This document shows positions 1 through 64,000 of a DNA stretch of 64,000 nucleotides, piece by piece (position 1 is the first letter of the stretch; each line of letters begins with the position of its first letter). The stretch is from sequence record NC_014662.1. One strand, 5' to 3'. The stretch is from Enterobacter phage CC31. Under the pieces are notes generated by a model. That model did no database searches, was not told where the DNA came from, and worked only from the letters and a program-made list of their open reading frames with translations. The translations under genes were made by a program, and so were the position numbers.

Positions 1-1176
1 ATTCAATTCTTCATTAAGCGTTTTGATTTCATCTGAATAATCAATGAACTCTTCAGCTGCTTTATCAATAGCTGCTTTAATCTTGCGAATACGCTCAACA
101 GCTGCTTTCAACTCTTCAGTTTTGGCTGCTACCTGTCCTCGGATGTCTCTGGCTCGGCGTTTAACCGCTTCATATTCCATCTGGGACGCCTGAAGATTCT
201 CTAGATGCGTTTTTAACTCAGCATGTTTGATATTACATTCATCAACTTTCGAGTTAATCTGGCCGATTAGAGTGTCACTGGAGTGCAAATCCTGCAAACA
301 TGTTGGACAATGACCACCTTTATCATACAATGACAGAACTTTTGTGTATGACTCGATGCGGTTCAGGATAGTAATCCCAGCCATTTGAGTCTTTTGAATT
401 CCTTCAGACACATCGTCTTCTTCACCGATTACGATATTGGCCAGGTTCTTGTTCAACTCATCAATAGCAGAACGAATATTACGAGCATCCGCCATAGACT
501 CTTCGTACATGTTCTGCCAACGAGCAACGTTTTCACCAGAAAGTTTCTTTTGCTTCTCTATGTTTTCTTCATAGATTTTGATTTGTTGCTGAATTCCGTC
601 TTTCTTGGCATCTAGAACTTGAACTTGAGAATTCAGTTCTCGAACCAAAGACTTATTCAGTTTATCCATTTCAGCAATGATTGAAACTTCGAGCAGGTCT
701 TCTACTAACTTTCTTCTAGCGGGTGTACTAAGACCCATAAACGGAGTGTAGCCTGCTGTTCCGAGTACCACGACTTGTTTGAAACTCGTGTATGACATTC
801 CAATGAGTTCTTCGAAATAACTTTGGAAGTCTTTAACTGAAGCCGCTTCATCAAGCTTAGCACCATCGCGTTCAATTTCAAAGACATTTGGTTTCTGCCC
901 ACGTTTGATGTAATACGAATGACCATCATATTCCATCCACAATTCACACAGCAATCCTTTCTTGTTTGTGGAATTGATTAATTGGCCTTTCTTGAAATCA
1001 CGGAACGGTTTGCCAAACAATGCGAATGTAATTGCTTCAAGCATTGTACTTTTACCGGCACCATTCTTACCAGTGATTAGTGTTTTGTGGACCTTATCAA
1101 GTTGAATATCAATGGGCTGTCCGCCCACTGACATAATATTCTGATACTTGACTCGGTTCAATTTGAAAATCTTCAT
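1..1176 (-). CDS. 46: gp46 recombination endonuclease subunit (SbcC/Rad50-like ATPase), N-terminal 392 codons; 3' end lies beyond window start
   Basis: Minus-strand translation from ATG at 1174-1176 gives MKIFKLNRVKYQNIMSVGG...ITGKNGAGKST (Walker A) then long coiled-coil; start overlaps gp47 stop (ATGA); T4 46/47 synteny. Confidence 0.9.
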   Translation of the reverse strand, partial: MKIFKLNRVKYQNIMSVGGQPIDIQLDKVHKTLITGKNGAGKSTMLEAITFALFGKPFRDFKKGQLINSTNKKGLLCELWMEYDGHSYYIKRGQKPNVFEIERDGAKLDEAASVKDFQSYFEELIGMSYTSFKQVVVLGTAGYTPFMGLSTPARRKLVEDLLEVSIIAEMDKLNKSLVRELNSQVQVLDAKKDGIQQQIKIYEENIEKQKKLSGENVARWQNMYEESMADARNIRSAIDELNKNLANIVIGEEDDVSEGIQKTQMAGITILNRIESYTKVLSLYDKGGHCPTCLQDLHSSDTLIGQINSKVDECNIKHAELKTHLENLQASQMEYEAVKRRARDIRGQVAAKTEELKAAVERIRKIKAAIDKAAEEFIDYSDEIKTLNEELN

Positions 1177-2195
1177 TGATTCTGAGCCTCAACATAAAGA
1201 GCTTGTGCAAATTTTTTCAATGCAGCGTTATCAGTTGGAGATAAGTCTTCCAATGCATCAATATATTCTGACATCAAATCTAATAAGCTTTTAACTTCAA
1301 TGTCTTCTTCATCGTCAGATTCAACTGAATTGTCAATCTTAGAAACCATGCGTAGTTCATGAACTACTTTTTCAAGTTCGGTTTCAAACTTAGTGATATC
1401 TTTATCAACATCAGTGACAATTACTCGGACTGAAAGATTTTTGTAGTCGTTGTAATCAATCTTACCAGTGAATGGATATTGAAGTCTTACATGCCAGGTA
1501 GTTTCGTTTGGCACAAAATCCATACTTTCCGTTGCGGTATCGAAAATCCAGAATCCGCGAGGGTCGTTCTCGTCACCTGCTGTAAGGGTCCAGGGAGTGC
1601 CGATATACTTAACATTGGCAGCAGAGGATATAGTATGGAAATGCCCTGACCACACTTGCTTATATGACTTAAGGAAATCTGGCTCGAGACCATGAGATTT
1701 TAAACCTTTGTAGTAATAGAAGCCATTAAGCTCCCAGTGCCCAATACAATACTCTGCAGATGATTCTTTAACATGCTTCATAATAGAAGCTACGTTTTCA
1801 TCGCAAAGCCATGGAATTAGGTCAATTAAGCATCCGTCAAAATCAACAGTAGTAGGCACATCATAAATTTTGATGTGGTCATGTTTGCCTAATACTTCTG
1901 TGATAGCATTGGGATGAATTTTATTCTTATAATGCATGTCGTGGTTTCCGATGATTGTATGCATCGTAATCCCAGCTTCTGCTAGCATATCAGCGATTTC
2001 ACGAGCGAATTCCATCGTCTTGTGAGTGATAGCTTTACGTACGTCAAAAATATCTCCGTACTGAATCCACACAGTAATTCCGTGCTTCTTCGAATACTCA
2101 ATTTTTTGACGAATACCATTACGTTGAATTTCTTGAAGCCAAGGGTCATCACCCTTTACGCCCAGATGCCAGTCACCTGTGTGTAATATTTTCAT
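1173..2195 (-). CDS. 47: gp47 recombination endonuclease subunit (SbcD/Mre11-like phosphoesterase)
   Basis: 340 aa, MKILHTGDWHLG and GNHD phosphoesterase motifs; ATG with GAGGTG RBS; position as in T4. Confidence 0.92.
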   Translation of the reverse strand: MKILHTGDWHLGVKGDDPWLQEIQRNGIRQKIEYSKKHGITVWIQYGDIFDVRKAITHKTMEFAREIADMLAEAGITMHTIIGNHDMHYKNKIHPNAITEVLGKHDHIKIYDVPTTVDFDGCLIDLIPWLCDENVASIMKHVKESSAEYCIGHWELNGFYYYKGLKSHGLEPDFLKSYKQVWSGHFHTISSAANVKYIGTPWTLTAGDENDPRGFWIFDTATESMDFVPNETTWHVRLQYPFTGKIDYNDYKNLSVRVIVTDVDKDITKFETELEKVVHELRMVSKIDNSVESDDEEDIEVKSLLDLMSEYIDALEDLSPTDNAALKKFAQALYVEAQNQ

Positions 2196-2302
2196 GTTTT
2201 CACCTCAAAGAGATTATATTCCATACTCCAGAAAGCAGAAAGGGCCCGAAGGCCCTTAATTAAAATCCGTCGAATTCATCAAAGACATCGACATCTTCTG
2301 CA

Positions 2303-2566
2303 TCAAATTTTCTTAACGAGAACATAACCCAATTCCTCGGCTAATTTCTTAGCTTCATTGAATTTTTTCCACATTTCAATTTTTGAATTATGAATAGCTT
2401 CATAATCAATTTTTGGTTCTGGTCTTTCAGATGTGTTGCAGATATTGCAAAATATAGAACGCTTTGGACCAATATAATTGATACCACAGTGTCTACATGT
2501 GCACATATAATCGCCAGAAGGCCAATCTTCAGGCATACTACGAGGTAGCATTAAAGTTTCCACCAT
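2303..2566 (-). CDS. hypothetical small zinc-ribbon protein
   Basis: 87 aa ORF with CxxC...CxxC cysteine pairs; followed by hairpin terminator. Confidence 0.45.
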   Translation of the reverse strand: MVETLMLPRSMPEDWPSGDYMCTCRHCGINYIGPKRSIFCNICNTSERPEPKIDYEAIHNSKIEMWKKFNEAKKLAEELGYVLVKKI

Positions 2567-2725
2567 GGTTTAACTTGGAGAGTATCAACCCATACAACTT
2601 CTTTTGGAGAAGCTTTTACTGCCGGGCCTGTGCTTCCAAGAACACGATAATGAGTTTCGGATAGTTTTACTGCCATGACTCCGTTGGAAACTGACAGAGT
2701 AAAACCTGCATTAACTTTTAAACGC

Positions 2726-3052
2726 TTAAACGGTTTCTGTACCAGCATTGATGATTTCCCATACTTGTTGGCGTGTAGTCTGCCAGTTAACACGGATGAT
2801 TTCGTCATTATAAGGTTGTTTGTAAATGTCACGCAGTTTACAGAGAGCGTACTTATATGCTTCGAAATTATTTTCGAGGACTGCGCCAGCGGCATGGTCA
2901 TTCAGTCGCTTAATTTCACGACGATTCTTTTTGAAGATTTTAGTTGCCATAGCATTTGCACGTCTCTGGCTTTCTTCTTCAATTAAACGCTTAATACGTT
3001 CTTCTTCGTTATCGTCGATTTGTTCTACGCTGTCAATATTACGTTCGTTCAT
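2726..3052 (-). CDS. hypothetical protein
   Basis: 108 aa ORF co-directional with the early gene block, charged/helical; overlapping antisense ORFs judged shadows. Confidence 0.4.
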   Translation of the reverse strand: MNERNIDSVEQIDDNEEERIKRLIEEESQRRANAMATKIFKKNRREIKRLNDHAAGAVLENNFEAYKYALCKLRDIYKQPYNDEIIRVNWQTTRQQVWEIINAGTETV

Positions 3053-3057
3053 TTGAC

Positions 3058-3312
3058 CTACTTACTTTTGTAATCAATTGTTATGCTAAAATCATTTTCT
3101 CCTAGATTATAACTGTGAGTTATCTCAGCATTATCAGAAGTGAATTCAGCGTCATGTGGGTTCTTGGGGTCGATGCGAATGTCCAAATCCAATACCTCCC
3201 TCATATACATTTTAAGCAAATAAGGGATAGCATCATAATCGGGCACTTCTTCCAGGAAACCTGCGAGGTTAATCGTCAGCCTCATATAAAAAATCCAAGT
3301 TCGGACCTTCAT
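3058..3312 (-). CDS. hypothetical protein (start probably internal to track ORF)
   Basis: 84 aa track ORF overlapping gp55 3' end; true start uncertain. Confidence 0.3.
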
Positions 3313-3802
3313 CTACAACATCGCTCTTTTTGTCAGACCCTGGCTGTTTGTAGGTGGAGGTTTCGTAATGCGTCATTTTATCGTAGATGTCTTGAATAAA
3401 AGTTTCATCTACTAACGCAACCATATCATCGTCACGAGCGTCATAGACGTTGTGAACAAAATAGCTATACTTTTTAGCAACTTCCTTACGTTCTTTCTTG
3501 ATACGTTGGACGAATGCGTTAAAGCAAGCACGGGTTATATACGCATGCGGGTTGTCGTACTTTGTTTCATCGAAGTTGTGTAGACCTTTAATAGAAGCCT
3601 CTACACCGTCTGAAATCATTTCATCTTTCCAAGAGCGGGTGTACCCCGAAAAGTTAAAACGCTTACTCAGACCCTCAGATATCAACATAATTGCTCTGCC
3701 GATAGTATCATTCTGACGAACGGGTTTACCAGCTTCGCGACATTGCTGTTTCCACTCAGTGATGGCTTTCAGCAACTCCTTATTATTTACATAGTTAGCC
3801 AT
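3269..3802 (-). CDS. 55: gp55 late-transcription sigma factor
   Basis: 177 aa; [11 protein letters not shown]...[26 protein letters not shown]...[28 protein letters not shown] closely matches T4 gp55 as recalled; ATG with GGAAGAGG RBS. Confidence 0.93.
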
Positions 3803-3868
3803 ATTACCTCTTCCGCTTCATTTAATAAGAATATTATAACACGTTTGGAGGAAGGGTATTTTAAGCAT

Positions 3869-4165
3869 CTATTTAAGGAGTTCGTAAAGCGAAAAGCACT
3901 TAATCATGAGTTTGCGGAAAGTAACAAAATCGAGTTCTGGCTCAAAAGCATTTTCATTACAGAATCTGAGCCATGATTTCCAAAGTTCGATGTAGCCGTT
4001 TTCATTCAGCTTAGATACATGGCCTCGCCAGACGTATTCTAAACTCGGGCCAGGTTCATTTGAGTCTGAGAATGTAATTCCCATCCACTTATCTACGAAA
4101 AATTCACCTAATCCAGTAACACGGAATGATGTGATTTCAATATTATCTAAAGTAATTCTGCTCAT
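3869..4165 (-). CDS. hypothetical protein (55.x region)
   Basis: 98 aa ORF, tightly packed with neighbours on minus strand. Confidence 0.4.
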   Translation of the reverse strand: MSRITLDNIEITSFRVTGLGEFFVDKWMGITFSDSNEPGPSLEYVWRGHVSKLNENGYIELWKSWLRFCNENAFEPELDFVTFRKLMIKCFSLYELLK

Positions 4166-4413
4166 AGGTCAAATATCCTAAAAGTATCTTCGATTAAAGT
4201 CTTGAACGTATTGAAATGCATAGGTTCAAGGTCTTCACATGTTTCTTCACAGAATTCACGATAAAGAATATCTGGAGTGTAATCACGGAAGATAGCAATA
4301 TCAGATTCCCAGTAAGCACCAGTTTCTTCATCAGAGAAATAAACGGTACCATCACGACGAATAACCCAGTCGCCGTAGTTCAATACTGTGATAGTGAATT
4401 GATTATATTTCAT
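4162..4413 (-). CDS. hypothetical protein
   Basis: 83 aa ORF, 4-nt start/stop overlap with neighbours. Confidence 0.4.
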   Translation of the reverse strand: MKYNQFTITVLNYGDWVIRRDGTVYFSDEETGAYWESDIAIFRDYTPDILYREFCEETCEDLEPMHFNTFKTLIEDTFRIFDL

Positions 4414-4637
4414 AGGATAAGTTCCTTAGCACATTCAATAGCTTCATCCATACTTCCGAATGCATCTACTGAGTGATAATCTTTCCCAGTGTATTCATAA
4501 ACCCACCAGGCGTCAAAATCTTCTTCAATAACGAAATCAACATCGTTCTTTGAAGTACCTTCAATCATTAGGCGGCCGTCTTCAGTACGCTTTGTTTGAA
4601 ATCCGGCTAACTGTAAATCACTTTCAATTTTATTCAT
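4410..4637 (-). CDS. hypothetical protein
   Basis: 75 aa ORF in coupled array. Confidence 0.4.
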   Translation of the reverse strand: MNKIESDLQLAGFQTKRTEDGRLMIEGTSKNDVDFVIEEDFDAWWVYEYTGKDYHSVDAFGSMDEAIECAKELIL

Positions 4638-4899
4638 CGAGGTACTCCTTCAGTTCTTCCTCTGTCATTCCTTCTTCCCACATATGATAAAAAGGATAAT
4701 CCACACTTCTATCTTGAACTGGGAAATATCTAACTTGGAAATTTTTGTTTATCATTTCGCATGCTTTGAGATAATCAACAGCATTATTGATATCTTCCCA
4801 ATTGGTTCCAAAGACGAATCTAGCGTGCAGTTTAGCATGCCAAACGTCTATTTTATGAGATATCAATATGATAACACTTATGCCTTCGTTCATAACCAC
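4630..4899 (-). CDS. hypothetical protein
   Basis: 89 aa ORF in coupled array. Confidence 0.4.
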   Translation of the reverse strand: MVMNEGISVIILISHKIDVWHAKLHARFVFGTNWEDINNAVDYLKACEMINKNFQVRYFPVQDRSVDYPFYHMWEEGMTEEELKEYLDE

Positions 4900-5204
4900 T
4901 CCTCTTTATAACCAGGCACAGTCAAATGGATTTCATAACGTGAACGATGACCGTGATGAAGATGAAATTCCATATGAGCCTTAGCACCCATAAAGAAACC
5001 AATAAACATTTCAAGGTCCATTCTTGTTTCAATCATATCTGGCAAAGGCCAGATGAGTTGATTGCTACCTTTAAGCTTAATTGCTTTAAGACTTGGACCA
5101 AATTCCCGGCATAATTTCACCGGAACATAACGCTTATTTGAAGTAAAATCAGCATAAGGCTTGAATCCAGGGTCACATTTGAAGTAGACCTTGACATTTA
5201 TCAT
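4890..5204 (-). CDS. hypothetical protein
   Basis: 104 aa ORF, His-rich segment (HLHHGHRSRYEIH). Confidence 0.4.
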   Translation of the reverse strand: MINVKVYFKCDPGFKPYADFTSNKRYVPVKLCREFGPSLKAIKLKGSNQLIWPLPDMIETRMDLEMFIGFFMGAKAHMEFHLHHGHRSRYEIHLTVPGYKEEWL

Positions 5205-5539
5205 TTGGCGGCCTTGACAATTTTAAGGTCAACGAATCCTTTCTTACGCTGGTTCTTCATCTTACGGATAGTGCTATCAGAGATTTCTTTACGCTTTATA
5301 GTTGGAATACCGAAAGCATCAAGATTAAATTCAGACAGAATGTAAGCAACAACCAGTTCACGGATACGAGCTTTACCAATTTTCTGGTCATTTTCTTTCA
5401 TCGTACCGTGCAGTTCAACTTCCCACTTATCCAGCAACTTAGGAGTCACGATAACGTCTTTGAACTCACCATCAACTTTCATTGCTTCCACCTTCGGGAA
5501 TACGAAAGCGTTCAGTACGTTTTTGATAGCCTGTGACAT
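5201..5539 (-). CDS. hypothetical protein
   Basis: 112 aa ORF. Confidence 0.4.
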   Translation of the reverse strand: MSQAIKNVLNAFVFPKVEAMKVDGEFKDVIVTPKLLDKWEVELHGTMKENDQKIGKARIRELVVAYILSEFNLDAFGIPTIKRKEISDSTIRKMKNQRKKGFVDLKIVKAAK

Positions 5540-5604
5540 ATTGATTTCCTCATTTTAACTAAGTTTGACATAAGAGATTCTATTCCGAATCTCTTATAGC
5601 AAAA

Positions 5605-5871
5605 TTAGCAGTTTTTGACGTATTCGTAGATAGCACGAGTCAGTTCAGCCGCTTCATCTTTTTCAATATCTGAAATCAGAGCATAGATAGCATTAGTGAT
5701 TGAGCTTGGGCGATGACGAGCAGCACTAATTGAAACTTCTGTCATACACGAACGACCACGAAGAACAACTTCAACGTTGTTGATTTCAATGTTCATACGT
5801 TCTTGACCACGGCTTTCAGAACGAATGAAAACTCCTAACTCGACAGTTACTTTCTTTTTCAGTGTAATCAT
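5605..5871 (-). CDS. hypothetical protein
   Basis: 88 aa ORF preceded by early-type promoter at about 5898-5928. Confidence 0.4.
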   Translation of the reverse strand: MITLKKKVTVELGVFIRSESRGQERMNIEINNVEVVLRGRSCMTEVSISAARHRPSSITNAIYALISDIEKDEAAELTRAIYEYVKNC

Positions 5872-5934
5872 GTTACTCTCCTTGGTTGGTGTAAGAGTAT
5901 AGTAACACCTTCCGCAACGGATGTAAACGGTTGG

Positions 5935-5965
5935 TAGAAATAAAAATGGGGACCGCTAGGGTCCC
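5935..5965 (-). terminator. rho-independent terminator downstream of nrdH-like gene
   Basis: Hairpin GGGGACC-GCTA-GGGTCCCC followed on minus strand by ATTTTTATTT. Confidence 0.6.
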
Positions 5966-6017
5966 CGAAGATGTGAGCCATATGTTTATATGGACTTCAA
6001 AAGAAAGTGTCTTAGAG

Positions 6018-6332
6018 TTAATCCAGCGAATCGAGGTCGTAACCTAGTTCACCGAGTCTTTCTTTTATTGTTCTTAGATTTGGGTAATATACACCACCGA
6101 GGATGACGACCGGGTAATTGACGCGCTTGCTTGGGAAAACTCCTGAGGCTTTAGCGGCTTCTTCAATCGCCTTGTAGTTGTATTGGACGTCACCGGCCAT
6201 GTAGATAACGTCGATGAACTCATACGGAATTTTGAATTCGTCAAAAATTTCTTTGACTGCTGCGCAACCAGCGCAGCGATAGACGTCTTCCGGAATTCCA
6301 TAAATTTTAGCTCTTAGTTGTGAGTTTTCCAT
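6018..6332 (-). CDS. nrdH: NrdH-like glutaredoxin (redoxin for ribonucleotide reductase)
   Basis: CAGC redox motif, VNYPVVILGG glutaredoxin-type motif; start trimmed to ATG at 6332 with GAGG RBS (track ORF 6018..6356). Confidence 0.6.
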   Translation of the reverse strand: MENSQLRAKIYGIPEDVYRCAGCAAVKEIFDEFKIPYEFIDVIYMAGDVQYNYKAIEEAAKASGVFPSKRVNYPVVILGGVYYPNLRTIKERLGELGYDLDSLD

Positions 6333-6582
6333 TGACTGTAACCTCAAGCTTATCATCTAAACCAATATCCTTAAGCGCATCAGTCATTCGACGAATACGA
6401 GCAGTAACTTCTTCAGGAGAAAGTTTAGGCTTATCATCAGTCTTCGGAGCGATAATCACTGCCATTCCGAATACCAAGAGTGCAGGTACAGCAACAATAA
6501 TTCCGTAAGCAATAACAATATAAGCCAGAAGCTTAGATAAAGCAGTTCGAGTTCCGTTGAAGAAAGATTTGATATGTTTCAT
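6307..6582 (-). CDS. hypothetical membrane protein
   Basis: 91 aa, one hydrophobic helix (LLAYIVIAYGIIVAVPALLVFGMAVIIA). Confidence 0.4.
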   Translation of the reverse strand: MKHIKSFFNGTRTALSKLLAYIVIAYGIIVAVPALLVFGMAVIIAPKTDDKPKLSPEEVTARIRRMTDALKDIGLDDKLEVTVNGKLTTKS

Positions 6583-6681
6583 ATTTTTCCTTAGGAGAAA
6601 GTTACGATACCGGCGAAAACATACAGAGCTGGAAATTCTTCACCCCAACTTTGAATGATGAAGTTTGCGTTTAATGCGAGT

Positions 6682-7167
6682 TTATTCAGGATGTTCATTG
6701 TGTTCCTCATTCCAAGTTCCGCTGTTAATCCACAGCCTTTGATTATCACTGCCTCTCCAAAGCTTTTTAGTTGGTAGAGACTGTTCATATTTACCATCGA
6801 TAATAACATCAACATAATTTAGCAGTTCCAAGTCCTTGATATCTTCGAACTTGTATCCCGTCCACATCCAAACATCTTTGTGAGGGTGACTATTATGTAA
6901 GCACTTGAGTAGTGCTTCTATAGTTTCTCTATTGTCTGGATAAAGAGGGTCTCCACCTGTAAGAGTGATTCCTTGAATGTAATCTTTGCTTAAAAGCTCT
7001 CTGATTTCTTCAATGGTTTCACCGGTGAACTCTGTTCCATTACGTGGATTCCATGTGGATTTATTATAACATCCTTCACATTTATGCAAACACCCGGTGA
7101 CGAAAAGAACGACCCTGCAACCAGGGCCATTCACAAAATCACAAGGATAGATTCTGTCATACTTCAC
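6682..7167 (-). CDS. nrdG: anaerobic ribonucleotide reductase activating protein NrdG (radical SAM)
   Basis: 161 aa; CDFVNGPGCRVVLFVTGCLHKCEGC cysteine motif; probable GTG start; adjacent to nrdD. Confidence 0.9.
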   Translation of the reverse strand: MKYDRIYPCDFVNGPGCRVVLFVTGCLHKCEGCYNKSTWNPRNGTEFTGETIEEIRELLSKDYIQGITLTGGDPLYPDNRETIEALLKCLHNSHPHKDVWMWTGYKFEDIKDLELLNYVDVIIDGKYEQSLPTKKLWRGSDNQRLWINSGTWNEEHNEHPE

Positions 7168-8986
7168 AGTGTTTCGTCCTGTGCATTATTTCTTTGTTCT
7201 TACCAAGATTAAATCCGCGTTCAGACGGATTACCAAGATATCCACAAGTGCGTCTGATTGTGTTCATCTTTTTAGGGTCTGATTCACCGCATTCATGACA
7301 GATAAATCCATCTTCCGTTGGAGTCATTTCATGAGTTGAACCGCATGTAAAGCACTTATCAACTGGCATGTTCACACCGAAGTAATCAAGATGCTCAACA
7401 GCATAATCCCATACAGCTTCAAGGCCTTTGAGATTGTTCTTCATATCAGGAAGTTCTACATAACTGATATGACCACCTTTGGCAATAAAGTGGAAAATAG
7501 ATTCACGGTCAATTTTACCGAACGGAGAAATCTTTTCTTCTACTGAAACATGGAAGCTGTTAGTGTACCACCCTTTATCGGTGACGCCTTTAATGTCACC
7601 ATGGACTTCAGCATCAATCTTACAGAAGCGATAGCACAAGTTCTCTGCTGGAGTTGAATAAAGACTAAAAGCAAAGCCAGTCTCTTTAGTCCATTCAGCA
7701 AGATAATCGTTCAGGCATTTCAGAAGAAGCTTACCGATATCAGCACCCAATAGAGTTTGAACTTCATGGATTCCGATGTACCCTAACGAAATTGAAGAAC
7801 GACCATTTCGGAAGATGTCGAGAATCTCATCGTTTGGCTTAAGACGAACACCAAAAGCACCTTCTTGGTAAAGAATAGGAGCTACCGAAGCTGTTACACC
7901 ACGAAGCGATTCAATACGAGCTAAAAGAGCTTCTTTACAAATCTTCAAACGGTCATCAAGAATATGGAAGAACTTGGTCAAATCTGGACGACCATCAACC
8001 ATACAATCGAGTGCTACTCGTGGAAGGTTAATTGTCACTACGCCAAGATTATTACGTCCGTCAAGAATTTCTTCACCGTCTTTGTTCTTCCATACGCCAA
8101 GGAATGAACGACATCCCATTGGAGAAACTGGAACAGAAGAACCAGTGATTAGACGGTTATTCTTTGAACTAATGATGTCAGGATACATTCGTTTACTTGC
8201 ACATTCCAATGCAAGTTGTTTGATGTCATAATTCACATCAGTTGGATGAAGGTTAATTCCTTCTTCAACAAACATAACGAGCTTAGGAAAAATTGGAGTG
8301 ATTCCGTCTCGTCCAAGGCCTTTGATTCTATTTTTGAGAATAGCTTTTTGAATCATACGTTCATAATCGCTTGTGCCAGTACCAAAGGTAATTGTCACGA
8401 ATGGAGTTTGACCATTTGAGCTGAACAGAGTATTGACTTCATATTCATAAGCCTGGAATGCATCATATACGTCTTTTTCTGTTTTCTCAATCGCGTATAC
8501 GTAGTCATTGACGTGCTCAATACCGTATCTTTCTGCATCACGTAAATGCTTAAAGAAAGTCTTCTCTACAAAAGGAGCAAGCACAACATCAACATTAGCA
8601 AATGTCGTTCCACCGTATTGATGAGAAGCTACTTGAGCAGTGATTTGAGCCATGATAGCAGTTGCTACACCAATTGACTTTGGAGTCTCAATTTGAGCAT
8701 TACCAAGTTTAAATCCATTGCTGAGCATACCCTTCAAATCGACTAAGCAACAGTTAGTGAATGGAAGAGCTGGAGAATAGTCTAAGTCGTGAAAATGAAT
8801 AAGACCTTTATCATGAGCATTTAGAACAGTAGGAGAGATAACCTGACGAGCAATGTGTTTTGAAACAATTCCTGCCATCAGGTCTCGTTGAGTTGGAAAA
8901 ACACGAGAATCTTTATTAGCATTCTCATTAAGTAAGTCTTTGTTGGTACGGTTGATTAAACCCTGGATTTCTGATTCAATTGTCAT
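7157..8986 (-). CDS. nrdD: anaerobic ribonucleoside-triphosphate reductase NrdD (glycyl radical enzyme), uninterrupted
   Basis: 609 aa continuous ORF; C-terminal glycyl-radical region (RRTCGYLG) and zinc-ribbon CxxC...CxxC; T4 synteny nrdG-nrdD-49. Confidence 0.95.
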   Translation of the reverse strand: MTIESEIQGLINRTNKDLLNENANKDSRVFPTQRDLMAGIVSKHIARQVISPTVLNAHDKGLIHFHDLDYSPALPFTNCCLVDLKGMLSNGFKLGNAQIETPKSIGVATAIMAQITAQVASHQYGGTTFANVDVVLAPFVEKTFFKHLRDAERYGIEHVNDYVYAIEKTEKDVYDAFQAYEYEVNTLFSSNGQTPFVTITFGTGTSDYERMIQKAILKNRIKGLGRDGITPIFPKLVMFVEEGINLHPTDVNYDIKQLALECASKRMYPDIISSKNNRLITGSSVPVSPMGCRSFLGVWKNKDGEEILDGRNNLGVVTINLPRVALDCMVDGRPDLTKFFHILDDRLKICKEALLARIESLRGVTASVAPILYQEGAFGVRLKPNDEILDIFRNGRSSISLGYIGIHEVQTLLGADIGKLLLKCLNDYLAEWTKETGFAFSLYSTPAENLCYRFCKIDAEVHGDIKGVTDKGWYTNSFHVSVEEKISPFGKIDRESIFHFIAKGGHISYVELPDMKNNLKGLEAVWDYAVEHLDYFGVNMPVDKCFTCGSTHEMTPTEDGFICHECGESDPKKMNTIRRTCGYLGNPSERGFNLGKNKEIMHRTKHCEV

Positions 8987-9456
8987 TTTAAACTCTTACG
9001 AAGTTGCTTTTTGAATGAAGCAACAAGCTTTGGTTTGGAATCATCTTCAGAATAGGTAAACCCGTAAGCATTCATTTCAGCTATCATCTCGGGTTTACCA
9101 AGTCGACTGAATTCTTTTGACTTATCGCCAATGAAATTAGGATGAATGTTATTTTTAGTATAGTCATTCTTCAGATAGGTCAGCAAACTCTCAAGCCACT
9201 CGAGGTAGTCGACTTCACGACCTTTTAAACCAGAGCGGTTGAACTTATGCTTCATTTGACCTTCTGCTGCGTTACACAGATTACATAGTAAACCACGAAC
9301 TTTACCGGCTTTTGGTCCGTTCAATTCATGGTCGTGGTCAAGGTGGTTACTTTGAACATCGCCGTCTAATTCGCGTTTACAAATCGGACAGATACCATGC
9401 TGTGCATCAAATAGTCTTTGTTTTTCTTCTTTGTAGAGTTTGCTGGTCAATAACAT
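8983..9456 (-). CDS. 49: gp49 endonuclease VII (Holliday junction resolvase)
   Basis: 157 aa; MLLTSKLYKEEKQ...HLDHDHELNGPKAGKVRGLLCNLCNAAEGQ matches T4 endo VII as recalled. Confidence 0.93.
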   Translation of the reverse strand: MLLTSKLYKEEKQRLFDAQHGICPICKRELDGDVQSNHLDHDHELNGPKAGKVRGLLCNLCNAAEGQMKHKFNRSGLKGREVDYLEWLESLLTYLKNDYTKNNIHPNFIGDKSKEFSRLGKPEMIAEMNAYGFTYSEDDSKPKLVASFKKQLRKSLK

Positions 9457-9480
9457 AGTTCACCTCAATATTAGATGAAC

Positions 9481-9488
9481 TATTTATA
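9481..9488 (-). promoter_or_regulatory. T4-type late promoter (TATAAATA on minus strand) upstream of gene 49
   Basis: Plus-strand tatttata = revcomp TATAAATA about 25 nt upstream of gp49 ATG. Confidence 0.55.
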
Positions 9489-9490
9489 GT

Positions 9491-9964
9491 TTAGAACTTC
9501 CTTGAGTTAAATTCAAGTTGAGCTTCAAGCCAACGAATATAATCTGCAGCAGCTTGCATCAAATCGTATTCTTCAGAATCACAATTTTCTTGACCAGCCA
9601 TTTTATAGAGCTGTGCAGTGATATCTTTTCCGTTAAAAAGGTTACGAGGGATATCTCCAGAAGAGCCGTATTGGTCAGAAGAAAGTTCTTCAAGTTCTTC
9701 AAGTTCTTCTAAATGATCAATCTCATCAGAGTAGAAGCACCAGAACCATGAATCTTGTCCGCTGATTTCTGGATGAGTAGCAGTTTTAACATGAACATAA
9801 GGGCCGTTCTTAAATTGAACAGAAGTCATGCCAGTTGATTCGCCTACTTTACTGATGCTCAGAACTTTAAATTCTGCGCCCTTAACAAATTCAGGGAATT
9901 GAGAAAGCAGCTCTTCATCTTCTGCAATGACACGAAAAACTTTATTCAGGAAACTCATATCCAA
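9491..9964 (-). CDS. hypothetical acidic protein (occupies T4 pin position)
   Basis: 157 aa ORF immediately upstream of 49; contains EELEELEEL from a 9-bp tandem repeat; pin identity not verifiable. Confidence 0.4.
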   Translation of the reverse strand: MDMSFLNKVFRVIAEDEELLSQFPEFVKGAEFKVLSISKVGESTGMTSVQFKNGPYVHVKTATHPEISGQDSWFWCFYSDEIDHLEELEELEELSSDQYGSSGDIPRNLFNGKDITAQLYKMAGQENCDSEEYDLMQAAADYIRWLEAQLEFNSRKF

Positions 9965-10072
9965 ACTCCATATCGATTAATTCATTGTTGGTAGGTTCAT
10001 TATAATCATCTTCAGGAAAGCGTTCTTCTTCCTCTGGCTCGAGGGTTTCCCATCGAGCCGCATACCAAGGTT

Positions 10073-10384
10073 TTAGAGCGTAACCCATTCTGTGATAGTC
10101 TTAGTTACTTCACGTTCGCGTTTTTCAACCAACGATACGTCAGGTTCCATGTAGTACCAGTCAGTATGATACGAACCAGAACGAGTTTCATTTACGGCAA
10201 CGTGTACATCATGCTTCTTGCTGTAGTAAACTACTTGACGATATTGATACTTGTGATTCTGAGTCCATTCATCATGGTCTACTTCTTCAAGATAATCGGA
10301 ATCTTCAAAGTCATAATACTCTGAATGCCCATCATGGTCTTCCATGATTTCTTTCAGAATCTTTTCTTTCATTTCAGAAATCAT
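10073..10384 (-). CDS. hypothetical protein
   Basis: 103 aa acidic ORF. Confidence 0.4.
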   Translation of the reverse strand: MISEMKEKILKEIMEDHDGHSEYYDFEDSDYLEEVDHDEWTQNHKYQYRQVVYYSKKHDVHVAVNETRSGSYHTDWYYMEPDVSLVEKREREVTKTITEWVTL

Positions 10385-10553
10385 TATTCACCTCGTAAAG
10401 TTTCAAGAACTTCATCATCAACCCAAGACTCTAAACCACTTGGAAGAGAACGTTCAACTTCCCAAAGCAAAGCTTCACATTCACGAAGACGATTGAGCTC
10501 AGCAGAGCAAATTACTTCTTCTTTCTTTGGGTCAATCAATACAGAGTTCAGAC

Positions 10554-10835
10554 TCATTTCAAATATTCCTTCAATTCAGTGAATCCACCGATAGGCGAAC
10601 CTTTTTCGTCAAAAATCTGGGGCATTGTCAGACCAACACGAGATGGTCTATTCAGACGCACCAGAAGCTCAGAGATAACTTCTTCATTAAAGATTGGTGT
10701 ACCATCAGCTTCATTACCTGAAGTCACAGAGATGAATTCGTAATCTTTACGTTTAGCATCTAACAGACGCTTAGAATTAATGCATGGAACACATTTAAAA
10801 TGCTTGCTGTCGTAACCGAAAACCTTGAATGTCAC
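10554..10835 (-). CDS. nrdC: NrdC thioredoxin/glutaredoxin
   Basis: FKVFGYDSKHFKCVPC...GLTMPQIFDEKGSPIGGFTELKEYLK matches T4 NrdC as recalled; track ORF starts at TTG 10850, probable GTG start at 10835 after GAGGA. Confidence 0.85.
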   Translation of the reverse strand: MTFKVFGYDSKHFKCVPCINSKRLLDAKRKDYEFISVTSGNEADGTPIFNEEVISELLVRLNRPSRVGLTMPQIFDEKGSPIGGFTELKEYLK

Positions 10836-11088
10836 TAGAGATGTCCTCAATAACGGATGAGACTACTTTATCATAGTCGGGATGATTTTGTGTGCGATGG
10901 TCCCATTTAACACCAAGTCGTTTTGCAACTTCACGGTTAATTGAACCAAACGCAAATGAATGAGCACGGGTTAAAGCACTCTTCAAGACTGAATAAGAAT
11001 CCGGCATTTTACCATGGTCTTTATGATAAGCTACCATCATTCGGAGGAGGCTGTCTTCGGCCTCCATCATATATTCTTTACGGCTCAT
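10795..11088 (-). CDS. hypothetical protein (nrdC.x region)
   Basis: 97 aa ORF. Confidence 0.4.
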   Translation of the reverse strand: MSRKEYMMEAEDSLLRMMVAYHKDHGKMPDSYSVLKSALTRAHSFAFGSINREVAKRLGVKWDHRTQNHPDYDKVVSSVIEDISSDIQGFRLRQQAF

Positions 11089-11378
11089 AGTTCTTTTAAT
11101 CTCTTATACGATTCGTGAGCTGCAATAGCAATCTTTTCACTCATTGGAAGAGAAGTGTTAGGTTGACTATTCAATTGATGGTATGCATATGTTTTGAACA
11201 TTATAACATCAAAATCAATTGAAGCGTGAAGAGAACGGTGGACGTGGTCCATGTTAAGATTTTCACCTTTTTCTTCAGCGTATTGAAGACAAATACGCCC
11301 GGCAACTTCGCGAAGCTCTTTAAACAGAGATTTCATCTCTTCAGTTTCGGAAATAGCACTGCTTTGAAATGGATTCAT
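11085..11378 (-). CDS. hypothetical protein
   Basis: 97 aa ORF, 4-nt overlaps with neighbours. Confidence 0.4.
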   Translation of the reverse strand: MNPFQSSAISETEEMKSLFKELREVAGRICLQYAEEKGENLNMDHVHRSLHASIDFDVIMFKTYAYHQLNSQPNTSLPMSEKIAIAAHESYKRLKEL

Positions 11379-11710
11379 TTGACCGCCTTAACACCAGGAA
11401 TTTTAGAGATAGTTTCGAATACTTCGTCAAAATCGTCTTTATTGATTGTGACTACAATAGTACGAGTTGTTTGCTTCTTTTTCCAACGCTTAAAGAAAGT
11501 TTCTAAACGAAGGTCATGAGCTGCAAAACTATCTTCATTATGCTTATAAACATACCCAGATTCGATTGTAACTACTGCGTCTGGAGCTGGGTTTTCATAT
11601 TCTTCAACTTCTACATCATCGAATAGGACTAATGTGTCGTCATGATAATAGCCTTCCCAGAAGGCTTCATCGTTATAGAATTCTTTCCAAAGTGCGCCAG
11701 TAGTTTTCAT
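11375..11710 (-). CDS. hypothetical protein
   Basis: 111 aa ORF. Confidence 0.4.
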   Translation of the reverse strand: MKTTGALWKEFYNDEAFWEGYYHDDTLVLFDDVEVEEYENPAPDAVVTIESGYVYKHNEDSFAAHDLRLETFFKRWKKKQTTRTIVVTINKDDFDEVFETISKIPGVKAVK

Positions 11711-12222
11711 TTCTTCACCTCAGGGAAAGCTGCAGCGATACGTTCAGCAATTGCTTTATCGAGCATATTACCAAAGTGATTATTGATACGAGAAACAATC
11801 ATTTGTTCCCAGCGATGTTCAGTCATTCGAAGAGTATCTTCAATGCGGTTTTCTAATTTTTTGGCGGCTTCTTCAATGCATTTAGCGATTTTGTTTTGAA
11901 TGATATTTTGAGCAACTTCAATAGCCTCTTTACGCATTGCTTGGTCTAACTCAAATGTCGAGTCATAGTTATTCCAACCGCGCTTAGTGAAGAACGTTTT
12001 GAGTTCAGTTTCAACAGCAGCCTTCACTGAAGGAACACGAGCGCCAAGTAATTCAATTTCCTGCGAAACTGCTTTACGAATTTTGTTATCAGAGTCTTTA
12101 AGCACCATCTCTTTGACGATGTTCTGAATAACTGACTGTTGCAAGGCGGCACGAATTTCTGTTCCTTCTGGGAACAACTGACGAATTGTGTTGGTGTCTA
12201 ATTTTAAATCAATGAGTGACAT
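11707..12222 (-). CDS. hypothetical protein
   Basis: 171 aa helical ORF. Confidence 0.4.
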   Translation of the reverse strand: MSLIDLKLDTNTIRQLFPEGTEIRAALQQSVIQNIVKEMVLKDSDNKIRKAVSQEIELLGARVPSVKAAVETELKTFFTKRGWNNYDSTFELDQAMRKEAIEVAQNIIQNKIAKCIEEAAKKLENRIEDTLRMTEHRWEQMIVSRINNHFGNMLDKAIAERIAAAFPEVKK

Positions 12223-12234
12223 AATATTTTCCTC

Positions 12235-12663
12235 TTAAATAATATCCGAATTCATCCAATCAATTACTGATTTAGGTAAACATACTATCACAGAAAAGAA
12301 GAAAGCAAGTATATAAGTGATAATATAAAGGAACGCTGAACCAAATGACCAAGCAACGTTCCATCCTTGGCGATATTCAGAATAGATTAGTTCTGGTCGT
12401 ATTTCTAAATCGTATGTTGAACCAACTTGCGCCATGCTATAAAAGGCAGGTGAAATTTCTCGGTCAAATCTTCGTCCGTTTTGGTCTTCATATACAGCGA
12501 TGAATTCAAGATGAGAATACTTACCGGATGAAGTTCCGGAATAAAGTTGAACTAATTCTGCTTTAATGAGCTGGTCTTTTGAAAAGTCAGGACGCACATC
12601 AGTGAAAATAGAGAAGCACCAAAAGCAAATTGCTGCTATGAGAAATTTCATACGAGTTGTCAT
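12235..12663 (-). CDS. hypothetical exported/membrane protein
   Basis: 142 aa; N-terminal signal-like helix and C-terminal TM segment. Confidence 0.4.
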   Translation of the reverse strand: MTTRMKFLIAAICFWCFSIFTDVRPDFSKDQLIKAELVQLYSGTSSGKYSHLEFIAVYEDQNGRRFDREISPAFYSMAQVGSTYDLEIRPELIYSEYRQGWNVAWSFGSAFLYIITYILAFFFSVIVCLPKSVIDWMNSDII

Positions 12664-12917
12664 TTTAATTCCTTCACAAATTTATGAAAACAGATTCGGC
12701 ATTTCATCTGAAGTTGAGGAGTTTGCCAGTTAACTAATTGTACTTGAATACTATCACATTTTGGACAAGGCGTAACTTGTTTAGCTGCTGCTTCACGGCG
12801 TTCAACCATTTCCATCATCGCTTCCCAGCGAGTAGCGGCCAGAAGCCGCTCCATTCCTTCAGGGTCATCTAAAATTTCTTGACTTAAATCAACGTCTTCT
12901 GCTAATTGCTTTTTCAT
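12660..12917 (-). CDS. hypothetical zinc-ribbon protein
   Basis: 85 aa; CPKC...CRIC. Confidence 0.4.
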   Translation of the reverse strand: MKKQLAEDVDLSQEILDDPEGMERLLAATRWEAMMEMVERREAAAKQVTPCPKCDSIQVQLVNWQTPQLQMKCRICFHKFVKELK

Positions 12918-13912
12918 ACGCCAGCCTTAGGTTCAGAAATAACTTCTAATGAGATTCGCAATGTTTCCATTTGGCGTTTCAGCTGAATAGTACGTGAACT
13001 GATTCGTGAAACTTCGTCATTAAGATTACGTTTTTTCGTTTCAAGTTCATTGAACTCTTTTTCAAGCTCGTTAATTTTCGCTTTAATAACTTTGCCTGCA
13101 TCTACAGGAGTTTCAACAATTTCTTTGACTGTGTTAGGAGTCACAATTGGCTCTTCTGGAGCAACAAAATCTTCGCTTTTCTTGATATTCAAGTTCACCA
13201 TAATTTGATGCTGACGCGGTGTTTCCACAACAAGATTATGAAAACGAACGATATTCATTCGCTTAAGAGCTGAGATAATCTGCTTTGAGATTCGTTCCAT
13301 ATCACCGTTTTCACGCCCGGCACGAATGGTGATAGTCATTACATCTTCACTTTCTTCAATAAATGAAACCGTCGGAATGGTCCATTTACTAGTTGAAAGC
13401 ATGAAGTTAGTTTTAGCTTTGTCGTTTTCAGTCAGAAAAGCTGCACCCAGACGTAACAGACGAGGAAACTCAAAAGAAAACTGATTAATGATGAAATTAA
13501 CAGCGCTTTGATTATGCATTTTATTCGTGTGCACATTAGTTTTATCACCATCAGCGTTATAATAAAGAGCATTGTATTCGTCAGGAGCTTGCATTAAGTA
13601 ATGACGAAGACGGTTATTTGCTTTAACACGACGGAGAATTCCACTGGTGCGCAGTACATCAATCCAGGCGTCGGGTTTATTAGCATCTCCAGTAGCTATT
13701 CGCGTAGCGTTGATGCGAGCATCAATTCCCATTTTACCAAATTCAGTGTTTAAAATGGTTGAAATCCACTGACGAATACATCCAAGTTTTTCAATTCGGT
13801 CAGCTCGTAATCCTTCGCCTGGGACGAAGTTGAAAGATGCTTCAGCATTAGCAATAAGTTCTTTGATGTAAGTATTGAAATTGTTGTTGGTCAACACATT
13901 TACTAATTTCAT
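12914..13912 (-). CDS. hypothetical protein with C-terminal coiled coil
   Basis: 332 aa ORF; C-terminus KINELEKEFNELETKKRNLNDE heptad-like. Confidence 0.45.
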   Translation of the reverse strand: MKLVNVLTNNNFNTYIKELIANAEASFNFVPGEGLRADRIEKLGCIRQWISTILNTEFGKMGIDARINATRIATGDANKPDAWIDVLRTSGILRRVKANNRLRHYLMQAPDEYNALYYNADGDKTNVHTNKMHNQSAVNFIINQFSFEFPRLLRLGAAFLTENDKAKTNFMLSTSKWTIPTVSFIEESEDVMTITIRAGRENGDMERISKQIISALKRMNIVRFHNLVVETPRQHQIMVNLNIKKSEDFVAPEEPIVTPNTVKEIVETPVDAGKVIKAKINELEKEFNELETKKRNLNDEVSRISSRTIQLKRQMETLRISLEVISEPKAGV

Positions 13913-13987
13913 ATCTATTCCTTCATTGTCAGGCGTAAATTTGATTGAGAATCCGTGAAACCATTATACATCACGGATTTTAAAGCA

Positions 13988-14194
13988 TTAATCGAAGATG
14001 ATTGCGCAAATCCAAAACAGTGGCCAAGTTGCTACTTTAAAGATAAAAATCACCCAAACGATTGGCCAAGTCATGATAATCCATGCAGCAGTATCACCAT
14101 CGATGTCGATGAACCAGTCTTCTACAAGCTTAAAGAATCCAGTTGATACTGCGCCGATGGCTAAGTAAACCAGAATAGCTCCTATGATTTCCAT
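13988..14194 (-). CDS. hypothetical small membrane protein
   Basis: 68 aa, two hydrophobic segments, Trp-rich. Confidence 0.3.
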   Translation of the reverse strand: MEIIGAILVYLAIGAVSTGFFKLVEDWFIDIDGDTAAWIIMTWPIVWVIFIFKVATWPLFWICAIIFD

Positions 14195-14619
14195 AATATC
14201 TCTCTCGCTTCAATGATACAAAGTTGTGCTTGCTTGTAAGTATACACTGCTTCTTTTAGTTGAGCATTTGAAACTTGAAGATGGTCTTTATACCACTTGT
14301 TCAAGTCCTGATGCTTTTTAAAAGTTTCAACAAGTTTGTTATTTGCTTCAATTAAAGCTTCTTGAAGTTTATCAAAAGTCTTTTCAATAACTTCGCGCTT
14401 TACTGAACCATCATAGTTCAATTTACAGAGAATGTTAGCATGACGCCAAATTTCTCTGAGTTCTCCAAGGACGTTTTTCTTATCACCCCAAGTGAACTTA
14501 TAAAGCTCTTCACATATAGCTTCTGCTTGCTTTTCAGCTTTACCTTTAGCCATTCCAGCGTAGATATAAGCAGGAGGATAAAGGGCCGTGTTATCGACCC
14601 AGTTAGAAAGAATCAGCAT
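14182..14619 (-). CDS. hypothetical protein
   Basis: 145 aa ORF. Confidence 0.4.
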   Translation of the reverse strand: MLILSNWVDNTALYPPAYIYAGMAKGKAEKQAEAICEELYKFTWGDKKNVLGELREIWRHANILCKLNYDGSVKREVIEKTFDKLQEALIEANNKLVETFKKHQDLNKWYKDHLQVSNAQLKEAVYTYKQAQLCIIEAREILWKS

Positions 14620-15389
14620 ATAACCACCTTAGTTGGGCGCTTAAAGAACGAATGAGTGCTATCGTCTTTAGCATGTTCAAAAGTTGCAGAGAATTCAATG
14701 ACTCCACGATAATCCATCGGAACTGCTTTTGGCAGAGAGCCGTAGACCGTTGCACCGTTTTCAAGACGGACAGTCATTTTGACTTGCATCCCGTAATAAT
14801 CTTCCCAGCACTTAACTGAGACGACTTTACCTTTAACTATTTGCTTGCCAGTAGGTGCTTCGCCTTTGTTCTTTTTGAACGATTCATACAGTTCATCAAA
14901 GAACTTCTTAGAAGCTTCTTGAATAGCCGCAAGAATGTTCTTATGAGCTCTGACTTCAACCATCATAACAGTGGTGAAATCTTCAAGTTCCCAACGTTTG
15001 TAAGGTTCACGGACCTCGATAGGATGTCCGTAAAGTTTAAGTTCAACATACATTGCTGCAGTTAAACGAAGTTTCCACCATCCATGGTCTCCTGTATACT
15101 CTGGTTTATCAAAGTAATCAAGTTCCGTGACGTATGGAAGATAACTACCAGCGTGATATGCTTCCACTTCGCCTAAATCATTTTCCCAGAGATAACCATC
15201 GAACGGAGCATGTGGACGATCATCAATTCCCCAGGTTGGAGCAACCACCTTATCAAATCCTTCACGACCGTAGCGGGTCTTCGCCCATCCAGCATTCAAC
15301 TCCAAAGCGCGTTCTTCAACTTTCGCTCGGCGTGCAGCATGTGCTTTACGATTTTCATCTAAGATTGAATCGATGATTTCAGTTAACAT
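14613..15389 (-). CDS. hypothetical protein
   Basis: Track ORF 14613..15467 starts at GTG; trimmed to ATG at 15389 (MLTEIIDSIL) with GGAGA RBS and early promoter at about 15425-15450. Confidence 0.45.
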   Translation of the reverse strand: MLTEIIDSILDENRKAHAARRAKVEERALELNAGWAKTRYGREGFDKVVAPTWGIDDRPHAPFDGYLWENDLGEVEAYHAGSYLPYVTELDYFDKPEYTGDHGWWKLRLTAAMYVELKLYGHPIEVREPYKRWELEDFTTVMMVEVRAHKNILAAIQEASKKFFDELYESFKKNKGEAPTGKQIVKGKVVSVKCWEDYYGMQVKMTVRLENGATVYGSLPKAVPMDYRGVIEFSATFEHAKDDSTHSFFKRPTKVVIC

Positions 15390-15519
15390 TTTGTTTCTCC
15401 ATTGGTTGATTACGAGACTATCATATACTAGCTTTTCAAGGATGTAAACGGTTGAATGCGGATTCACCAGAACGGTTGAGAGGAACTTTCTTGGGAAGGA
15501 TGATAAATCATATTACGAG

Positions 15520-15549
15520 GATACAAAAATGCCCCAGCGAAGCCGGGGC
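15520..15549 (-). terminator. rho-independent terminator
   Basis: Hairpin GCCCC-N9-GGGGC followed on minus strand by ATTTTTGTAT, right after stop of 15555..15986. Confidence 0.5.
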
Positions 15550-15554
15550 GAACT

Positions 15555-15986
15555 TTAGTGATAAGCTGGAGTATTAGGGTCGCCAGAAAACCACACAGAC
15601 TTTTCTATAACAGCTGTTTGCAATTGATTGTTATAAAGAGTCTCATTAATAATTTTTTCCATCTCAAACAAATGTGCAGCTTGCAACTGCTCACGGTCCA
15701 TTGAGATTAGAGCTTTACAGCGTTTCTTATGATATAGACGCTTACCTGTATTGTTATCGGGAGTGTCATCACAAGCTGTTGCATTACGAATCCAATCGTC
15801 TGATGCTTCATCAATAGCATTTTTGTATTCTACTATAGAATCAGTCATGCGGTTATAAAAGTCTAGTTTAGCTTCTTTATTGTTCTTTTGAAACATTTCC
15901 AAAGCAATTGATTTTAAACTCACTGCTTCCACTCCTCTGTTCGACCTATTCGGTCGGGGTGACAATTCCAGAAATAGTCCTTGCAC
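15555..15986 (-). CDS. hypothetical protein
   Basis: 143 aa ORF. Confidence 0.4.
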   Translation of the reverse strand: MQGLFLELSPRPNRSNRGVEAVSLKSIALEMFQKNNKEAKLDFYNRMTDSIVEYKNAIDEASDDWIRNATACDDTPDNNTGKRLYHKKRCKALISMDREQLQAAHLFEMEKIINETLYNNQLQTAVIEKSVWFSGDPNTPAYH

Positions 15987-16336
15987 TTATTTCCATTAGT
16001 GCGGCAGAACTTTTGCTGGTACGATTTCTTTTTAAACGGCTCACCACAGCTTGGACACACAAGTGTAGAACCAACTTTCATTAATGCATTATTCCGGTAG
16101 ATAGGTTCCATAATATCGTACCGGGTTGTTGGCTTCTGCCCTTTAGCACTTTTACTACTATGCTTTCCTTTTCCATCTTTGTTGTGTCGCTGAGCATCAC
16201 TAAGAAGTCTGAGGACTTCAATTCGCTCGCCATGCAAGTTGATGGGTCGAGGTTCATATCCATATTCTTCATTTTCATAGTCCTCGTCTTCATAATCATC
16301 ATACCAATCGTTGAGTTCATCTAATCCGTAGCCCAT
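15920..16336 (-). CDS. hypothetical zinc-ribbon protein
   Basis: 138 aa; acidic N-terminus, CPSC...C...C; overlaps next ORF so start uncertain. Confidence 0.35.
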   Translation of the reverse strand: MGYGLDELNDWYDDYEDEDYENEEYGYEPRPINLHGERIEVLRLLSDAQRHNKDGKGKHSSKSAKGQKPTTRYDIMEPIYRNNALMKVGSTLVCPSCGEPFKKKSYQQKFCRTNGNKCKDYFWNCHPDRIGRTEEWKQ

Positions 16337-16551
16337 TATTTACCTGCAATTAAAACGACAACCATGAAAATAATCCAGAATGGATAAAACAAAACCATAG
16401 ACCATTCTGCTAAACATTTAACCACTTTCTGTTTAGCGGTGTGACAACTTGATGCTGGCATTCCAAGACACCAAGCGAAAGTGCTGGCAAAGAAAACTCC
16501 GCCAAGTAAATAAACCGCAATAGCTATTGCAATAAGAATTGGAGTTACCAT
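16336..16551 (-). CDS. hypothetical membrane protein
   Basis: 71 aa, two TM helices. Confidence 0.4.
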   Translation of the reverse strand: MVTPILIAIAIAVYLLGGVFFASTFAWCLGMPASSCHTAKQKVVKCLAEWSMVLFYPFWIIFMVVVLIAGK

Positions 16552-16730
16552 AAGTCTTTCCTTAGTAGATTTTCAACATCGCTTCTGTAAATGGATGAAG
16601 AAGTTATAAGTTCATCGTCAAATTTCACTTCAACCTCTAACGTTCCAAATAATGAATCATTGCGAACTTCTATTGTTAAGTTCTCTTTAAGCATTTCTTT
16701 TAATAATGCTCGAATCTCTTCAGGGCTCAT
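16545..16730 (-). CDS. hypothetical protein
   Basis: 61 aa ORF. Confidence 0.3.
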   Translation of the reverse strand: MSPEEIRALLKEMLKENLTIEVRNDSLFGTLEVEVKFDDELITSSSIYRSDVENLLRKDLW

Positions 16731-17230
16731 AATTTCATCTCAATCCGTTCTTTACTTTTAACACCCTTTCCGTTATCTGAATATTTACGTTCCATAATAA
16801 AATCATATGGGTCATCAATATCCATACGCATCCAGAAGACGCCAAGTTGAATATTACACGGGTCATTAGATTTAGAACCTGTGCAACGTCCTAAGTCACG
16901 GCGAGAATAACGATGATGACCATTTTCGTCCATGATAGTTTCATAACCAGTGCGACGGTCAAGACCAAGGTCTTTGAATTTTGTCATCAAGACTTTATCA
17001 CCAGACAGAGTTTCATAAGTCCAGCCTTCTTCAAAGTGACTTGGATTTCCGTCTTTTGATTGAACCATCACAATAACATCTTCAATGTTCTGGTCATCAT
17101 TATAAGTGCCAAGATGCCATACTGCTTGATATTGGTTCTCAGCTTTTACTGTTGCTACTCGGAACTTTTCGTCCCAAATTCCATTAACAAAACGTTTAAA
17201 CTTGATTTCATAAGTGATTAATTTGCTCAT
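16727..17230 (-). CDS. hypothetical protein
   Basis: 167 aa ORF. Confidence 0.4.
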   Translation of the reverse strand: MSKLITYEIKFKRFVNGIWDEKFRVATVKAENQYQAVWHLGTYNDDQNIEDVIVMVQSKDGNPSHFEEGWTYETLSGDKVLMTKFKDLGLDRRTGYETIMDENGHHRYSRRDLGRCTGSKSNDPCNIQLGVFWMRMDIDDPYDFIMERKYSDNGKGVKSKERIEMKL

Positions 17231-17240
17231 TATAATTTCC

Positions 17241-17582
17241 TCAGATTAAGCCTAATGCACGTTTTTCTTCAGGGTTCAATTTAGACAAAGCATTTTGTTT
17301 TACTTTTTCTAAACGAGCAACTCGTTCTGCTTCAGTTTCGGTACGAATTTCAAAAGCACTTGTTCTTAAGAAAGAAAGTTTGCTTCCATCTTCAAAAGTT
17401 AAAGTGATTGCCTTTTGAGGCTGATGGTCAACAGTACCGTTTGAACCATAGAAGGATTTACCAGCGACACTCTCTTCAGCTTTAAAGTAAGAGTCATAGT
17501 AACCATAAACTTCTGAGCGCCGGTCGTCTGGTGAAATTCTGGCGACATATACATCCGATTCTTTTACATTGACTACTTTCAT
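17241..17582 (-). CDS. hypothetical protein
   Basis: 113 aa ORF with GAGGAAATAAA RBS. Confidence 0.4.
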   Translation of the reverse strand: MKVVNVKESDVYVARISPDDRRSEVYGYYDSYFKAEESVAGKSFYGSNGTVDHQPQKAITLTFEDGSKLSFLRTSAFEIRTETEAERVARLEKVKQNALSKLNPEEKRALGLI

Positions 17583-17620
17583 TTTATTTCCTCAGTTGGG
17601 GCTTTCGCCCCGTGGTTGAA

Positions 17621-18598
17621 TTATTTCAGCATAGTTACTTCAGCAATTTCAGTCCAGTTTTTCTCGTCGGTAGCGACGAAATCTGCCAGGTAAAGAGCTG
17701 TGCGGAGAGATACATTACGAAGGCGATTAACGTTGTTTTGCATAAATGCCAGAACGTCAAGTACTTGGTAGTGTTTTAAGCCGCGGTTCTGCAACATGTC
17801 GGTTGTCATAATAACATCTTCAACGCGAGACATGATTTCTTCGTTTGTGTGAACACCGAGGTCCAGATAAACAGAACGAGATACCAAAGCAGAAAGATGA
17901 GGAGCTAATTTGCTACCACGTTCTAATTCTTTATCAATATCAACGTTTGTGATGAAGACGACAGTACCTTCAAATTCAAATTCGTTTGGAATATCTTTTT
18001 CTTCCAGGAAAGCAGAAGCAGTTGACCAGCAAACTTTACGTTTTTCGCCAGAATCAAGAGCAGCTTTCAGAAGGTTCAGGATGTCCATATCAGAAAATAC
18101 GTCCACATCATCAATAAGCAGAACAGAATTTGAATGACGAGATTCCCAGAGACGGCAGTAAAGACCGATGCCAGAAATCTTACCGTTAACCATTTTGTAT
18201 TCAATATCACCGCGAGCATCTGCTTTAGTTAATGCTTTATCTAAGGAGAAAGTTTTACCGATACCAGCAGCACCTGAGATAATCAGTGAACGAATGTTTC
18301 CGTTAACCAGACCAGCAGTCATTAACCCCATAACGTTGAAGCGTTTAGCGATACGTGCTTTCATTTCTTCAACAGATTCGGTCAGAACTTCTTTAGTTAC
18401 TTGACCTTCAATTTTGTAATCACCGTGGAAAACCCATACTCCACGTTTCTTACCATCAATCATTACGAATACTTTACCATCACCCTGAGCAGCGTCAGCT
18501 TCAGATAAATCTTTTGGGAACCACTGATCAATGAATTCAAAAGTACCAGAAATTTCTTTACCGAAGTTAGTACCTTTGGTGATAGTGATGGTTTTCAT
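17621..18598 (-). CDS. P-loop NTPase (AAA-like ATPase), unknown function
   Basis: Walker A GAAGIGKTF and Walker B VLLIDDVDVF; start trimmed to ATG 18598 (MKTITITKG) with GGAG RBS and early promoter at about 18636-18666. Confidence 0.55.
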   Translation of the reverse strand: MKTITITKGTNFGKEISGTFEFIDQWFPKDLSEADAAQGDGKVFVMIDGKKRGVWVFHGDYKIEGQVTKEVLTESVEEMKARIAKRFNVMGLMTAGLVNGNIRSLIISGAAGIGKTFSLDKALTKADARGDIEYKMVNGKISGIGLYCRLWESRHSNSVLLIDDVDVFSDMDILNLLKAALDSGEKRKVCWSTASAFLEEKDIPNEFEFEGTVVFITNVDIDKELERGSKLAPHLSALVSRSVYLDLGVHTNEEIMSRVEDVIMTTDMLQNRGLKHYQVLDVLAFMQNNVNRLRNVSLRTALYLADFVATDEKNWTEIAEVTMLK

Positions 18599-18669
18599 TT
18601 TTGTTCTCCGAGTTTCTATTTGTTTGGTATGAGGTAATAGTATCATCATCTCATACCGTTGTAAACAAT

Positions 18670-18933
18670 TTATTTTAATGTCCGCCAAATTTTTACTGCT
18701 TCTCGTCTAGAAACTTCTACAGCTCCAAGCTCTACAGCTTTTTGACGACGGTCTGCACGCAAGTCATAGTGCTTAATGCGTTTGTCCTGGAACCAAGAAC
18801 GTTTCATTCCGATTGCTTCTGCTACTTTATGTAGCTCTTCGATATCTCCATCAGTGAACATATGACAATTTTTAGTTGGATGACCACGAAGCTTCCAACC
18901 ATGATTCATTAGAACATCTACGTAAACTGTCAT
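18670..18933 (-). CDS. hypothetical protein (DUF4031-like pattern)
   Basis: 87 aa; MTVYVDVL...CHMFTDGDIEELHKVAEAIGMKRSWFQ...HYDL resembles a widespread phage/prophage domain of unknown function. Confidence 0.4.
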   Translation of the reverse strand: MTVYVDVLMNHGWKLRGHPTKNCHMFTDGDIEELHKVAEAIGMKRSWFQDKRIKHYDLRADRRQKAVELGAVEVSRREAVKIWRTLK

Positions 18934-19078
18934 TGGTTTTTATCCAAATAAGTTTCGATAATTTTCTGGGCGAGATAAACTGCGTTATCTTCGGTTGCAT
19001 CTTCTAAGAAGCTTTCAAAACATGCTGAAATTTCTTCTGTGTCAATCAACTTCTTTACTTCAATCGGTGTAGTTTTCA

Positions 19079-19291
19079 TTAGCTTTCCAAAATTTCGTTG
19101 ATGTAGTAAGGACGAACTGAAGAATTCAGGAAGAATTCATCTACGAAGTCAATCAGAGCATCTGAAGTACCTTCCAAAACGATGTAATACTTTTCTGAAA
19201 TTTGCTTTTCAGAAGTGATTTCAACTTTATACTCCTGTGCTACTGCTTTAGCTTGAGCGATATTTTTAACTACGATTTCTAAAGTTTTCAT
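19079..19291 (-). CDS. hypothetical protein
   Basis: Trimmed from track ORF 19079..19402 to ATG 19291 (MKTLEIVVKN) with AAAGGAGAA RBS; early promoter at about 19305-19340. Confidence 0.4.
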   Translation of the reverse strand: MKTLEIVVKNIAQAKAVAQEYKVEITSEKQISEKYYIVLEGTSDALIDFVDEFFLNSSVRPYYINEILES

Positions 19292-19356
19292 TTTGTTCTC
19301 CTTTGGTTTTGATAGTGCTATAATACCATATGCTATAGCGCTTGTAAACATTATTT

Positions 19357-19641
19357 TTAAGCAATGTATGGAGTTGCTGAACCGTCTGAGTAACGCGCCC
19401 ATACTTCATTGCCAACGTTGAAAAGTTTTGCTTTACGACCATTAGGCATCTGAACCATTTTGCTTTTAACCGGAGTTACAGCTTCAATCAACGTTCCAGC
19501 AGCTTTTGCATTTTCTTTAGTTTTAAGAATTTTTTCCATGTATTCAACGTATTCGATGATAGCAGGTGCCATATGCTGTTTGTGGCCCATACCGCCAAAA
19601 TCGAATTCAGTTACTGCGTAGAAAATTTTTGAAGTAGCCAT
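19357..19641 (-). CDS. hypothetical protein
   Basis: Trimmed to ATG 19641 (MATSKIF) with AAGGA RBS; early promoter at about 19676-19721. Confidence 0.4.
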   Translation of the reverse strand: MATSKIFYAVTEFDFGGMGHKQHMAPAIIEYVEYMEKILKTKENAKAAGTLIEAVTPVKSKMVQMPNGRKAKLFNVGNEVWARYSDGSATPYIA

Positions 19642-19725
19642 TTTATTATCCTTGATTTTGTTACCGTTTAGTTGATAGAGATATAGTATCAAAACTTAAA
19701 GCATCTGTAAACACTTTTTGAAAAC

Positions 19726-19759
19726 TTTCTTCAAAAACAACAAAACCTCCCGAAGGAGG
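19726..19759 (-). terminator. rho-independent terminator closing the 22000-19760 operon
   Basis: Hairpin CCTCC-TTCG-GGAGG followed on minus strand by TTTTGTTGTTTTT. Confidence 0.65.
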
Positions 19760-20020
19760 TTATTTTGAGTGTTTTTCTAGCTGGCGTTCAGCAAACAGTT
19801 TAGGTTGATACAACAACCAACTTAAGATATGCCAGATGACTTTTATGACACCGACAGGCAGCCATAATATAATACTAAACAAGTAATTAAAAGGTGTCTC
19901 TATGTACCCTCGTTTAACGAGAGCATTTGTGATGAGCCACCCGGCGGCTAGATAAACCAATGCAATAAAGACAGGCATAATCCACCATAGTTGAGCCAAA
20001 AGTAAAGTAACCATAATCAC
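19760..20020 (-). CDS. small membrane protein, last gene of NTase operon
   Basis: 86 aa, 2-3 TM helices; ATGA overlap with upstream NTase gene. Confidence 0.45.
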   Translation of the reverse strand: MIMVTLLLAQLWWIMPVFIALVYLAAGWLITNALVKRGYIETPFNYLFSIILWLPVGVIKVIWHILSWLLYQPKLFAERQLEKHSK

Positions 20021-21027
20021 CTGTAGTAAGAGTTGTGGTTCGCCAGATAAACCTCTTCAAGGAACTCGTCCCAGAATGTCATGTCAACTTTATCAGGCAT
20101 ACCGTTTTTAGAAGCGATGATGCTTTGACGTTCAACTTCATCTACACAGTTTTCTAACCATTCTTGAACTTCTTTGAATGGAATAGTGCCAGCTTTAACT
20201 TTCTTGATGAACTCAGCATCTTTAAGCGGATAAACCAAATCACCTGTGGTGTAGATTTCCTGGAGCTGAAGACCACCACGAAGAGCATGAGATAGAGCTT
20301 TCCAGTCTACGCCTTCGTTAGCTTCTGCTTTACGAGCACGTTCACCATATTCATTCCACAGCTTAGTGAGACTGTATTTCATTTCGGCAACAGTGATTGT
20401 TGTCTGGAATTTACGGCCAAGCACATTATAGAACTTCTGAACACCAGATTTGTGGTCAACAAAATCAGTCCACTCAAGGAACTCTGAAGTTGGAAGCAGA
20501 TGAGCAATATCAGCAACTTTCCAACGAACATTATGAGCTTTATCTTTTGGACGGTCTTCGTATTTCCATTCTGGATAAGGCTCTAATACTTCAAGAACTT
20601 TACGAAGTTCAGCTAAACGAGAACCTTTGACACCATACTTAGCTGCTTGCTTACGAACATAACCAAGATAAGCTTTCATATCGGTGGTGTAGAAGCGCCA
20701 GCGGTTATCTTGAATGAATTTCCATACTTCAGGAAGTTCAGACTTAACAACCATATTTGCAGGAGTATGAAGCATATCAAGCGCGACAGTTTCACCTGTA
20801 GCTGCTAATTGCAGGAAGTACTTCAAAGAATAGAGTTCATGGTCAACATCATCATGGGAGTTCTTTGTTGATGTGTTGTTTGTATTCAAATTGGTGTGAT
20901 TCATTGCACGGCCAAGAAGAATTTCCTTCGGATGAGGAACGAAGATTTCTTTGAAGTCCGTGTCACTTTCTGGTGTTGACGTACCATAAAGATGGCTACC
21001 GAAGTAGCCTTTCATAATTGTTTTCAT
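20017..21027 (-). CDS. Pol-beta superfamily nucleotidyltransferase-like protein
   Basis: 336 aa; N-terminal GSHLYGTSTPESDTDF fits the G[GS]x3Gx5SDxD nucleotidyltransferase signature, candidate third acidic residue in VALDML. Confidence 0.5.
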   Translation of the reverse strand: MKTIMKGYFGSHLYGTSTPESDTDFKEIFVPHPKEILLGRAMNHTNLNTNNTSTKNSHDDVDHELYSLKYFLQLAATGETVALDMLHTPANMVVKSELPEVWKFIQDNRWRFYTTDMKAYLGYVRKQAAKYGVKGSRLAELRKVLEVLEPYPEWKYEDRPKDKAHNVRWKVADIAHLLPTSEFLEWTDFVDHKSGVQKFYNVLGRKFQTTITVAEMKYSLTKLWNEYGERARKAEANEGVDWKALSHALRGGLQLQEIYTTGDLVYPLKDAEFIKKVKAGTIPFKEVQEWLENCVDEVERQSIIASKNGMPDKVDMTFWDEFLEEVYLANHNSYYR

Positions 21028-21449
21028 AGATAAATGTGTTGTCCTTTGGCAAATTTTACTAGCTCATTGGTAATTTTAACACATTGTTCAACGTGTTCTT
21101 TATCTTCGCTTTTCTTTGAAGTTCTATTAATATTTCCAACTTTCTGCTGAGAATAATAGTATTTCACTTCATGCGTATGATATTCTTGGCCATCTGGATG
21201 TTGTTCCCGCTGAACATGTTCTTTTAAAACAGTTTCATAGAGTGGAACTAATGCCCAATCACTTCCGATATTAATGATTGCTACTTGAATGTCAATCTTA
21301 TTCCACTTAAAAGCATTAACATATCCAAGTACCCTTTGAGAAGGGTCCATCATAGCAAATTTTATTCCGGAAATAGAAGCCATTGGCATTTGTTTTAGTA
21401 ATGACATACTAAGTTTTTTCTTAGTAGTTACAACTTCTATTTCAATCAT
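21024..21449 (-). CDS. hypothetical protein (NTase operon)
   Basis: 141 aa ORF, 4-nt overlaps on both sides. Confidence 0.4.
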   Translation of the reverse strand: MIEIEVVTTKKKLSMSLLKQMPMASISGIKFAMMDPSQRVLGYVNAFKWNKIDIQVAIINIGSDWALVPLYETVLKEHVQREQHPDGQEYHTHEVKYYYSQQKVGNINRTSKKSEDKEHVEQCVKITNELVKFAKGQHIYL

Positions 21450-22000
21450 TTAGTAGGTTGACCCCATGTGAATTGACCACCAAATGCCGAAATCAGAGAA
21501 GTGTCATTCAGATTCACTGGCAGACCGTCACCGCTTTCAGATTCGAGGAACATTGTACCACCATTTTTAGTGATAGCAATTACAGTGAATTCTTTAGAAC
21601 CTTTTTGGAATACATCACCAACAACTACTGGAATATTTTTGAAACCGGAAGCTTCAGCTTCATATGTTTCTGTGTATCGGCCTTCTTTTGGTCTGAAATT
21701 AGTAAAATCAACTAAATACTTGTTACGGTTTGAAGTTACATACACATTAGTAACGCCATATGATGTAATTTTATCTTCGCTATAAACGAAGAGTTCAATC
21801 ATAATACGAGTTGAATATACTTTTAAAACAGCTCGTTGATTTTTATTAATTTTAAGGAAAATATGAGTTGTTCCTTGACACCGGCTAATAAAATCAATTT
21901 CACCATCAAATTCTGTAGTTCCAGATTGAACTGTAATTGAGCGTCCAACTTCAAGTTCTTTCTTTACCAGACCTTTAGCTTTTACTTGACGAATAAACAT
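21446..22000 (-). CDS. hypothetical protein (NTase operon, first gene)
   Basis: 184 aa ORF. Confidence 0.4.
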   Translation of the reverse strand: MFIRQVKAKGLVKKELEVGRSITVQSGTTEFDGEIDFISRCQGTTHIFLKINKNQRAVLKVYSTRIMIELFVYSEDKITSYGVTNVYVTSNRNKYLVDFTNFRPKEGRYTETYEAEASGFKNIPVVVGDVFQKGSKEFTVIAITKNGGTMFLESESGDGLPVNLNDTSLISAFGGQFTWGQPTK

Positions 22001-22009
22001 AATATTTTC

Positions 22010-22231
22010 CTATACGAAGCGCCATGAACCATTACGATAAGCAATTGCACGGTCCATCAAGTCAGAAGCAGTTGATGTACCTTTCAGGTTGTTATGAACA
22101 ACTCGAATAATTTTGCCATCAGGGAAAGTGAATTCTGCTACCGGGAAGAGGCCCATAAGGCCTCGTTCAACCGTTGCATTAAACTTTGCAGATTCACCAT
22201 TAATTACATAATTGTGGTCTTGTTTAAGCAT
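22010..22231 (-). CDS. hypothetical protein
   Basis: 73 aa ORF. Confidence 0.35.
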   Translation of the reverse strand: MLKQDHNYVINGESAKFNATVERGLMGLFPVAEFTFPDGKIIRVVHNNLKGTSTASDLMDRAIAYRNGSWRFV

Positions 22232-22683
22232 TATTTAAATTCCAGAGTTGGGCAGAACTTCTCTTTACGAGCCTTAATGAAAGCGATAATGATATTAGGC
22301 TGCGGTGGAACGTAAGTGCCATTTTTACGAGCTTCCCATTCGGCAGCTTCTTTCTTTTCTTTTCGACGAGAGATTACTTTATAAATTCCGTAACCAATAC
22401 AGAAAATTGTACCAAAGACCGCGGCCAGAATAAGCCAACCAACAATCAACCCAGGAATAATTGCTGCCGCAGAAGACAGAACTACACCGCATTTAGCGAA
22501 CAGCCAAGTTGCTAAATCAACACCAGAACCCCAACCAGCGAAACATACAGCGAACGCGGCGAAAGCCAGAAGGAATGTATGCCATACGCCTTTCCAAAAG
22601 TATGGGCACAGAGAACGTGGGGCGCTTTCAGCACCATTCATAGTAACGAGTTTGTAGTGCCAAGAGTTAGTATTGATTTGCAT
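22231..22683 (-). CDS. hypothetical membrane protein
   Basis: 150 aa, several TM helices. Confidence 0.4.
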   Translation of the reverse strand: MQINTNSWHYKLVTMNGAESAPRSLCPYFWKGVWHTFLLAFAAFAVCFAGWGSGVDLATWLFAKCGVVLSSAAAIIPGLIVGWLILAAVFGTIFCIGYGIYKVISRRKEKKEAAEWEARKNGTYVPPQPNIIIAFIKARKEKFCPTLEFK

Positions 22684-22704
22684 TATAATTTCCTTTCAGT
22701 TCAG

Positions 22705-22950
22705 TTATTTAAAGTTTTTGGAATTGGTCATATGAGGTATTGTAACCTGCAACCATGAAAGCAATTTCTCAGCTTCTTCTTTAAGAAGCTCAACTTCTTC
22801 ACCCTGAGAAATGATGGTGAGTACATCTTTCTCATCATTGACAAGGAGAAGAGTTTTAATATTAGCGTGTCCACCATGAACTGATTCAGCTTCATAGCTG
22901 ATAGTAGCATCTAAACCTGGGACTTTCCAATCTAACGTACACTTAGCCAT
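22705..22950 (-). CDS. hypothetical protein
   Basis: 81 aa ORF. Confidence 0.35.
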   Translation of the reverse strand: MAKCTLDWKVPGLDATISYEAESVHGGHANIKTLLLVNDEKDVLTIISQGEEVELLKEEAEKLLSWLQVTIPHMTNSKNFK

Positions 22951-23233
22951 TTGCTTGTTCCTTGCGAGCTCGTTCTTTAAGTTGCTCTTGAATTTTGAGC
23001 ATTGTTTCTGTGTATTCTTCTGAATTAGCTCTTACAATTCTAGAAGAATACGGAAGCGATTCATGATATTTCAAAAATCTCTCAAGACGCGGTTTGTATT
23101 GAGTAGAGAAATTGTACATCAAAAATCCTGTAGCACTTACGTGAGTACAAATTTCATATTGAATTCCGTCGTATTGACGAGTAACAATAATGTCTTTTAG
23201 CTCAAGACTTAGGCTCATTGACTTCTCCTGCAT
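22943..23233 (-). CDS. hypothetical protein
   Basis: 96 aa ORF. Confidence 0.35.
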   Translation of the reverse strand: MQEKSMSLSLELKDIIVTRQYDGIQYEICTHVSATGFLMYNFSTQYKPRLERFLKYHESLPYSSRIVRANSEEYTETMLKIQEQLKERARKEQANG

Positions 23234-23408
23234 AAAGTTTAAGAATGAAAAACGCTACCTTTAAAGCCTCTTCTTTACTTAAACGAAGAGGAGAGCCGGC
23301 ATAACATGCTCCTTCAGGGACGGCATGCTCCAAAACAATTTCATCTTCTTTAGTGCGAATGTCTAAACTTCCTAGATGAAATTGTTCATATCCCCAAGGG
23401 TCTTTCAT
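23202..23408 (-). CDS. hypothetical protein
   Basis: 68 aa ORF. Confidence 0.3.
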   Translation of the reverse strand: MKDPWGYEQFHLGSLDIRTKEDEIVLEHAVPEGACYAGSPLRLSKEEALKVAFFILKLYAGEVNEPKS

Positions 23409-23698
23409 TGCATTTCCTTAATAGCTTTTAAGAAGTTATCAAGATTCTTTTTACTGCAAAAAGATACGCAGCCATAGCTTCCATCTTTTGCTTCAAAAGT
23501 AAATGAATCATCACCATAATCAGTGTAATCAATATTAGGACATTGATTACATTCAATCAGATGTGCTTTGTCCAGACGAAAATGGATTTTGAACAAATCT
23601 TCATCATCTACATGACCAAGTTTGCAAAAGTTTCCACGTACTTCAAGAACCAGAGGACCATGTACTGAACCGCTTTCAAATGTATGTTTCATAATCAC
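23405..23698 (-). CDS. hypothetical protein
   Basis: 97 aa, Cys/His-rich (C..H..C..C) possible metal site. Confidence 0.35.
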   Translation of the reverse strand: MIMKHTFESGSVHGPLVLEVRGNFCKLGHVDDEDLFKIHFRLDKAHLIECNQCPNIDYTDYGDDSFTFEAKDGSYGCVSFCSKKNLDNFLKAIKEMQ

Positions 23699-23964
23699 CT
23701 CAGCTGTGAATCTTTTGAACCGCGTCTGTTGTAAGACGCTTTAATAATAGTGTCATGTGAGCTTTGGCAAGCTACGCATCGGGTGCATCCTTTTTGAGCT
23801 TTGCGTCTAGCTTCCGGAATTTCTCCGTCACAATCTTCACAGTATTTTTCGCTCTCACGATTTTGAGATTTGATGAGCTCTAAACGAGCCCATTCAATTC
23901 CATCACTTACTGTAGCTTCAATAGCTGCAAATCCGTCGTCACTTGGACCCCATCCACTTGCCAT
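23695..23964 (-). CDS. TraR/DksA-type C4 zinc-finger protein
   Basis: 89 aa; CEDCDGEIPEARRKAQKGCTRCVAC (CxxC-x14-CxxC) typical of TraR/DksA family. Confidence 0.5.
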   Translation of the reverse strand: MASGWGPSDDGFAAIEATVSDGIEWARLELIKSQNRESEKYCEDCDGEIPEARRKAQKGCTRCVACQSSHDTIIKASYNRRGSKDSQLR

Positions 23965-23987
23965 TACAAACTCCTTTGAACGAGGTC

Positions 23988-24018
23988 CATTATACCATTA
24001 ACCAAGTTGTATGTAAAC
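23988..24018 (-). promoter_or_regulatory. sigma70-type early promoter (GTTTAC -35, TATAAT -10)
   Basis: Minus strand reads GTTTAC-N18-TATAAT immediately upstream of 23695..23964. Confidence 0.55.
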
Positions 24019-24098
24019 AACGGATTGTGGTATTGAACAAACAGATAAAGCAGTACAAATACCGTTCTCATTACCAGCCTGCCGTATCAAATTCACCA

Positions 24099-24530
24099 TC
24101 ATCGTAGATGTCCCAAGCCATTCTTTCTTCCAGAACTCGGACTGGTGTCCCAATAGTCCGCATATTCTTGGTCTTCCGGAGAAGAGAATTTATTTGCTTT
24201 AAGTTCAGCCATAAATTCCAAAGCAGATTCAACATCACCGAACAGCCGGTTCAAGTTGTGAGGTTTACGTTTATGGTCTTCAAATACTGCGTTATCACCC
24301 GGGCAAATTTGAGTACGATAAGAACGCTTTGTTTCGCCGTTGATGTCAGTATACTCGCAGATGATATCAACCATCAAGATATCTGATGTTGGGCTACGAT
24401 ATGGTTTACTGAGGATAATGTACTTGCTAACTTCATCCAGCGACACTGTGGTTTCAGTACGAGATACACCGTACACGTGATACATGATACGACCTGGAAC
24501 GAAATCAGATAATTTAGTAATGCGATTCAT
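24099..24530 (-). CDS. hypothetical protein
   Basis: Trimmed from track ORF (24635) to ATG 24530 (MNRITKL) with AAGAGGAGAA RBS; early promoter at about 24559-24588. Confidence 0.4.
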   Translation of the reverse strand: MNRITKLSDFVPGRIMYHVYGVSRTETTVSLDEVSKYIILSKPYRSPTSDILMVDIICEYTDINGETKRSYRTQICPGDNAVFEDHKRKPHNLNRLFGDVESALEFMAELKANKFSSPEDQEYADYWDTSPSSGRKNGLGHLR

Positions 24531-24595
24531 GATGTTCTCCTCTTGTTTGTGTAAGGTCATAGTATCACCTTTTGAAGAGGATGTAAACGGTTCAT

Positions 24596-24632
24596 TTAAA
24601 AACAACAAAAGCCCTGACCAAAAGTCAGGGCT
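24596..24632 (-). terminator. rho-independent terminator
   Basis: Hairpin AGCCCTGAC-N5-GTCAGGGCT followed on minus strand by TTTTGTTGTTTTT. Confidence 0.65.
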
Positions 24633-24636
24633 CAAA

Positions 24637-25029
24637 TTATTCCAAAGACAGCAAGTATTTGGTTTGAAACACTATGCCATTGATTTCATCAATTGTGTTT
24701 CTGATTGCTCCGGGCATCTTCTCATAGATGCTTTCAGCTTTTGCTGTGATGCTATCGAGCATCTCAATTGTGTCAGTAGGCAAATCCTGTTGCGAAGGTA
24801 TAGATGGAGTGTACTTTTTACCAGACCATCCAAGCCATTGCTCTCCGAACTTGTCGGTTAACTCAGGGATTGCATCAAAGAAGAAATTGTATGCTTTGTG
24901 ACGAGCATAACTTTTAGTTTCAAAATGAGCTGAATGGAAGTATGACGCAGAAGCCATCAAAAGACCAATGAACTCATCCTCTGGAAGTTTCTTTCCGGTT
25001 GTTATGAAATCTTCAAATTTCGTTTTCAA
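24637..25029 (-). CDS. hypothetical protein
   Basis: 130 aa ORF. Confidence 0.4.
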   Translation of the reverse strand: MKTKFEDFITTGKKLPEDEFIGLLMASASYFHSAHFETKSYARHKAYNFFFDAIPELTDKFGEQWLGWSGKKYTPSIPSQQDLPTDTIEMLDSITAKAESIYEKMPGAIRNTIDEINGIVFQTKYLLSLE

Positions 25030-25288
25030 GTTTAACCTTCGTTAGAGAAACGTACTGCTTACCGGCGTGAACTCCTTCTTCAGTGCACTGGGTAGTACAA
25101 CTTGAAGCTGCCCATCTCTGCTTAATGAAAGAAAAGAAACGTTCGGATTCTTCTTTAGAAGGTTCTTTGAACTTGCTATATACTGCCATAGCACCATCAG
25201 CGTATTGTTCAAAATTTGCTTCTTCTGCCGATACGGGCGAGATTAAAGTGGCTGCAAATAAAATCGCAGCCAATGCGCGTAGAGTCAT
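25013..25288 (-). CDS. rI: RI-like lysis inhibition regulator (signal-anchored periplasmic protein)
   Basis: Trimmed to ATG 25288: MTLRALAAILFAATLISPVSAEE signal sequence then periplasmic domain with FFSFIKQRW resembling T4 RI; position two genes from tk; late promoter nearby. Confidence 0.5.
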   Translation of the reverse strand: MTLRALAAILFAATLISPVSAEEANFEQYADGAMAVYSKFKEPSKEESERFFSFIKQRWAASSCTTQCTEEGVHAGKQYVSLTKVKLENEI

Positions 25289-25295
25289 AAAAGCC

Positions 25296-25508
25296 TCAGC
25301 GTTGTCCTGTATTAAGTTTGTGCTGAAGAACAGCCTTAACTTTATCGAGGTATTTTTGCAGCTGGCGTTTACGCAAATAGTCTGGGCGTGCACCATGCTG
25401 GCGAAACTCTTCGTTTAGACTTGAGATAGCGTGGCCAATCTCGCACTTAATTTCTTCCAGTTGAGATACACCAAGATTACGAAGTTGCTTATCGTTCAAA
25501 TGCTTCAT
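25296..25508 (-). CDS. hypothetical protein
   Basis: 70 aa ORF with GAGGT RBS, downstream of late promoter. Confidence 0.4.
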   Translation of the reverse strand: MKHLNDKQLRNLGVSQLEEIKCEIGHAISSLNEEFRQHGARPDYLRKRQLQKYLDKVKAVLQHKLNTGQR

Positions 25509-25532
25509 ACATACCTCATTAGTTAGTAATAG

Positions 25533-25540
25533 TATTTATA
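25533..25540 (-). promoter_or_regulatory. T4-type late promoter (TATAAATA on minus strand)
   Basis: Plus tatttata = revcomp TATAAATA about 25 nt upstream of ATG at 25508. Confidence 0.55.
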
Positions 25541-25542
25541 AA

Positions 25543-25558
25543 GGGGAGCATGCTCCCC
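25543..25558 (-). terminator. perfect palindromic hairpin (probable terminator) abutting the late promoter
   Basis: GGGGAGCATGCTCCCC followed on minus strand by TTTAT; right after stop of 25568..25951. Confidence 0.5.
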
Positions 25559-25567
25559 AATTTAACT

Positions 25568-25951
25568 TTAGTCCCACAACATTTGGCACAGACCTTTCTC
25601 ATACTTACGAGCAGCCTTTTCGTCCCAGTTATAGTCTGTATCGTTTCTCAACGAGTGTTTGATTTCCATCTTGTGAAATACACGAGGAATCGGTGAAGCA
25701 TAGCGCATCCAGCGCAGAGTCTTCCAGAATGAATCACGATGACGTTCTTTCATCATAGAAGCAAGCTCTAATGGTCTTTCCATGTTTTCTTTAATTTGCT
25801 TATCAACATATTTCTGCTGATATTCTTCGTCTTTCTTTGTTTTAACGTATTCGGTATATCGTTTGATATAAGCGAATTTGTTATTCTTCTGGGCGTGCCA
25901 TTTAGAAGAAGTGGTTACGTGCCAGCCTTTACGACGAATAGTTCTTGACAT
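25568..25951 (-). CDS. hypothetical basic protein
   Basis: 127 aa, Lys/Arg/Trp-rich. Confidence 0.4.
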   Translation of the reverse strand: MSRTIRRKGWHVTTSSKWHAQKNNKFAYIKRYTEYVKTKKDEEYQQKYVDKQIKENMERPLELASMMKERHRDSFWKTLRWMRYASPIPRVFHKMEIKHSLRNDTDYNWDEKAARKYEKGLCQMLWD

Positions 25952-26403
25952 ATCTACCTCTTGAGTTAAAGTACCTCAATGGTAGTAAAATCCTGCTTTA
26001 AAATATTTCATGGTGATACCTTTCCTTCAATTAAAATCTTTAAGAACCCAAGCAAAGCAGCTATAACAAATCCTGCTGTTGGAAAAGCGAATAACCAAAA
26101 TAATACATCAATAGTCATCCTAATGTTACCTTACATTTGCATTTTGGACATTCAACTTCTTTTACACGAAGACGCTTTGTCTTCGTACGAGTAGCGGTAT
26201 CATGGTCGTAAACATGAAGACAACGATAGCAAATGACTAATTTCATCGGTCGATAACCTCGAAGATTTCATCTATGATTTCATCACCTTGACGAGCACGA
26301 ATTAACTCTTCAAATGTAACGGGCTTTTCAGACCAGCCAAGAACAACAGTGTTGCGTTGTAGCATATCACGAAGTTCTTCTAAAGCTTCTTGTTTAGTTG
26401 AAA

Positions 26404-26616
26404 TCATAGAACCTTCTTATAACATTCGAAATTACCTGAATAATATGCTTCAGAAACGTAATCACCTTCAACAACTAGTTGGCAAACTTTATCTGCGAGC
26501 AATTTATTAGCTTCAATTTGTTTACTAATTGCATGACCTTTTATACCTAAGAAAACGAATGCAACCAAAGTGATAGCAAGAAGAACCGTGTTGAAGATTT
26601 TTACATTCTTATTCAT
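26404..26616 (-). CDS. hypothetical signal-anchored small protein
   Basis: 70 aa; N-terminal TM helix. Confidence 0.4.
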   Translation of the reverse strand: MNKNVKIFNTVLLAITLVAFVFLGIKGHAISKQIEANKLLADKVCQLVVEGDYVSEAYYSGNFECYKKVL

Positions 26617-27193
26617 AAATACCAGTCATTTCACACCAATGTTTTCGACAGAGTGAGACGTATTTGTCTTCACCACCTAATTCAATAGTATCACCTTCTA
26701 CAATAGCATTTCCTTCTTGGTCAACACGAGCAACCATAGTTGCTTTACGACCGCAATGACAAACACCCTTCAGTTCACAGAGTTTATCTGCCGTAGCCAG
26801 AAGAGCAGCTGAACCCTTAAATAGGTTACCACGGAAATCTGTGCGAAGTCCATAGGCCATCACTGGAGTATTATAGAGGTCAACAATTTGACATAACTGA
26901 AGAACATGAGATTGAGTCAAGAACTGTGCTTCATCAACAAATACACAGTGAATGTCTTTTTGAGTCTGTGCCCATTTGAAGAACTCAAGAATGTCCATGT
27001 CTTCAGTAATAGTATTTGCTTCAGCATGTAGACCAACACGAGATACAACTTCATTTGCTGAATCTCGAGTATCAATAGCCGGCTTAAGAATGAGTGTTCC
27101 CATTCCACGCTCTTTATAGTTATGAGCTGCTGTAAGTAGAGATGCTGATTTACCAGCGTTCATTGAAGCATAGTTAAAATAAAGTTGTGCCAT
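26609..27193 (-). CDS. tk: thymidine kinase
   Basis: YFNYASMNAGKSASLLTAAHNYKERG...IHCVFVDEAQF...CHCGRKAT...VSLCRKHW matches T4 Tk; start trimmed from TTG 27208 to ATG 27193. Confidence 0.93.
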   Translation of the reverse strand: MAQLYFNYASMNAGKSASLLTAAHNYKERGMGTLILKPAIDTRDSANEVVSRVGLHAEANTITEDMDILEFFKWAQTQKDIHCVFVDEAQFLTQSHVLQLCQIVDLYNTPVMAYGLRTDFRGNLFKGSAALLATADKLCELKGVCHCGRKATMVARVDQEGNAIVEGDTIELGGEDKYVSLCRKHWCEMTGIYE

Positions 27194-27648
27194 TATTCGC
27201 CGTCCCAATCAACAACTACAATATCAACATTCGGTGTAAACATATTAATTAGTGCTTCAATTTTTTCCCAATCGCCGCCAGCAATACCTGCTCCAATACG
27301 AGGAATATGAACTTCCATTTTAAACAGAGAACCAGATAAAAATTTATCCATTTTCTGGAAAGCATTAACTAATGCGCCGTAATCAAGATTAGGACCTGGC
27401 TCATATTGAGTATAAAGATTAAAGCAAGCTCCACCTTTTGCTGCTAATGCTAAACTAAATGTTCCAAGCTTTTCGCGGGCGGCATAATCCGTAGCTGCTT
27501 TATCTGTTGATAAAATAACTGGAAATTTTGATGCAAGCTGTCCTGCTACACCCGCACCCATTGTATGAAAACAATTACATCCGTGAGCAATTACTTTTCC
27601 TTCAGAATACAGCTTAACAATATCGCCTTTAATGTATTTTACAATCAT
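27193..27648 (-). CDS. macro-domain-like protein (possible ADP-ribose binding/hydrolase)
   Basis: 151 aa; N-terminal GDIVKLYSEGKVIAHGCNCFHTMGAGVAGQL resembles the macro domain nucleotide-binding motif; pattern-level call only. Confidence 0.45.
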   Translation of the reverse strand: MIVKYIKGDIVKLYSEGKVIAHGCNCFHTMGAGVAGQLASKFPVILSTDKAATDYAAREKLGTFSLALAAKGGACFNLYTQYEPGPNLDYGALVNAFQKMDKFLSGSLFKMEVHIPRIGAGIAGGDWEKIEALINMFTPNVDIVVVDWDGE

Positions 27649-28064
27649 CTTTTCCTCAACTCGGGTATGCTTTTAAATTGGTAAGTAGCGTAGTTTTCGA
27701 ATTCATCGTAAACTCGCACATAAATTTCTTCGCCACATGTTAAATTCTTAAAAGACTTCAAATCTCTTTCAGAAAAATCTATCGATACTCCATCAATAGT
27801 TCCGGAGGATTTGGCTCCGCAACCTCGAAAATGAATTGAACCACCCGGAATAATAGCTTGGTCTTCTTTGTTGGAGTAATTGTAAAATGATACACCAAAA
27901 GCTTTCTTTTTCGGATAGTAAGAAACTTCAATATTCTTTTTAAACGAACCAGTTGTTTCAACTAGCCTACCATTAATAGCATAGATGTTATCAGGATAGC
28001 CTGGGAGTTTTTCCCAGGCATTTACTGATAATGGTAGAGCTAGCAGAAATGCTGCTATTTTCAC
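27645..28064 (-). CDS. secreted protein with signal peptide
   Basis: 139 aa; MKIAAFLLALPLSVNA-WEK cleavable signal-like N-terminus. Confidence 0.45.
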   Translation of the reverse strand: MKIAAFLLALPLSVNAWEKLPGYPDNIYAINGRLVETTGSFKKNIEVSYYPKKKAFGVSFYNYSNKEDQAIIPGGSIHFRGCGAKSSGTIDGVSIDFSERDLKSFKNLTCGEEIYVRVYDEFENYATYQFKSIPELRKR

Positions 28065-28387
28065 TTAGATAATCCCGCTATATACACCCTCAATAATGTG
28101 TCACGATATTCTTCGCATACATTCATATCAGGCGCATTATCACATAACGACTCAAGGTCTTTAGCCTTACGAGCCACCAAGGTAGACCATTTAAAGCGGC
28201 TACCAGAATCAGTTTGTCCTTCAGCGTAAGTTTTGTCAAAGTCAAATGACAAAATGTTCAAACACTCCGTATTAGTCTTTGTGCAGAATTGCTTTGCTAA
28301 TGTCAAAGAATCATCTTGTTCAGTAGAAAAATCAACTTTACACCCAGATAGAGCAAAAACTACTAGAAGTACAAACAACTTTTTCAT
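28061..28387 (-). CDS. putative lipoprotein
   Basis: 108 aa; MKKLFVLLVVFALSGC lipobox. Confidence 0.5.
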   Translation of the reverse strand: MKKLFVLLVVFALSGCKVDFSTEQDDSLTLAKQFCTKTNTECLNILSFDFDKTYAEGQTDSGSRFKWSTLVARKAKDLESLCDNAPDMNVCEEYRDTLLRVYIAGLSK

Positions 28388-28935
28388 TATTCCACCGTAT
28401 AATGAAGCATTTTACGAGATTTCAAGTAATTCGCCTTTGCTAATACTTCAGAGGCGTACTTGTTACCGGCTTTCCACTTGTTTCCTGCGTTGTATGACGC
28501 TATGGCTTTTCTCATATCACCGTTATGACGGTCCAGCCAATAACTTAACTCAATATACGCCCAAGCGGCGGAGTGCTTCCGGTTCTTTGCCATGCGGATG
28601 ATTTCTGCGTCTGTCATTGACCATCCGGCTTGTTTAACTCTTTCCCTGAGTGTAGGAAGATAATTTTGAAATATCCCGTAAGCGTGATGCCCGTGTTTAC
28701 CAGTTGTACGTAAGCCTGCAGAACTTTCCTGCCAGACTAGTGCAGCCATAATGTAACCAAGTCCATTGTTGTCATACCGCTTACTATGGTCTTTATACTT
28801 CCCATTCTTCTGAAATTGTTCACCAAACGAATATGCATATTGCAAATTGTCGAGTTGGACATTACTGAAGGTGTGTTCGGACGCAAATCCTAAAGACGAA
28901 ACTAGGAGTAACGCCGCGCATAGAGCTTTTTTCAT
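28387..28935 (-). CDS. exported lytic-transglycosylase-like (SLT-domain) protein
   Basis: 182 aa; signal peptide MKKALCAALLLVSSLGFA; WQESSAG...AYGIFQ...YNAG motifs typical of family 1 lytic transglycosylases. Confidence 0.5.
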   Translation of the reverse strand: MKKALCAALLLVSSLGFASEHTFSNVQLDNLQYAYSFGEQFQKNGKYKDHSKRYDNNGLGYIMAALVWQESSAGLRTTGKHGHHAYGIFQNYLPTLRERVKQAGWSMTDAEIIRMAKNRKHSAAWAYIELSYWLDRHNGDMRKAIASYNAGNKWKAGNKYASEVLAKANYLKSRKMLHYTVE

Positions 28936-28957
28936 GCTTGCCTCAATTGAAACTAAA

Positions 28958-29422
28958 TTATAACTTGATAATCTTTGTGCTGATTTTACCTTTCAAGCGT
29001 TTATCATTTACGAATGCCATGCGACATTGCATGGAGTGACCGCGGAACGGGTGTTCTGGGTTTGGTAGAGAGACAGTCATTCCAAGCCATAGAGTACCAT
29101 CAGTGATTTCCAAACGCTGAGGCCTGTATTCTACTTCTGGGTCAATTTCCGATGGGTCAATAGGAAGCATCGGCATTTCTAAGAACTCGTGAATTTCTGT
29201 TACGTGATTGTGTACTTTGTGGAACAGAGCGAACACATACTCTTCATCAATCTCCCGTTGGATAGCACGGTCCAAGAGATGATTAGAATATTTAATAAAG
29301 AAAGCTGGGATACCAGCAGATGCGCAAGCACTACGTATAGAATCGTTTACACTCTTGAACTCAGTCTCAAAGCGACGACGTAGCTTGTTTCGGCGGATGA
29401 ATACTTCTGGATTAGTTGTCAT
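28958..29422 (-). CDS. regB: RegB site-specific endoribonuclease
   Basis: MTTNPEVFIRRNKLRRRFETEF...LLDRAIQREIDEEYVF...EYRPQRLEITDGTLWLG...LQCRMAFVN matches T4 RegB; start trimmed from TTG to ATG 29422 with AAAGGAG RBS. Confidence 0.9.
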   Translation of the reverse strand: MTTNPEVFIRRNKLRRRFETEFKSVNDSIRSACASAGIPAFFIKYSNHLLDRAIQREIDEEYVFALFHKVHNHVTEIHEFLEMPMLPIDPSEIDPEVEYRPQRLEITDGTLWLGMTVSLPNPEHPFRGHSMQCRMAFVNDKRLKGKISTKIIKL

Positions 29423-29448
29423 TTTCAATCTCCTTTGTTGATAGGGCT

Positions 29449-29478
29449 ATAGTATCATAGCCCTTGGAGAAAGTAAAC
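29449..29478 (-). promoter_or_regulatory. early promoter (GTTTAC -35, TGATACTAT extended -10 inside inverted repeat) for regB
   Basis: Minus strand GTTTAC-N18-TACTAT; -10 lies within AGGGCTAT/ATAGCCCT dyad; element duplicated at 39109-39138. Confidence 0.5.
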
Positions 29479-29750
29479 TAGTAGTTTTGGTCGTCATAGA
29501 ACACTTGAAGCAGAACGTTGTTACGTAACCGCTTTGTGTCAGCTAAACGTTGTCTAAGCTTGGAGATTTTGTCCTGTACCCGGTTAAACTCTTCTGAGGT
29601 TGACGGGTCATGAATCTTCATAGCCTCATCCACAAGCTGCTCCATCTTTTCTTCCATAGCATTAATAGCTTCAGAGAAAGATTCGGAGACTTTGTTGCGG
29701 ATAGACATTAGTACTTTTCTTCTGGTTGAAACACTGAACGGCATGCCCAC
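29478..29750 (-). CDS. hypothetical protein
   Basis: 90 aa helical ORF. Confidence 0.4.
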   Translation of the reverse strand: MGMPFSVSTRRKVLMSIRNKVSESFSEAINAMEEKMEQLVDEAMKIHDPSTSEEFNRVQDKISKLRQRLADTKRLRNNVLLQVFYDDQNY

Positions 29751-29989
29751 ATAGATGCTTCTTTAAGGTGCTGAATAGCATTACGAATTTGAGTGATACG
29801 CTCATGAGCCAAATCAAACTCTTCGTCACTAATTTTATCAACATCTAAATCCATGTATACTTTTACATGTTCTTCTTCAAGAGCTTTAAAAATCAGGCCA
29901 AGACGAAGTTCAGCATCTTTAATAGCATTCACTTTACCGATTTTATCTTCAGTATGTGGTTTATAGCCTTTGATATCTTCAATTGACAT
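29708..29989 (-). CDS. hypothetical protein
   Basis: 93 aa ORF. Confidence 0.4.
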   Translation of the reverse strand: MSIEDIKGYKPHTEDKIGKVNAIKDAELRLGLIFKALEEEHVKVYMDLDVDKISDEEFDLAHERITQIRNAIQHLKEASMWACRSVFQPEEKY

Positions 29990-30351
29990 TACATTTCCTT
30001 GGTGAAAGTACGTGCAATAACGTCACGCTGCTGTTCTGACGTCAGAGAATTAAATCGGACAGCATAACCAGAAACACGAATAGTCAGCTGAGGATATTTT
30101 TCTGGATGTTGAACTGCATCTTCTAAAGTTTCTTTAGTCAGAACATTCACGTTCAGATGTTGGCCACCTTCAACTTTAACTACAGGTTGACTTTCAATTC
30201 CAACTTCTCGAGATTCAAGTCCAAAGAAAGTTTCTACATCAACAATAGAATCTTCTGCCAAAGTTTTAGATACAATCACACGGGCTTTATCACCATCTTC
30301 AAGATAAATTGTGCCTTTATGAGTGCCATTCAAAATTTGATATGCGTTCAT
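29989..30351 (-). CDS. grcA: autonomous glycyl radical cofactor (GrcA/YfiD-like)
   Basis: 120 aa; [57 protein letters not shown] contains the RVSGY glycyl-radical signature and closely resembles enterobacterial GrcA as recalled; ATG with AAGGAA RBS. Confidence 0.85.
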
Positions 30352-30360
30352 AGTAGTTCC

Positions 30361-30597
30361 TTATGGGTATTGAATTTCTTCGTCAGTCTCTTTATCATAC
30401 TCACGAATTTTGATTGGTTCATTAATTCCGTAACCACTTATAAGAAGTCCAGTTTTAGCATCTTCCCACTGTTTAGTTTCTTCATTCCACACACCATTAG
30501 CGTGTGCTTCCATTAAATCTTGTTCGCCTTGGTTTGAAAACCAGTCGCAGAAAGATTTAACCAAGTGGTCGGGGACGTCGATAATAATTTGCGCCAT
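30361..30597 (-). CDS. hypothetical protein
   Basis: 78 aa acidic ORF. Confidence 0.35.
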   Translation of the reverse strand: MAQIIIDVPDHLVKSFCDWFSNQGEQDLMEAHANGVWNEETKQWEDAKTGLLISGYGINEPIKIREYDKETDEEIQYP

Positions 30598-30890
30598 GTT
30601 GGCTCCAGAGAAATGACCCTGCGGTCGTAAGTAATTAAGCTTGAAGTTTTGATGCCTTTACATGGGCCAGAGATAAACTCTACTTCAAACCATGGATGCT
30701 CATTCATCAGACCTACATCCGGTGAAGTGCAGAGAAATAATGAACCTTTAAAAGGCCCATCTAAAAATCTATACAGCTTAGGTTCAAGAACTGCACCATC
30801 TGAAAACTTAATATGCAAAATATTAATCAAAGATTCTATATCACATTTTCCGGTAGAGCGCAAGAACCTGATATATTCACTTGTAGTCAT
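30513..30890 (-). CDS. hypothetical protein
   Basis: Track ORF 30513..30932 trimmed to ATG about 30890 (MTTSEYIRFL) because a hairpin occupies 30895-30915. Confidence 0.35.
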   Translation of the reverse strand: MTTSEYIRFLRSTGKCDIESLINILHIKFSDGAVLEPKLYRFLDGPFKGSLFLCTSPDVGLMNEHPWFEVEFISGPCKGIKTSSLITYDRRVISLEPTWRKLLSTSPTTWLNLSATGFQTKANKI

Positions 30891-30928
30891 TCCAAGAGCC
30901 CGAAGGCCCTTATTAAAATTTTCTTTCA

Positions 30929-31528
30929 TCATTGCATTCCTATCACAAAGAATAATGGCATCATCTCTTCACCGCTAATGTGTGATTGATGAACACATGC
31001 ATAAAAAGGACCTTTGAAATGAGCTTCGTAGAACTTTTCCATTTCAGGGAGTTTCATTGGTTCTTCTATAATATACAAGATTCTGTTAAGCGTTCGGCCA
31101 CGGGCTTTTGAACCACCATTACTCAAGAAACTTCGCACAGTGTCCATGATAATCATGCGTTTAGCTTCATCTGGATTTGCTTGATGAATGAGTTCTTTCT
31201 CATAACAAGCTCGTATTCTTCTTGCTGTTTCTTCGGAGTTTCGTTGATGGGTGCTAATAATCCAGACAGTTCCACCGTCATGTAACCAGTCCGCTGCAAA
31301 TTCAGCAATAGCTTTAGTTTTACCTGACTGACGCCCGCCGTCGATTTTTAGCGTAGCATATTCGCGTAGAATATCTATAGGAGTGTAATGACTTTCTTTG
31401 AGGATTTCTATACAATCATCTGCGCGGATTTTAAATGCGTGCATCAGGGATAGATATGGAGCAAATAGAGATTTCGTTTTCATAAAGTTACCGTTAGTGA
31501 GGGCCTTCCATGGCTCAAGGATTTCCAT
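30929..31528 (-). CDS. hypothetical P-loop protein
   Basis: 199 aa; GGRQSGKT Walker A-like motif; no clear RBS. Confidence 0.4.
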   Translation of the reverse strand: MEILEPWKALTNGNFMKTKSLFAPYLSLMHAFKIRADDCIEILKESHYTPIDILREYATLKIDGGRQSGKTKAIAEFAADWLHDGGTVWIISTHQRNSEETARRIRACYEKELIHQANPDEAKRMIIMDTVRSFLSNGGSKARGRTLNRILYIIEEPMKLPEMEKFYEAHFKGPFYACVHQSHISGEEMMPLFFVIGMQ

Positions 31529-31670
31529 CAGCTAGCGGGAGTGCTAGGACCCTGATTGTAACTGGCTTTACCGCACTTGGGCTCGACCTTTTTACAGGTA
31601 CCAGAAGCTACTTCACTCAGAGGACACGACGTTCATGAGGAGAGGTCCAGGTTGGCTTTTTGATTGAAGA

Positions 31671-31967
31671 TTAACTAAACGGGTCGTGGAGCTTATTACC
31701 GACACGACGGAACACTTTAGCTGCAAATTTATTGGAAGGGTTATCAACCATGACTTTGCGCATGTGACCGGTCGCAACTGTTCGAGCAGCCTTATAACCA
31801 GCAATATTATCTTTCAAAGTAATTCGACCTTTTCCTTTAGGGTCATCAATGGTCACTTTGTAAGTTCCCATATCTTCGCCAGGCTTAATTTCTTCAATCC
31901 AGATATAACCACCTGGGACTCGCTTTTGTTCAGCGGCTTCAGTAATAAATTCGTTGTAGGTTTTCAT
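31671..31967 (-). CDS. internal head protein (IP) with capsid-targeting N-terminus
   Basis: 98 aa; N-terminus MKTYNEFITEA matches the T4 IP capsid-targeting sequence; flanks denV as ipII/ipIII do in T4. Confidence 0.7.
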   Translation of the reverse strand: MKTYNEFITEAAEQKRVPGGYIWIEEIKPGEDMGTYKVTIDDPKGKGRITLKDNIAGYKAARTVATGHMRKVMVDNPSNKFAAKVFRRVGNKLHDPFS

Positions 31968-31975
31968 TTTAATCC

Positions 31976-32392
31976 TTAGTTGTAAATAGCCTTACCATAA
32001 TGTTTATACCACTTAGGCCGTTGAGCAATTTTTTCGTCCAGACGTGCTTGAGAAATTTTAAGAGCGTCAGAAGTTGGAATGTAATCATTACGCCACTCGA
32101 CCGGAATATCACTAATGTCCTGGGCAGTTGTGTCCTGGATTTTAAAACCTCGTTTTAAACATTCAGCAATAATGTTGATTTGGCGTTTATGCAAGAACTC
32201 AAGTTTATCATAAAAGAAAGTAACATGACCTGTACCTAAAATGAAAACCGAAGAGATTTTAAAATCCTTAAGCTTTTTACCATTTTGAACATGCTTACGA
32301 ACGGCACCAAAAACACGTGGCAATTCACGATACTCAGCCATAAGATGTTGGTCGGCCAGTTCAGATACTAAAGTTAAGTTAATGCGTGTCAT
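31976..32392 (-). CDS. denV: DenV endonuclease V (pyrimidine dimer DNA glycosylase)
   Basis: 138 aa; [34 protein letters not shown]...[10 protein letters not shown] nearly matches T4 endo V. Confidence 0.95.
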
Positions 32393-32418
32393 TTTTAATC
32401 TCCGTTTGTTTGGTATGA

Positions 32419-32452
32419 GAGTATCATAACATGGACAAACGGAGATGTAAAC
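32419..32452 (-). promoter_or_regulatory. early promoter for denV
   Basis: Minus strand GTTTAC then GATACT-type -10 within GGTATGAG dyad, upstream of denV ATG 32392. Confidence 0.45.
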
Positions 32453-32742
32453 TACTTTCTAGTCAAAGATTTGATTTTTCCTACAAGTTTATCTTTCTTA
32501 ATGCCTTTATGATAGTCTTTACCTACCATCATGAAATAAGTTCCAGTAGTAGGGTCAAAGTTAACAGACACACGAGTACCATTAACATCGATATCACGTT
32601 GATTTATAACACGACTTACTTTACCGAATTCAGCGGCTAGAATAGTTTCAATTTCTTCTGCGCCTTTAGTAGCGGCCGCATAAAGTTCTTTGCCAGACAT
32701 TTCACGTTTAGCTTCAAACATAAATTCATTATAGGTTTTCAT
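32452..32742 (-). CDS. internal head protein (IP) with capsid-targeting N-terminus
   Basis: Track ORF trimmed to [11 protein letters not shown] start at 32742. Confidence 0.65.
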
Positions 32743-33223
32743 ATGCTTTCCAAGTACCTGTTTTAAATGTTGCAATCACGCGTTTAGCACGATTTGGTGT
32801 CTGACGATACCACTTGGAATTAGCAAGCTCTTTTGCAGCTGCTTCCCATTGTTTTGATTTAAGCAGACGCATTGACGCTGGGAAACTAGCTACACCTGCT
32901 ACACCCATCTGAAACACCATATTAATAAGTGCAGCACGACGAACTCCATCAAGTACATCATATACTGGTTTTAATACAGCATTTCCGAGAATCCCTCGAG
33001 TTGCTTTATCGACGTCTTTCGCAAAAATAGCTTCTGCTTCAGCTTTTGTGATTTGACCATTACATGGGCGTCCCACAAGCTTATCAAGTTCTCGTTTAGC
33101 AACATCAAGAGAAGGGTCACGTGTCAAAAGGTGACCGATACCGATTGTCCAAAAACCTTCGGTATCTTTATAGATTTTAGAATCGTATCCTTCATCGATA
33201 CGAAGCATGCCAAAAATGTCCAT
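32729..33223 (-). CDS. e: lysozyme e (endolysin, T4 lysozyme family)
   Basis: 164 aa; [12 protein letters not shown]...[15 protein letters not shown]...[15 protein letters not shown] strongly matches T4 lysozyme including catalytic E11/D20 context; AGGAGG RBS. Confidence 0.95.
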
Positions 33224-33256
33224 GAGGACCTCCTATCAGTTGATAGGAGTATTTAT

Positions 33257-33736
33257 TTAGCATTCCCAAAGAGCATCTTGAATGACCTTTGGATAAAGTT
33301 TCTGCATAACTGAGAAAAGACTTGGACCCATTACTACATTCCACATGCGCGGATGAATCAAAGCAAAAGCATCAATCTCCGGGAATTCATTTCCGTCTTC
33401 ATCTGTATGATATGCCGTGCAAATACAATCTCTGAATTGAGAGTGTTCCACTGGATGCATGTATTGGAAAAGATGTATATCTTTATTGCTAGCATAATCA
33501 TGACGACCTAGGTCAACCAGTAAACTCTGGTCGTAATCGACAAAGCCGGTTTCTTCACGGCATTCGCGAATAGCAGCTTCAATAGGTGTTTCACCTTCTT
33601 CAATATGGCCCTTTGGAATATCCCAGCGTGATGGCCCACCGCCTAATCCAGAATTAGTCACTCTTCCCATGAATAGTTCGTAGTCTTCGGTAAAGAAGAT
33701 AATTCCTGCAGATACTTCTTTAATTTTCTTACTCAA
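33257..33736 (-). CDS. nudE: NudE Nudix hydrolase
   Basis: Nudix box GHIEEGETPIEAAIRECREETG; position after e as in T4; start codon uncertain (TTG in track). Confidence 0.8.
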   Translation of the reverse strand: MSKKIKEVSAGIIFFTEDYELFMGRVTNSGLGGGPSRWDIPKGHIEEGETPIEAAIRECREETGFVDYDQSLLVDLGRHDYASNKDIHLFQYMHPVEHSQFRDCICTAYHTDEDGNEFPEIDAFALIHPRMWNVVMGPSLFSVMQKLYPKVIQDALWEC

Positions 33737-33963
33737 ATTTCACCCCAACTAATTTCACGAAGTCTTTGCATAATTGACTCAACTTCTTCAATCATATCTT
33801 CGTCAGAATCAAACGAACCTTCAACCATCCAATCAGAAATTGGAGTGAACATTTCCAGGCCCGTGGACAGACGATTACGAATATCATCAACTGATTCATT
33901 GTCGTTGAAGGAGTACAGGTAAGAATCAGCCGATTCAGATTTAACAAATACCGCAATACTCAT
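33733..33963 (-). CDS. hypothetical acidic protein
   Basis: 76 aa ORF. Confidence 0.35.
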   Translation of the reverse strand: MSIAVFVKSESADSYLYSFNDNESVDDIRNRLSTGLEMFTPISDWMVEGSFDSDEDMIEEVESIMQRLREISWGEI

Positions 33964-34271
33964 ACCTTTTCCTCTAAGAAGTCAGACAGTTTAAAATCTT
34001 TACGGTCCATCAGACCATAGTGAATGTTCTTCAGCGTATCGTACATGTCCCAGTACTTTTCTTTTAGCATATTACCAAATGGTGGAATGTAAAGCTTATC
34101 CCATTTGGCAGCTAACTCACCGTTGCGCAGTTCTCCTGGAACATTTTCAACGATACGTAAAACTTTAGTTGCAACCTCATAATCGGATGGCGGAATCCAT
34201 CCCCAATTATGATGTACTGAACCGTTAATTTCGCCATTCAGCGAAGTAAAAATTGTAGCTGGACAACTCAT
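33960..34271 (-). CDS. hypothetical protein
   Basis: 103 aa ORF. Confidence 0.4.
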   Translation of the reverse strand: MSCPATIFTSLNGEINGSVHHNWGWIPPSDYEVATKVLRIVENVPGELRNGELAAKWDKLYIPPFGNMLKEKYWDMYDTLKNIHYGLMDRKDFKLSDFLEEKV

Positions 34272-34630
34272 CGTGTACCTCTAATACCTTGAATAAAGTT
34301 TAAAGCATCTTCACCTGAAGGAACTTCTTTAGACTTAGATTTTCGTTTAAAGAGTTTCCACTCTTTCTTTTGGTCGAAGGTTCCACGTTGAACCTGCCCA
34401 AGATAAAATAACCACTTTCCAATCCAGTAGAATGGAGTTAAAATGCCAGCCATCCAGCCAACAAAAAGTAATTGTTCTCCATAAAGAGGACTAAAGAAGT
34501 ACAATCCCCAATATAATCCAAACCCATTAAGCATTGTGAACATAAAGCAAATAATAATAGTGCCAATAGTCCATCCGAAATTATCATATGAACCAGCATC
34601 TTTGAATCCGCGAAATAATGTTTTAATCAT
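34268..34630 (-). CDS. small 2-TM membrane protein, paralog D of tandem array
   Basis: 120 aa; two hydrophobic helices; C-terminal LNFIQGIRGTR. Confidence 0.45.
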   Translation of the reverse strand: MIKTLFRGFKDAGSYDNFGWTIGTIIICFMFTMLNGFGLYWGLYFFSPLYGEQLLFVGWMAGILTPFYWIGKWLFYLGQVQRGTFDQKKEWKLFKRKSKSKEVPSGEDALNFIQGIRGTR

Positions 34631-34965
34631 CGTTTAATCCTGCATCTGGAGATAAAGTTCTCTAAATTTTGTTTGTCGTCGTAAATGGCCTTGGCTTTAG
34701 TAAACAGTTTAACATGAATTTTACAATAGCACCATTTGATAAAAGAAGCTAAAACTATTACCACGAATAATGAGCATAAAGCACTTAGTGGTACAGTGAT
34801 AATCATTTCAGCTACAAAACCGTTGAACCACCAAACTGCGAAATTTGATAAGAAAACAGTAAGTATAATAATTGTCCAACAAACGTTGTCCTCATATTTC
34901 GACTTGAATCTGTCAGCAATTTCTCGTTCAAAATGTCTGATATTCATTTTAGGATTGTATTTCAT
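34627..34965 (-). CDS. small 2-TM membrane protein, paralog C
   Basis: 112 aa; C-terminal ENFISRCRIKR. Confidence 0.45.
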   Translation of the reverse strand: MKYNPKMNIRHFEREIADRFKSKYEDNVCWTIIILTVFLSNFAVWWFNGFVAEMIITVPLSALCSLFVVIVLASFIKWCYCKIHVKLFTKAKAIYDDKQNLENFISRCRIKR

Positions 34966-35302
34966 TTTTACCTCGGCATTCCGTAATGAATTCTTCTGAT
35001 TCTCTGATTATTCTATTATGAAGAACTTTAGCATTCTGTTCAGCTAAGCGTTTATTTTCTGGTCGCATCACCCACCAAATAGCAATTTCTTGTGATTTTC
35101 CGTGAGACCAAAGTAGAACTGGAATAGAAAGAAACATTGATACTACAACCCAAATTGGAGCATATACTCCGTCATTAAGTATTAAAGCAGGAACAAAAAT
35201 TAAAAGCACCGCCACTGAACTAAAAGCCAAAAATATTATCATATGTAAAAATTCTGCTTTTGCTGCAAGCTCTCTTAATTCACTTTTTGGTTGATACCCC
35301 AT
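34949..35302 (-). CDS. small 2-TM membrane protein, paralog B
   Basis: 117 aa; C-terminal EEFITECRGK. Confidence 0.45.
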   Translation of the reverse strand: MGYQPKSELRELAAKAEFLHMIIFLAFSSVAVLLIFVPALILNDGVYAPIWVVVSMFLSIPVLLWSHGKSQEIAIWWVMRPENKRLAEQNAKVLHNRIIRESEEFITECRGKNEIQS

Positions 35303-35304
35303 GA

Positions 35305-35679
35305 TTATTTCCTCGCTTTACGACAGTCGTTAATGAAGCATTCAAACCGTTCAGCTTTGCTGAGCTTTGATATTATTCTATTTCTTCGCATGCCAATTAA
35401 AATTTGTGCAATAAAATTAACAAATTCACCAATCAGCATAACAATGATACCAAACATTCCCCAACCAAAGCATGTGAATGCAGCCATTGCTCCAGCAGAG
35501 TCAGCTCTTTCTTCTTTTGGAAGATTTGTGATATCAGACCAACCCCAAAATACAATAATTCCGTATAGTGTCAATGCAACGCACCAGCAGAGCTTTTCAT
35601 TTCTGGTCAAAATATATCTGACTTTGGTTGAAAGAGAATCCGTTTTAGCAATTTTAGCTTTAAGTTCAGTTGAATTCAT
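35305..35679 (-). CDS. small 2-TM membrane protein, paralog A
   Basis: 124 aa; C-terminal ERFECFINDCRKARK. Confidence 0.45.
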   Translation of the reverse strand: MNSTELKAKIAKTDSLSTKVRYILTRNEKLCWCVALTLYGIIVFWGWSDITNLPKEERADSAGAMAAFTCFGWGMFGIIVMLIGEFVNFIAQILIGMRRNRIISKLSKAERFECFINDCRKARK

Positions 35680-35712
35680 TTTATTTTCCTCATAGGGCCC
35701 GAAGGCCCTTTA

Positions 35713-36630
35713 TCATTTGAACGGACGAATCATATCAAAGTTTTGTTTAAAGCGTTTGACATAATCTGTCTTTCCAAGTTTCTTATGCATTGCAACTATC
35801 TTATGGTAGTTTTCCCATGCATATTCACGAAACCAGCCAGATGTAATGCTAGTACAAACTTTTTCCAAAGCGTACATAAATGAACCCGTAGGGTCTGGGT
35901 TGAAATTATTTGGAATTTGATGGCGTTCTAAAGCAAGTACACAAGTTTCTTCATATACACCTGCAAGCTTAAGTTCTTCAGGAAGAGAATCGAACTTCTC
36001 TTTTGAAGTCATTACTTCAGAGCCATCTTTCATGTAGAAAGTATAAGCAGGACGACCAGCTAAAGCCACTGCTTCATGAATTGAATCGTGGTCATAGATG
36101 TAAAAATCATCTTTAAAGAAAGAATCTTTATCTACATCCAGATTAGGATGAGAATATGCTAATGTTTCTTTCTGGCGCAGTTCAGAAATCTTTTTCAGTT
36201 TACTGTCTAAAACAATTCCTTTATTACGCAAGAAACGAATATGATGCATAGTCTTTTGAAAGAAACGAGTGTTCTTCTTGAAACGATGAGACATCTTAAT
36301 TGCTAAGCACATCTCAGGAGTTGCCCAATACATCTGTGAAAGCGCATCATAGCACCCATTAAATACTGCGTAGTGAGCAAGCAGTTCAGATGAACTCTCG
36401 TCGTTATATTCAAAAATGTATGCTTCAAAATAGGTCTCACGACCATTATGCATGCATTTAAAGGCTTGTACATTAGGAGATTGAACTTCGACCTCTGTAC
36501 CATTCATACGGTTTTTGAAATGGAGCCATTCGCCCGGAGACGCGATGAAGTCCCAATCAGAATTCTTAACATCACTGTACTCAATGAGTCCATGGTGATG
36601 TAGAGCTCTAGAACCAATAACCAGCAACAT
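35713..36630 (-). CDS. hypothetical protein, 305 aa
   Basis: ATG with AAAGAGGAAAA RBS and early promoter at about 36660-36688; N-terminus LLVIGSRALHHHG...SDWDF faintly NTase-like but not assignable. Confidence 0.45.
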   Translation of the reverse strand: MLLVIGSRALHHHGLIEYSDVKNSDWDFIASPGEWLHFKNRMNGTEVEVQSPNVQAFKCMHNGRETYFEAYIFEYNDESSSELLAHYAVFNGCYDALSQMYWATPEMCLAIKMSHRFKKNTRFFQKTMHHIRFLRNKGIVLDSKLKKISELRQKETLAYSHPNLDVDKDSFFKDDFYIYDHDSIHEAVALAGRPAYTFYMKDGSEVMTSKEKFDSLPEELKLAGVYEETCVLALERHQIPNNFNPDPTGSFMYALEKVCTSITSGWFREYAWENYHKIVAMHKKLGKTDYVKRFKQNFDMIRPFK

Positions 36631-36659
36631 AATATTTTCCTCTTTAGAATGTAGAACTA

Positions 36660-37001
36660 CTATAACACACTTGACTGATGTTGTAAACGGTTCTTTCTAC
36701 ACATTCTGATGAAGTTTTCAATAGGCTCTTCTGGTCTATTGGCTGGATAGCATTTCTTCCAGTTCCACCCTCCCAGCAAGTCAAAGATTTGGTCAGGAAG
36801 AGAATCCCATGGATGTTCTCTTTCGCGGAGTTGAAGCACAATATCACCGGCTGCTTCTCTAATTCCAGTATCAAGTTTTCCATTACAAATCACGACATCC
36901 ATGAGTACTGCAAGACAACAACTATCATGGCTTCCGTATTTGTTCGGATAGTAGAAATAATGGTCAATAATGTAGCAGCAATTACGGTCTAAACCTTTCA
37001 T
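36660..37001 (-). CDS. hypothetical Cys-rich protein
   Basis: Track ORF trimmed to ATG 37001 (MKGLDRNCCY) with GGAGGAA RBS; hairpin at 37022-37044 between it and tRNA-Gln. Confidence 0.4.
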   Translation of the reverse strand: MKGLDRNCCYIIDHYFYYPNKYGSHDSCCLAVLMDVVICNGKLDTGIREAAGDIVLQLREREHPWDSLPDQIFDLLGGWNWKKCYPANRPEEPIENFIRMCRKNRLQHQSSVL

Positions 37002-37064
37002 AGTGTTCCTCCAGTGATTCTGGGGAAACTTTTCAGTTTCCCCATATATTACCATTAACAGCTG

Positions 37065-37137
37065 CTAGTGTACCTGGACTCGAACCAGGGAATCGTAGAA
37101 TCAAAATCTACTGCCTTACCAACTTGGCTATACCCCA
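37065..37137 (-). tRNA. tRNA-Gln (anticodon UUG)
   Basis: Minus strand TGGGGTATAGCCAAGTTGGTAAGGCA-GTAGA-TTTTGAT-TCTAC-...CCTGGTTCGAGTCCAGG; anticodon loop gives TTG; coordinates approximate. Confidence 0.7.
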
Positions 37138-37143
37138 ACTGTT

Positions 37144-37220
37144 TGGAGGCGGGTGATGGACTCGAACCATCGCGTAACGGGATATGAACCCGTCATTCTA
37201 CCAACTGAAGTTAACCCGCA
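37144..37220 (-). tRNA. tRNA with CAU anticodon (Met or lysidine-type Ile)
   Basis: Anticodon arm ACGGG-TTCATAT-CCCGT, T arm GATGGTTCGAGTCCATC, CCA encoded; pos 1:72 mismatch and irregular D arm lower confidence. Confidence 0.55.
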
Positions 37221-37340
37221 CTTATCCGGATTCCTGAAGTACAACGGCTGCTTTATGTAGAACTCACCTATTGTGAGGGAACAAAATCACTGGTCCTGGC
37301 ATTAATTATGGACCACCATCTTCAGGAACTGCCTCGTATT
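37221..37340 (-). ncRNA. structured spacer in tRNA cluster, candidate small stable RNA
   Basis: About 120 nt without ORF or tRNA; long-range complement ttcctgaagt/acttcaggaa and internal hairpin GGTCC...GGACC; T4 carries two small RNAs of unknown function in its tRNA cluster. Confidence 0.3.
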
Positions 37341-37416
37341 TGGCGGACCTAACGGGATTCGAACCCGTGACTCTCACGTGACAGGCGAGTATTTTCACCG
37401 CTGAAACTATAGGTCC
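37341..37416 (-). tRNA. tRNA-Asp (anticodon GUC)
   Basis: 76 nt with CCA; acceptor GGACCTA/TAGGTCC; anticodon arm CTCGC-CTGTCAC-GTGAG; T arm ACGGGTTCGAATCCCGT. Confidence 0.7.
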
Positions 37417-37658
37417 AAATTATCTTTCGTGATTATGTGAATCCCTCAGGTTTTCCGGAAAACCGAATAGGCGACAAAAGCTCTCATATACCCGTGCACA
37501 GATATAATCTTTGTTAACTAGTGTCTGAATCAGTATAATCCGAAAGATAACTTTCGGCGCCGTATTTAATTTGAGATATGTAGTTATCGTTGAGGGAACT
37601 CATATTCAGGGATTAACATGCCGACGACTTTGTCAGAACGTCTTCCAACTTCTATATT
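37417..37658 (-). ncRNA. structured spacer in tRNA cluster, candidate small stable RNA(s)
   Basis: About 240 nt without ORF or canonical T-loop; hairpins GGTTTTCC/GGAAAACC and CCGAAAG-N4-CTTTCGG. Confidence 0.3.
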
Positions 37659-37743
37659 TGGCGGGTCGTGCAGGTATCGAACCTGCCTAGTCATTTCTGA
37701 CACGGATTAACAGTCCGCCGCTTACCCTCTCAGCCAACGACCC
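37659..37743 (-). tRNA. tRNA-Asn-like (anticodon GUU) with unusually long variable arm
   Basis: 85 nt with CCA; perfect acceptor GGGTCGT/ACGACCC; anticodon arm GCGGA-CTGTTAA-TCCGT identical to the recalled E. coli tRNA-Asn arm; 15-nt variable region GTCAGAAATGACTAG. Confidence 0.6.
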
Positions 37744-37748
37744 AAATT

Positions 37749-37823
37749 TGGTTCTCCGTAAGAGAATTGAACTCTTCTTTCCGACGTGAAAGGCCGGCGT
37801 CCTAACCGATAGACGAACGGAGA
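37749..37823 (-). tRNA. tRNA-Glu (anticodon UUC)
   Basis: Acceptor TCTCCGT/ACGGAGA; TCGTCTA...GGAC D arm; anticodon arm CCGGC-CTTTCAC-GTCGG; T arm AAGAGTTCAATTCTCTT; CCA encoded. Confidence 0.75.
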
Positions 37824-37824
37824 T

Positions 37825-37902
37825 TGGTAGGACGTGAGGGAGTTGAACCCATCGACATTCCGATTAAAAGTCGGATGCTCTAACCAACTGAGCTAACGTC
37901 CT
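37825..37902 (-). tRNA. tRNA-Lys (anticodon UUU)
   Basis: Acceptor AGGACGT/ACGTCCT; D arm TAGCTCAGTTGGTTAGAGC; anticodon arm TCCGA-CTTTTAA-TCGGA; T stem pairs imperfectly in my reading. Confidence 0.6.
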
Positions 37903-37940
37903 GTAGATATTTATAATAACAAAAATATCTTTAAGCAAAT

Positions 37941-38016
37941 TGGTGGGAATAACTGGACTCGAACCAGTGACCTAACGATTATCGGTCGTTTGCTCTACCA
38001 ACTGAGCTATATTCCC
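37941..38016 (-). tRNA. tRNA-Ile (anticodon GAU)
   Basis: 76 nt: GGGAATATAGCTCAGTTGGTAGAGCA-AACGA-CCGATAA-TCGTT-AGGTC-ACTGGTTCGAGTCCAGT-TATTCCC-A-CCA. Confidence 0.7.
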
Positions 38017-38022
38017 TGAATT

Positions 38023-38110
38023 TGGTGGGGAGTGATGGAGTCGAACCACCCGAGTCGCAATGACAACAGATTTACAGTCTGCACCGCTACCTCTACGGAA
38101 TTAACTCCCC
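38023..38110 (-). tRNA. tRNA-Tyr (anticodon GUA), type II
   Basis: Acceptor GGGGAGT/ACTCCCC; anticodon arm GCAGA-CTGTAAA-TCTGT; long variable arm with GTC/GAC stem; T arm GGTGGTTCGACTCCATC; CCA encoded. Confidence 0.7.
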
Positions 38111-38115
38111 GAAAT

Positions 38116-38475
38116 TTATTTAAGAACTGTTGAGTTCATCGATTTAACCAAGAAAACTTGGTGTGGTGAACGAAGTGAACCTTCAATAGTGCGATGTTCT
38201 GGAAAATTGGTTGAAGTCTGAAAACCAGCTACACGGTAACCTTGCTCAGTCCATCCTAAAAGGATACCAACCATACAGCCAGAATATTTTCCGCTTTTAT
38301 CCAAAGCTACAATATCACCAGGAGCAATTTCATTACCCATTGAATCAGGCTTAATCCATTGTGGAGTAACCAGTTCTATAGGTATATTTATACCGCTTGA
38401 AAAGCTGTAATATTCGTCTGAACGTAAGCCCTGAATGCTTTTAAAGACTTTATGCCAAGTTTTACTGATGCTCAT
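38116..38475 (-). CDS. hypothetical protein
   Basis: 119 aa ORF immediately downstream (minus) of... upstream neighbour of tRNA cluster. Confidence 0.4.
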   Translation of the reverse strand: MSISKTWHKVFKSIQGLRSDEYYSFSSGINIPIELVTPQWIKPDSMGNEIAPGDIVALDKSGKYSGCMVGILLGWTEQGYRVAGFQTSTNFPEHRTIEGSLRSPHQVFLVKSMNSTVLK

Positions 38476-38701
38476 AATGTTCTCTCGCAGTGTTTTGGTG
38501 AATCAACGATAATTCATCGAAGATTGACTTCATTGCATTTTTCACAAAAATTTTTTCAGAAGGCTCCATCGACGTATTGTTGATGATTCTCGCCATTCGT
38601 TCTTTAAGCTTCTTTTTCCGATTCCGGACCGTCTCCTTGGAAGCGGTCCTCATGTGAGCAAGATTAGTCATCATGTTCCGTCGATAGATTAATAATAACA
38701 A
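38462..38701 (-). CDS. hypothetical basic protein
   Basis: 79 aa ORF. Confidence 0.35.
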   Translation of the reverse strand: MLLLIYRRNMMTNLAHMRTASKETVRNRKKKLKERMARIINNTSMEPSEKIFVKNAMKSIFDELSLIHQNTAREHYEHQ

Positions 38702-38717
38702 GTAGCTCTTTAAGCAT

Positions 38718-38915
38718 TTAACCGCGTTTATACGCGTGATGAATCAAAATACCAAGTACACCACAAGAAACTATAACGCTTTTAATAAAAGTTAAAACAA
38801 CGCCAGTAGCAACGCCGATAAGAATCCAGTCAAACTTATTCATCGGAGAATCGACATCATAAGTTTTCTTAACCCATGCTTTAGCTTTGGTGTACAGTTC
38901 TTTAATTTGGTTCAT
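38718..38915 (-). CDS. hypothetical small membrane protein
   Basis: Track ORF trimmed to ATG 38915 (MNQIKELYTK); one TM helix. Confidence 0.35.
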   Translation of the reverse strand: MNQIKELYTKAKAWVKKTYDVDSPMNKFDWILIGVATGVVLTFIKSVIVSCGVLGILIHHAYKRG

Positions 38916-39081
38916 TTGCAATTTTATCCATAACGAATGAAATGATACCAGCAACGAGTGTAAGTACTACGCTACTGATGAGTTCAGAATTTGAAAGGAA
39001 CGGCCATCCGAAGATTGAAGTTCCAAGTGCTCCCAGGGTTACTACAGTAAAGATGTTTCCGATGATTTCGCAACGTTTCAT
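38902..39081 (-). CDS. hypothetical small membrane protein (59 aa, below track threshold)
   Basis: ATG at 39081 preceded by GGAG RBS and the duplicated regB-type promoter/leader; hydrophobic MKRCEIIGNIFTVVTLGALG... Confidence 0.35.
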   Translation of the reverse strand: MKRCEIIGNIFTVVTLGALGTSIFGWPFLSNSELISSVVLTLVAGIISFVMDKIANEPN

Positions 39082-39108
39082 TTTTAATCTCCTTGTGTTG
39101 ATAGGGCT

Positions 39109-39138
39109 ATAGTATCATAGCCCTCAAGGAAAGTAAAC
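39109..39138 (-). promoter_or_regulatory. early promoter, near-identical copy of the regB promoter/leader
   Basis: ttgttgatagggctatagtatcatagccct...aaagtaaac repeated at 29438-29480 and 39091-39138. Confidence 0.5.
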
Positions 39139-39146
39139 GGCTAAAA

Positions 39147-40157
<1,011 letters not shown>

Positions 40158-40161
<4 letters not shown>

Positions 40162-40886
40162 TTAATTACCTTTTCAATTTTAGAATAGAGGTCCTCTAAA
40201 GAACCATCGTTTGTTATTACAATATCACCGTCTCTGATTGGTAAACCAGCTTCAGTGATGTGAGTATCTTGTGAACTTTCACTATCTGGACGAACTACAT
40301 GAATTACTGTAGCACCCATCGCCCGAGCAGCATCGAGTTCATGGTCCTGACGAGTATCTGGAACAATGTAAAAATCCAGGTCGTCATGGAAGCTATCGAC
40401 ATAATCAATAGCGAATAACTTCAACCAATACATGCGGTCAACCATGTTGCAGAAAATATCAGTCCCAAGGGTCTGCATGAGACGACGTACTGTCCATGGT
40501 TTGGTATTTTTATTTATTAGGGCTTCAATCTTGGTATTTCCACTGAATGAAAAATCACCATTGTCATGAATGAAGAACCCGTTTTCTCTTTTTCCAGCTT
40601 TTAATTTGCGGTCCAAAAGACGATAAACACACCGTTTCATGTAATCGATGACGTCTTTGTTATTCAGCAACAGAATCTGTTCGCGGTCATAACCTTTACC
40701 TTCAAAATCAAGGCGGTTCAAAGATACACCAGTTTTTTGGGTCAAATCTGGATTCCAGCAATCAGCTAATGTATCTTTAATTGGACCAGCAAGCTGGAAC
40801 TTTTTAGTTTTGTAGTTATTCGCAAGATAGTCAGCGGTGGTATCTTTACCTGACCGTTTCTTACCTATGATGAAAATAAGTTTCAT
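40158..40886 (-). CDS. 1: gp1 deoxynucleoside monophosphate kinase
   Basis: 242 aa; MKLIFIIGKKRSGKDTTADY...YIVPDTRQDHELDAARAMGATVIHVVRP...THITEAGLPIRDGDIVITNDGSLE matches T4 gp1. Confidence 0.93.
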
Positions 40887-40887
40887 A

Positions 40888-41478
40888 TTACCTCATAGAA
40901 GGATGCATTCCAACAGATGAACGAGACTGAGCAGCCTGTTCGATATTTTGTTTACCTACTATGATTTTACCATCTTTTTCTATTTGCAAATACTTGAATG
41001 GGAACATTGCAGTGCAAATAACCGCTGGGTCAGTATCTTCAGTATAGCTGAATTCTACTTCGCCTAAATCAGAACACCAAGCTCCATAATAATGAAAACT
41101 CATTACAATTTTCTTCTTGGAGTTATCAAGCATATGCACAGAAACATGTGGTGGAGTGAAGCCAGGTTTCCACGCTTGAGAGTTAAAATCAATGTAGTTA
41201 TTGATTGAAAGCATCCATTGATACATCTGAAGCCAAGAGTTTAAGTCTTCATCGACTAAAAAGCGTATGACCAGTGGGTCATGCTCAAAAGTTGAACCTG
41301 GCAGTTGAGAACGTGCCAGACCACCTTGTCCAGATGGAGTTTCAGTAATAGGGATGCGTATACCTGGTATTGTAGCTGATTGTACGTTAAGCGTAAAAGC
41401 TTTTGTCAATCCAGCATCAGGAATATCTACTATAAAGTTAGTAATATTCGTTTGGTTAAAAAGTTGATTAGCGTCCAA
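40888..41478 (-). CDS. 3: gp3 tail completion / sheath stabilizer (by synteny)
   Basis: 196 aa ORF between genes 1 and 2 as in T4; TTG start in track, exact start uncertain. Confidence 0.6.
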   Translation of the reverse strand: MDANQLFNQTNITNFIVDIPDAGLTKAFTLNVQSATIPGIRIPITETPSGQGGLARSQLPGSTFEHDPLVIRFLVDEDLNSWLQMYQWMLSINNYIDFNSQAWKPGFTPPHVSVHMLDNSKKKIVMSFHYYGAWCSDLGEVEFSYTEDTDPAVICTAMFPFKYLQIEKDGKIIVGKQNIEQAAQSRSSVGMHPSMR

Positions 41479-41559
41479 TTCGCTTTCCTTCTGGAGTAGT
41501 TATAATGGTTTTGAGTTCTTCCGGAGCAATCAATATCAATCAATCCGGAAGAAGATGGA

Positions 41560-42390
41560 TTAAGATTTCCAAACAGCAGTAGCAGAATAACGCTTGCCTT
41601 TTGACATGAACTGTTGAGTTGGTAACATAACAACGTTAGCCCAGTCTGCTGGCTTAATCTCTACTAAACTTCCTTTGATATGACCAGGAAGATAAGCTTT
41701 AATCATCTTATCCGCGCCAGCGAAACCCTTAACTTGACTCCAATTAATCTTCAACTTAGTTTTGTTAGTAATAGTCGGAGTGTTAGCATATTGCTTTAGC
41801 AACTCTTCGAGAAACTGTTGTCGTGCTTTTGGTGGAATATAGTGCAAGTTCAAACCATACATCAACGTAGTTGAGCCTTGCTTACCCAATCCCAAATAAA
41901 TAATCAATGGAAATCTATCCCAGAATGGAAGTGTGTCTTTATGTTTAGCATCATACATATAAGCATAAAGTTTTCCTGGAGTAGGTTTTGATACCTGATG
42001 GCCACGAATATTTTTCTTCATAGTCTCGTTGAACCAACGAGCTGACTTATTGTTAACAGCTGCGCCTTCATTAGCAATCTTTTGACGAATGCTCTGACGG
42101 AAACTGTTAATCATCACGAGTTGTCTTTCTTGACGAGTAAGTTTCTTTGGACTCTTTCCTTCAAGTTTAGCAACTTGCACAGCCGTCTTAATTCTCGAAG
42201 CATATCTGCTCATCGCCTTTGTAAATGTAGCATATTTTATGCCTTTTTCTTCGGCAAAAGATTTGGCGGTGGCACCTTTCTTTTTCGCTTCAGCATATTC
42301 TACACCTATCTCTACCCATTTTCTTTCGTCTTTAGGGACTGTTCGAGCTATCGGTTGAGCACCTTCATTAAGCAATTCAAATATAGCCAT
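41560..42390 (-). CDS. 2: gp2 DNA end protector protein
   Basis: [19 protein letters not shown]...KSARWFNE...[16 protein letters not shown]...[11 protein letters not shown] matches T4 gp2; start trimmed to ATG 42390 overlapping gp4 stop. Confidence 0.9.
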
Positions 42391-42839
42391 TAGCCTTTCC
42401 ACCCTAATCTCTTCAGACCATCTTCTGTAAGCAATCTGAATTTTATGTTATTCTTTTCAGCAACTTTTTGAGCAGCTGACCATTTATCCTGGTTCACACT
42501 CCATGTGTATATCTCATCGATATATCTTTTCTTTGCTGCTGTAGTAAGTTTAGCAGGCTTTGGAGGTGGTTGAGTCTCTTTCTTTGGCTTAACTTCAACA
42601 AAGAATTCTTGTCCGTTTACATCTCTGAACCAGAAGTCCATGAAGTATCTACGTTTTTTACCTTCTGCGTTGCAGAAATAAGGAATAACAACTTCTTCAC
42701 TGTTCCATTTAACTATTTCTGGATTTGCATCAAGCCATTTCATGAACCATGACTCCCAGGACGAGCGATATGTAATTTTACGAATATCACCCCTGTACTT
42801 TTCATGGTTCTTAGGCATAAATTTGCCAGAGTACGCCAT
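42390..42839 (-). CDS. 4: gp4 head completion protein
   Basis: 149 aa, position and size as T4 gp4; ATG at 42839. Confidence 0.85.
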
Positions 42840-42867
42840 TTCATTTTCCTCTAATAAATAATATTAC

Positions 42868-42875
42868 TATTTATA
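42868..42875 (-). promoter_or_regulatory. T4-type late promoter (TATAAATA on minus strand) for genes 4-2-3
   Basis: Plus tatttata = revcomp TATAAATA about 29 nt upstream of gp4 ATG, in divergent intergenic region. Confidence 0.6.
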
Positions 42876-42888
42876 AAGTGGAGGCTTT

Positions 42889-43464
42889 ATGTTATTCAGC
42901 TTTTTTGACCCTATTACATACACCGCTAAAACGGTTGATGAAAACGCTAAGCCTATTTCCATGACAGACATTTTCAGAAACTATAAAGCATACTTCAAAA
43001 GAGTTGCTGCTAACTATCGTCTGCGCACATACTATATCCAAGGTTCTCCACGACCTGAAGAGTTGTCTAACATCATTTATGGTAACCCTCAATTGTATTG
43101 GGTGCTTCTGATGTGTAATGATAACTATGACCCTTACTATGGTTGGATTACGAGTCAAGAAGCAGCTTATAGAGCTTCTGAACAGAGATATGAAAATGCT
43201 GGTGGAAATCAGGTGTTGTACCACGTGGACGCTAAAGGAGAAAGATACTACAACTTAGTAGAATCTGAAACTAATCCTGGTACATGGTATGACAAAGGAG
43301 ATACTCTTCAAGAACATCCTCAATATCAAGGTGCTTTAGCAGCTGTTGATGTTTATGAAGCAGCTATTCTTGAAAATGAAAAGAAACGTCAAATCAAAAT
43401 TATTTCTCCTGCTGATATTGACACTTTTATTGCAGACTTAATCCGTGAGATGGAGATTGCATAA
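42889..43464 (+). CDS. 53: gp53 baseplate wedge protein
   Basis: 191 aa; MLFSFFDPITYTAKTV...YRLRTYYIQGSPRPEEL...GNPQLYWVLLMCNDNYDPYYGWITSQEAAY matches T4 gp53; GGAGG RBS. Confidence 0.93.
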   Translation: MLFSFFDPITYTAKTVDENAKPISMTDIFRNYKAYFKRVAANYRLRTYYIQGSPRPEELSNIIYGNPQLYWVLLMCNDNYDPYYGWITSQEAAYRASEQRYENAGGNQVLYHVDAKGERYYNLVESETNPGTWYDKGDTLQEHPQYQGALAAVDVYEAAILENEKKRQIKIISPADIDTFIADLIREMEIA

Positions 43465-45197
43465 TGGAAATGATTAGTAACTCTCTTCAATGGTTCACAG
43501 GAGTTGTTGAAGATAGAATGGACCCGCTTAAGCGTGGTCGTGTGCGCGTGCGCGTGCATGGATTGCATCCGTTCCAAAAGACTCAAGGCCCTGTGATGGG
43601 TGTTCCGACTGAAGACCTTCCGTGGATGAGTCCAATATTTCCTGTGACATCTGCGGCTATTTCTGGCGTTGGTGGTTCAGTTACCGGTCCTGTTGAAGGG
43701 ACTCACGTATATGGTCATTTTTTAGACAAGTATAGACAGAATGGAATTATACTTGGAACTTATGCTGCTAATGCAACTGCTCGTCCAAATAGAACTGAAG
43801 GATTCTCTGACCCGACTGGACAGTATCCTCGATATCTTGGTAATGACACTAACGCATTGAACCAAGGCGGAGTTGAAGGTGACGATTATACCGCTAACAT
43901 AGTTCAAGATAACAACCTTGACACTGGTATTAATCCAGATGATACTGACCTTGCAAATATTCCTGAAGACAATAATCCGAATTACACAATAGAAGCAATG
44001 CTTCGTCGCGATGAAGGTCTTCGTCTTAAGGTGTATTGGGACACCGAAGGATACCCTACAATCGGTATTGGTCACCTTATTATCGCTCAACAAGTCCGTG
44101 ATATGACTCAGATTAATAAGGTGCTGAGTAAACAAGTTGGACGAGAAGTAACTGGTAATCCTGGCTCTATCTCAATGGACGAAGCTTCAAAATTATTTGA
44201 AGAAGACCTTGCTGATATGCAGCGTGATATTAAAACTAACTCTGCTGTTGGTCCAGTTTATGCTAAGATGAATAAGTCTCGCCAAATGGCTCTTGAAAAC
44301 ATGAGCTTCCAAATGGGAGTTGGCGGTGTAGCTAAATTCACTAACATGCTCGCTGCGATGTTTATTGGTGATTGGAAAACTGCATATAACGAAGCAAGAA
44401 ACTCTCGTTGGTTCCAGCAAACTAAAGGACGAGCATCTCGTGTTTCAATGATTATCTTGACAGGTAACTTGGAATCATACGGTGTTCCAGTTTCTCCACC
44501 AAGCCCAAAAAGTCTTTCAGCTGCCGCAGTTGCAATGGCGGTTGGTTCTGATGACCCATGGGGGCCGCCAATTCCTCAAACTGGACGAATCTTATTCAAA
44601 GAACCTGAATCTTCATATAATGGGCAATATCCTTATGTTCATACAATGGAAACTGAGTCTGGTCATATTCAAGAATTTGATGATACTCCAGGATATGAGC
44701 GTTATCGTATTGTTCATCCAACTGGAACATATGAAGAAGTTGCTCCTGACGGGCGAAGAACAAGAAAAACTGTCGGTGACCTTTATGATATGACTGGTGG
44801 TGACGGCAATATTTTAATTTCAGGCGATAAGAAAGTTAACGTCGGTGGTGATGAAACTTATTACAACATGGCTAATAAGACCACTCAAATCGATGGAAGC
44901 AACACTCTCTTTATTCGTGGTGATGAAACTAAAACTATTGAAGGCGATGGAACTCTTTATGTGAAGGGTAATATCAAAATTGTAGTTGATGGAAATGCTG
45001 ATATTCTTGTGAAAGGTGATGCCAAAACACAGGTTGAAGGAAACCATGATTATACCGTCAACGGTAACGTCACATGGTCTGTTAAGGGTAATGTGTCAAT
45101 GAACGTCACCGGAAACTGGGCTGAAACTATGCAGACGATGAGTTCTAAAGCATCTGGTCAGTACACCGTCGACGGTTCACGTATCGATATCGGTTGA
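43464..45197 (+). CDS. 5: gp5 baseplate hub subunit with tail lysozyme domain and C-terminal beta-helix
   Basis: 577 aa; central lysozyme domain (RRDEGLRLKVYWDTEGYPTIGIGHL) and C-terminal VxGxxxxx octapeptide repeats. Confidence 0.95.
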   Translation: MEMISNSLQWFTGVVEDRMDPLKRGRVRVRVHGLHPFQKTQGPVMGVPTEDLPWMSPIFPVTSAAISGVGGSVTGPVEGTHVYGHFLDKYRQNGIILGTYAANATARPNRTEGFSDPTGQYPRYLGNDTNALNQGGVEGDDYTANIVQDNNLDTGINPDDTDLANIPEDNNPNYTIEAMLRRDEGLRLKVYWDTEGYPTIGIGHLIIAQQVRDMTQINKVLSKQVGREVTGNPGSISMDEASKLFEEDLADMQRDIKTNSAVGPVYAKMNKSRQMALENMSFQMGVGGVAKFTNMLAAMFIGDWKTAYNEARNSRWFQQTKGRASRVSMIILTGNLESYGVPVSPPSPKSLSAAAVAMAVGSDDPWGPPIPQTGRILFKEPESSYNGQYPYVHTMETESGHIQEFDDTPGYERYRIVHPTGTYEEVAPDGRRTRKTVGDLYDMTGGDGNILISGDKKVNVGGDETYYNMANKTTQIDGSNTLFIRGDETKTIEGDGTLYVKGNIKIVVDGNADILVKGDAKTQVEGNHDYTVNGNVTWSVKGNVSMNVTGNWAETMQTMSSKASGQYTVDGSRIDIG

Positions 45198-45204
45198 GGT
45201 AATA

Positions 45205-45708
45205 ATGGTTGACATACTTCCAGTAAGCACTGAGTTGCCTGATATTCAAGAAGGTGGTTCAGTTAATCAAACATTCACTGCTCAATTAGAAGCAACAGAC
45301 ACATTAGAGTCTATAAATATAATTGATTTTCAACCTACTCCTGGGATTACAGTCTCAGGAGCTAATTACACAGGCGTTTATGAGAGTGTCTTTTCTTTCG
45401 GAGGAGATGCTCTTAAATACCGAGAAGGTAATGAATTTAAAGTAGCCCAATCATGGGAATCTTTACCACCTCCTGGTACAGCCGATTTATACCTCTGGAA
45501 AGCCCCCTCTAAACTTGAGAGGACCTTTACATACACAGTTAAGGTTACATATTGGAGACAAGGTGAAGACACTACAGGACCATCTGGTGAACCTGTCACA
45601 CCTCCTCCAGTTAAAATGGAAATGACCAAAACTTATTCTCAGTTAGTGTATGGTAATTGGAGCAAATGGGCTGAACAACTTCGCTCATACGTATATGCGA
45701 GACCATAA
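45205..45708 (+). CDS. 5.1: gp5.1-like baseplate-associated protein
   Basis: 167 aa ORF between 5 and 5.4 as in T4. Confidence 0.6.
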   Translation: MVDILPVSTELPDIQEGGSVNQTFTAQLEATDTLESINIIDFQPTPGITVSGANYTGVYESVFSFGGDALKYREGNEFKVAQSWESLPPPGTADLYLWKAPSKLERTFTYTVKVTYWRQGEDTTGPSGEPVTPPPVKMEMTKTYSQLVYGNWSKWAEQLRSYVYARP

Positions 45709-46005
45709 ATGGCCGGATTAAGTTATGACAAAGCTTTAACTGCAGGCCACTCAGCTTATCCTCCTACGCAAGTAAATGCGACTCAAGGAAAAGTATTTGT
45801 TGGTGGAATTGCAGTTCTAGTAGATGGAGACCAAATAACTCCTCATACTAAAACAGTTAAACCCTACGACACTCACGGGGGTTCTGTTCAACCTCGTACA
45901 AGTAAAGTGTTCGTTACAGGAAAGAAAGCCGTTCAAATGGCTGACCCTATTTCTTGCGGTGACACTGTAGCCGAATCGAGTAACAAAGTATTCATTCACG
46001 GATAA
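45709..46005 (+). CDS. 5.4: gp5.4 PAAR-repeat spike tip protein
   Basis: 98 aa Gly/Val-rich beta protein at the T4 5.4 position. Confidence 0.75.
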
Positions 46006-46009
46006 AACA

Positions 46010-47956
46010 ATGGCAACTACTGAACCCTTTAACTATCAATTAAAAAGAACCGCGAATGCGATTCCTGAAGTTTTCATCGGCGGCACGTTCCAAGAAATTA
46101 AAAAGAACTTCGTTGATTGGCTGCGTGGCCAAAATGAGTTTTTAGATTATGATTTCGAAGGCTCCCGCATGAACGTATTGCTGGACCTCTTAGCATATAA
46201 CACTCTATACATTCAGCAATTCGGTAACAGCGCAGTTTATGAATCATTCATGCGTACTGCTAACTTGAGAAGTTCTGTTGTTCAAGCAGCTCAAGACAAT
46301 GGATATCTTCCATCTTCTCGTTCAGCAGCTAAAACTGAAATTATGCTTGAGTGTACACATGCACTGAATGAAAACAGTTTAAGAATTCCTCGCGGAACAA
46401 GATTCCTTGCATACGCTCGAGACACAAGTGCTGACCCATATCCATTCGTAACTACTGAAGACGTAATTGCATTAAAAGACCAAAATAGCTTGTACTTCCC
46501 TAGAGTAAAATTAGCTCAAGGACGTATTGTTCGTACTGAATTGAAGTACAATAAGTTGAAGCCGATTATCATCAGAGATGAAAATATCGACCGTTCAGAA
46601 GTTCGTTTATTTGTAGATGGAGCTGAATGGACTAACTGGACTTATAAATCAATGGTGCATGCTGGTTCTACATCAACGATTTATTACATGCGAGAAACTG
46701 TTGATGGTCACACTGAATTCTTCTTCGGTGAAGGCGAGCAATCTGTTTCAGTTGCTGGTGCAGCATTAGAAGCTAACTACATTGGTGGTTTAAAACCAAT
46801 TCAAGACCAGACTATTGTAATTGAGTATATCCGAACTGACGGTGAACGAGCAAATGGCGCTACTGAATTTTCATATGCTGATACCTTACAATACATCAGT
46901 GTTCAGAAAATTTATGAGAACCCAGATGATTCTCCAGATTACGTAGGTGCTGATGGTGGTGGTGACCCCGAAGATATTGAACGTATTCGTGAACTTGGAA
47001 CTATTAAACGCGAGGCTCAAGCCCGTTGTGTAACTGCAACTGACTATGATACTTTCGTTTCTGAACGTTTTGGTTCAATTGTTCAAGCTGTTCAGACATT
47101 TACTGACCAGTATAAACCAGGATACGCATTCATTGCAATTAAACCAAAATCTGGACTGTATCTTACTTCTGTTCAAAGAGAAGATATTCAGAACTATCTG
47201 AAGCCATTTAACTTGGCTCCGATTACTCCTTCTGTTATTTCTCCGAACTATCTGTTCTTGAAGCATAACATTAAAGTTACATATGCTTTAAATAAACTGC
47301 AAGAATCAGAGCAGTGGCTTCACGGTCAAATCATTGATAAAATCGATGAATATTACACCAATGAAGTAGAGATTTTCAATGCTCAATTTGCTAAGTCCAG
47401 AATGTTAACTTATGTTGACAGAGCAGACCACTCTATTATTGGTTCTTCTGCTGAAATTGAAATGGTTCGTGAAGTTCAAAACTTCTTTGAGACTCCATCT
47501 GCTGGTATTAAATACTATAACCAGATTACTCCGCGCAGTTTAAAATCGAGCGAATTCAAATTCACTAAAGGCACATCGTCTTACATGGTACGTTTAGCTG
47601 GTACTGTTGGTGATAGTAAAAAAGGTAAAGTTGTTCTTGGGCCATTTAAAGCCGGAGATTTAGTAGCTACACCTGCTGCTCCAATTTATACCGGAAGCGA
47701 TTTTGAAAAGCTCCCAGTGACTGACGGAAGAAATACATATTTCGTTGTTGGTGAAGTAGATTATCCATCAGATTACATCTATTGGAATATTGCAGCTCTT
47801 AATATTAACTCAAGTTTATTTGATGTTCAATCTATTGAGCTATACGCTTTACCAAAAGAAAACAACATTTTCACTAAAGATGGTTCACTGATTGTATTTG
47901 AGAATGACCTTCGTCCTCAATACACGACCATCACATTGGAGCCTATTGCACAATGA
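46010..47956 (+). CDS. 6: gp6 baseplate wedge protein
   Basis: 648 aa, size and synteny with T4 gp6. Confidence 0.9.
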   Translation: MATTEPFNYQLKRTANAIPEVFIGGTFQEIKKNFVDWLRGQNEFLDYDFEGSRMNVLLDLLAYNTLYIQQFGNSAVYESFMRTANLRSSVVQAAQDNGYLPSSRSAAKTEIMLECTHALNENSLRIPRGTRFLAYARDTSADPYPFVTTEDVIALKDQNSLYFPRVKLAQGRIVRTELKYNKLKPIIIRDENIDRSEVRLFVDGAEWTNWTYKSMVHAGSTSTIYYMRETVDGHTEFFFGEGEQSVSVAGAALEANYIGGLKPIQDQTIVIEYIRTDGERANGATEFSYADTLQYISVQKIYENPDDSPDYVGADGGGDPEDIERIRELGTIKREAQARCVTATDYDTFVSERFGSIVQAVQTFTDQYKPGYAFIAIKPKSGLYLTSVQREDIQNYLKPFNLAPITPSVISPNYLFLKHNIKVTYALNKLQESEQWLHGQIIDKIDEYYTNEVEIFNAQFAKSRMLTYVDRADHSIIGSSAEIEMVREVQNFFETPSAGIKYYNQITPRSLKSSEFKFTKGTSSYMVRLAGTVGDSKKGKVVLGPFKAGDLVATPAAPIYTGSDFEKLPVTDGRNTYFVVGEVDYPSDYIYWNIAALNINSSLFDVQSIELYALPKENNIFTKDGSLIVFENDLRPQYTTITLEPIAQ

Positions 47957-50900
47957 CTGTAAAAGCACCTTCTGTTACAAGTCTCAGAATAACAAAACTA
48001 TCTGCAAACCAAGTTCAAATTAAGTGGGATGACGTTGGTGCTAACTTCTTCTATTTCGTTGAACTTGCAGAGACTCGTAACTCAAACGGGGAGATTATAC
48101 TCCCCGAAAATTATCAGTGGCGTAACTTAGGCTACACTGCTGAAAATGAATTTTTCGAGGACAACTACATTCGCCCTCTGAGCTATTATGTTATGCGTGT
48201 AGCTGTAGCAGCTGAAGGGTTTGAACAATCAAACTGGAAAATGACTGAAGAATTTCAATCATTCGAAACAAACGTTTATACGTTTGAAATGATGAGAGAA
48301 ATGACATTGTCTAAGCAATTCATTGAAGAAAAATTTACTAAAAATAACCAAGATTTTGTCAATTTTAACCGTGACACTATCATGGCTTCTTTAATGGATG
48401 AAACTTTCCAGTTCTCTCCTGATTATCGCACATCATCTTCTGTTGATAACTTCATTCTCAAAGAAGATGAGTATCATGAAATTCAAGGCGATATTACTAA
48501 GATTTGTAAAGATAAAGAACGAGTAATGCTAATGGAGTCAGAAGGGATTTTATATCTTTTTGAACGATTCCAGAACATCGTTAAGGTGTCAAACGATAAA
48601 GGACAGACTTGGAAGGCCGTACGATTACTCAATGACCGCGTAGGGAACCCAGTGTCCAAAAATGTATATTACCAAACGCGGAACACTACGTATCTCCTGG
48701 GATACGACAGGGTCTTCTATGGACGTAAGAGTAATGACATTCGTTGGTCAGCTGACGACGTAAAATTCAGCTCACAGGACGTTACATTTGCAAAAATTGG
48801 TGACCAGCTGAAATTAGGATTTGATGTTGAGATTTTCGGTACATATGCTCGTCTTCCGTTAGCTGTTCAGAAATATGCTGAAGCTATCACGGCAACTGAT
48901 GACATGATTTATGTTGCTGGTCGTGATGTTGTTTACAGAGCTCAAACACGAAATGCTCCGATTGACCAAGACCCATTATCACCAACCTTCGGTGAAAAGC
49001 TGTTTGATACTTGGACATCAAGAATAACTGGTAATTCAAAAGCAGTTTGTCATAACTTAGTTTCAGTTGAAGGCAAAACTTTAGCTCTTATTACTGGCGA
49101 AGTTAAAAACGATTTAGATGACAGAACAGTAGCAGATAACGTTGTTGATTCCGATTCGAAAGGTGTTTACATTCTCGAAGGAGATACTTGGACTCGAGTA
49201 TTTGGTAATACAGCCGAAGAACGCCGCCGAATTGAGCATGGATATACTTCACTTTCTACAAATGGAACTGAAATATTCTTTAGCTCAAGTAACTTCAAAT
49301 TTCTTGATTCAAACGTCGTTCCTGACCCAGACACTGCTGCTAAATATGGTCTTTTAGGTGCAGTAAAATATGAATACACCAGAGAATGGCTTTCTGATAA
49401 GCATTATCATATGATGAGCTTCAGAACTAACTCGAAGAGCGGATTTAAAACATTCGTTCCAGGAGCAATGAACTATTACGCTGAGCCGTTTTTCAATTGG
49501 TCACGTAAATCTAAGTCAAGATGCTGGATTGATACTTCATATCGAGTAGTAGTTGTTTACTCTGATATTGTTCACTCTAAAGTGATTGATGCTAATGGTT
49601 CTGGTTCTCCTGACCGTGTACTTCATGAATATTGGGATAAAGGGGTTTGCACTGTAACTAGCCCTAACATTCAATTTGATAACTTTACGAAATATGCTTC
49701 TGGAATTTTATTCCATAAAATGTCAGGTGAAATTATTTCATACTACGAGTTCAACTATCGAGTTCGTGATGAAGTATCAATAATTTGGAAACCATCTGAA
49801 ATTTTCTTAAAAGCGTATCTTCAGAATCAAGAAAGAGAAACTCCTTGGACACCTGATAATCGTGATGGACTGAAGGACCCTGATTTACGTCCATTGCTGA
49901 ATACTATGATGCCCGACAGTTATCTTCTTGAAGAAAGTAATTTTGAAGCGTTTTGCGAAGCTTATATTCAATATCTGTCAGATGGATACGGAACTCAGTA
50001 CAACAATCTGTTGAATCTCATTCGTAACAAATACCCTCGTGAAAAAGACGCTTGGGAATATTTGTGGTCTGAAGTTTACAAGCGCAATATCTATTTGAAT
50101 CCTGATAAACGAGATGCTGTTTCAAGATTCTTTGAAGCTCGTAAATCTGATTTTTATTCAACAAAAGGTATTGAAGCTTCTTATCAGTTCTTGTTCAAAT
50201 TGTTATACAATGAGAACGTTGAAATTGAAATAGAATCAAACTCTGGTACTGAGTACGATATCATTGTTGAATCTGATTCAGTAAATGACGATTTGGTTGG
50301 TCAGACAATTTACACCGCAACTGGTCGTACAAACGTTACTTACGTTGAACGCCACTATAATGAAGGCCGTTTGCAATGGCGAATTACAATTCACAACCTT
50401 TTAGGTCGTTTAATTGTAGGACAAGAGCTTAAAGCAGAACGTATGCCTGGATTTAGTGGTATTATTGTTCAGGGTGTACGTGGTAAAGAGTTAGTTGAAA
50501 ATACCATCGAGTATATCAACCGAAACCGCTCTTACTATGTGATGAAAATCAAATCTAATCTGCCTACTAGTAGATATCGTAATGACGTTTTAAGATTTGT
50601 TCATCCTGTAGGATTTGGTTTTATTGGCATTACGTTGTTGACTATGTTCATTAACGTAGGTTTGACTTTGAAACACGTTCAGACTATAATCAATAAATAC
50701 AAAAACTACAAATGGGATGCGGGACTTCCAAGTATTTGGGCTGACCGTGTTGCTCAATTGGATTCAAATGGTGATATAGAGCATGACCCTGTCACAGGAG
50801 AAGCATTATATTTACCTCACCCTAGAGCAGGTGAAGACTTTGACATTCCAGCCGATTATGATGCAGAGAATAATAACTCTGTAATTGCTGGCCAATTGCC

Positions 50901-51051
50901 GTCAGAAAGACGTAAACCAATGAGCCCTACATTTGACCAGAGCGCAGTAACATTCTCTAATTGGAGAGATTTGGTTGATGCTAGACTTATTGATAAAGTC
51001 AATATCCCTCGTGACCCGGCTAATCCAACACAGGTTAAGATTAATGAATGA
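47953..51051 (+). CDS. 7: gp7 baseplate wedge protein
   Basis: 1032 aa, same length as T4 gp7, synteny. Confidence 0.9.
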   Translation: MTVKAPSVTSLRITKLSANQVQIKWDDVGANFFYFVELAETRNSNGEIILPENYQWRNLGYTAENEFFEDNYIRPLSYYVMRVAVAAEGFEQSNWKMTEEFQSFETNVYTFEMMREMTLSKQFIEEKFTKNNQDFVNFNRDTIMASLMDETFQFSPDYRTSSSVDNFILKEDEYHEIQGDITKICKDKERVMLMESEGILYLFERFQNIVKVSNDKGQTWKAVRLLNDRVGNPVSKNVYYQTRNTTYLLGYDRVFYGRKSNDIRWSADDVKFSSQDVTFAKIGDQLKLGFDVEIFGTYARLPLAVQKYAEAITATDDMIYVAGRDVVYRAQTRNAPIDQDPLSPTFGEKLFDTWTSRITGNSKAVCHNLVSVEGKTLALITGEVKNDLDDRTVADNVVDSDSKGVYILEGDTWTRVFGNTAEERRRIEHGYTSLSTNGTEIFFSSSNFKFLDSNVVPDPDTAAKYGLLGAVKYEYTREWLSDKHYHMMSFRTNSKSGFKTFVPGAMNYYAEPFFNWSRKSKSRCWIDTSYRVVVVYSDIVHSKVIDANGSGSPDRVLHEYWDKGVCTVTSPNIQFDNFTKYASGILFHKMSGEIISYYEFNYRVRDEVSIIWKPSEIFLKAYLQNQERETPWTPDNRDGLKDPDLRPLLNTMMPDSYLLEESNFEAFCEAYIQYLSDGYGTQYNNLLNLIRNKYPREKDAWEYLWSEVYKRNIYLNPDKRDAVSRFFEARKSDFYSTKGIEASYQFLFKLLYNENVEIEIESNSGTEYDIIVESDSVNDDLVGQTIYTATGRTNVTYVERHYNEGRLQWRITIHNLLGRLIVGQELKAERMPGFSGIIVQGVRGKELVENTIEYINRNRSYYVMKIKSNLPTSRYRNDVLRFVHPVGFGFIGITLLTMFINVGLTLKHVQTIINKYKNYKWDAGLPSIWADRVAQLDSNGDIEHDPVTGEALYLPHPRAGEDFDIPADYDAENNNSVIAGQLPSERRKPMSPTFDQSAVTFSNWRDLVDARLIDKVNIPRDPANPTQVKINE

Positions 51052-52054
51052 TTCAAGCGTAATCTATCGTTCCATAGTGACTTCAAAATTCCGTACTGAA
51101 AAGATGCTGAATTTTTATGAGTCAATTGGTGATGGCGATAATCAAAATACAATTTACATCACATTCGGACGAAGTGAACCTTGGTCAGATAACGAATCGG
51201 AGGTGGGGTTCGCCCCACCATATCCAGTAGATAATACACAAGGTGTTGAAGATATGTGGACTCACATGATGGGTTCAGTAAAAGTAATGCCTTCTATGCT
51301 GGATGCAATTATTCCCCGTAAAGACTGGGGAGATATTCGTTATCCAAATCCAAGAAACTTTGCAATTGGCGAAATTGTTGTGGTGAACAGTGCTCCATAT
51401 AATGCTACTGAAGTAGGTAGTGGATGGATGGTTTATCGTTGTATTGATATTCCAGATGCTGGTACTTGTTCAATTAACACTATCAAAAATAAAGAAGAGT
51501 GTATTAAGCTAGGCGGAAAATGGACTTCTTCAGTTCAATCAGCATTCCCTCCTCGTGGACGTGGTGATGCCACCAATGACAACAAAATTGATATGAAAGA
51601 TGGATATCTATGGGAATATCTGTATGAGATTCCACCTGATGTTTCTATCAACCGTTGTACAAACGAATATATTGTTGTTCCTTGGCCAGATGAAGTTAAA
51701 GAAGACCCAGAACGTTGGGGCTATAACAATAACTTAGAATGGGAACACGACGCATATGGAATTATCTATCGTGTAAAAGCATATACCATTAGATTTAAAG
51801 CATATTTCGATTCAGTGTATTTCCCAGAAGCTGCTTTGCCTGGCAATAAAGGCTTCCGTCAGATTTCAGTTATTACAAACCCGTTGGAAGCTAAAAAGAT
51901 ACCTTCTGAGCCAAATAAAAAGGCTAAGAATTTGTGGTACAACCCTATTGATTTAAGCCGTCATTCCGGTGAAATGATTTACATGGAAAACAGGCCTCCT
52001 ATCATTATGGCTATGGACCAAACCGAAGAAATTAACATCATCTTCGAATTCTAA
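51044..52054 (+). CDS. 8: gp8 baseplate wedge protein
   Basis: Track ORF 50975..52054 trimmed to ATG 51044 (MNDSSVIYRSIVTSKFRTEKMLNFY matches T4 gp8 N-terminus), overlapping gp7 stop. Confidence 0.9.
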   Translation: MNDSSVIYRSIVTSKFRTEKMLNFYESIGDGDNQNTIYITFGRSEPWSDNESEVGFAPPYPVDNTQGVEDMWTHMMGSVKVMPSMLDAIIPRKDWGDIRYPNPRNFAIGEIVVVNSAPYNATEVGSGWMVYRCIDIPDAGTCSINTIKNKEECIKLGGKWTSSVQSAFPPRGRGDATNDNKIDMKDGYLWEYLYEIPPDVSINRCTNEYIVVPWPDEVKEDPERWGYNNNLEWEHDAYGIIYRVKAYTIRFKAYFDSVYFPEAALPGNKGFRQISVITNPLEAKKIPSEPNKKAKNLWYNPIDLSRHSGEMIYMENRPPIIMAMDQTEEINIIFEF

Positions 52055-52057
52055 TGC

Positions 52058-52075
52058 GGGAGCCTTCGGGCTCCC
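52058..52075 (+). terminator. rho-independent terminator after gene 8
   Basis: GGGAGCC-TTCG-GGCTCCC followed by ATTTTTG. Confidence 0.7.
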
Positions 52076-52082
52076 ATTTTTG

Positions 52083-52090
52083 TATAAATA
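52083..52090 (+). promoter_or_regulatory. T4-type late promoter TATAAATA for gene 9
   Basis: Exact TATAAATA 25 nt upstream of gp9 ATG. Confidence 0.65.
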
Positions 52091-52114
52091 GCATATATCA
52101 ATAGAGGACTCATT

Positions 52115-53023
52115 ATGTTCGAACAAGAAGCTAAACAACTAATTGACGTCGGTGAAATTGGTAACGCATCGACTGGTGATATTTTGTTCGATGGCGGTAA
52201 CAAAATTAACGACAACTTCAATGGCATTTATAATGCTTTTGGAGACCAACGCAAAATGGCACTTGATAATGGTCAAGGACAGGGCGTAGGACAGGTAATT
52301 CATGCTACCGGTTATTGGCAGAAATCAAATGACCCGCTGGAATTTACTACTCCAGTACCAAACGGCTCACAATATGACATTGACACCTCGGGCGGAGCTG
52401 TTCAAGTTACTTTAAGTAAAGGTGTTCGTGGAGAAGCAGTATTTTTCTGTAACAGCAATGGCTCATTCTCTCCAACCAATCCACTGACAATTGATGCAAA
52501 CGATACATTTGCAACAGTCACCGGCTCATTGAGAATTACATCTCCTTATGTATTTGTAAAATGCTGGTGTATTTCTGATGAAGGCGGTCGTTCAGTCTGG
52601 GATTATTCAGTAGAAAGTATGTTTGGTGAAAAACATATTCCAACTGACGGAACTTGGCAGTTAGGTGCAGCTGGAACTTCTACTAATATTCCGCTGTTCC
52701 ATAACACTGAATTTACAGTAGCTAAATATCTCATTACAGCTGAAACTAGTAATGGTTCAAAAGCCAAGAGCTGCGAAATAAATATTCACATAGACAGGGT
52801 TAAACGTGAAGTTAATAGCGTAGAGTATGCAGTAATTCGTATTGGTGCAGTTGATACTCCAGCTACTTCAACAACTCCAGAAGTGATTGACAAAATTTTT
52901 GTCCCATCATTTTCAATTAACCCTACCACAGGATATGTAGTCCTGACTTTAACGCCAGGAGTCGCTGGTTTGAAAGCGGCAGTTAAAGCTATCGCTACAC
53001 AGAAAATTGGGAATCCAAGATGA
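52115..53023 (+). CDS. 9: gp9 baseplate wedge / long tail fiber socket protein
   Basis: 302 aa, synteny and size. Confidence 0.88.
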   Translation: MFEQEAKQLIDVGEIGNASTGDILFDGGNKINDNFNGIYNAFGDQRKMALDNGQGQGVGQVIHATGYWQKSNDPLEFTTPVPNGSQYDIDTSGGAVQVTLSKGVRGEAVFFCNSNGSFSPTNPLTIDANDTFATVTGSLRITSPYVFVKCWCISDEGGRSVWDYSVESMFGEKHIPTDGTWQLGAAGTSTNIPLFHNTEFTVAKYLITAETSNGSKAKSCEINIHIDRVKREVNSVEYAVIRIGAVDTPATSTTPEVIDKIFVPSFSINPTTGYVVLTLTPGVAGLKAAVKAIATQKIGNPR

Positions 53024-54828
53024 AGCAAGATATTAAAATTGGTCAAGCTGTTGATGACGGCTCCGGCGACTACCTCCGTAAGGGCGGTCAAAAAATTAAT
53101 GAAAACTTTGATGAGCTTTATTATGAGCTTGGTGATGGAGACGTTCCATATGCTGCTGGCGCTTGGAAGAACCATAAAACTTCTAGTGGAGCTACATTAA
53201 CAGCTGAATGGGGTAAAGCATACGTTCTTGATACATCAACTGGTCGTATGAATGTTCGTCTTCCAAAGGGAACTGCCAACGATTACAATAAAGTAATTCG
53301 TTTCCGTGATGTTTATGCAACATGGCAGGTTAACCCAGTTACTATTATTCCAGGGTCTGGCGATACGTTGAAGGGTGATTCTCGTCCTCGAGAAATTCGC
53401 ACTCAATTCGCTGACTTGGAAATGGTTTACTGCCCTCCAGGACGTTGGGAATATGTTGAAAATAAACAAATCAACAGAATTTCCAATAGTGAATTAAGTA
53501 CCGTAGTTCGTAAAGAATTCTTGGTTAAAACTGCAGGCCAAACAGATTTTCCTGACGTCTTTAATGGTACAGAATATAACATCGGCAATACACAAGTATT
53601 CCATCGTGGTAACATTCTGTACTACGGAGAGAAATTTAGTGCAACTGATTCTGATTTTGGTTCTATTGGACCTAATGGAACTATGGTTGCTCTTGATGGT
53701 AAAAGCATTAAATTAAAAAATGCTGCCAACGTAGGTGATACTGTAATTGTTGTTTCTTACCTTGATGGTATTTCACAATTCCGTAGCTCATATAATCGTC
53801 GCACTATAACTCTAAGAGATTCTTCAAAGACTAACGAAACTTCAATTGAAGGTTCACTGTTAGTCACTGATTTAAGCACTCTAACTTATTTACCATTAGA
53901 TGTATTTGGTATTGATAGTTTCTCTCCTGTCAACCATCAATCAATGGAAGTTCGCTTTAATGGAATTCTTCAAAACGAAGCTGGCACAGCTGGTCTTCCA
54001 ACTGAACGTTGTATTAATGCGATTGCTGATGATGCATTTACATGTCAAGCTCTTGGTGGAACTTGGCAAAACAGCAAGTTAGATTACGTTCTCGATATCG
54101 ATGACAACAACAAATTGGTCGGTATTGAAACAGACCGCAAAATGGAAGATGGAGACGTTATTACACTGACTTGGTATAATAACCAAATCGGTACTGTAAT
54201 GGAGCTTGAAGACATTATCGCTGAAACCGATGCAAAATATGTATCTAAAGGCGAAATTCTTAATATTACTGGCCAAGTGCGTATTACTGACCAAAACAAA
54301 CCCGGTTGGCCTAATGTTGTTCCTGAACCAGCTCAATCGATAGAAGTAAATAACGTTCAAAACTTATTTGATTTGGTTTATCCAATTGGAACGATTTATG
54401 AAAACGCAGTGAACCCAAATAACCCAGCAACATATATGGGATTTGGTACTTGGGTGTTGTGGGGACAAGGTAAAGTTATAGCTGGTTGGAATAATGATAC
54501 TACAGACCCATATTTCGCCATGAACAATAATGATTTGGATGTTAACGGAAATCCAAGTCATACTGCGGGCGGAACTGGCGGTACTACATCAAATGAGTTA
54601 GAAAATGCTCAAATTCCAGCTGCTCAGACTACCGAAAAAGTTTTAGTAGTAGACCCTAATGGTCCTATTGTAGTTGGCGGGTGCCAATTTGACCCAGATG
54701 AACAAGGCCCAGCTTATACAAAATATCGTGAAGCTGTGGCAAATATAAATCCAACACATACGCCACCAAAATCGGTAAATAACGTTCAACCGTATATTAC
54801 TGCATATCGCTGGTTAAGGGTTTCTTAA
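53020..54828 (+). CDS. 10: gp10 baseplate wedge and tail pin protein
   Basis: 602 aa, same length as T4 gp10, synteny. Confidence 0.9.
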   Translation: MKQDIKIGQAVDDGSGDYLRKGGQKINENFDELYYELGDGDVPYAAGAWKNHKTSSGATLTAEWGKAYVLDTSTGRMNVRLPKGTANDYNKVIRFRDVYATWQVNPVTIIPGSGDTLKGDSRPREIRTQFADLEMVYCPPGRWEYVENKQINRISNSELSTVVRKEFLVKTAGQTDFPDVFNGTEYNIGNTQVFHRGNILYYGEKFSATDSDFGSIGPNGTMVALDGKSIKLKNAANVGDTVIVVSYLDGISQFRSSYNRRTITLRDSSKTNETSIEGSLLVTDLSTLTYLPLDVFGIDSFSPVNHQSMEVRFNGILQNEAGTAGLPTERCINAIADDAFTCQALGGTWQNSKLDYVLDIDDNNKLVGIETDRKMEDGDVITLTWYNNQIGTVMELEDIIAETDAKYVSKGEILNITGQVRITDQNKPGWPNVVPEPAQSIEVNNVQNLFDLVYPIGTIYENAVNPNNPATYMGFGTWVLWGQGKVIAGWNNDTTDPYFAMNNNDLDVNGNPSHTAGGTGGTTSNELENAQIPAAQTTEKVLVVDPNGPIVVGGCQFDPDEQGPAYTKYREAVANINPTHTPPKSVNNVQPYITAYRWLRVS

Positions 54829-55490
54829 TGATTAGTGTATCTTCTTCAAAGGCGGGACTTAAGTCCCGCTCTGCAGCATTCCTGCAATATGAACTGGCTT
54901 CTGGAAGTATTGATGTAATGAATACTCAGCCGCTCGGTTCAAATACAATTTCTCAAAAATATCAAGGTGTTGATTTTCCTAACGTCCAATCCGCTATAGA
55001 AGATGTCCGTGGATTCGCTATTCTTCCTATTGGCTCAATTGTTATAAACGATACTGGTACCTCACCAGAGGGTATTCAGCAAATAGATGATTGGACTTTT
55101 ACTGGAACAGTTGAATTTGAAGGAAAAACTACAGGAGATTCAGTTCTTGTAGATGTTTATGGATTCATGGTACCTGCGCTAGTAGGTGATACTGATACTG
55201 AGTTTACTGCAAAAGTTAAAACCACTCTTGAGAATGCTATAACTGCAGGAGAAATTATTTCTTCTGTTGAAGTATCTTCATCCGCTGGTAATATTTTGAA
55301 TGTTAAATACATAGACAACCAAGAACATGTACTTCCTTCGTATTCATCATGCGGAATTTCTATTTCAGCGTCAATTCAATCTCCTTCTAAAGTAGGTTAT
55401 GGGTCTTGGGAATTAATTGGTCGTCAATCACTAACGTTTGACGGTGCTTCGGCTCCTACCGTCTTACAATACTTTAAGAGAATGGGTTAA
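54828..55490 (+). CDS. 11: gp11 baseplate wedge and tail pin protein
   Basis: 220 aa, synteny. Confidence 0.88.
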   Translation: MISVSSSKAGLKSRSAAFLQYELASGSIDVMNTQPLGSNTISQKYQGVDFPNVQSAIEDVRGFAILPIGSIVINDTGTSPEGIQQIDDWTFTGTVEFEGKTTGDSVLVDVYGFMVPALVGDTDTEFTAKVKTTLENAITAGEIISSVEVSSSAGNILNVKYIDNQEHVLPSYSSCGISISASIQSPSKVGYGSWELIGRQSLTFDGASAPTVLQYFKRMG

Positions 55491-57040
55491 TGGCTACTAA
55501 TACTCTAAATCACATCAGTGATGAATCAAAATATAAAACGTTTAACCCGGCGGGAACAAGTTTCCCGTCAAATATAACAAACGTTCAAGCTGCTCTTGCA
55601 GCTTTAAAACCAATTGCTGTGAATGGTGTTCCTGACGCTACTGAAACTGTAAAGGGCATTATTCGTATTGCTACCCAACAAGAAGTAAATGATGGCGATT
55701 CGGCGAATACTGTGGTCACTCCGAAAACGTTAAAAGAGCGTTTAGGTAATCCTCAGGCTACAGAAACTACAATTGGTCTTACACGATACGCAACTACTCC
55801 AGAAGCTATCGCTGGAACAGTTTCTACTGCAGCTGTAGTTCCGACCGGTTTAAAAGGCGCAATTGATAATGCCTTCACAACTCGTACAGCAAAAGAATCT
55901 GTTTTGGGTGTAATTAAATTAGCTACTATTGCAATGGCTGAAGCCGGCACTGACGATACTTCAGCAATGACTCCACTTAAAACTCAGCGTGCAATTGCTA
56001 AAGCTACTGCAGTTCTTCCAGTGTATGGTCCAGCAACTGAAGCTGTCAGCGGTACAGTTCGTATTGCTACTAATGGTCAAGTTGCTCAAGGAACATTACG
56101 CGATGGTTATGCTGTATCTCCTAGCGGATTAGCTTCTTTAACTGCAACCTCTTCTCGTCGCGGAATTGCTCGTTCAGCTACAATAGCTGAGGTTAATGCA
56201 AACACCGCTGGAGATATTTTCGTTACTCCTAACGGATTGAACCAAAGAGTCGGCACTACTTCAACAAAAGGTCTTGTTAAATTAACAACTACCGTAGGTT
56301 CTGGCGATGCTAATACAGCTTTAGCTTATAACGCTGATGTTGTTCATACCAGAGGCGGACAAACAATTAATGGAAACACAACATTCGGTACTGCTCGAGT
56401 AAACGGTCGTTTAGATATGGGGTCTGGCTTTATTAACAACCAGCAAATTGCTACAGTTAATATGTTAGTTGATTCTGTTCCTATTGGAACAATTATCATG
56501 TGGCCTGGTCAAAACCCTCCAAGTTCAGATTGGATGCATTGTAATGGAGCTTTACTAAACAGAAGCGACCCACAATTCTCTACGTTGTTCAGTATTATCG
56601 GTATTCTGTACGGTGGTGATGCTACACGATTTGCTTTACCTGATATGCGTGGTATGTTCCCTCGTGGTGTAGGTAAATCAAATATCATGAACCAATATTC
56701 AGGAAACGACTCTAAAGGTAAACCTGGTCTTGGCGCTGGATGCGGCGGTGCGTCGCTTGGTCAATCTATGCCGCAATCTGTTCGTAAACACAAACACGAA
56801 TCTGGATGGGGTGAACATTATAAGCGTTCAGATGCAAGAAATGGTTGTACTGTTCGCAACGGTTATTTAGGTTCTAATCGTTCAGATTATGATAACTACA
56901 AGTATTTTACCAATGATGGCGATGAAGTTGAACCAGCCAATATTCGTGATTCATTCGGTACAATGAATACAGAAGGTCTAATGGGCGATGAAAACCGTCC
57001 TTGGTCAATTGCTCTAAACTTTGTAATAAAAGTAAGATAA
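55490..57040 (+). CDS. 12: gp12 short tail fiber
   Basis: 516 aa; N-terminal TETVKGIIRIATQQEV...ETTIGLTRYAT repeats and C-terminal domain matching T4 gp12 pattern. Confidence 0.92.
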   Translation: MATNTLNHISDESKYKTFNPAGTSFPSNITNVQAALAALKPIAVNGVPDATETVKGIIRIATQQEVNDGDSANTVVTPKTLKERLGNPQATETTIGLTRYATTPEAIAGTVSTAAVVPTGLKGAIDNAFTTRTAKESVLGVIKLATIAMAEAGTDDTSAMTPLKTQRAIAKATAVLPVYGPATEAVSGTVRIATNGQVAQGTLRDGYAVSPSGLASLTATSSRRGIARSATIAEVNANTAGDIFVTPNGLNQRVGTTSTKGLVKLTTTVGSGDANTALAYNADVVHTRGGQTINGNTTFGTARVNGRLDMGSGFINNQQIATVNMLVDSVPIGTIIMWPGQNPPSSDWMHCNGALLNRSDPQFSTLFSIIGILYGGDATRFALPDMRGMFPRGVGKSNIMNQYSGNDSKGKPGLGAGCGGASLGQSMPQSVRKHKHESGWGEHYKRSDARNGCTVRNGYLGSNRSDYDNYKYFTNDGDEVEPANIRDSFGTMNTEGLMGDENRPWSIALNFVIKVR

Positions 57041-57048
57041 GGAAAAAT

Positions 57049-58461
57049 ATGTCAACTATTGATTTAACTCCCCTTCCTTACGTCAACGGCCTTCCGGATG
57101 AAGGCCAATCTCGTGTAAACTGGATTAAAAATGGCGAGGAATTAACAGGAGCATCCACCAAGAATGGTGTAGACGGTAATTTGAACCGTGGACCTGTGCA
57201 GGTTCAACAAAACGTGGAAGTGCTCGACGGGAATATCGTAGTTGTCCGTGATTCTCTTGAGCAATCAAACGTAAGAATTAAGAATGTCGAGGATGCCCTA
57301 GGGGTCATTGGGGATGTAGATGTTGTCAAACAAATAGGTATTAACACAGCCGCAATTAAAGTTCTCCAGACTGACACAGGGGAACTTAAAACTACATCCG
57401 AGGACCACGGCTTACGTATTACTCACATTGAAGAAGATGTCGGTGAGTACGACCCATCTCGTGATTCGGTTTATCGTCCAGTTCGTGAAGATTTGCTTTG
57501 GATTAAAACTGAATTAGGTGCTTATCCAGGACAAGACATTAATGGTATGTCAGTACCAATGGCTCCTGGCCGCGGCTTAAAGAAAAGAGTCATTGATACC
57601 GCAAAAGCAACCAATGATAACTCAGTAAGAATCACAGAACTTGAAAAACAATTCAGCGATTCTGATGTTGGCGCTCTTACTATTGAAGTTCAGCGTCTTC
57701 GTGAAGAAATGGGTCCAAGAGCTTCAGCCGGGATTGATAGCGTTTATATCCGTTTGAACAAAATGGGTAATTCTATTGGAAGCTTAGCTTCTGATATGGA
57801 AAACGTTCTTGATTCTATCGGTTATACAAATGGCGTTACAAACCTTTATCAAAAGGTAGTAATTAACGAAAACGGTATCACTGAAATAAACCGTAAGCTG
57901 AGTGACCAGACTGTTGGTTTAATTCCTCGTGTAGATTTAATCGAATCTGCAATTGGTAAAGATTCTCAACCATCGACCATCAATGGTAGAATTAAAATCA
58001 ACTCAAATGAAATCACTGCTCTTAAATCTATCGTTGGTGCTGATACTTCATCAGGTCTTCGTGGACAAGTAGCTTGGATTAATCAGGTCGTTGGTATTAC
58101 CGAAAGTGGTCAGCCAGCTCCAACGAATTCTTTAATTGGCCAAATCAATACCTTAACTACTATGCAAAATCAGATGGCGAATACCATCCAAGATATTCAG
58201 GTAGATATTGGTAACAATAACGAAGGTTTGAAAGGGCAAGTAATTCGTTTAAATAGTATTGTTATGGGTACAAACCCTAATGGCTCTACTGTTGAAGAAA
58301 GAGGGTTGTTATCAACTGTTAAAACTCATGACACTGATATCGCATCTATTAAATTAGCTCAAAATAATTTCATCTCAGAAGCACCAAAAGATGGAAAAGC
58401 ATACGTTCGTAAAGACGGAGCTTGGGTTGATTTAGACACCATTCTTAATCCTACTCCATAA
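57049..58461 (+). CDS. wac: fibritin (whisker antigen control, wac)
   Basis: Track ORF trimmed to ATG 57049 (MSTIDLTPLPYVNGLPDEGQSRVNWIKNGEE matches T4 fibritin N-terminus); C-terminal foldon-like ...GKAYVRKDGAWV. Confidence 0.93.
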   Translation: MSTIDLTPLPYVNGLPDEGQSRVNWIKNGEELTGASTKNGVDGNLNRGPVQVQQNVEVLDGNIVVVRDSLEQSNVRIKNVEDALGVIGDVDVVKQIGINTAAIKVLQTDTGELKTTSEDHGLRITHIEEDVGEYDPSRDSVYRPVREDLLWIKTELGAYPGQDINGMSVPMAPGRGLKKRVIDTAKATNDNSVRITELEKQFSDSDVGALTIEVQRLREEMGPRASAGIDSVYIRLNKMGNSIGSLASDMENVLDSIGYTNGVTNLYQKVVINENGITEINRKLSDQTVGLIPRVDLIESAIGKDSQPSTINGRIKINSNEITALKSIVGADTSSGLRGQVAWINQVVGITESGQPAPTNSLIGQINTLTTMQNQMANTIQDIQVDIGNNNEGLKGQVIRLNSIVMGTNPNGSTVEERGLLSTVKTHDTDIASIKLAQNNFISEAPKDGKAYVRKDGAWVDLDTILNPTP

Positions 58462-58462
58462 T

Positions 58463-58481
58463 AAAGGGCCTTCGGGCCCTT
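58463..58481 (+). terminator. hairpin terminator after wac
   Basis: GGGCC-TTCG-GGCCC directly after wac stop; weak T tract. Confidence 0.5.
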
Positions 58482-58491
58482 AGAGGTTTAT

Positions 58492-59430
58492 ATGGCCGCA
58501 AATACCGCACGAAATCCAAAAGAACTTAAAGACGTTATTCTGCGTCGCCTTGGTGCACCAATCATTAACGTCGAATTAACCGAAGATATGATTTATGATT
58601 GTATCCAACGAGCTTTAGAGCTATTCGGTGAATATCATTATGACGGCTTAAATAAAGGCTATCAAGTAATTCATATTGGCGATGACGAAATTGGTTGTGG
58701 TCAATTCAAAAACGGTGTGTTTGATTTTTCAGACCGTAACATTTTCGCAGTAACACAGATTGTTCGTACTAACGTTGGTTCATTAACGAGTATGGACGGT
58801 AATGCTACCTATCCATGGTTCACCGACTTCCTTTTGGGAATGGCTGGAATTAATGGTGGTATGGGTAGCTCTTGTAATAAAGCTTATGGACCAAATGCAT
58901 TTGGTGCTGACCTTGGCTATTTTACTCAGCTAACAACTTATTGGTCAATGATGCAAGATATGCTTGCTCCGTTGCCTGATTTCTGGTTCAACGACGCTAC
59001 TGGCCAACTCAAAATAATGGGTAACTTCCAGTTAGGTGACGTAATTGTAGTTGAATGCTGGACTAAATCTTATATTGATGTGGATAAAATGGTTGGAAAC
59101 ACTGCAGGATATGGAACAGCAGGCCCAGAAACATCTTGGACTCTTCCTGATGTGTATGATAATCCAGATAAACGCTTAACTGGTTACAGAGCTGGTGAAG
59201 AACTTTCAATTGTTCAAGGCTCTTATAACAACCGTTGGGTGAAAGATTATGCTCATATTCTGGCCAAAGAATTACTTGGCCAAGTATTAGCTCGTCACCA
59301 AGGTATGCAGCTTCCAGGCGGAGTCACATTAAATGGTGAACGTTTAATTGAAGAAGCTCGATTAGAAAAAGAATATGCTTTAGAACAGCTTTATTTACTT
59401 GACCCTCCAACAGGAGTACTTGTAGGATGA
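58492..59430 (+). CDS. 13: gp13 neck protein
   Basis: 312 aa, synteny and size. Confidence 0.88.
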
Positions 59431-60227
59431 TGAATAAAAATTTGTTCGCGAAGCTCGAGAACAAATCAGGTTATTCACGCACTAATGAAGAGGAAGTTCT
59501 TAATCCATATGTGAACTTCCACAATCATTTTAACACCCAAGCTCTGTTTGATACTCTTGTGGCTGAAAGTATTCAAATGCGTGGGGTTAAATGTTATTAC
59601 GTTCCCCGTGAATATGTAAAACCTGATTATGTCTTTGGTGAAGACCTTCAGTCCAAGTTCACTAAAGCTTGGCAATTTGCAGCTTACATTAACTCATTTG
59701 AGGGTTATGAAGGAGCAAATACATTTTATAGTAAGTTCGGAATGCAAGTTAATGATGAAGTTACTTTGTCAATTAACCCGGGCCTCTTTAAGCATCAAGT
59801 AAATGGACAAGAACCAAAGGAAGGAGACTTAATTTACTTCCCGATGGACAATAGCTTGTTTGAAATTTCTTGGGTAGAGCCGTATGACCCGTTCTATCAA
59901 GCTGGACGAAATGCTATTCGTAAGATTACAGCAGAGAAATTCATTTATTCTGGTGAGCAGCTTAAACCTGAGCTTCAGCGTAATGATGGAATTAACATTC
60001 CTGAATTCAGTGAGCTTGATTTAGACCCTATTCATGAATTAGATGGTCTTTCTGATATCAATGAAGTTCCGTATCAGGAAGTAGACCAAATGAATGATGA
60101 AGCTGATAAAGACGTTAAGCAATATGAAGTCGTTAATGGTACCGGTTCACCTAAGGTAGAACCACCAAGAAACAGACCACCAGCTAATCATGTAGCATCT
60201 CCGTTTGATGATGGTTTTATGCTATAA
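59427..60227 (+). CDS. 14: gp14 neck protein
   Basis: 266 aa, synteny. Confidence 0.88.
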
Positions 60228-60230
60228 ATA
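60223..60230 (+). promoter_or_regulatory. T4-type late promoter TATAAATA for gene 15
   Basis: Exact TATAAATA overlapping gp14 stop, 43 nt upstream of gp15 ATG; leader contains CGGCTC-TTCG-GAGCCG hairpin (60245-60260). Confidence 0.6.
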
Positions 60231-60272
60231 GTTAAAAGCATATACGGCTCTTCGGAGCCGTTAGGAGAAACA

Positions 60273-61102
60273 ATGTTCGGATATTTTTATAACTCGTCTT
60301 TGCGCAGATACATCCTAATGCTGGGTGACTTGTTCTCCAATATTCAAGTTCAAAGAGTGCGCGAAGACATAGGCAAGACATACATCAGAGTTCCAATTAC
60401 TTACGCTTCCAAAGAACATTTTATGATGAAGCTGAATAAATGGACTTCTGTTAATAATGAAGATGGTCCTGCGAAAGTAGAGACAATTCTTCCACGTATC
60501 AACCTCCATTTAGTTGATATGATGTACAACCCAACTTATAAGACTGGGCAACTTAATCGTTCAGCAATGAGCAATCCTAATTCGAAGACTGGGACTATTT
60601 CTCAATACAACCCAACTCCGATTAAAATGATTTTTGAGCTTGGAATTTTTACTCGTCACCAGGACGATATGTTTCAAATTGTAGAGCAAATTATGCCCTA
60701 CTTCCAACCTCATTTTAACACCACAATGACTGAACTATTCGAAAACGAAATTACATTTGAAAGAGATATAAGAATAACTTTCCAATCAATTTCAATTGAT
60801 GAACAAATTGAAGGCGAGAAACAATCTCGCAGACGTTTAGAATGGGCTATAATGTTTGAAGTAAATGGATGGCTTTATCCTCCAGCTTTCGATTTAAGTG
60901 GTGAAATCCGTACAATTTATCTTGATTTCCATGCTAATAGTCGTGAATTGGTAAATGAAGGTGTATTTGAATCTGTAGATTCTGAAGTAGACCCACGCGA
61001 TGTTGAAATTCAAGATTGGGACGGAAAATCTATTCAGAAATATGATAGCGATTCAACTCCAATTCCAAAAGAGCCTGAACCGCCTGGACCACGAGGTGTA
61101 TA

Positions 61103-61103
<1 letters not shown>
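60273..61103 (+). CDS. 15: gp15 tail sheath stabilizer / tail completion protein
   Basis: 276 aa, synteny. Confidence 0.88.
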
Positions 61104-63419
<2,316 letters not shown>

Positions 63420-63449
63420 TACTAAAGCACACATGTAGAGGAATTCTTA

Positions 63450-64000
63450 ATGGCTTTATTATCTCCGGGCGTTGAGCTCAAAGAAACTAGTGTACAAAGC
63501 ACTATTGTTAATAATGCTACTGGGCGTGCGGCTCTTGCTGGTAAATTCCAGTGGGGCCCGGTTGGTCAAGTTGTTCAGGTGACTAACGAAGTCGAATTAG
63601 TCGATATTTTCGGCACTCCAGATAGCCAAACTGCTGACTACTTTATGTCCGCAATGAACTTCCTGCAATATGGTAATGACCTTCGTATTTCACGTGCAGT
63701 AAACCGTGAAGTTGCGAAAAACTCATCTCCTATCGCAGGAAACGTTCAAATCACTATTTCAGCAGCTGGTTCAAACTATGCTGTAGGTGATACTGTTCGC
63801 GTAAAATACAACGTTAATATCATCGAATCTGCTGGTAAAGTAACTCAGGTTGATGGTAATGGCGGTATTTTAGCTGTTTCAGTACCAAGCGCAAAAATTA
63901 TTGCATACGCGAAATCAATTAATCAATATCCAGATTTAGGTTCAAACTGGACTGCTGAAGTTACTTCCGCATCTTCTGGTGTAGCAGCAACTCTGGCTGT
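63450..64000 (+). CDS. 18: gp18 tail sheath protein, N-terminal part (continues beyond window)
   Basis: ATG at 63450 with GAGGAA RBS; MALLSPGVELKETSVQSTIVNNATGRAALAGKFQWGP matches T4 gp18 N-terminus. Confidence 0.9.
   Translation, partial: MALLSPGVELKETSVQSTIVNNATGRAALAGKFQWGPVGQVVQVTNEVELVDIFGTPDSQTADYFMSAMNFLQYGNDLRISRAVNREVAKNSSPIAGNVQITISAAGSNYAVGDTVRVKYNVNIIESAGKVTQVDGNGGILAVSVPSAKIIAYAKSINQYPDLGSNWTAEVTSASSGVAATLA

Follow-up and report, generated by a model that had tools for sequence, protein, structure and literature searches.

A tRNA cluster of Enterobacter phage CC31 with a long-armed tRNA-Asn(GUU) and the apparent scar of an 8.3-kb deletion

The tRNA cluster and its surroundings

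The 64,000-nucleotide stretch of sequence record NC_014662.1 that we analyzed (the window) contains eight tRNA genes between positions 37064 and 38110, all on the minus strand, for Tyr-GUA, Ile-GAU, Lys-UUU, Glu-UUC, Asn-GUU, Asp-GUC, a CAU-anticodon tRNA and Gln-UUG (Table 1). All eight are found with the Rfam model RF00005, at scores of 39.1 to 74 bits that pass its gathering score of 29 bits and at window-wide E-values of 1e-4 to 2.6e-14. ARAGORN calls seven (Gln ttg, Met cat, Asp gtc, Asn gtt, Glu ttc, Lys ttt, Ile gat). The original prediction, made by folding the sequence by hand, had proposed this cluster, and its isotypes, boundaries and strand are upheld by Rfam for every gene and by ARAGORN, with the same anticodons, for all but tRNA-Tyr, which received no call even at a relaxed threshold. 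The prediction had treated the GUU and CAU tRNAs as the ones a detector might reject; both programs accept them, and many related phage records annotate them as tRNA-Asn and tRNA-Met. As had also been noted, most of the genes encode their CCA. Seven of the eight do so, the exception being tRNA-Gln, which ends ...TACACTAG-CAGC.

Two open reading frames that flank the cluster are exactly matched by CC31p140 and CC31p142. Enterobacter phage CC31 has a genome of 165,540 bp with eight tRNA genes listed, and was published in 2010 (PMC2993671, Table 2). The cluster itself is thus nothing new, being the tRNA region of an already published phage. That the region comes from a Karamvirus-type T4-like phage, matching CC31, is in our view highly probable, a judgment that covers the whole explanation of the cluster given below.

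The eight tRNA genes and two putative structured spacer RNAs form a head-to-tail array on one strand. Such an array would be transcribed as multi-gene precursors, from which host RNase P and 3′ processing enzymes would release the mature tRNAs. The phage tRNAs could then boost the supply for AUN codons and for codons with A at the second position, and would probably sustain translation in cells whose own tRNAs run low or are cleaved by defense nucleases. The phage has a GC content of 39%; the amino acids that such codons specify (K, E, N, D, Y, Q, I and M) account for 42.5% of its codons, and CAA is more frequent than CAG. A consensus scan found no sigma-70-type promoter directly upstream of the cluster on the minus strand. 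The spacer between the Ile and Lys genes holds the motif TATAAATA, which we take to be the T4 late-promoter consensus and which occurs nine times in the window against 4.1 copies expected by chance. The GC-rich hairpin on the downstream side of the cluster received no call in the terminator scan.

The two long spacers are predicted to encode conserved structured RNAs. For the Asn-Asp spacer, RNAalifold gives 73 predicted pairs, 18 of them with compensatory changes, and a helix of about 19 bp that closes off some 140 nt as a 3′ domain. Its folding z-score is -2.68 (0 of 200 shuffles fold as well), and no conserved ORF was found in it. The Asp-CAU spacer has 28 predicted pairs and a folding z-score of -1.85; compensatory changes occur at five pairs, one of them a C-G to U-A change in the closing stem. 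Neither these RNAs nor the deletion described next had been noticed in the original prediction.

Table 1. Features of the tRNA region, listed by descending position in the window.
Feature	Position	Strand	RF00005 match	Bits	Evidence or remark
tRNA-Tyr(GUA), 88 nt with CCA	38023..38110	-	38026-38110	39.1	Rfam; no ARAGORN call
tRNA-Ile(GAU), canonical, CCA encoded	37941..38016	-	37944-38016	74	ARAGORN, Rfam
TATAAATA motif in 38-nt Ile-Lys spacer	37908..37915	-			Motif count
tRNA-Lys(UUU), 78 nt, irregular T stem	37825..37902	-	37828-37902	62.8	ARAGORN, Rfam
tRNA-Glu(UUC)	37749..37823	-	37752-37823	55.2	ARAGORN, Rfam
tRNA-Asn(GUU), 85 nt, type-II-like, CCA encoded	37659..37743	-	37662-37743	49.8	ARAGORN, Rfam
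Variable-arm hairpin of tRNA-Asn, GTCA-GAAA-TGAC (4 bp and GNRA tetraloop), then unpaired TAG	37690..37701	-			Covariation
Asn-Asp spacer, 242 nt, predicted conserved structured RNA	37417..37658	-			RNAalifold
tRNA-Asp(GUC)	37341..37416	-	37344-37416	59.9	ARAGORN, Rfam
Asp-CAU spacer, 120 nt, predicted conserved multi-helix RNA, closing stem GTTCCTGAAG/CTTCAGGAAT	37221..37340	-			Comparative folding
Initiator-like tRNA(CAU)	37144..37220	-	37148-37219	44.1	ARAGORN, Rfam
tRNA-Gln(UUG), chimeric 3′ acceptor strand, no encoded CCA	37064..37137	-	37065-37137	55.9	G2.U71, G4xA69
Deletion junction GCTAGTGTACC	37064..37074	+			Imperfect repeat; two copies 8,284 bp apart in relatives
GC-rich hairpin GGGGAAACT-GAAA-AGTTTCCCC just downstream of cluster, no T run	37022..37043	-			Read from sequence

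An 8.3-kb deletion at the end of the cluster

The Karamvirus phages PG7, vB_ECC_CW742 and Pet-CM3-4, which have up to 19 tRNAs, are 90-95% identical to CC31 over 37064-38600 and share with it the order of the eight genes, both spacers and the exact sequence of the Asn arm. Homology to these relatives ends exactly at 37064. The relatives have 8,284 bp more than the window, with 11 further tRNAs, and the left flank of the breakpoint maps 8,284 bp away in vB_ECC_CW742. After Gln, the relatives continue with His, Ser-UGA, Trp, Gly-UCC, Pro-UGG, Phe, an Ile2-like CAU, Cys, Arg-UCU, Leu-UAA and Thr-UGU. Unlike CC31, they additionally have about 20 small ORFs, a homologue of the T4 stable RNA rnaC and sometimes a homing endonuclease, all of which CC31 lacks.

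The borders of the segment carry imperfect repeats, GCTaGtGTACC and GCTgGgGTACC, and one border lies inside the 3′ acceptor strand of tRNA-Gln. A 77-aa ORF of the relatives is represented in the window by just its last 20 nt, which are fused to tRNA-Gln. Taken together, the comparison shows the eight-gene set to be, as far as the sequences of CC31 and its relatives can be read, the remnant of a roughly 19-gene cluster after an 8.3-kb deletion by recombination between two short repeats.

Such a deletion explains both the small, un-T4-like set of tRNAs and the visible damage to tRNA-Gln. The CC31 set is unlike that of T4 because the lost segment carried the other 11 tRNAs, including all seven T4-type anticodons besides Gln. 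Likewise, the 3′ end of tRNA-Gln is clipped because the deletion joined two repeats of which one lies within this gene. The Rfam score of tRNA-Gln is 55.9 bits, compared with 64.4 bits for the intact PG7 copy. The acceptor stem matters strongly for GlnRS (PMC9976931), and given the two irregular pairs in its stem the CC31 tRNA-Gln may be inactive.

A long variable arm on tRNA-Asn

The GUU tRNA has the perfect 7-bp acceptor stem, the total length and the 15-nt variable region (GTCAGAAATGACTAG) that the original prediction had ascribed to it. Its anticodon GTT (37709-37711) forms part of a 7-nt loop (CTGTTAA), its D stem has 3 bp, and its 3′ end reads ...ACGACCC-G-CCA, with G73 as the discriminator. 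In contrast, the tRNA-Asn of E. coli is 76 nt long, and in cellular tRNA-Asn the variable loop spans 4-5 nt and the D stem has 4 bp. The anticodon arm of the phage tRNA is identical to that of E. coli tRNA-Asn.

Long variable arms are a textbook feature of Leu, Ser, Tyr and Sec tRNAs only. The GUU tRNA resembles these type II tRNAs, and bacterial tRNA-Tyr in particular, in its 3-bp D stem and in a variable region of more than 10 nt that consists of a short hairpin followed by unpaired bases. With phage tRNA-Tyr it also shares a GUC/GAC arm stem. It is unlike type II tRNAs in joining the GUU anticodon and G73, the Asn identity set, to a GNRA-capped arm.

Covariation was assessed from a 13-sequence alignment of long-arm Asn genes together with a per-sequence table of 37 unique sequences. 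Among the 13 phage homologues, all four pairs of the variable helix have compensatory changes and 100% of cells are paired. Over the whole alignment, 99% of cells are paired and 16 pairs have double changes (0 of 500 shuffles reach the observed values), with GTT and G73 invariant. Judged by these compensatory changes, the extra helix is evidently under selection. A covariance model built from the 13 genes proved unspecific and matched every tRNA in the loci (366 hits), which made its automatic alignment useless for covariation.

GUU and G73 are enough to transfer Asn identity onto another tRNA (PMC9976931). Because the complete transferable set is kept along with the anticodon arm of the host, the GUU tRNA is most likely a true asparagine acceptor; its long arm could interfere with AsnRS.

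The long arm had been considered unexpected for tRNA-Asn, which holds in relation to cellular tRNA-Asn but not among phages, where the form is common: 633 phage records match the CC31 gene, at least 547 of them over 80% or more of the query. In the 37 unique sequences, drawn from viruses and tRNA arrays, the variable hairpin has up to 6 bp and is commonly GNRA-capped, and GUU is present in every member. T5-like genera such as EscoHU1, SB9 and HildyBeyeler have the long-arm form. Short-type tRNA-Asn also occurs in phages, with lengths of 78 nt in T5 and 75 nt in the T-even phage RB14. No full-length homologue was found in 5,426 E. coli genomes, and the matching ungapped sequence pattern occurs at just 25 places in 185,579 bacterial and archaeal genomes, ten of them inside large tRNA arrays. 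A long-arm body of this kind characterizes a lineage of tRNA-Asn that is widespread in phages and tRNA arrays; except within mobile tRNA arrays, cellular chromosomes almost lack it. The long-armed Asn tRNA is an exception to the textbook rule, with the full Asn identity elements placed on a long-arm body and conserved, with compensatory changes, in hundreds of phage genomes. We found no description of a long-armed phage tRNA-Asn in the open-access literature, a search that may have missed older papers on T5-like phages. Other isotypes are also seen with long arms in phage arrays, namely Cys and Ile-UAU and, occasionally, Thr, Trp, Pro, Gly, Lys and Glu.

Structural features of the CAU, Tyr and Lys tRNAs

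In the CAU tRNA, the predicted mismatch at 1:72 is confirmed as U1 opposite C72, followed by G2-C71, C3-G70 and G4-C69, and the discriminator is U73. Divergent homologues keep the mismatch (as N1xC72 or U1xU72) and U73 while their other acceptor pairs covary. The anticodon stem has three G-C pairs at 29-31:39-41 (ACGGG/CCCGT), of which some homologues have two. Position 38 is U, in contrast to A38 of the host initiator, which VapC cleaves beside this position. A 1-72 mismatch is a recognition element for the formyltransferase (PMC9976931), and the acceptor stem matches that of a T5 tRNA annotated as ‘initiator tRNA fMet’, which also has U73. Two initiator features are lacking, R11:Y24 (which reads C-A or U-A depending on register) and A73. 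We infer that the CAU tRNA is of the initiator type; the mismatch is a conserved initiator-type feature and not a defect. This tRNA has no match whatever in 5,426 E. coli genomes.

In tRNA-Tyr the variable arm is long (GTC-ATTGC-GAC), and three additional bases lie between the acceptor stem and the D stem. This tRNA is 100% identical in seven relatives and 89% identical to phage T5 tRNA-Tyr, which according to the T5 record becomes an effective amber suppressor. For tRNA-Lys, the imperfect T stem noted in the original prediction is indeed present and can be drawn either with a bulged U or with an A-C mismatch. Its sequence is identical in the relatives and has G41, compared with A41 in E. coli tRNA-Lys; the cut site of the nuclease AriB has been placed at U36AAUC|A41 (PMC12409363).

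Origin, role and integrity of the unusual tRNAs

There are several possible explanations for a long arm on an asparagine tRNA. First, the arm could be a leftover, the gene having arisen from a long-arm tRNA (Tyr-GUA or Ser-GCU) through a one-base anticodon change and a discriminator change, with the arm kept only because its removal would disturb folding. Such an origin seems to us possible, if rather doubtful. GUU is one base from both GUA and GCU, the D arm has the long-arm form, and many members have the same GUC/GAC arm stem as the tRNA-Tyr of CC31 and T5. Additionally, several other long-armed ‘wrong’ isotypes have anticodons a single step away from those of Leu, Ser or Tyr (Cys-GCA, Ile-UAU, Thr-UGU, Trp-CCA, Pro-UGG). 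However, when the anticodon arm is left out, the identity of the Asn body to Tyr or Ser (0.70-0.76) is no higher than its identity to some short-arm tRNAs, and the similarity of the body alone could not tell a Tyr or Ser origin apart from other tRNAs. The arm is also carried by backbones whose acceptor stems and D arms differ widely, some of them typical of bacterial tRNA-Asn, and the hairpin is kept throughout the family with GNRA loops common.

A second hypothesis attributes the arm to counter-defense: a hairpin beside the anticodon stem could keep host tRNA-cutting nucleases off the tRNA, or titrate them, while the unchanged anticodon and G73 would leave recognition by AsnRS intact. This would concern why the arm exists and is compatible with the main explanation of the cluster. 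Phage tRNAs neutralize PARIS and Retron-Eco7, and neutralization of Retron-Eco7 requires the variable loop of a phage tRNA-Tyr. AriB cuts tRNA-Asn at 40|41, near the exit point of the arm, and needs contacts beyond the cut site. The long-arm form is found mainly in phages and mobile tRNA arrays, and phage arrays have similar GNRA-capped hairpins on other isotypes whose arm is normally short. Since host and phage have identical anticodon arms, any escape could not come from anticodon-arm substitutions of the kind used by T5 tRNAs. On the other hand, in the PARIS study the T5-like phage Bas34 still needed T5 tRNA-Asn for rescue despite a tRNA-Asn of its own (of either arm type), and the tRNA-Asn of phage SP15 failed to rescue infection from PrrC170. 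On balance we think this role unlikely. Rescue from PARIS by T5 tRNA-Asn had been considered as functional evidence for the long-arm form and was withdrawn; the T5 data, the sole functional data on phage tRNA-Asn, are not transferable to the long-arm form because T5 tRNA-Asn is of the ordinary short type. A slightly less probable and broader proposal is that these genes form an undescribed class of phage and mobile-array tRNAs, whose GNRA-capped variable hairpin would be a selected counter-defense feature that blocks or decoys immune nucleases and leaves the synthetase identity elements untouched. Since immune systems that cut tRNAs can be overcome by phage tRNAs, with the variable loop of a phage tRNA-Tyr already implicated, a role for the arm is directly testable.

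It is very improbable that Tyr, CAU and Asn include decaying pseudogenes. ARAGORN misses tRNA-Tyr, which is labelled ‘tRNA-Pseudo-GTA’ in phage Pet-CM3-4, and the lowest Rfam scores belong to Tyr and CAU, both of which have an irregular connector and D stem. However, tRNA-Tyr is unchanged in relatives whose flanking sequences differ by 5-10%, and its odd D region is common to the working T5 tRNA-Tyr. The CAU mismatch is conserved next to pairs that covary, all helices of tRNA-Asn covary, and real damage is seen in tRNA-Gln only. The weak members of the cluster are Tyr, on account of the ARAGORN miss and the pseudogene label in one relative, and the deletion-scarred Gln, rather than the GUU and CAU tRNAs. 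Least probable of all is recoding, in which SerRS (or TyrRS or LeuRS) would charge the GUU tRNA and AAC/AAU would partly be read as another amino acid: the long-arm architecture would suit this, and E. coli tRNA-Ser likewise has G73 and a synthetase that does not read the anticodon, but the arm is short (3-4 bp in enterobacterial phages) compared with those of tRNA-Ser, the A73 needed for Tyr and Leu identity is absent, GUU and G73 make up the full transferable Asn set and are kept throughout the family, and systematic misreading would be costly to lytic phages with proteomes of 5.5% Asn.

Comparison with known phage tRNA regions

The T4 set given in the original prediction is correct, comprising Arg(UCU), Ile(CAU), Thr(UGU), Ser(UGA), Pro(UGG), Gly(UCC), Leu(UAA) and Gln(UUG), and the CC31 repertoire differs from it as had been stated, Gln alone being common to both. 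The tRNA-Gln genes of CC31 and T4 are 77% identical, and T4 has no counterparts of the Tyr, Lys, Glu, Asn, Asp, Ile-GAU and initiator-like tRNAs of CC31. Much like that of T4, the CC31 tRNA region lies downstream of 57B, internal protein (ipI) and trna.x (trna.2-4) genes on the same strand, according to the annotation of the relatives, T4 and RB14. Both regions are tightly packed and appear to be interspersed with non-tRNA structured RNAs, which in T4 are the stable RNAs rnaC and rnaD. No significant homologue of rnaC or rnaD was found within the window; an rnaC homologue is present in the relatives only (locus L002, 890-984, E=8e-9). Homology of the Asn-Asp and Asp-CAU spacers to T4 rnaD was considered and is not established, as only 10-mers are in common (E=0.31).

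The tRNA region of phage T5 is alike in its closely similar tRNA-Tyr and in an initiator-type CAU tRNA with the same acceptor stem, 1:72 mismatch and U73. Stable RNAs of unknown function are likewise interspersed among the T5 tRNAs. It is unlike CC31 in its short-arm tRNA-Asn.

The closest parallel to the deletion is found in Serratia T4-like phages, in which deletions of 6.5-10 kb between direct repeats remove 4-13 tRNAs, and most of the 5′ borders are within tRNA genes (PMC5449768). In CHI14, X20 and CBH8, which yielded ToxIN escape mutants (PMC5449768), the deletions are like that of CC31 in their size range, in having short direct repeats at the borders with one border in a tRNA gene, and in the loss of tRNAs and small ORFs. 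The difference is that theirs were observed under selection, whereas the CC31 deletion is deduced from comparison with relatives. CC31, the type phage of its genus, carries a natural counterpart of the deletions in the tRNA region by which related phages escape abortive infection, and together with its full-cluster relatives it offers a ready-made comparison for what the lost tRNAs do.

The tRNA cluster

The minus strand from 37065 to 38110 gives eight matches to the Rfam tRNA model, with scores of 39.1-74 bits and window-wide E-values of 1e-4 to 2.6e-14, all eight exceeding the gathering threshold of 29 bits. ARAGORN called seven of these genes (Gln ttg, CAU, Asp gtc, Asn gtt, Glu ttc, Lys ttt, Ile gat), agreeing on their anticodons, and missed tRNA-Tyr. 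The eight tRNAs and anticodons of the original prediction therefore stand, as do its details: the GUU tRNA is 85 nt long, pairs perfectly along its 7-bp acceptor stem and has a variable region of 15 nt, U1 lies opposite C72 in the CAU tRNA, the T stem of tRNA-Lys contains a bulge or mismatch, and CCA, said to be encoded by most of the genes, is encoded by seven of the eight. The T4 tRNA set that it gave is also correct, and differs from that of the window.

The cluster itself is known and ordinary. The 2010 publication of CC31 describes a T4 relative of 165,540 bp with 8 tRNA genes (PMC2993671, Table 2), so the cluster was already on record, and the ORFs on either side of it match CC31p140 and CC31p142 exactly. 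The region shares 90-95% identity with Karamvirus phages (for example, Enterobacter PG7 and CW742; Cronobacter Pet-CM3-4) and has the same position as the tRNA region of T4, downstream of 57B, internal protein genes and trna.x ORFs. What is new is the deletion origin of the eight-gene set, a tRNA-Gln scarred at the junction, two structured spacers and a class of long-armed tRNA-Asn.

Features of the tRNA cluster and of related phage loci (window positions unless a fetched locus, L, is named)
Feature	Location	Strand	Properties
TATAAATA motif upstream of tRNA-Tyr	38385-38392	-	
tRNA-Tyr(GUA)	38023-38110	-	
TATAAATA motif between tRNA-Ile and tRNA-Lys	37908-37915	-	
tRNA-Lys(UUU)	37825-37902	-	
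tRNA-Asn(GUU)	37659-37743	-	
Asn-Asp spacer	37417-37658	-	242 nt; RNAalifold 73 pairs, 18 compensatory; folding z-score -2.68
Asp-CAU spacer	37221-37340	-	120 nt; 28 predicted pairs, 5 compensatory; z-score -1.85
CAU tRNA	37144-37220	-	
tRNA-Gln(UUG)	37064-37137	-	
CW742 insertion between tRNA-Lys and tRNA-Ile	L001 2344-2832		~490 bp, no annotated gene; window spacer there 38 nt
CW742 segment deleted from window			tRNAs His, Ser-UGA, Trp, Gly-UCC, Pro-UGG, Phe, CAU (Ile2 type), Cys, Arg-UCU, Leu-UAA, Thr-UGU
tRNA-Cys(GCA) in that CW742 segment	L167 6314-6398		85 nt; long variable hairpin GGG-TAT-CCC; U73
rnaC homologue, PG7	L002 890-984		~95 nt; E=8e-9
rnaC homologue, Pet-CM3-4	L003 996-1091		~95 nt

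A long-armed class of phage tRNA-Asn

The architecture of tRNA-Asn(GUU) is that of a long-arm (type II) tRNA: as drawn by ARAGORN, its D stem has 3 bp and its variable hairpin, GTCA-GAAA-TGAC, precedes TAG. Across an alignment of 13 sequences, pairing holds in 99% of cells and compensatory double changes occur at 16 of 24 pairs; in the variable-arm helix every cell is paired and all four pairs covary. The observed values were reached by none of 500 shuffles for four of five measures, and by 2 of 500 for the fifth, further pair types. Bases 26-43 match E. coli tRNA-Asn exactly (the reference sequence being 100% identical in 5,425 genomes), and the discriminator is G73. Asn identity can be transferred to another tRNA by the anticodon and G73 alone (PMC9976931), and the identity elements of the GUU tRNA point to Asn.

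Matches to this gene occur in 633 phage records, 547 of them covering at least 80% of its length. Carriers include Karamvirus, many Klebsiella phages and many T5-like phages, as well as Serratia phage CHI14 (Winklervirus), Proteus phage PM135 and Escherichia phage ESCO5. When viral-contig and genome scans were pooled into 131 unique GTT tRNAs, 37 had a variable region of at least 10 nt, typically a short stem of up to 6 bp and then ~3 unpaired bases, with a GNRA tetraloop (GAAA, GTAA, GCAA or GGAA) commonly capping the stem. Of 113 Asn tRNAs sharing this anticodon arm in the unselected part of the viral-contig scan, 9 are of the long form, and these lie in tRNA-rich loci (median 8 tRNAs versus 3). 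The long pattern was found only 25 times among the cellular genomes of 185,579 species (one genome each), ten times inside arrays of 7-36 tRNAs, as in Micromonospora, and a full-length homologue in 0 of 5,426 E. coli genomes. Chromosomal arrays of Micromonospora and Verrucosispora (L143, L144, L147, L163) hold 23-36 tRNA genes within 8 kb, each with a long-armed tRNA-Asn of 89-90 nt.

The long arm is lineage-specific, and T5 and the T-even phage RB14, unlike CC31, have short-armed tRNA-Asn genes of their own. PARIS toxicity is rescued by the T5 tRNA-Asn (PMC12409363); since that tRNA is short-armed, the rescue is not evidence for the long-arm form. A search of open-access papers returned no description of a long-armed phage tRNA-Asn, and we recognize here a widespread class typical of phages that is undescribed as far as the searchable literature shows.

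Long arms also occur in the same loci on the usually short-armed isotypes Ile-UAU, Thr, Cys, Trp, Gly, Glu, Pro and Lys, several of them GNRA-capped, and may thus be part of a more general phenomenon. Long-armed Ile-UAU is frequent, at 12 of the 50 Ile tRNAs from the viral loci fetched (genes of 91-99 nt in L021, L032, L041, L088 and others); the Thr, Trp, Gly, Glu, Pro and Lys cases are single genes. The tRNA-Cys(GCA) of CW742 is a second such isotype with a long arm in this genus.

Possible roles of the cluster and of the arm

Window GC is 39%, and in 70 long ORFs the amino acids Lys, Glu, Asn, Asp, Tyr, Gln, Ile and Met account for 42.5% of codons, with CAA used over CAG two to one. This codon use fits a supply role for the cluster tRNAs. 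Published work has additionally found that phage tRNAs can stand in for host tRNAs that PARIS, retrons or PrrC have destroyed, and codon supply, replacement of destroyed host tRNAs, or both, are likely candidate roles.

The arm of tRNA-Asn may itself act as a shield or decoy against host tRNA-cutting nucleases. The anticodon arm of this tRNA is identical to that of the host, AriB, the PARIS nuclease, cleaves tRNA-Asn at 40|41, and neutralisation of Retron-Eco7 requires the variable loop of a phage tRNA-Tyr. Alternatively, the arm may be a leftover, inherited from tRNA-Tyr or tRNA-Ser through a one-base anticodon change; its stem, GUC/GAC, is identical to that of the phage tRNA-Tyr, but the rest of the tRNA-Asn body is not clearly nearer Tyr or Ser. 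The Asn identity set, intact and conserved, makes an altered charging identity unlikely. In tRNA-Lys, the AriB cut site carries G41, where the host has A41.

CAU and Tyr tRNAs

In the CAU tRNA, the 1:72 mismatch stands beside G2-C71, C3-G70 and G4-C69, and three G-C pairs form the foot of the anticodon stem. The mismatch and U73 are retained in divergent homologues, in which pairs 6 and 7 covary, and the acceptor stem is shared with the T5 tRNA annotated 'initiator tRNA fMet'. A 1-72 mismatch is a recognition element of the formyltransferase (PMC9976931). Judged by these elements the tRNA appears initiator-like, a term that we prefer to proven initiator because the R11:Y24 pair and A73 are missing. 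At the position adjoining the VapC cut site it carries U38, against A38 in the host initiator. The deleted segment contains another CAU family, which like that of T4 is of the Ile2 type.

Three additional bases separate the acceptor and D stems of tRNA-Tyr and explain why ARAGORN missed it and why it is labelled 'Pseudo-GTA' in one relative. A pseudogene is argued against by 100% identity in 7 relatives, by 89% identity to the T5 tRNA-Tyr, which has the same odd D region, and by the T5 record, which states that its tRNA-Tyr becomes an effective suppressor.

Structured spacers

The Asn-Asp and Asp-CAU spacers are conserved among relatives, and no conserved ORF was found in either across the relatives compared. 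Within the Asn-Asp spacer, which is predicted to fold into a conserved RNA, CTTTCGG can pair with upstream GCCGAAAG in a local hairpin or with downstream CACGAAAG in a long-range helix of ~19 bp. In one relative (L022) both potential partners are altered in step with CTTTCGG, which suggests two alternative structures. The Asp-CAU spacer is predicted to form a multi-helix RNA whose 10-bp closing stem shows a C-G to U-A compensatory change; in relatives, one arm holds an extra inserted hairpin of ~30-40 nt. Stable RNAs of unknown function are likewise interspersed with the tRNAs of T4 and T5; sequence similarity of the two spacers to T4 rnaD was not significant. A homologue of rnaC, a T4 stable RNA, lies in the relatives' segment missing from the window and is miscalled by ARAGORN as tRNA-like 'Met' or 'Phe'. 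The motif TATAAATA, the T4 late-promoter consensus, occurs 9 times in the window versus 4.1 expected by chance.

Deletion origin of the eight-gene set

Homology to relatives ends exactly at 37064, within the 3' acceptor strand of tRNA-Gln, and in CW742 the counterpart of the sequence to the left of that point lies 8,284 bp away. The intervening CW742 segment carries 11 extra tRNAs, ~20 small ORFs and a homing endonuclease, whose gene is located between Ser and His. The junction falls within a direct repeat that is imperfect, its left copy being GCTaGtGTACC and its right copy, inside Gln, GCTgGgGTACC. Only the final 20 nt of a 77-aa ORF remain in the window, joined to tRNA-Gln, which shows deletion in the window's lineage and not insertion in the relatives. 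The eight-gene set is what that deletion left. All seven non-Gln T4 anticodons (UCU, CAU, UGU, UGA, UGG, UCC, UAA) are in the lost segment, and the window set is thus the non-T4 half of a ~19-tRNA cluster plus the border Gln.

After the deletion, the acceptor stem of tRNA-Gln contains G2.U71 and G4xA69, CCA is not encoded, and the Rfam score is 55.9 bits versus 64.4 for the intact PG7 copy. Since GlnRS depends strongly on the acceptor stem (PMC9976931), the scarred tRNA-Gln may be impaired.

Serratia T4-like phages, whose tRNA cluster is related to that of CC31, provide a documented counterpart of the deletion: they escape ToxIN abortive infection through deletions of 6.5-10 kb between short direct repeats, which remove 4-13 tRNAs and have most of their 5' borders inside tRNA genes (PMC5449768).

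Follow-up and report, generated by a model that had tools for sequence, protein, structure and literature searches.

Three conserved structured modules in the tRNA cluster of Enterobacter phage CC31, probably encoding small stable RNAs

The tRNA cluster and its two gaps

The window analysed was the whole 64,000-nt stretch of the sequence record NC_014662.1 from Enterobacter phage CC31. Eight tRNA genes were identified on its minus strand by using ARAGORN and Rfam, in the order Tyr, Ile, Lys, Glu, Asn, Asp, tRNA(CAU) and Gln, and the coordinates of those relevant here, together with the features described below, are listed in Table 1. A preliminary description, made from the letters alone, had reported gaps of roughly 240 and 120 nt between these tRNAs, with neither an ORF nor a T-loop inside them. 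The gaps were measured as 242 and 120 nt, respectively. Their ORFs do not exceed 39 aa and none is kept in position or frame among homologues, and neither the RF00005 covariance model nor ARAGORN scored a tRNA cloverleaf or a T-loop in either gap, even at E<=10. By sequence inspection, a T arm (GGTTCGAATCC) beside an acceptor-like 5'/3' stem was likewise absent from both gaps. The long-range complementary segments of the same description correspond to the terminal helices of modules A and B2, and both hairpins quoted there were located on the plus strand, GGTTTTCC/GGAAAACC at 37449-37464 and CCGAAAG/CTTTCGG at 37540-37557. The structured non-coding character of the spacers thus stood. Their number did not: three modules were found where two spacer RNAs had been proposed, since the 242-nt gap holds two (B1 and B2).

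Table 1. Positions of tRNA genes, gaps, modules and helices in the 64-kb window
Feature	Position	Strand	Remarks
tRNA-Tyr	38110-38026	-	ARAGORN, Rfam
tRNA-Asn (GUU)	37743-37659	-	85 nt; upstream boundary of B1; ARAGORN, Rfam
242-nt gap	37658-37417	-	between tRNA-Asn and tRNA-Asp
Module B1	37658-~37555	-	starts directly after CCA of tRNA-Asn; rnaD covariance-model match, covariation
B1 P1	37632-37649	-	5' hairpin GUUGGAA-GACG-UUCUGAC
B1 core	37557-37628	-	RNAalifold and pair counts on alignment A4
B1 P2	37628-37622 with 37557-37562	-	
B1 P2b	37615-37612 with 37567-37570	-	
B1 internal loop	37611-37606	-	CCCUGA
B1 P3	37605-37601 with 37576-37580	-	
B1 apical loop	37601-37583	-	19 nt, GAGUUCCCUCAACGAUAAC
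Junction hairpin	37540-37557	-	CCGAAAG-UUAU-CUUUCGG; B1/B2 boundary; read from sequence
Module B2	~37552-37417	-	~135 nt, three-way junction; ends 1 nt before tRNA-Asp; no Rfam match
B2 P1 (terminal helix)	37552-37538 with 37418-37433	-	15 counted pairs; ~18 bp with one bulged A
B2 P2	37525-37512 with 37473-37486	-	7 of 11 pairs changed on both sides
B2 P3	37506-37499 with 37487-37494	-	caps P2, UGCA loop; 5 of 8 pairs changed on both sides
B2 P4 hairpin	37445-37467	-	GGTTTTCC/GGAAAACC of the preliminary description; 9 pairs, 3 changed on both sides
tRNA-Asp (GUC)	37416-37341	-	separates B2 from A; ARAGORN, Rfam
120-nt gap	37340-37221	-	between tRNA-Asp and tRNA(CAU)
Module A	37340-37221	-	120 nt; just 5' of tRNA(CAU); no Rfam match
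A P1 (terminal helix)	37333-37317 with 37228-37243	-	7 of 17 pairs changed on both sides
A P2	37314-37310 with 37292-37296	-	conserved loop AUAAUUAAUGCC
A P3	37277-37273 with 37263-37267	-	GUUCCC just before
tRNA(CAU)	37220-37144	-	invariable downstream neighbour of A; ARAGORN, Rfam, layouts of relatives
tRNA-Gln	37137-37064	-	ARAGORN, Rfam

Positions 37221-37340 and 37417-37658 matched no family of Rfam (release 15), either at the gathering score or at E<=10. As T4 rnaC and rnaD, used as a control, are themselves without an Rfam family, this result means that the families are uncurated and nothing more. No minus-strand promoter-like or terminator-like site was found inside the cluster, and the two flanking CDS matched, in Pfam and PHROG, only families of unknown function. 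In public records the modules are widely annotated as 'hypothetical proteins' or left blank.

Folding of the single sequence was modestly better than that of shuffled sequences for both gaps, with z=-1.85 for the 120-nt gap and z=-2.68 for the 242-nt gap, where none of the 200 shuffles folded as well. The decisive case against chance is made by the comparative data, above single-sequence folding.

Folds and relatives of the three modules

Structural covariation in homologous regions, the test named beforehand, was found for all three modules. None of 500 shuffles of each alignment matched the observed number of paired cells or the covariation score, and the slid controls were 25-51% paired, with the reservation that these controls leave some phylogenetic signal and that several compensatory changes are shared by a clade, such as the Marfa/L079/L080 group. 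For module A (alignment A3, 15 sequences), 31 pairs were counted, 97.4% paired and 15 changed on both sides, with slid controls at 30-47%; for B2 (alignment A5, 10 sequences), the corresponding values were 43 pairs, 95.3%, 21 and 33-51%, respectively; and for B1 (alignment A4), 95.6% of cells were paired and 10 of 15 pairs changed on both sides. By tally of alignment A3, the minus-strand RNA holds about 67 G-U cells versus about 5 A-C cells, and this tolerance indicates that the minus-strand RNA is the paired strand, because G-U pairs are mismatches on the opposite strand. Unpaired blocks are conserved to the level of the stems in each module, near-invariant columns making up 29 of the 62 unpaired columns in A, 24 of 58 in B2 and 17 of 70 in B1.

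When the gaps were compared directly with T4 rnaC and rnaD by blastn, only non-significant words of 8-10 nt matched. The relationship between B1 and rnaD emerged through bridging sequences and a covariance model, as the two are too dissimilar for blastn, whichever serves as the query. The model (CM R1), built from 13 T4-type rnaD sequences (alignment A6) without any Karamvirus sequence, matched 37556-37658 on the minus strand over model positions 1-122 of 122 (30.1 bits, E=1.2e-5, 168-kb search), and in alignment A1 the link was bridged by copies from Vequintavirinae (phage A7_1). The blocks AAGUCGUCGG, UCCCUG and ACGGCGC are common to B1 and rnaD. Judging from the alignment and the model match, B1 is a true homologue of rnaD (species 2 RNA), namely a diverged orthologue. 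The preliminary description had spoken of T4-like small RNAs, analogous but divergent in sequence; B1 goes beyond that in being homologous to rnaD, and in A and B2 no similarity to rnaC or rnaD was detected.

The P1 hairpin was present in every member of the B1/rnaD family with at least five different stem sequences, including ACCGG/CCGGU in T4, GCCGG/CCGGC in L060, UCGGG/CCCGA in A7_1, UCAGAA/UUCUGA in Karamvirus and CCAUGA/UCAUGG in L201. The UCCCUG block and the P2 strands were invariant in 20 sequences from T4-type phages, Karamvirus, Jiaodavirus, Moonvirus and Vequintavirinae, and the apical loop, near-invariant in Karamvirus, Jiaodavirus and Vequintavirinae, carried a single substitution in Moonvirus KM16. 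A pairing between the B1 loop (UCCCUCA) and B2 (UGAGGGA) was dropped after inspection, as it is present in Karamvirus and not kept in KP182 or the Marfa group. A search for bacterial homologues of rnaD gave 17 matches in genome contigs, all from unrelated and mostly high-GC genomes, and nhmmer confirmed none of them.

In B2, compensatory change was found from the terminal helix to the hairpins. Six of the 15 counted pairs of P1 changed on both sides (for example, UUAUC/GAUAA to UUUAC/GUAAA to UUCGC/GCGAA), and P4 is GGUUUU/AAAACC in the window and AGCUUU/AAGGCU or AAAGCU in relatives. The 3' strand of B2 lies within 1 nt of tRNA-Asp and could hinder RNase P. The junction hairpin excludes P1 of B2 and overlaps the last base of P2 of B1. 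Its GAAAG and CUUUC cores were invariant in alignment A5, the sole compensatory change being at the outer pair in KP182, and both RNAalifold and the single-sequence minimum free energy preferred P1 of B2. As its 3' half is the 5' strand of that longer and covariation-backed helix, the junction hairpin would be an alternative or transient pairing at best.

The descent of B2 from rnaC was considered and rejected: the alignment was unconvincing, profiles gave no cross-matches and true rnaC lies beside B2 in sister phages. An nhmmer profile of rnaC from T4 and CW742 found homologues in many other loci, none in the 64-kb window and never one at the coordinates of A or B2. Sister phages keep rnaC elsewhere, such as in the Trp-Gly spacer of CW742, alongside B2, and this co-occurrence argues that B2 is not a diverged rnaC. 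On present sequence comparison, A and B2 are separate families with folds of their own and no detected similarity to rnaC or rnaD.

Homologues of module A were found in Karamvirus, Winklervirus, Jiaodavirus, Kagamiyamavirus, Marfavirus and uncultured contigs. Its terminal helix is UUCCUGAAG/CUUCAGGAA in the window, UUCUUGAAG/CUUCAAGAA in most relatives and UCUAAAGAG/CUCUUUAGA in Marfa, L079 and L080. GUUCCC and a variable hairpin are shared by module A and rnaD, and L024, a T4-type rnaD variant, carries an A-like CCCACAG...CUGUGUUCU hairpin; the rnaD model CM R1 gave no match to any of the A modules at E<=1. In every locus examined, tRNA(CAU) lies 0-33 nt downstream of A. This constant neighbourhood fits a cis-acting leader as well as a role in trans.

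The modules swap neighbours independently between genera, and rnaD has moved even into the unrelated Vequintavirinae, where it is also present. The 242-nt gap was split by blastn into halves found separately in other genera, the B2 half being matched alone, without an adjacent B1 match, in Marfavirus and EcS1. The layout is Asn-B1-B2-Asp-A-tRNA(CAU) in Karamvirus, Asn-B1-B2-A-tRNA(CAU) in Marfa, Lys-B2-Asn-A-tRNA(CAU) in EcS1 and Virsaitis27, and Arg-rnaD-rnaC in T4. Immediately 5' of B1 stands Asn, Arg or Met, and 5' of B2 either B1 or Lys. The spacing between modules and tRNAs is 0-7 nt in CC31 and mostly 0-6 nt across the layouts compared. A fifth module with a closing helix lies between Gln and His in sister phages.

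Candidate processing and alternative readings

Taken as a whole, B1, B2 and A are probably three minus-strand non-coding RNA genes, the products of which would be stable RNAs processed from the tRNA precursor. Each module is a conserved unit in a tRNA-like slot of many T4-type phages, its fold being kept by compensatory substitution. T4 RNAC and RNAD derive from the tRNA region and have been described as being of unknown role (PMC3014915); RNA-seq revealed both, and northern blots confirmed them as late RNAs (PMC9697503). The accumulation of the CC31 modules as stable RNAs is the most likely reading, on the precedent of T4 rnaD (PMC9697503) and by inference.

The modules would be co-transcribed inside a polycistronic tRNA precursor, and, as their position suggests, the host tRNA-processing machinery would make their ends. 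The 3' ends of B2 and A would arise where RNase P releases the 5' end of the following tRNA, and the 5' ends of B1 and A where an RNase E-type activity cuts within the conserved AAUA that comes right after the CCA of the upstream tRNA. B1 and B2 may be separated by a cut in the short GAAAG linker or by RNase III on the ~18-bp stem of B2. Closed terminal helices would then allow persistence as RNAs of ~105, ~135 and ~120 nt, as for T4 species 2. An action in trans is speculative and would most likely consist in the binding of host or phage proteins through the invariant single-stranded motifs, with GUUCCC (A and B1), AAGU and UCCCUG (B1), AAUGCC (A), and AAGAUU and UAUGAGAG (B2) as candidates. 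Exact copies of GUUCCCUSA in the 64-kb window occur only in A and B1, and sites complementary to it were at chance level there (27 versus 20.4 +/- 4.6, one mismatch allowed). The benefit, equally speculative, may be a non-essential gain in fitness that depends on the host. In a T4-like phage evolved with E. coli ECOR34, a mutation in rnaD was the only one common to all lines (PMC12685909), a hint of a host-specific role.

Alternatively, the modules could be cis-acting parts of the precursor that time, order or space the cleavage by RNase P, E and III and are then degraded, module A, for example, serving as a structured 5' leader of tRNA(CAU). The closing helix of every module, including the Gln-His one, draws the ends of the flanking tRNAs together, module A keeps its place 0-33 nt before tRNA(CAU) at all loci examined, and the competition of the junction hairpin with P1 of B2 resembles a co-transcriptional folding switch. 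However, B1 and B2 swap their tRNA neighbours between genera, rnaD, the B1 homologue in T4, builds up as a discrete RNA (PMC9697503), and long near-invariant unpaired blocks are needless for a passive processing scaffold, all of which make the cis-acting reading unlikely.

It is very improbable that the modules are anti-defence decoys, with B1 as a CRISPR-repeat mimic (Racr-like) of the enterobacterial type I-E repeat. Enterobacterales, the hosts of these phages, commonly carry type I-E systems. The apical loop of B1, GAGUUCCC-UCAAC-GAUAAC, near-invariant though unpaired, resembles the flanks of the I-E repeat GAGUUCCC[CGCGCCAGCGGG]GAUAAACCG: the first 8 nt are identical to those of the E. coli K-12 repeat taken from the genome, followed by GAUAAC versus GAUAAAC, and module A and T4 rnaD likewise have GUUCCC ahead of a hairpin. 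The resemblance was noticed post hoc, however, and T4-type rnaD is without the second half of the motif. The gaps matched no non-tRNA Rfam family at E<=10, including any CRISPR direct-repeat model in the library. The repeat hairpin (12-nt core), which is the binding site of Cas6 and essential for Racr activity (PMC10651486), is absent from B1 and variable in A and T4 rnaD. The assignment of B1 as a Racr was rejected, as identity to the complete repeat with its stem-loop was not found and the match covers the flanks only (GAGUUCCC ... GAUAAC).

That the conservation reflects small proteins or DNA signals, such as promoters or homing-endonuclease sites, is highly improbable. GenBank records place 'hypothetical proteins' over the regions (CW742 XPA09352.1 and Marfa CPT_Marfa_147, for example), homing endonuclease genes are frequent in such tRNA clusters, and two sigma-70-like matches lie on the plus strand of the 242-nt gap. 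These matches are within the shuffled expectation, the count of promoter-like sites being below it (4 versus 6.0). No conserved ORF was found, the longest ORFs of homologues differing in strand, frame, position and length (6-34 aa), and against this reading paired columns co-vary with G-U tolerated on one strand only. The possibility that the modules are decayed tRNA genes (pseudogenes) of the array, to which their tRNA-like size and position, the T arm and acceptor-like stem kept by T4 rnaC and the 96-nt 'tRNA' called by ARAGORN within the rnaC homologue of Pet-CM3-4 could point, is extremely remote, as the tRNA model and ARAGORN were empty in both gaps even at E<=10, the covariation-backed folds are not cloverleaves, and purifying selection acts on both sequence and structure across genera.

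Significance and comparison with known systems

The species 1 and species 2 RNAs of T4 have been known since the 1970s. For RNAs of this type the literature searched gave only 'function unknown', and neither the A family nor the B2 family was found described in it. With B1, the rnaD family extends well past the T4-type phages detectable by blastn to Karamvirus, Jiaodavirus, Moonvirus and Vequintavirinae, and its consensus structure with a tiny invariant core (helix P2, AAGU and UCCCUG) provides targets for mutation by experimenters. A and B2 would add at least two further RNA families of the same lifestyle with very strong covariation, and their absence from T4 may explain why they went unnoticed. 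Unlike spacers, the modules behave as independent, shufflable and horizontally transferable genes. A broader and quite doubtful proposal is that T4-type phages share the tRNA array as a mobile platform, from which no fewer than five families of decoy RNAs acting in trans (rnaC, rnaD/B1, A, B2 and Gln-His) would titrate host defence proteins or tRNA/RNA-processing proteins. B1 and A would then present a common GUUCCC, with the loop of B1 mimicking the I-E repeat flanks. If this were true, species 1 and 2, known for 50 years, would turn out to be anti-defence RNAs.

The closest known counterpart of B1 is T4 rnaD, the species 2 RNA (119 nt, NC_000866, 71053-71171, minus strand). Both lie on the tRNA strand of a tRNA cluster directly 3' of a tRNA, B1 starting at 37658, the base after tRNA-Asn, and T4 rnaD 1 nt after tRNA-Arg, and both have helices P1, P2, P2b and P3, kept by compensatory change. 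P3 is short in B1 and capped by the invariant 19-nt loop, whereas T4 rnaD has a long variable hairpin there; the joining regions differ with the helix kept (GUU/AGC in T4 rnaD versus AAU/AUU in B1), and the 3' tail is CACC(A) in T4 rnaD, whose last bases read GGCGC-A-CC(A), versus CCG in B1. Downstream of B1 lies B2, and downstream of T4 rnaD lies rnaC.

T4 rnaC, the species 1 RNA, is a stable RNA of 139 nt embedded in the tRNA cluster. B2 is similar to it in size and, in CC31, occupies the same slot right after an rnaD-type RNA, but A and B2 have neither the tRNA-like T arm (CCGGGTTCGAATCCCGG) nor the acceptor-like stem of rnaC. Racrs, described as solitary CRISPR-repeat mimics in phages (PMC10651486), are, like B1, small non-coding phage RNAs; the likeness to B1 is confined to flanks of 8 and 6 nt, and B1 is without the Cas6-binding stem-loop. 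Unlike the tRNA genes of the cluster, the modules have no cloverleaf or T-loop and are built as a long closing helix round two to three internal hairpins. Like those genes, they occupy gene-like slots, are of a similar size class, have been shuffled in position between genera and presumably have their ends made by the same processing enzymes.

The tRNA cluster and its gaps

The phage belongs to the Karamvirus group of T4-type myoviruses, and its best match across the tRNA region was Enterobacter phage vB_ECC_CW742 (95.7% identity). Two gaps in its tRNA cluster, described earlier as free of ORFs and of canonical T-loops, fit that description: the longest ORF was at most 39 aa, and zero matches were obtained with the tRNA model or other Rfam families even at E<=10. 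Within the cluster, no promoter- or terminator-like sites were found on the minus strand, and plus-strand matches were no more than chance level. Single-sequence folding was somewhat better than that of shuffles (z=-1.85 for the 120-nt gap and z=-2.68 for the 242-nt gap); on its own it is weak support, and the solidity of the case comes from the comparative evidence.

tRNA genes, gaps and modules of the cluster
Feature	Position	Strand	Detection
tRNA-Tyr	38110-38026	-	Rfam only
tRNA-Ile, tRNA-Lys, tRNA-Glu	between Tyr and Asn	-	ARAGORN/Rfam
tRNA-Asn (GUU)	37743-37659	-	ARAGORN/Rfam
242-nt gap, Asn to Asp	37658-37417	-	
Module B1	37658-~37555	-	blastn
Module B2	~37552-37417	-	blastn
tRNA-Asp	37416-37341	-	ARAGORN/Rfam
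120-nt gap, Asp to tRNA(CAU) (module A)	37340-37221	-	blastn
tRNA(CAU)	37220-37144	-	ARAGORN/Rfam
tRNA-Gln	37137-37064	-	ARAGORN/Rfam

Several tRNAs were unusual. At 85 nt, tRNA-Asn is unusual for its kind: its D stem is 3 bp and its variable arm is extended and type II-like. Related phages share the long form (82-85 nt), in some records under the name 'tRNA-Asx'. tRNA-Tyr (39.1 bits with the Rfam tRNA model, no ARAGORN call) is regarded as atypical, since its counterpart in Cronobacter phage Pet-CM3-4 is annotated 'tRNA-Pseudo-GTA'. Features read by eye make tRNA(CAU) a possible phage initiator, as against an elongator Met or AUA-reading Ile tRNA: the acceptor stem has a U1 x C72 mismatch at its top, followed by G2:C71 and C3:G70, and the anticodon stem is closed by three G:C pairs in a row (GGG/CCC). 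After tRNA-Gln, where the cluster ends, come a non-terminator hairpin (~37020-37045) and a phrog_29231 CDS (region 36660-37063). In CW742 (locus L001, 91-1501), the closest relative, the cluster goes on with His, a homing endonuclease gene, Ser, Trp, an rnaC homologue, Gly, Pro and Phe. The 64-kb window thus lacks this distal half of the cluster and, with it, any homologue of rnaC (T4 species 1 RNA).

Distribution of the modules

By sensitive blastn against phage genomes, the 242-nt gap was resolved into two units, B1 and B2: hits without the rest of the gap came from Jiaodavirus, Moonvirus and, unexpectedly, Vequintavirinae phages for its first ~117 nt, and from Marfavirus and Kagamiyamavirus (EcS1) for its last ~135 nt. 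Module A was matched in Karamvirus, Winklervirus and related phages (73-99% identity). The two spacers proposed earlier therefore stand, but as three RNAs.

Layouts were obtained from profile searches across all fetched loci (L-numbers) combined with tRNA maps. Each module occupied a tRNA-like slot, mostly 0-6 nt off the adjacent tRNAs, and the neighbours differed between genera: Asn-B1-B2-Asp-A-tRNA(CAU) in Karamvirus, Asn-B1-B2-A-tRNA(CAU) in Marfa and two uncultured contigs, Lys-B2-Asn-A-tRNA(CAU) in EcS1 and Virsaitis27, Arg-rnaD-rnaC in T4 (rnaD being species 2 RNA) and Met-rnaD in Vequintavirinae. Module A was upstream of tRNA(CAU) in every case. These sequence comparisons show that all three units are conserved, structured RNAs on the strand of the tRNAs, each inherited independently of the others.

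The longest ORFs of the homologues varied in strand, frame and length, and the 'hypothetical proteins' annotated across these regions in several GenBank records are on that ground almost certainly spurious, and probably mis-annotated RNA genes. Such CDS cover B1/B2 and rnaD in many phage genomes (L001 1885-2043; L005 1375-1608; L238 865-1029).

Two further spacers were observed. A possible fifth module, absent from the window, is the 96-118-nt Gln-His spacer of sister phages (L001 1394-1498, L002, L004, L027, L073-L076), with a ~14-bp closing stem (AUCAAUAUUYAYUY ... RRGUGAAUAUUGAU) and compensatory changes between genera. The 152-nt Asp-Asn spacer of Kosakonia phage Kc304 (L076 1272-1423) has at its end a perfect 3' half of a tRNA, made up of the GGGTTCGAATCCC T arm, the acceptor strand and CCA, with neither an ARAGORN call nor a tRNA annotation; it may represent a tRNA-like gene that is interrupted or very long.

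Folds and families

In the alignment of 15 module A sequences (A3), a closing helix (17 counted pairs) encloses two hairpins, one with a conserved AUAAKUAAUGCC loop and one variable, with GUUCCC just before it; the 31 pairs were formed in 97.4% of cells. The closing helix is UUCCUGAAG/CUUCAGGAA in the window; most relatives carry UUCUUGAAG/CUUCAAGAA instead, and the Marfa group UCUAAAGAG/CUCUUUAGA. Module B2 (A5, 10 sequences) is a three-way junction of closing P1 (15 counted pairs, ~18 bp), P2 stacked under P3, and P4, with 43 pairs (95.3% paired). The rnaD/B1 family (A4; 95.6% of cells paired) has a 5' hairpin P1 in at least 5 sequence versions, P2 (CGUCG with CGGCG), a short P2b and a variable P3; P2, the AAG(U) before it and UCCCUG in the internal loop are the sole universal elements. 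The predicted structural covariation was found in the homologous regions, with both-sided, compensatory changes at 15 pairs (A), 21 pairs (B2) and 10 of 15 pairs (B1); 0/500 shuffles did as well in each case, and slid controls were 30-47%, 33-51% and 25-47% paired, respectively. A3 had ~67 G-U cells versus ~5 A-C cells, so the structure can form only in RNA transcribed from the minus strand, on which the tRNAs lie.

The hairpins and long-range complementarity quoted earlier are present in the gap sequence. GGTTTTCC/GGAAAACC was retained as B2 helix P4, which covaries; CCGAAAG/CTTTCGG (37540-37557) overlaps the 5' strand of B2 P1, which both the consensus and single-sequence folds favour over it. 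There is no variation in its GAAAG and CUUUC cores, and comparison is therefore uninformative on it; possibly it forms transiently during transcription.

A and B2 are separate families, each with its own fold, for which no Rfam entry and no published description was found. B2 as a diverged rnaC was ruled out by a clear rnaC homologue beside B2 in the CW742 Trp-Gly spacer and elsewhere.

Direct blastn of the gaps against T4 rnaC and rnaD gave no significant match, and the T4 rnaD query found 735 phage records, and no Enterobacter or Klebsiella phage was among those listed. A bridge between T4 rnaD and window B1 is the Vequintavirinae copy, which has the 5' hairpin and ...CACAGCAGAAACGGCGCACC in common with the former and the apical loop GAGUUCCCUCAACGAUAAC with the latter. 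As a non-circular homology test, a covariance model was built from 13 T4-type rnaD sequences only; it matched 37556-37658(-) over the full model length (30.1 bits, E=1.2e-5), as well as the Karamvirus, Jiaodavirus, Moonvirus, Marfavirus and Vequintavirinae copies. By this test B1 is a true rnaD homologue, a new diverged family member. T4 rnaC and rnaD are themselves without an Rfam family, so the silence of Rfam on B1 is without weight.

Copies of rnaD right after tRNA-Met in two Vequintavirinae, Escherichia phage A7_1 (L006 1475-1577) and vB_EcoM-LTH01 (L239 875-977), scored 85 bits with the T4-type model, far nearer T4 than the Karamvirus copies are; Vequintavirinae and T4-type phages being unrelated, the implication is that this RNA gene was passed horizontally from one phage family to another. 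In an uncultured T4-type contig (L024 3797-3908), the variable hairpin of rnaD is swapped for UCCUCCCACAG-UUUUA-CUGUGUUCU, a near copy of module A's P3 region (GUUCCCACAG-UAUU-CUGUGUUCU), which suggests sub-module exchange or common ancestry of the A and rnaD families.

Biogenesis, role and known RNAs

T4 rnaD accumulates in T4-infected cells (PMC9697503), and by analogy the modules are probably stable processed RNAs. They would be co-transcribed with the tRNAs; the 3' ends of B2 and A would be freed by RNase P cutting at the next tRNA, and the 5' ends of B1 and A by cleavage of the RNase E type within the conserved AAUA that follows the upstream CCA. A further cut, either at the GAAAG linker or by RNase III within the B2 stem of ~18 bp, would part B1 from B2, and the closing helices would shield the RNAs from degradation. 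Unpaired columns were as conserved as paired ones (29/62 in A, 24/58 in B2 and 17/70 in B1), which speaks for a specific ligand or tertiary contacts and against hairpins that are passive spacers; speculatively, the modules may act in trans via invariant single-stranded motifs. When a T4-like phage was evolved with E. coli ECOR34, the sole mutation common to all lines was in rnaD (PMC12685909), a hint of a host-dependent role.

The main alternative, that the modules are purely cis elements ordering tRNA processing, is considered unlikely and is most plausible for module A, which never leaves tRNA(CAU). CRISPR-repeat mimicry by B1 has a low probability: in its invariant loop, GAGUUCCC-UCAAC-GAUAAC, both flanks of the enterobacterial type I-E repeat are matched (GAGUUCCC[CGCGCCAGCGGG]GAUAAACCG, read from E. 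coli K-12), and GUUCCC followed by a hairpin recurs in module A and T4 rnaD, but the repeat stem-loop required by RNA anti-CRISPRs for Cas6 binding (PMC10651486) is absent from B1.

The finding is real, and the preliminary interpretation holds with three corrections. The kind of object is that of the T4 species, as had been proposed, but the RNAs are three, one of them a true rnaD homologue rather than a sequence-divergent analogue, and rnaC has no counterpart in the window. Small RNAs embedded in T4-type tRNA clusters were known; here they include a new, diverged rnaD member and two families for which neither an Rfam entry nor a published description was found.
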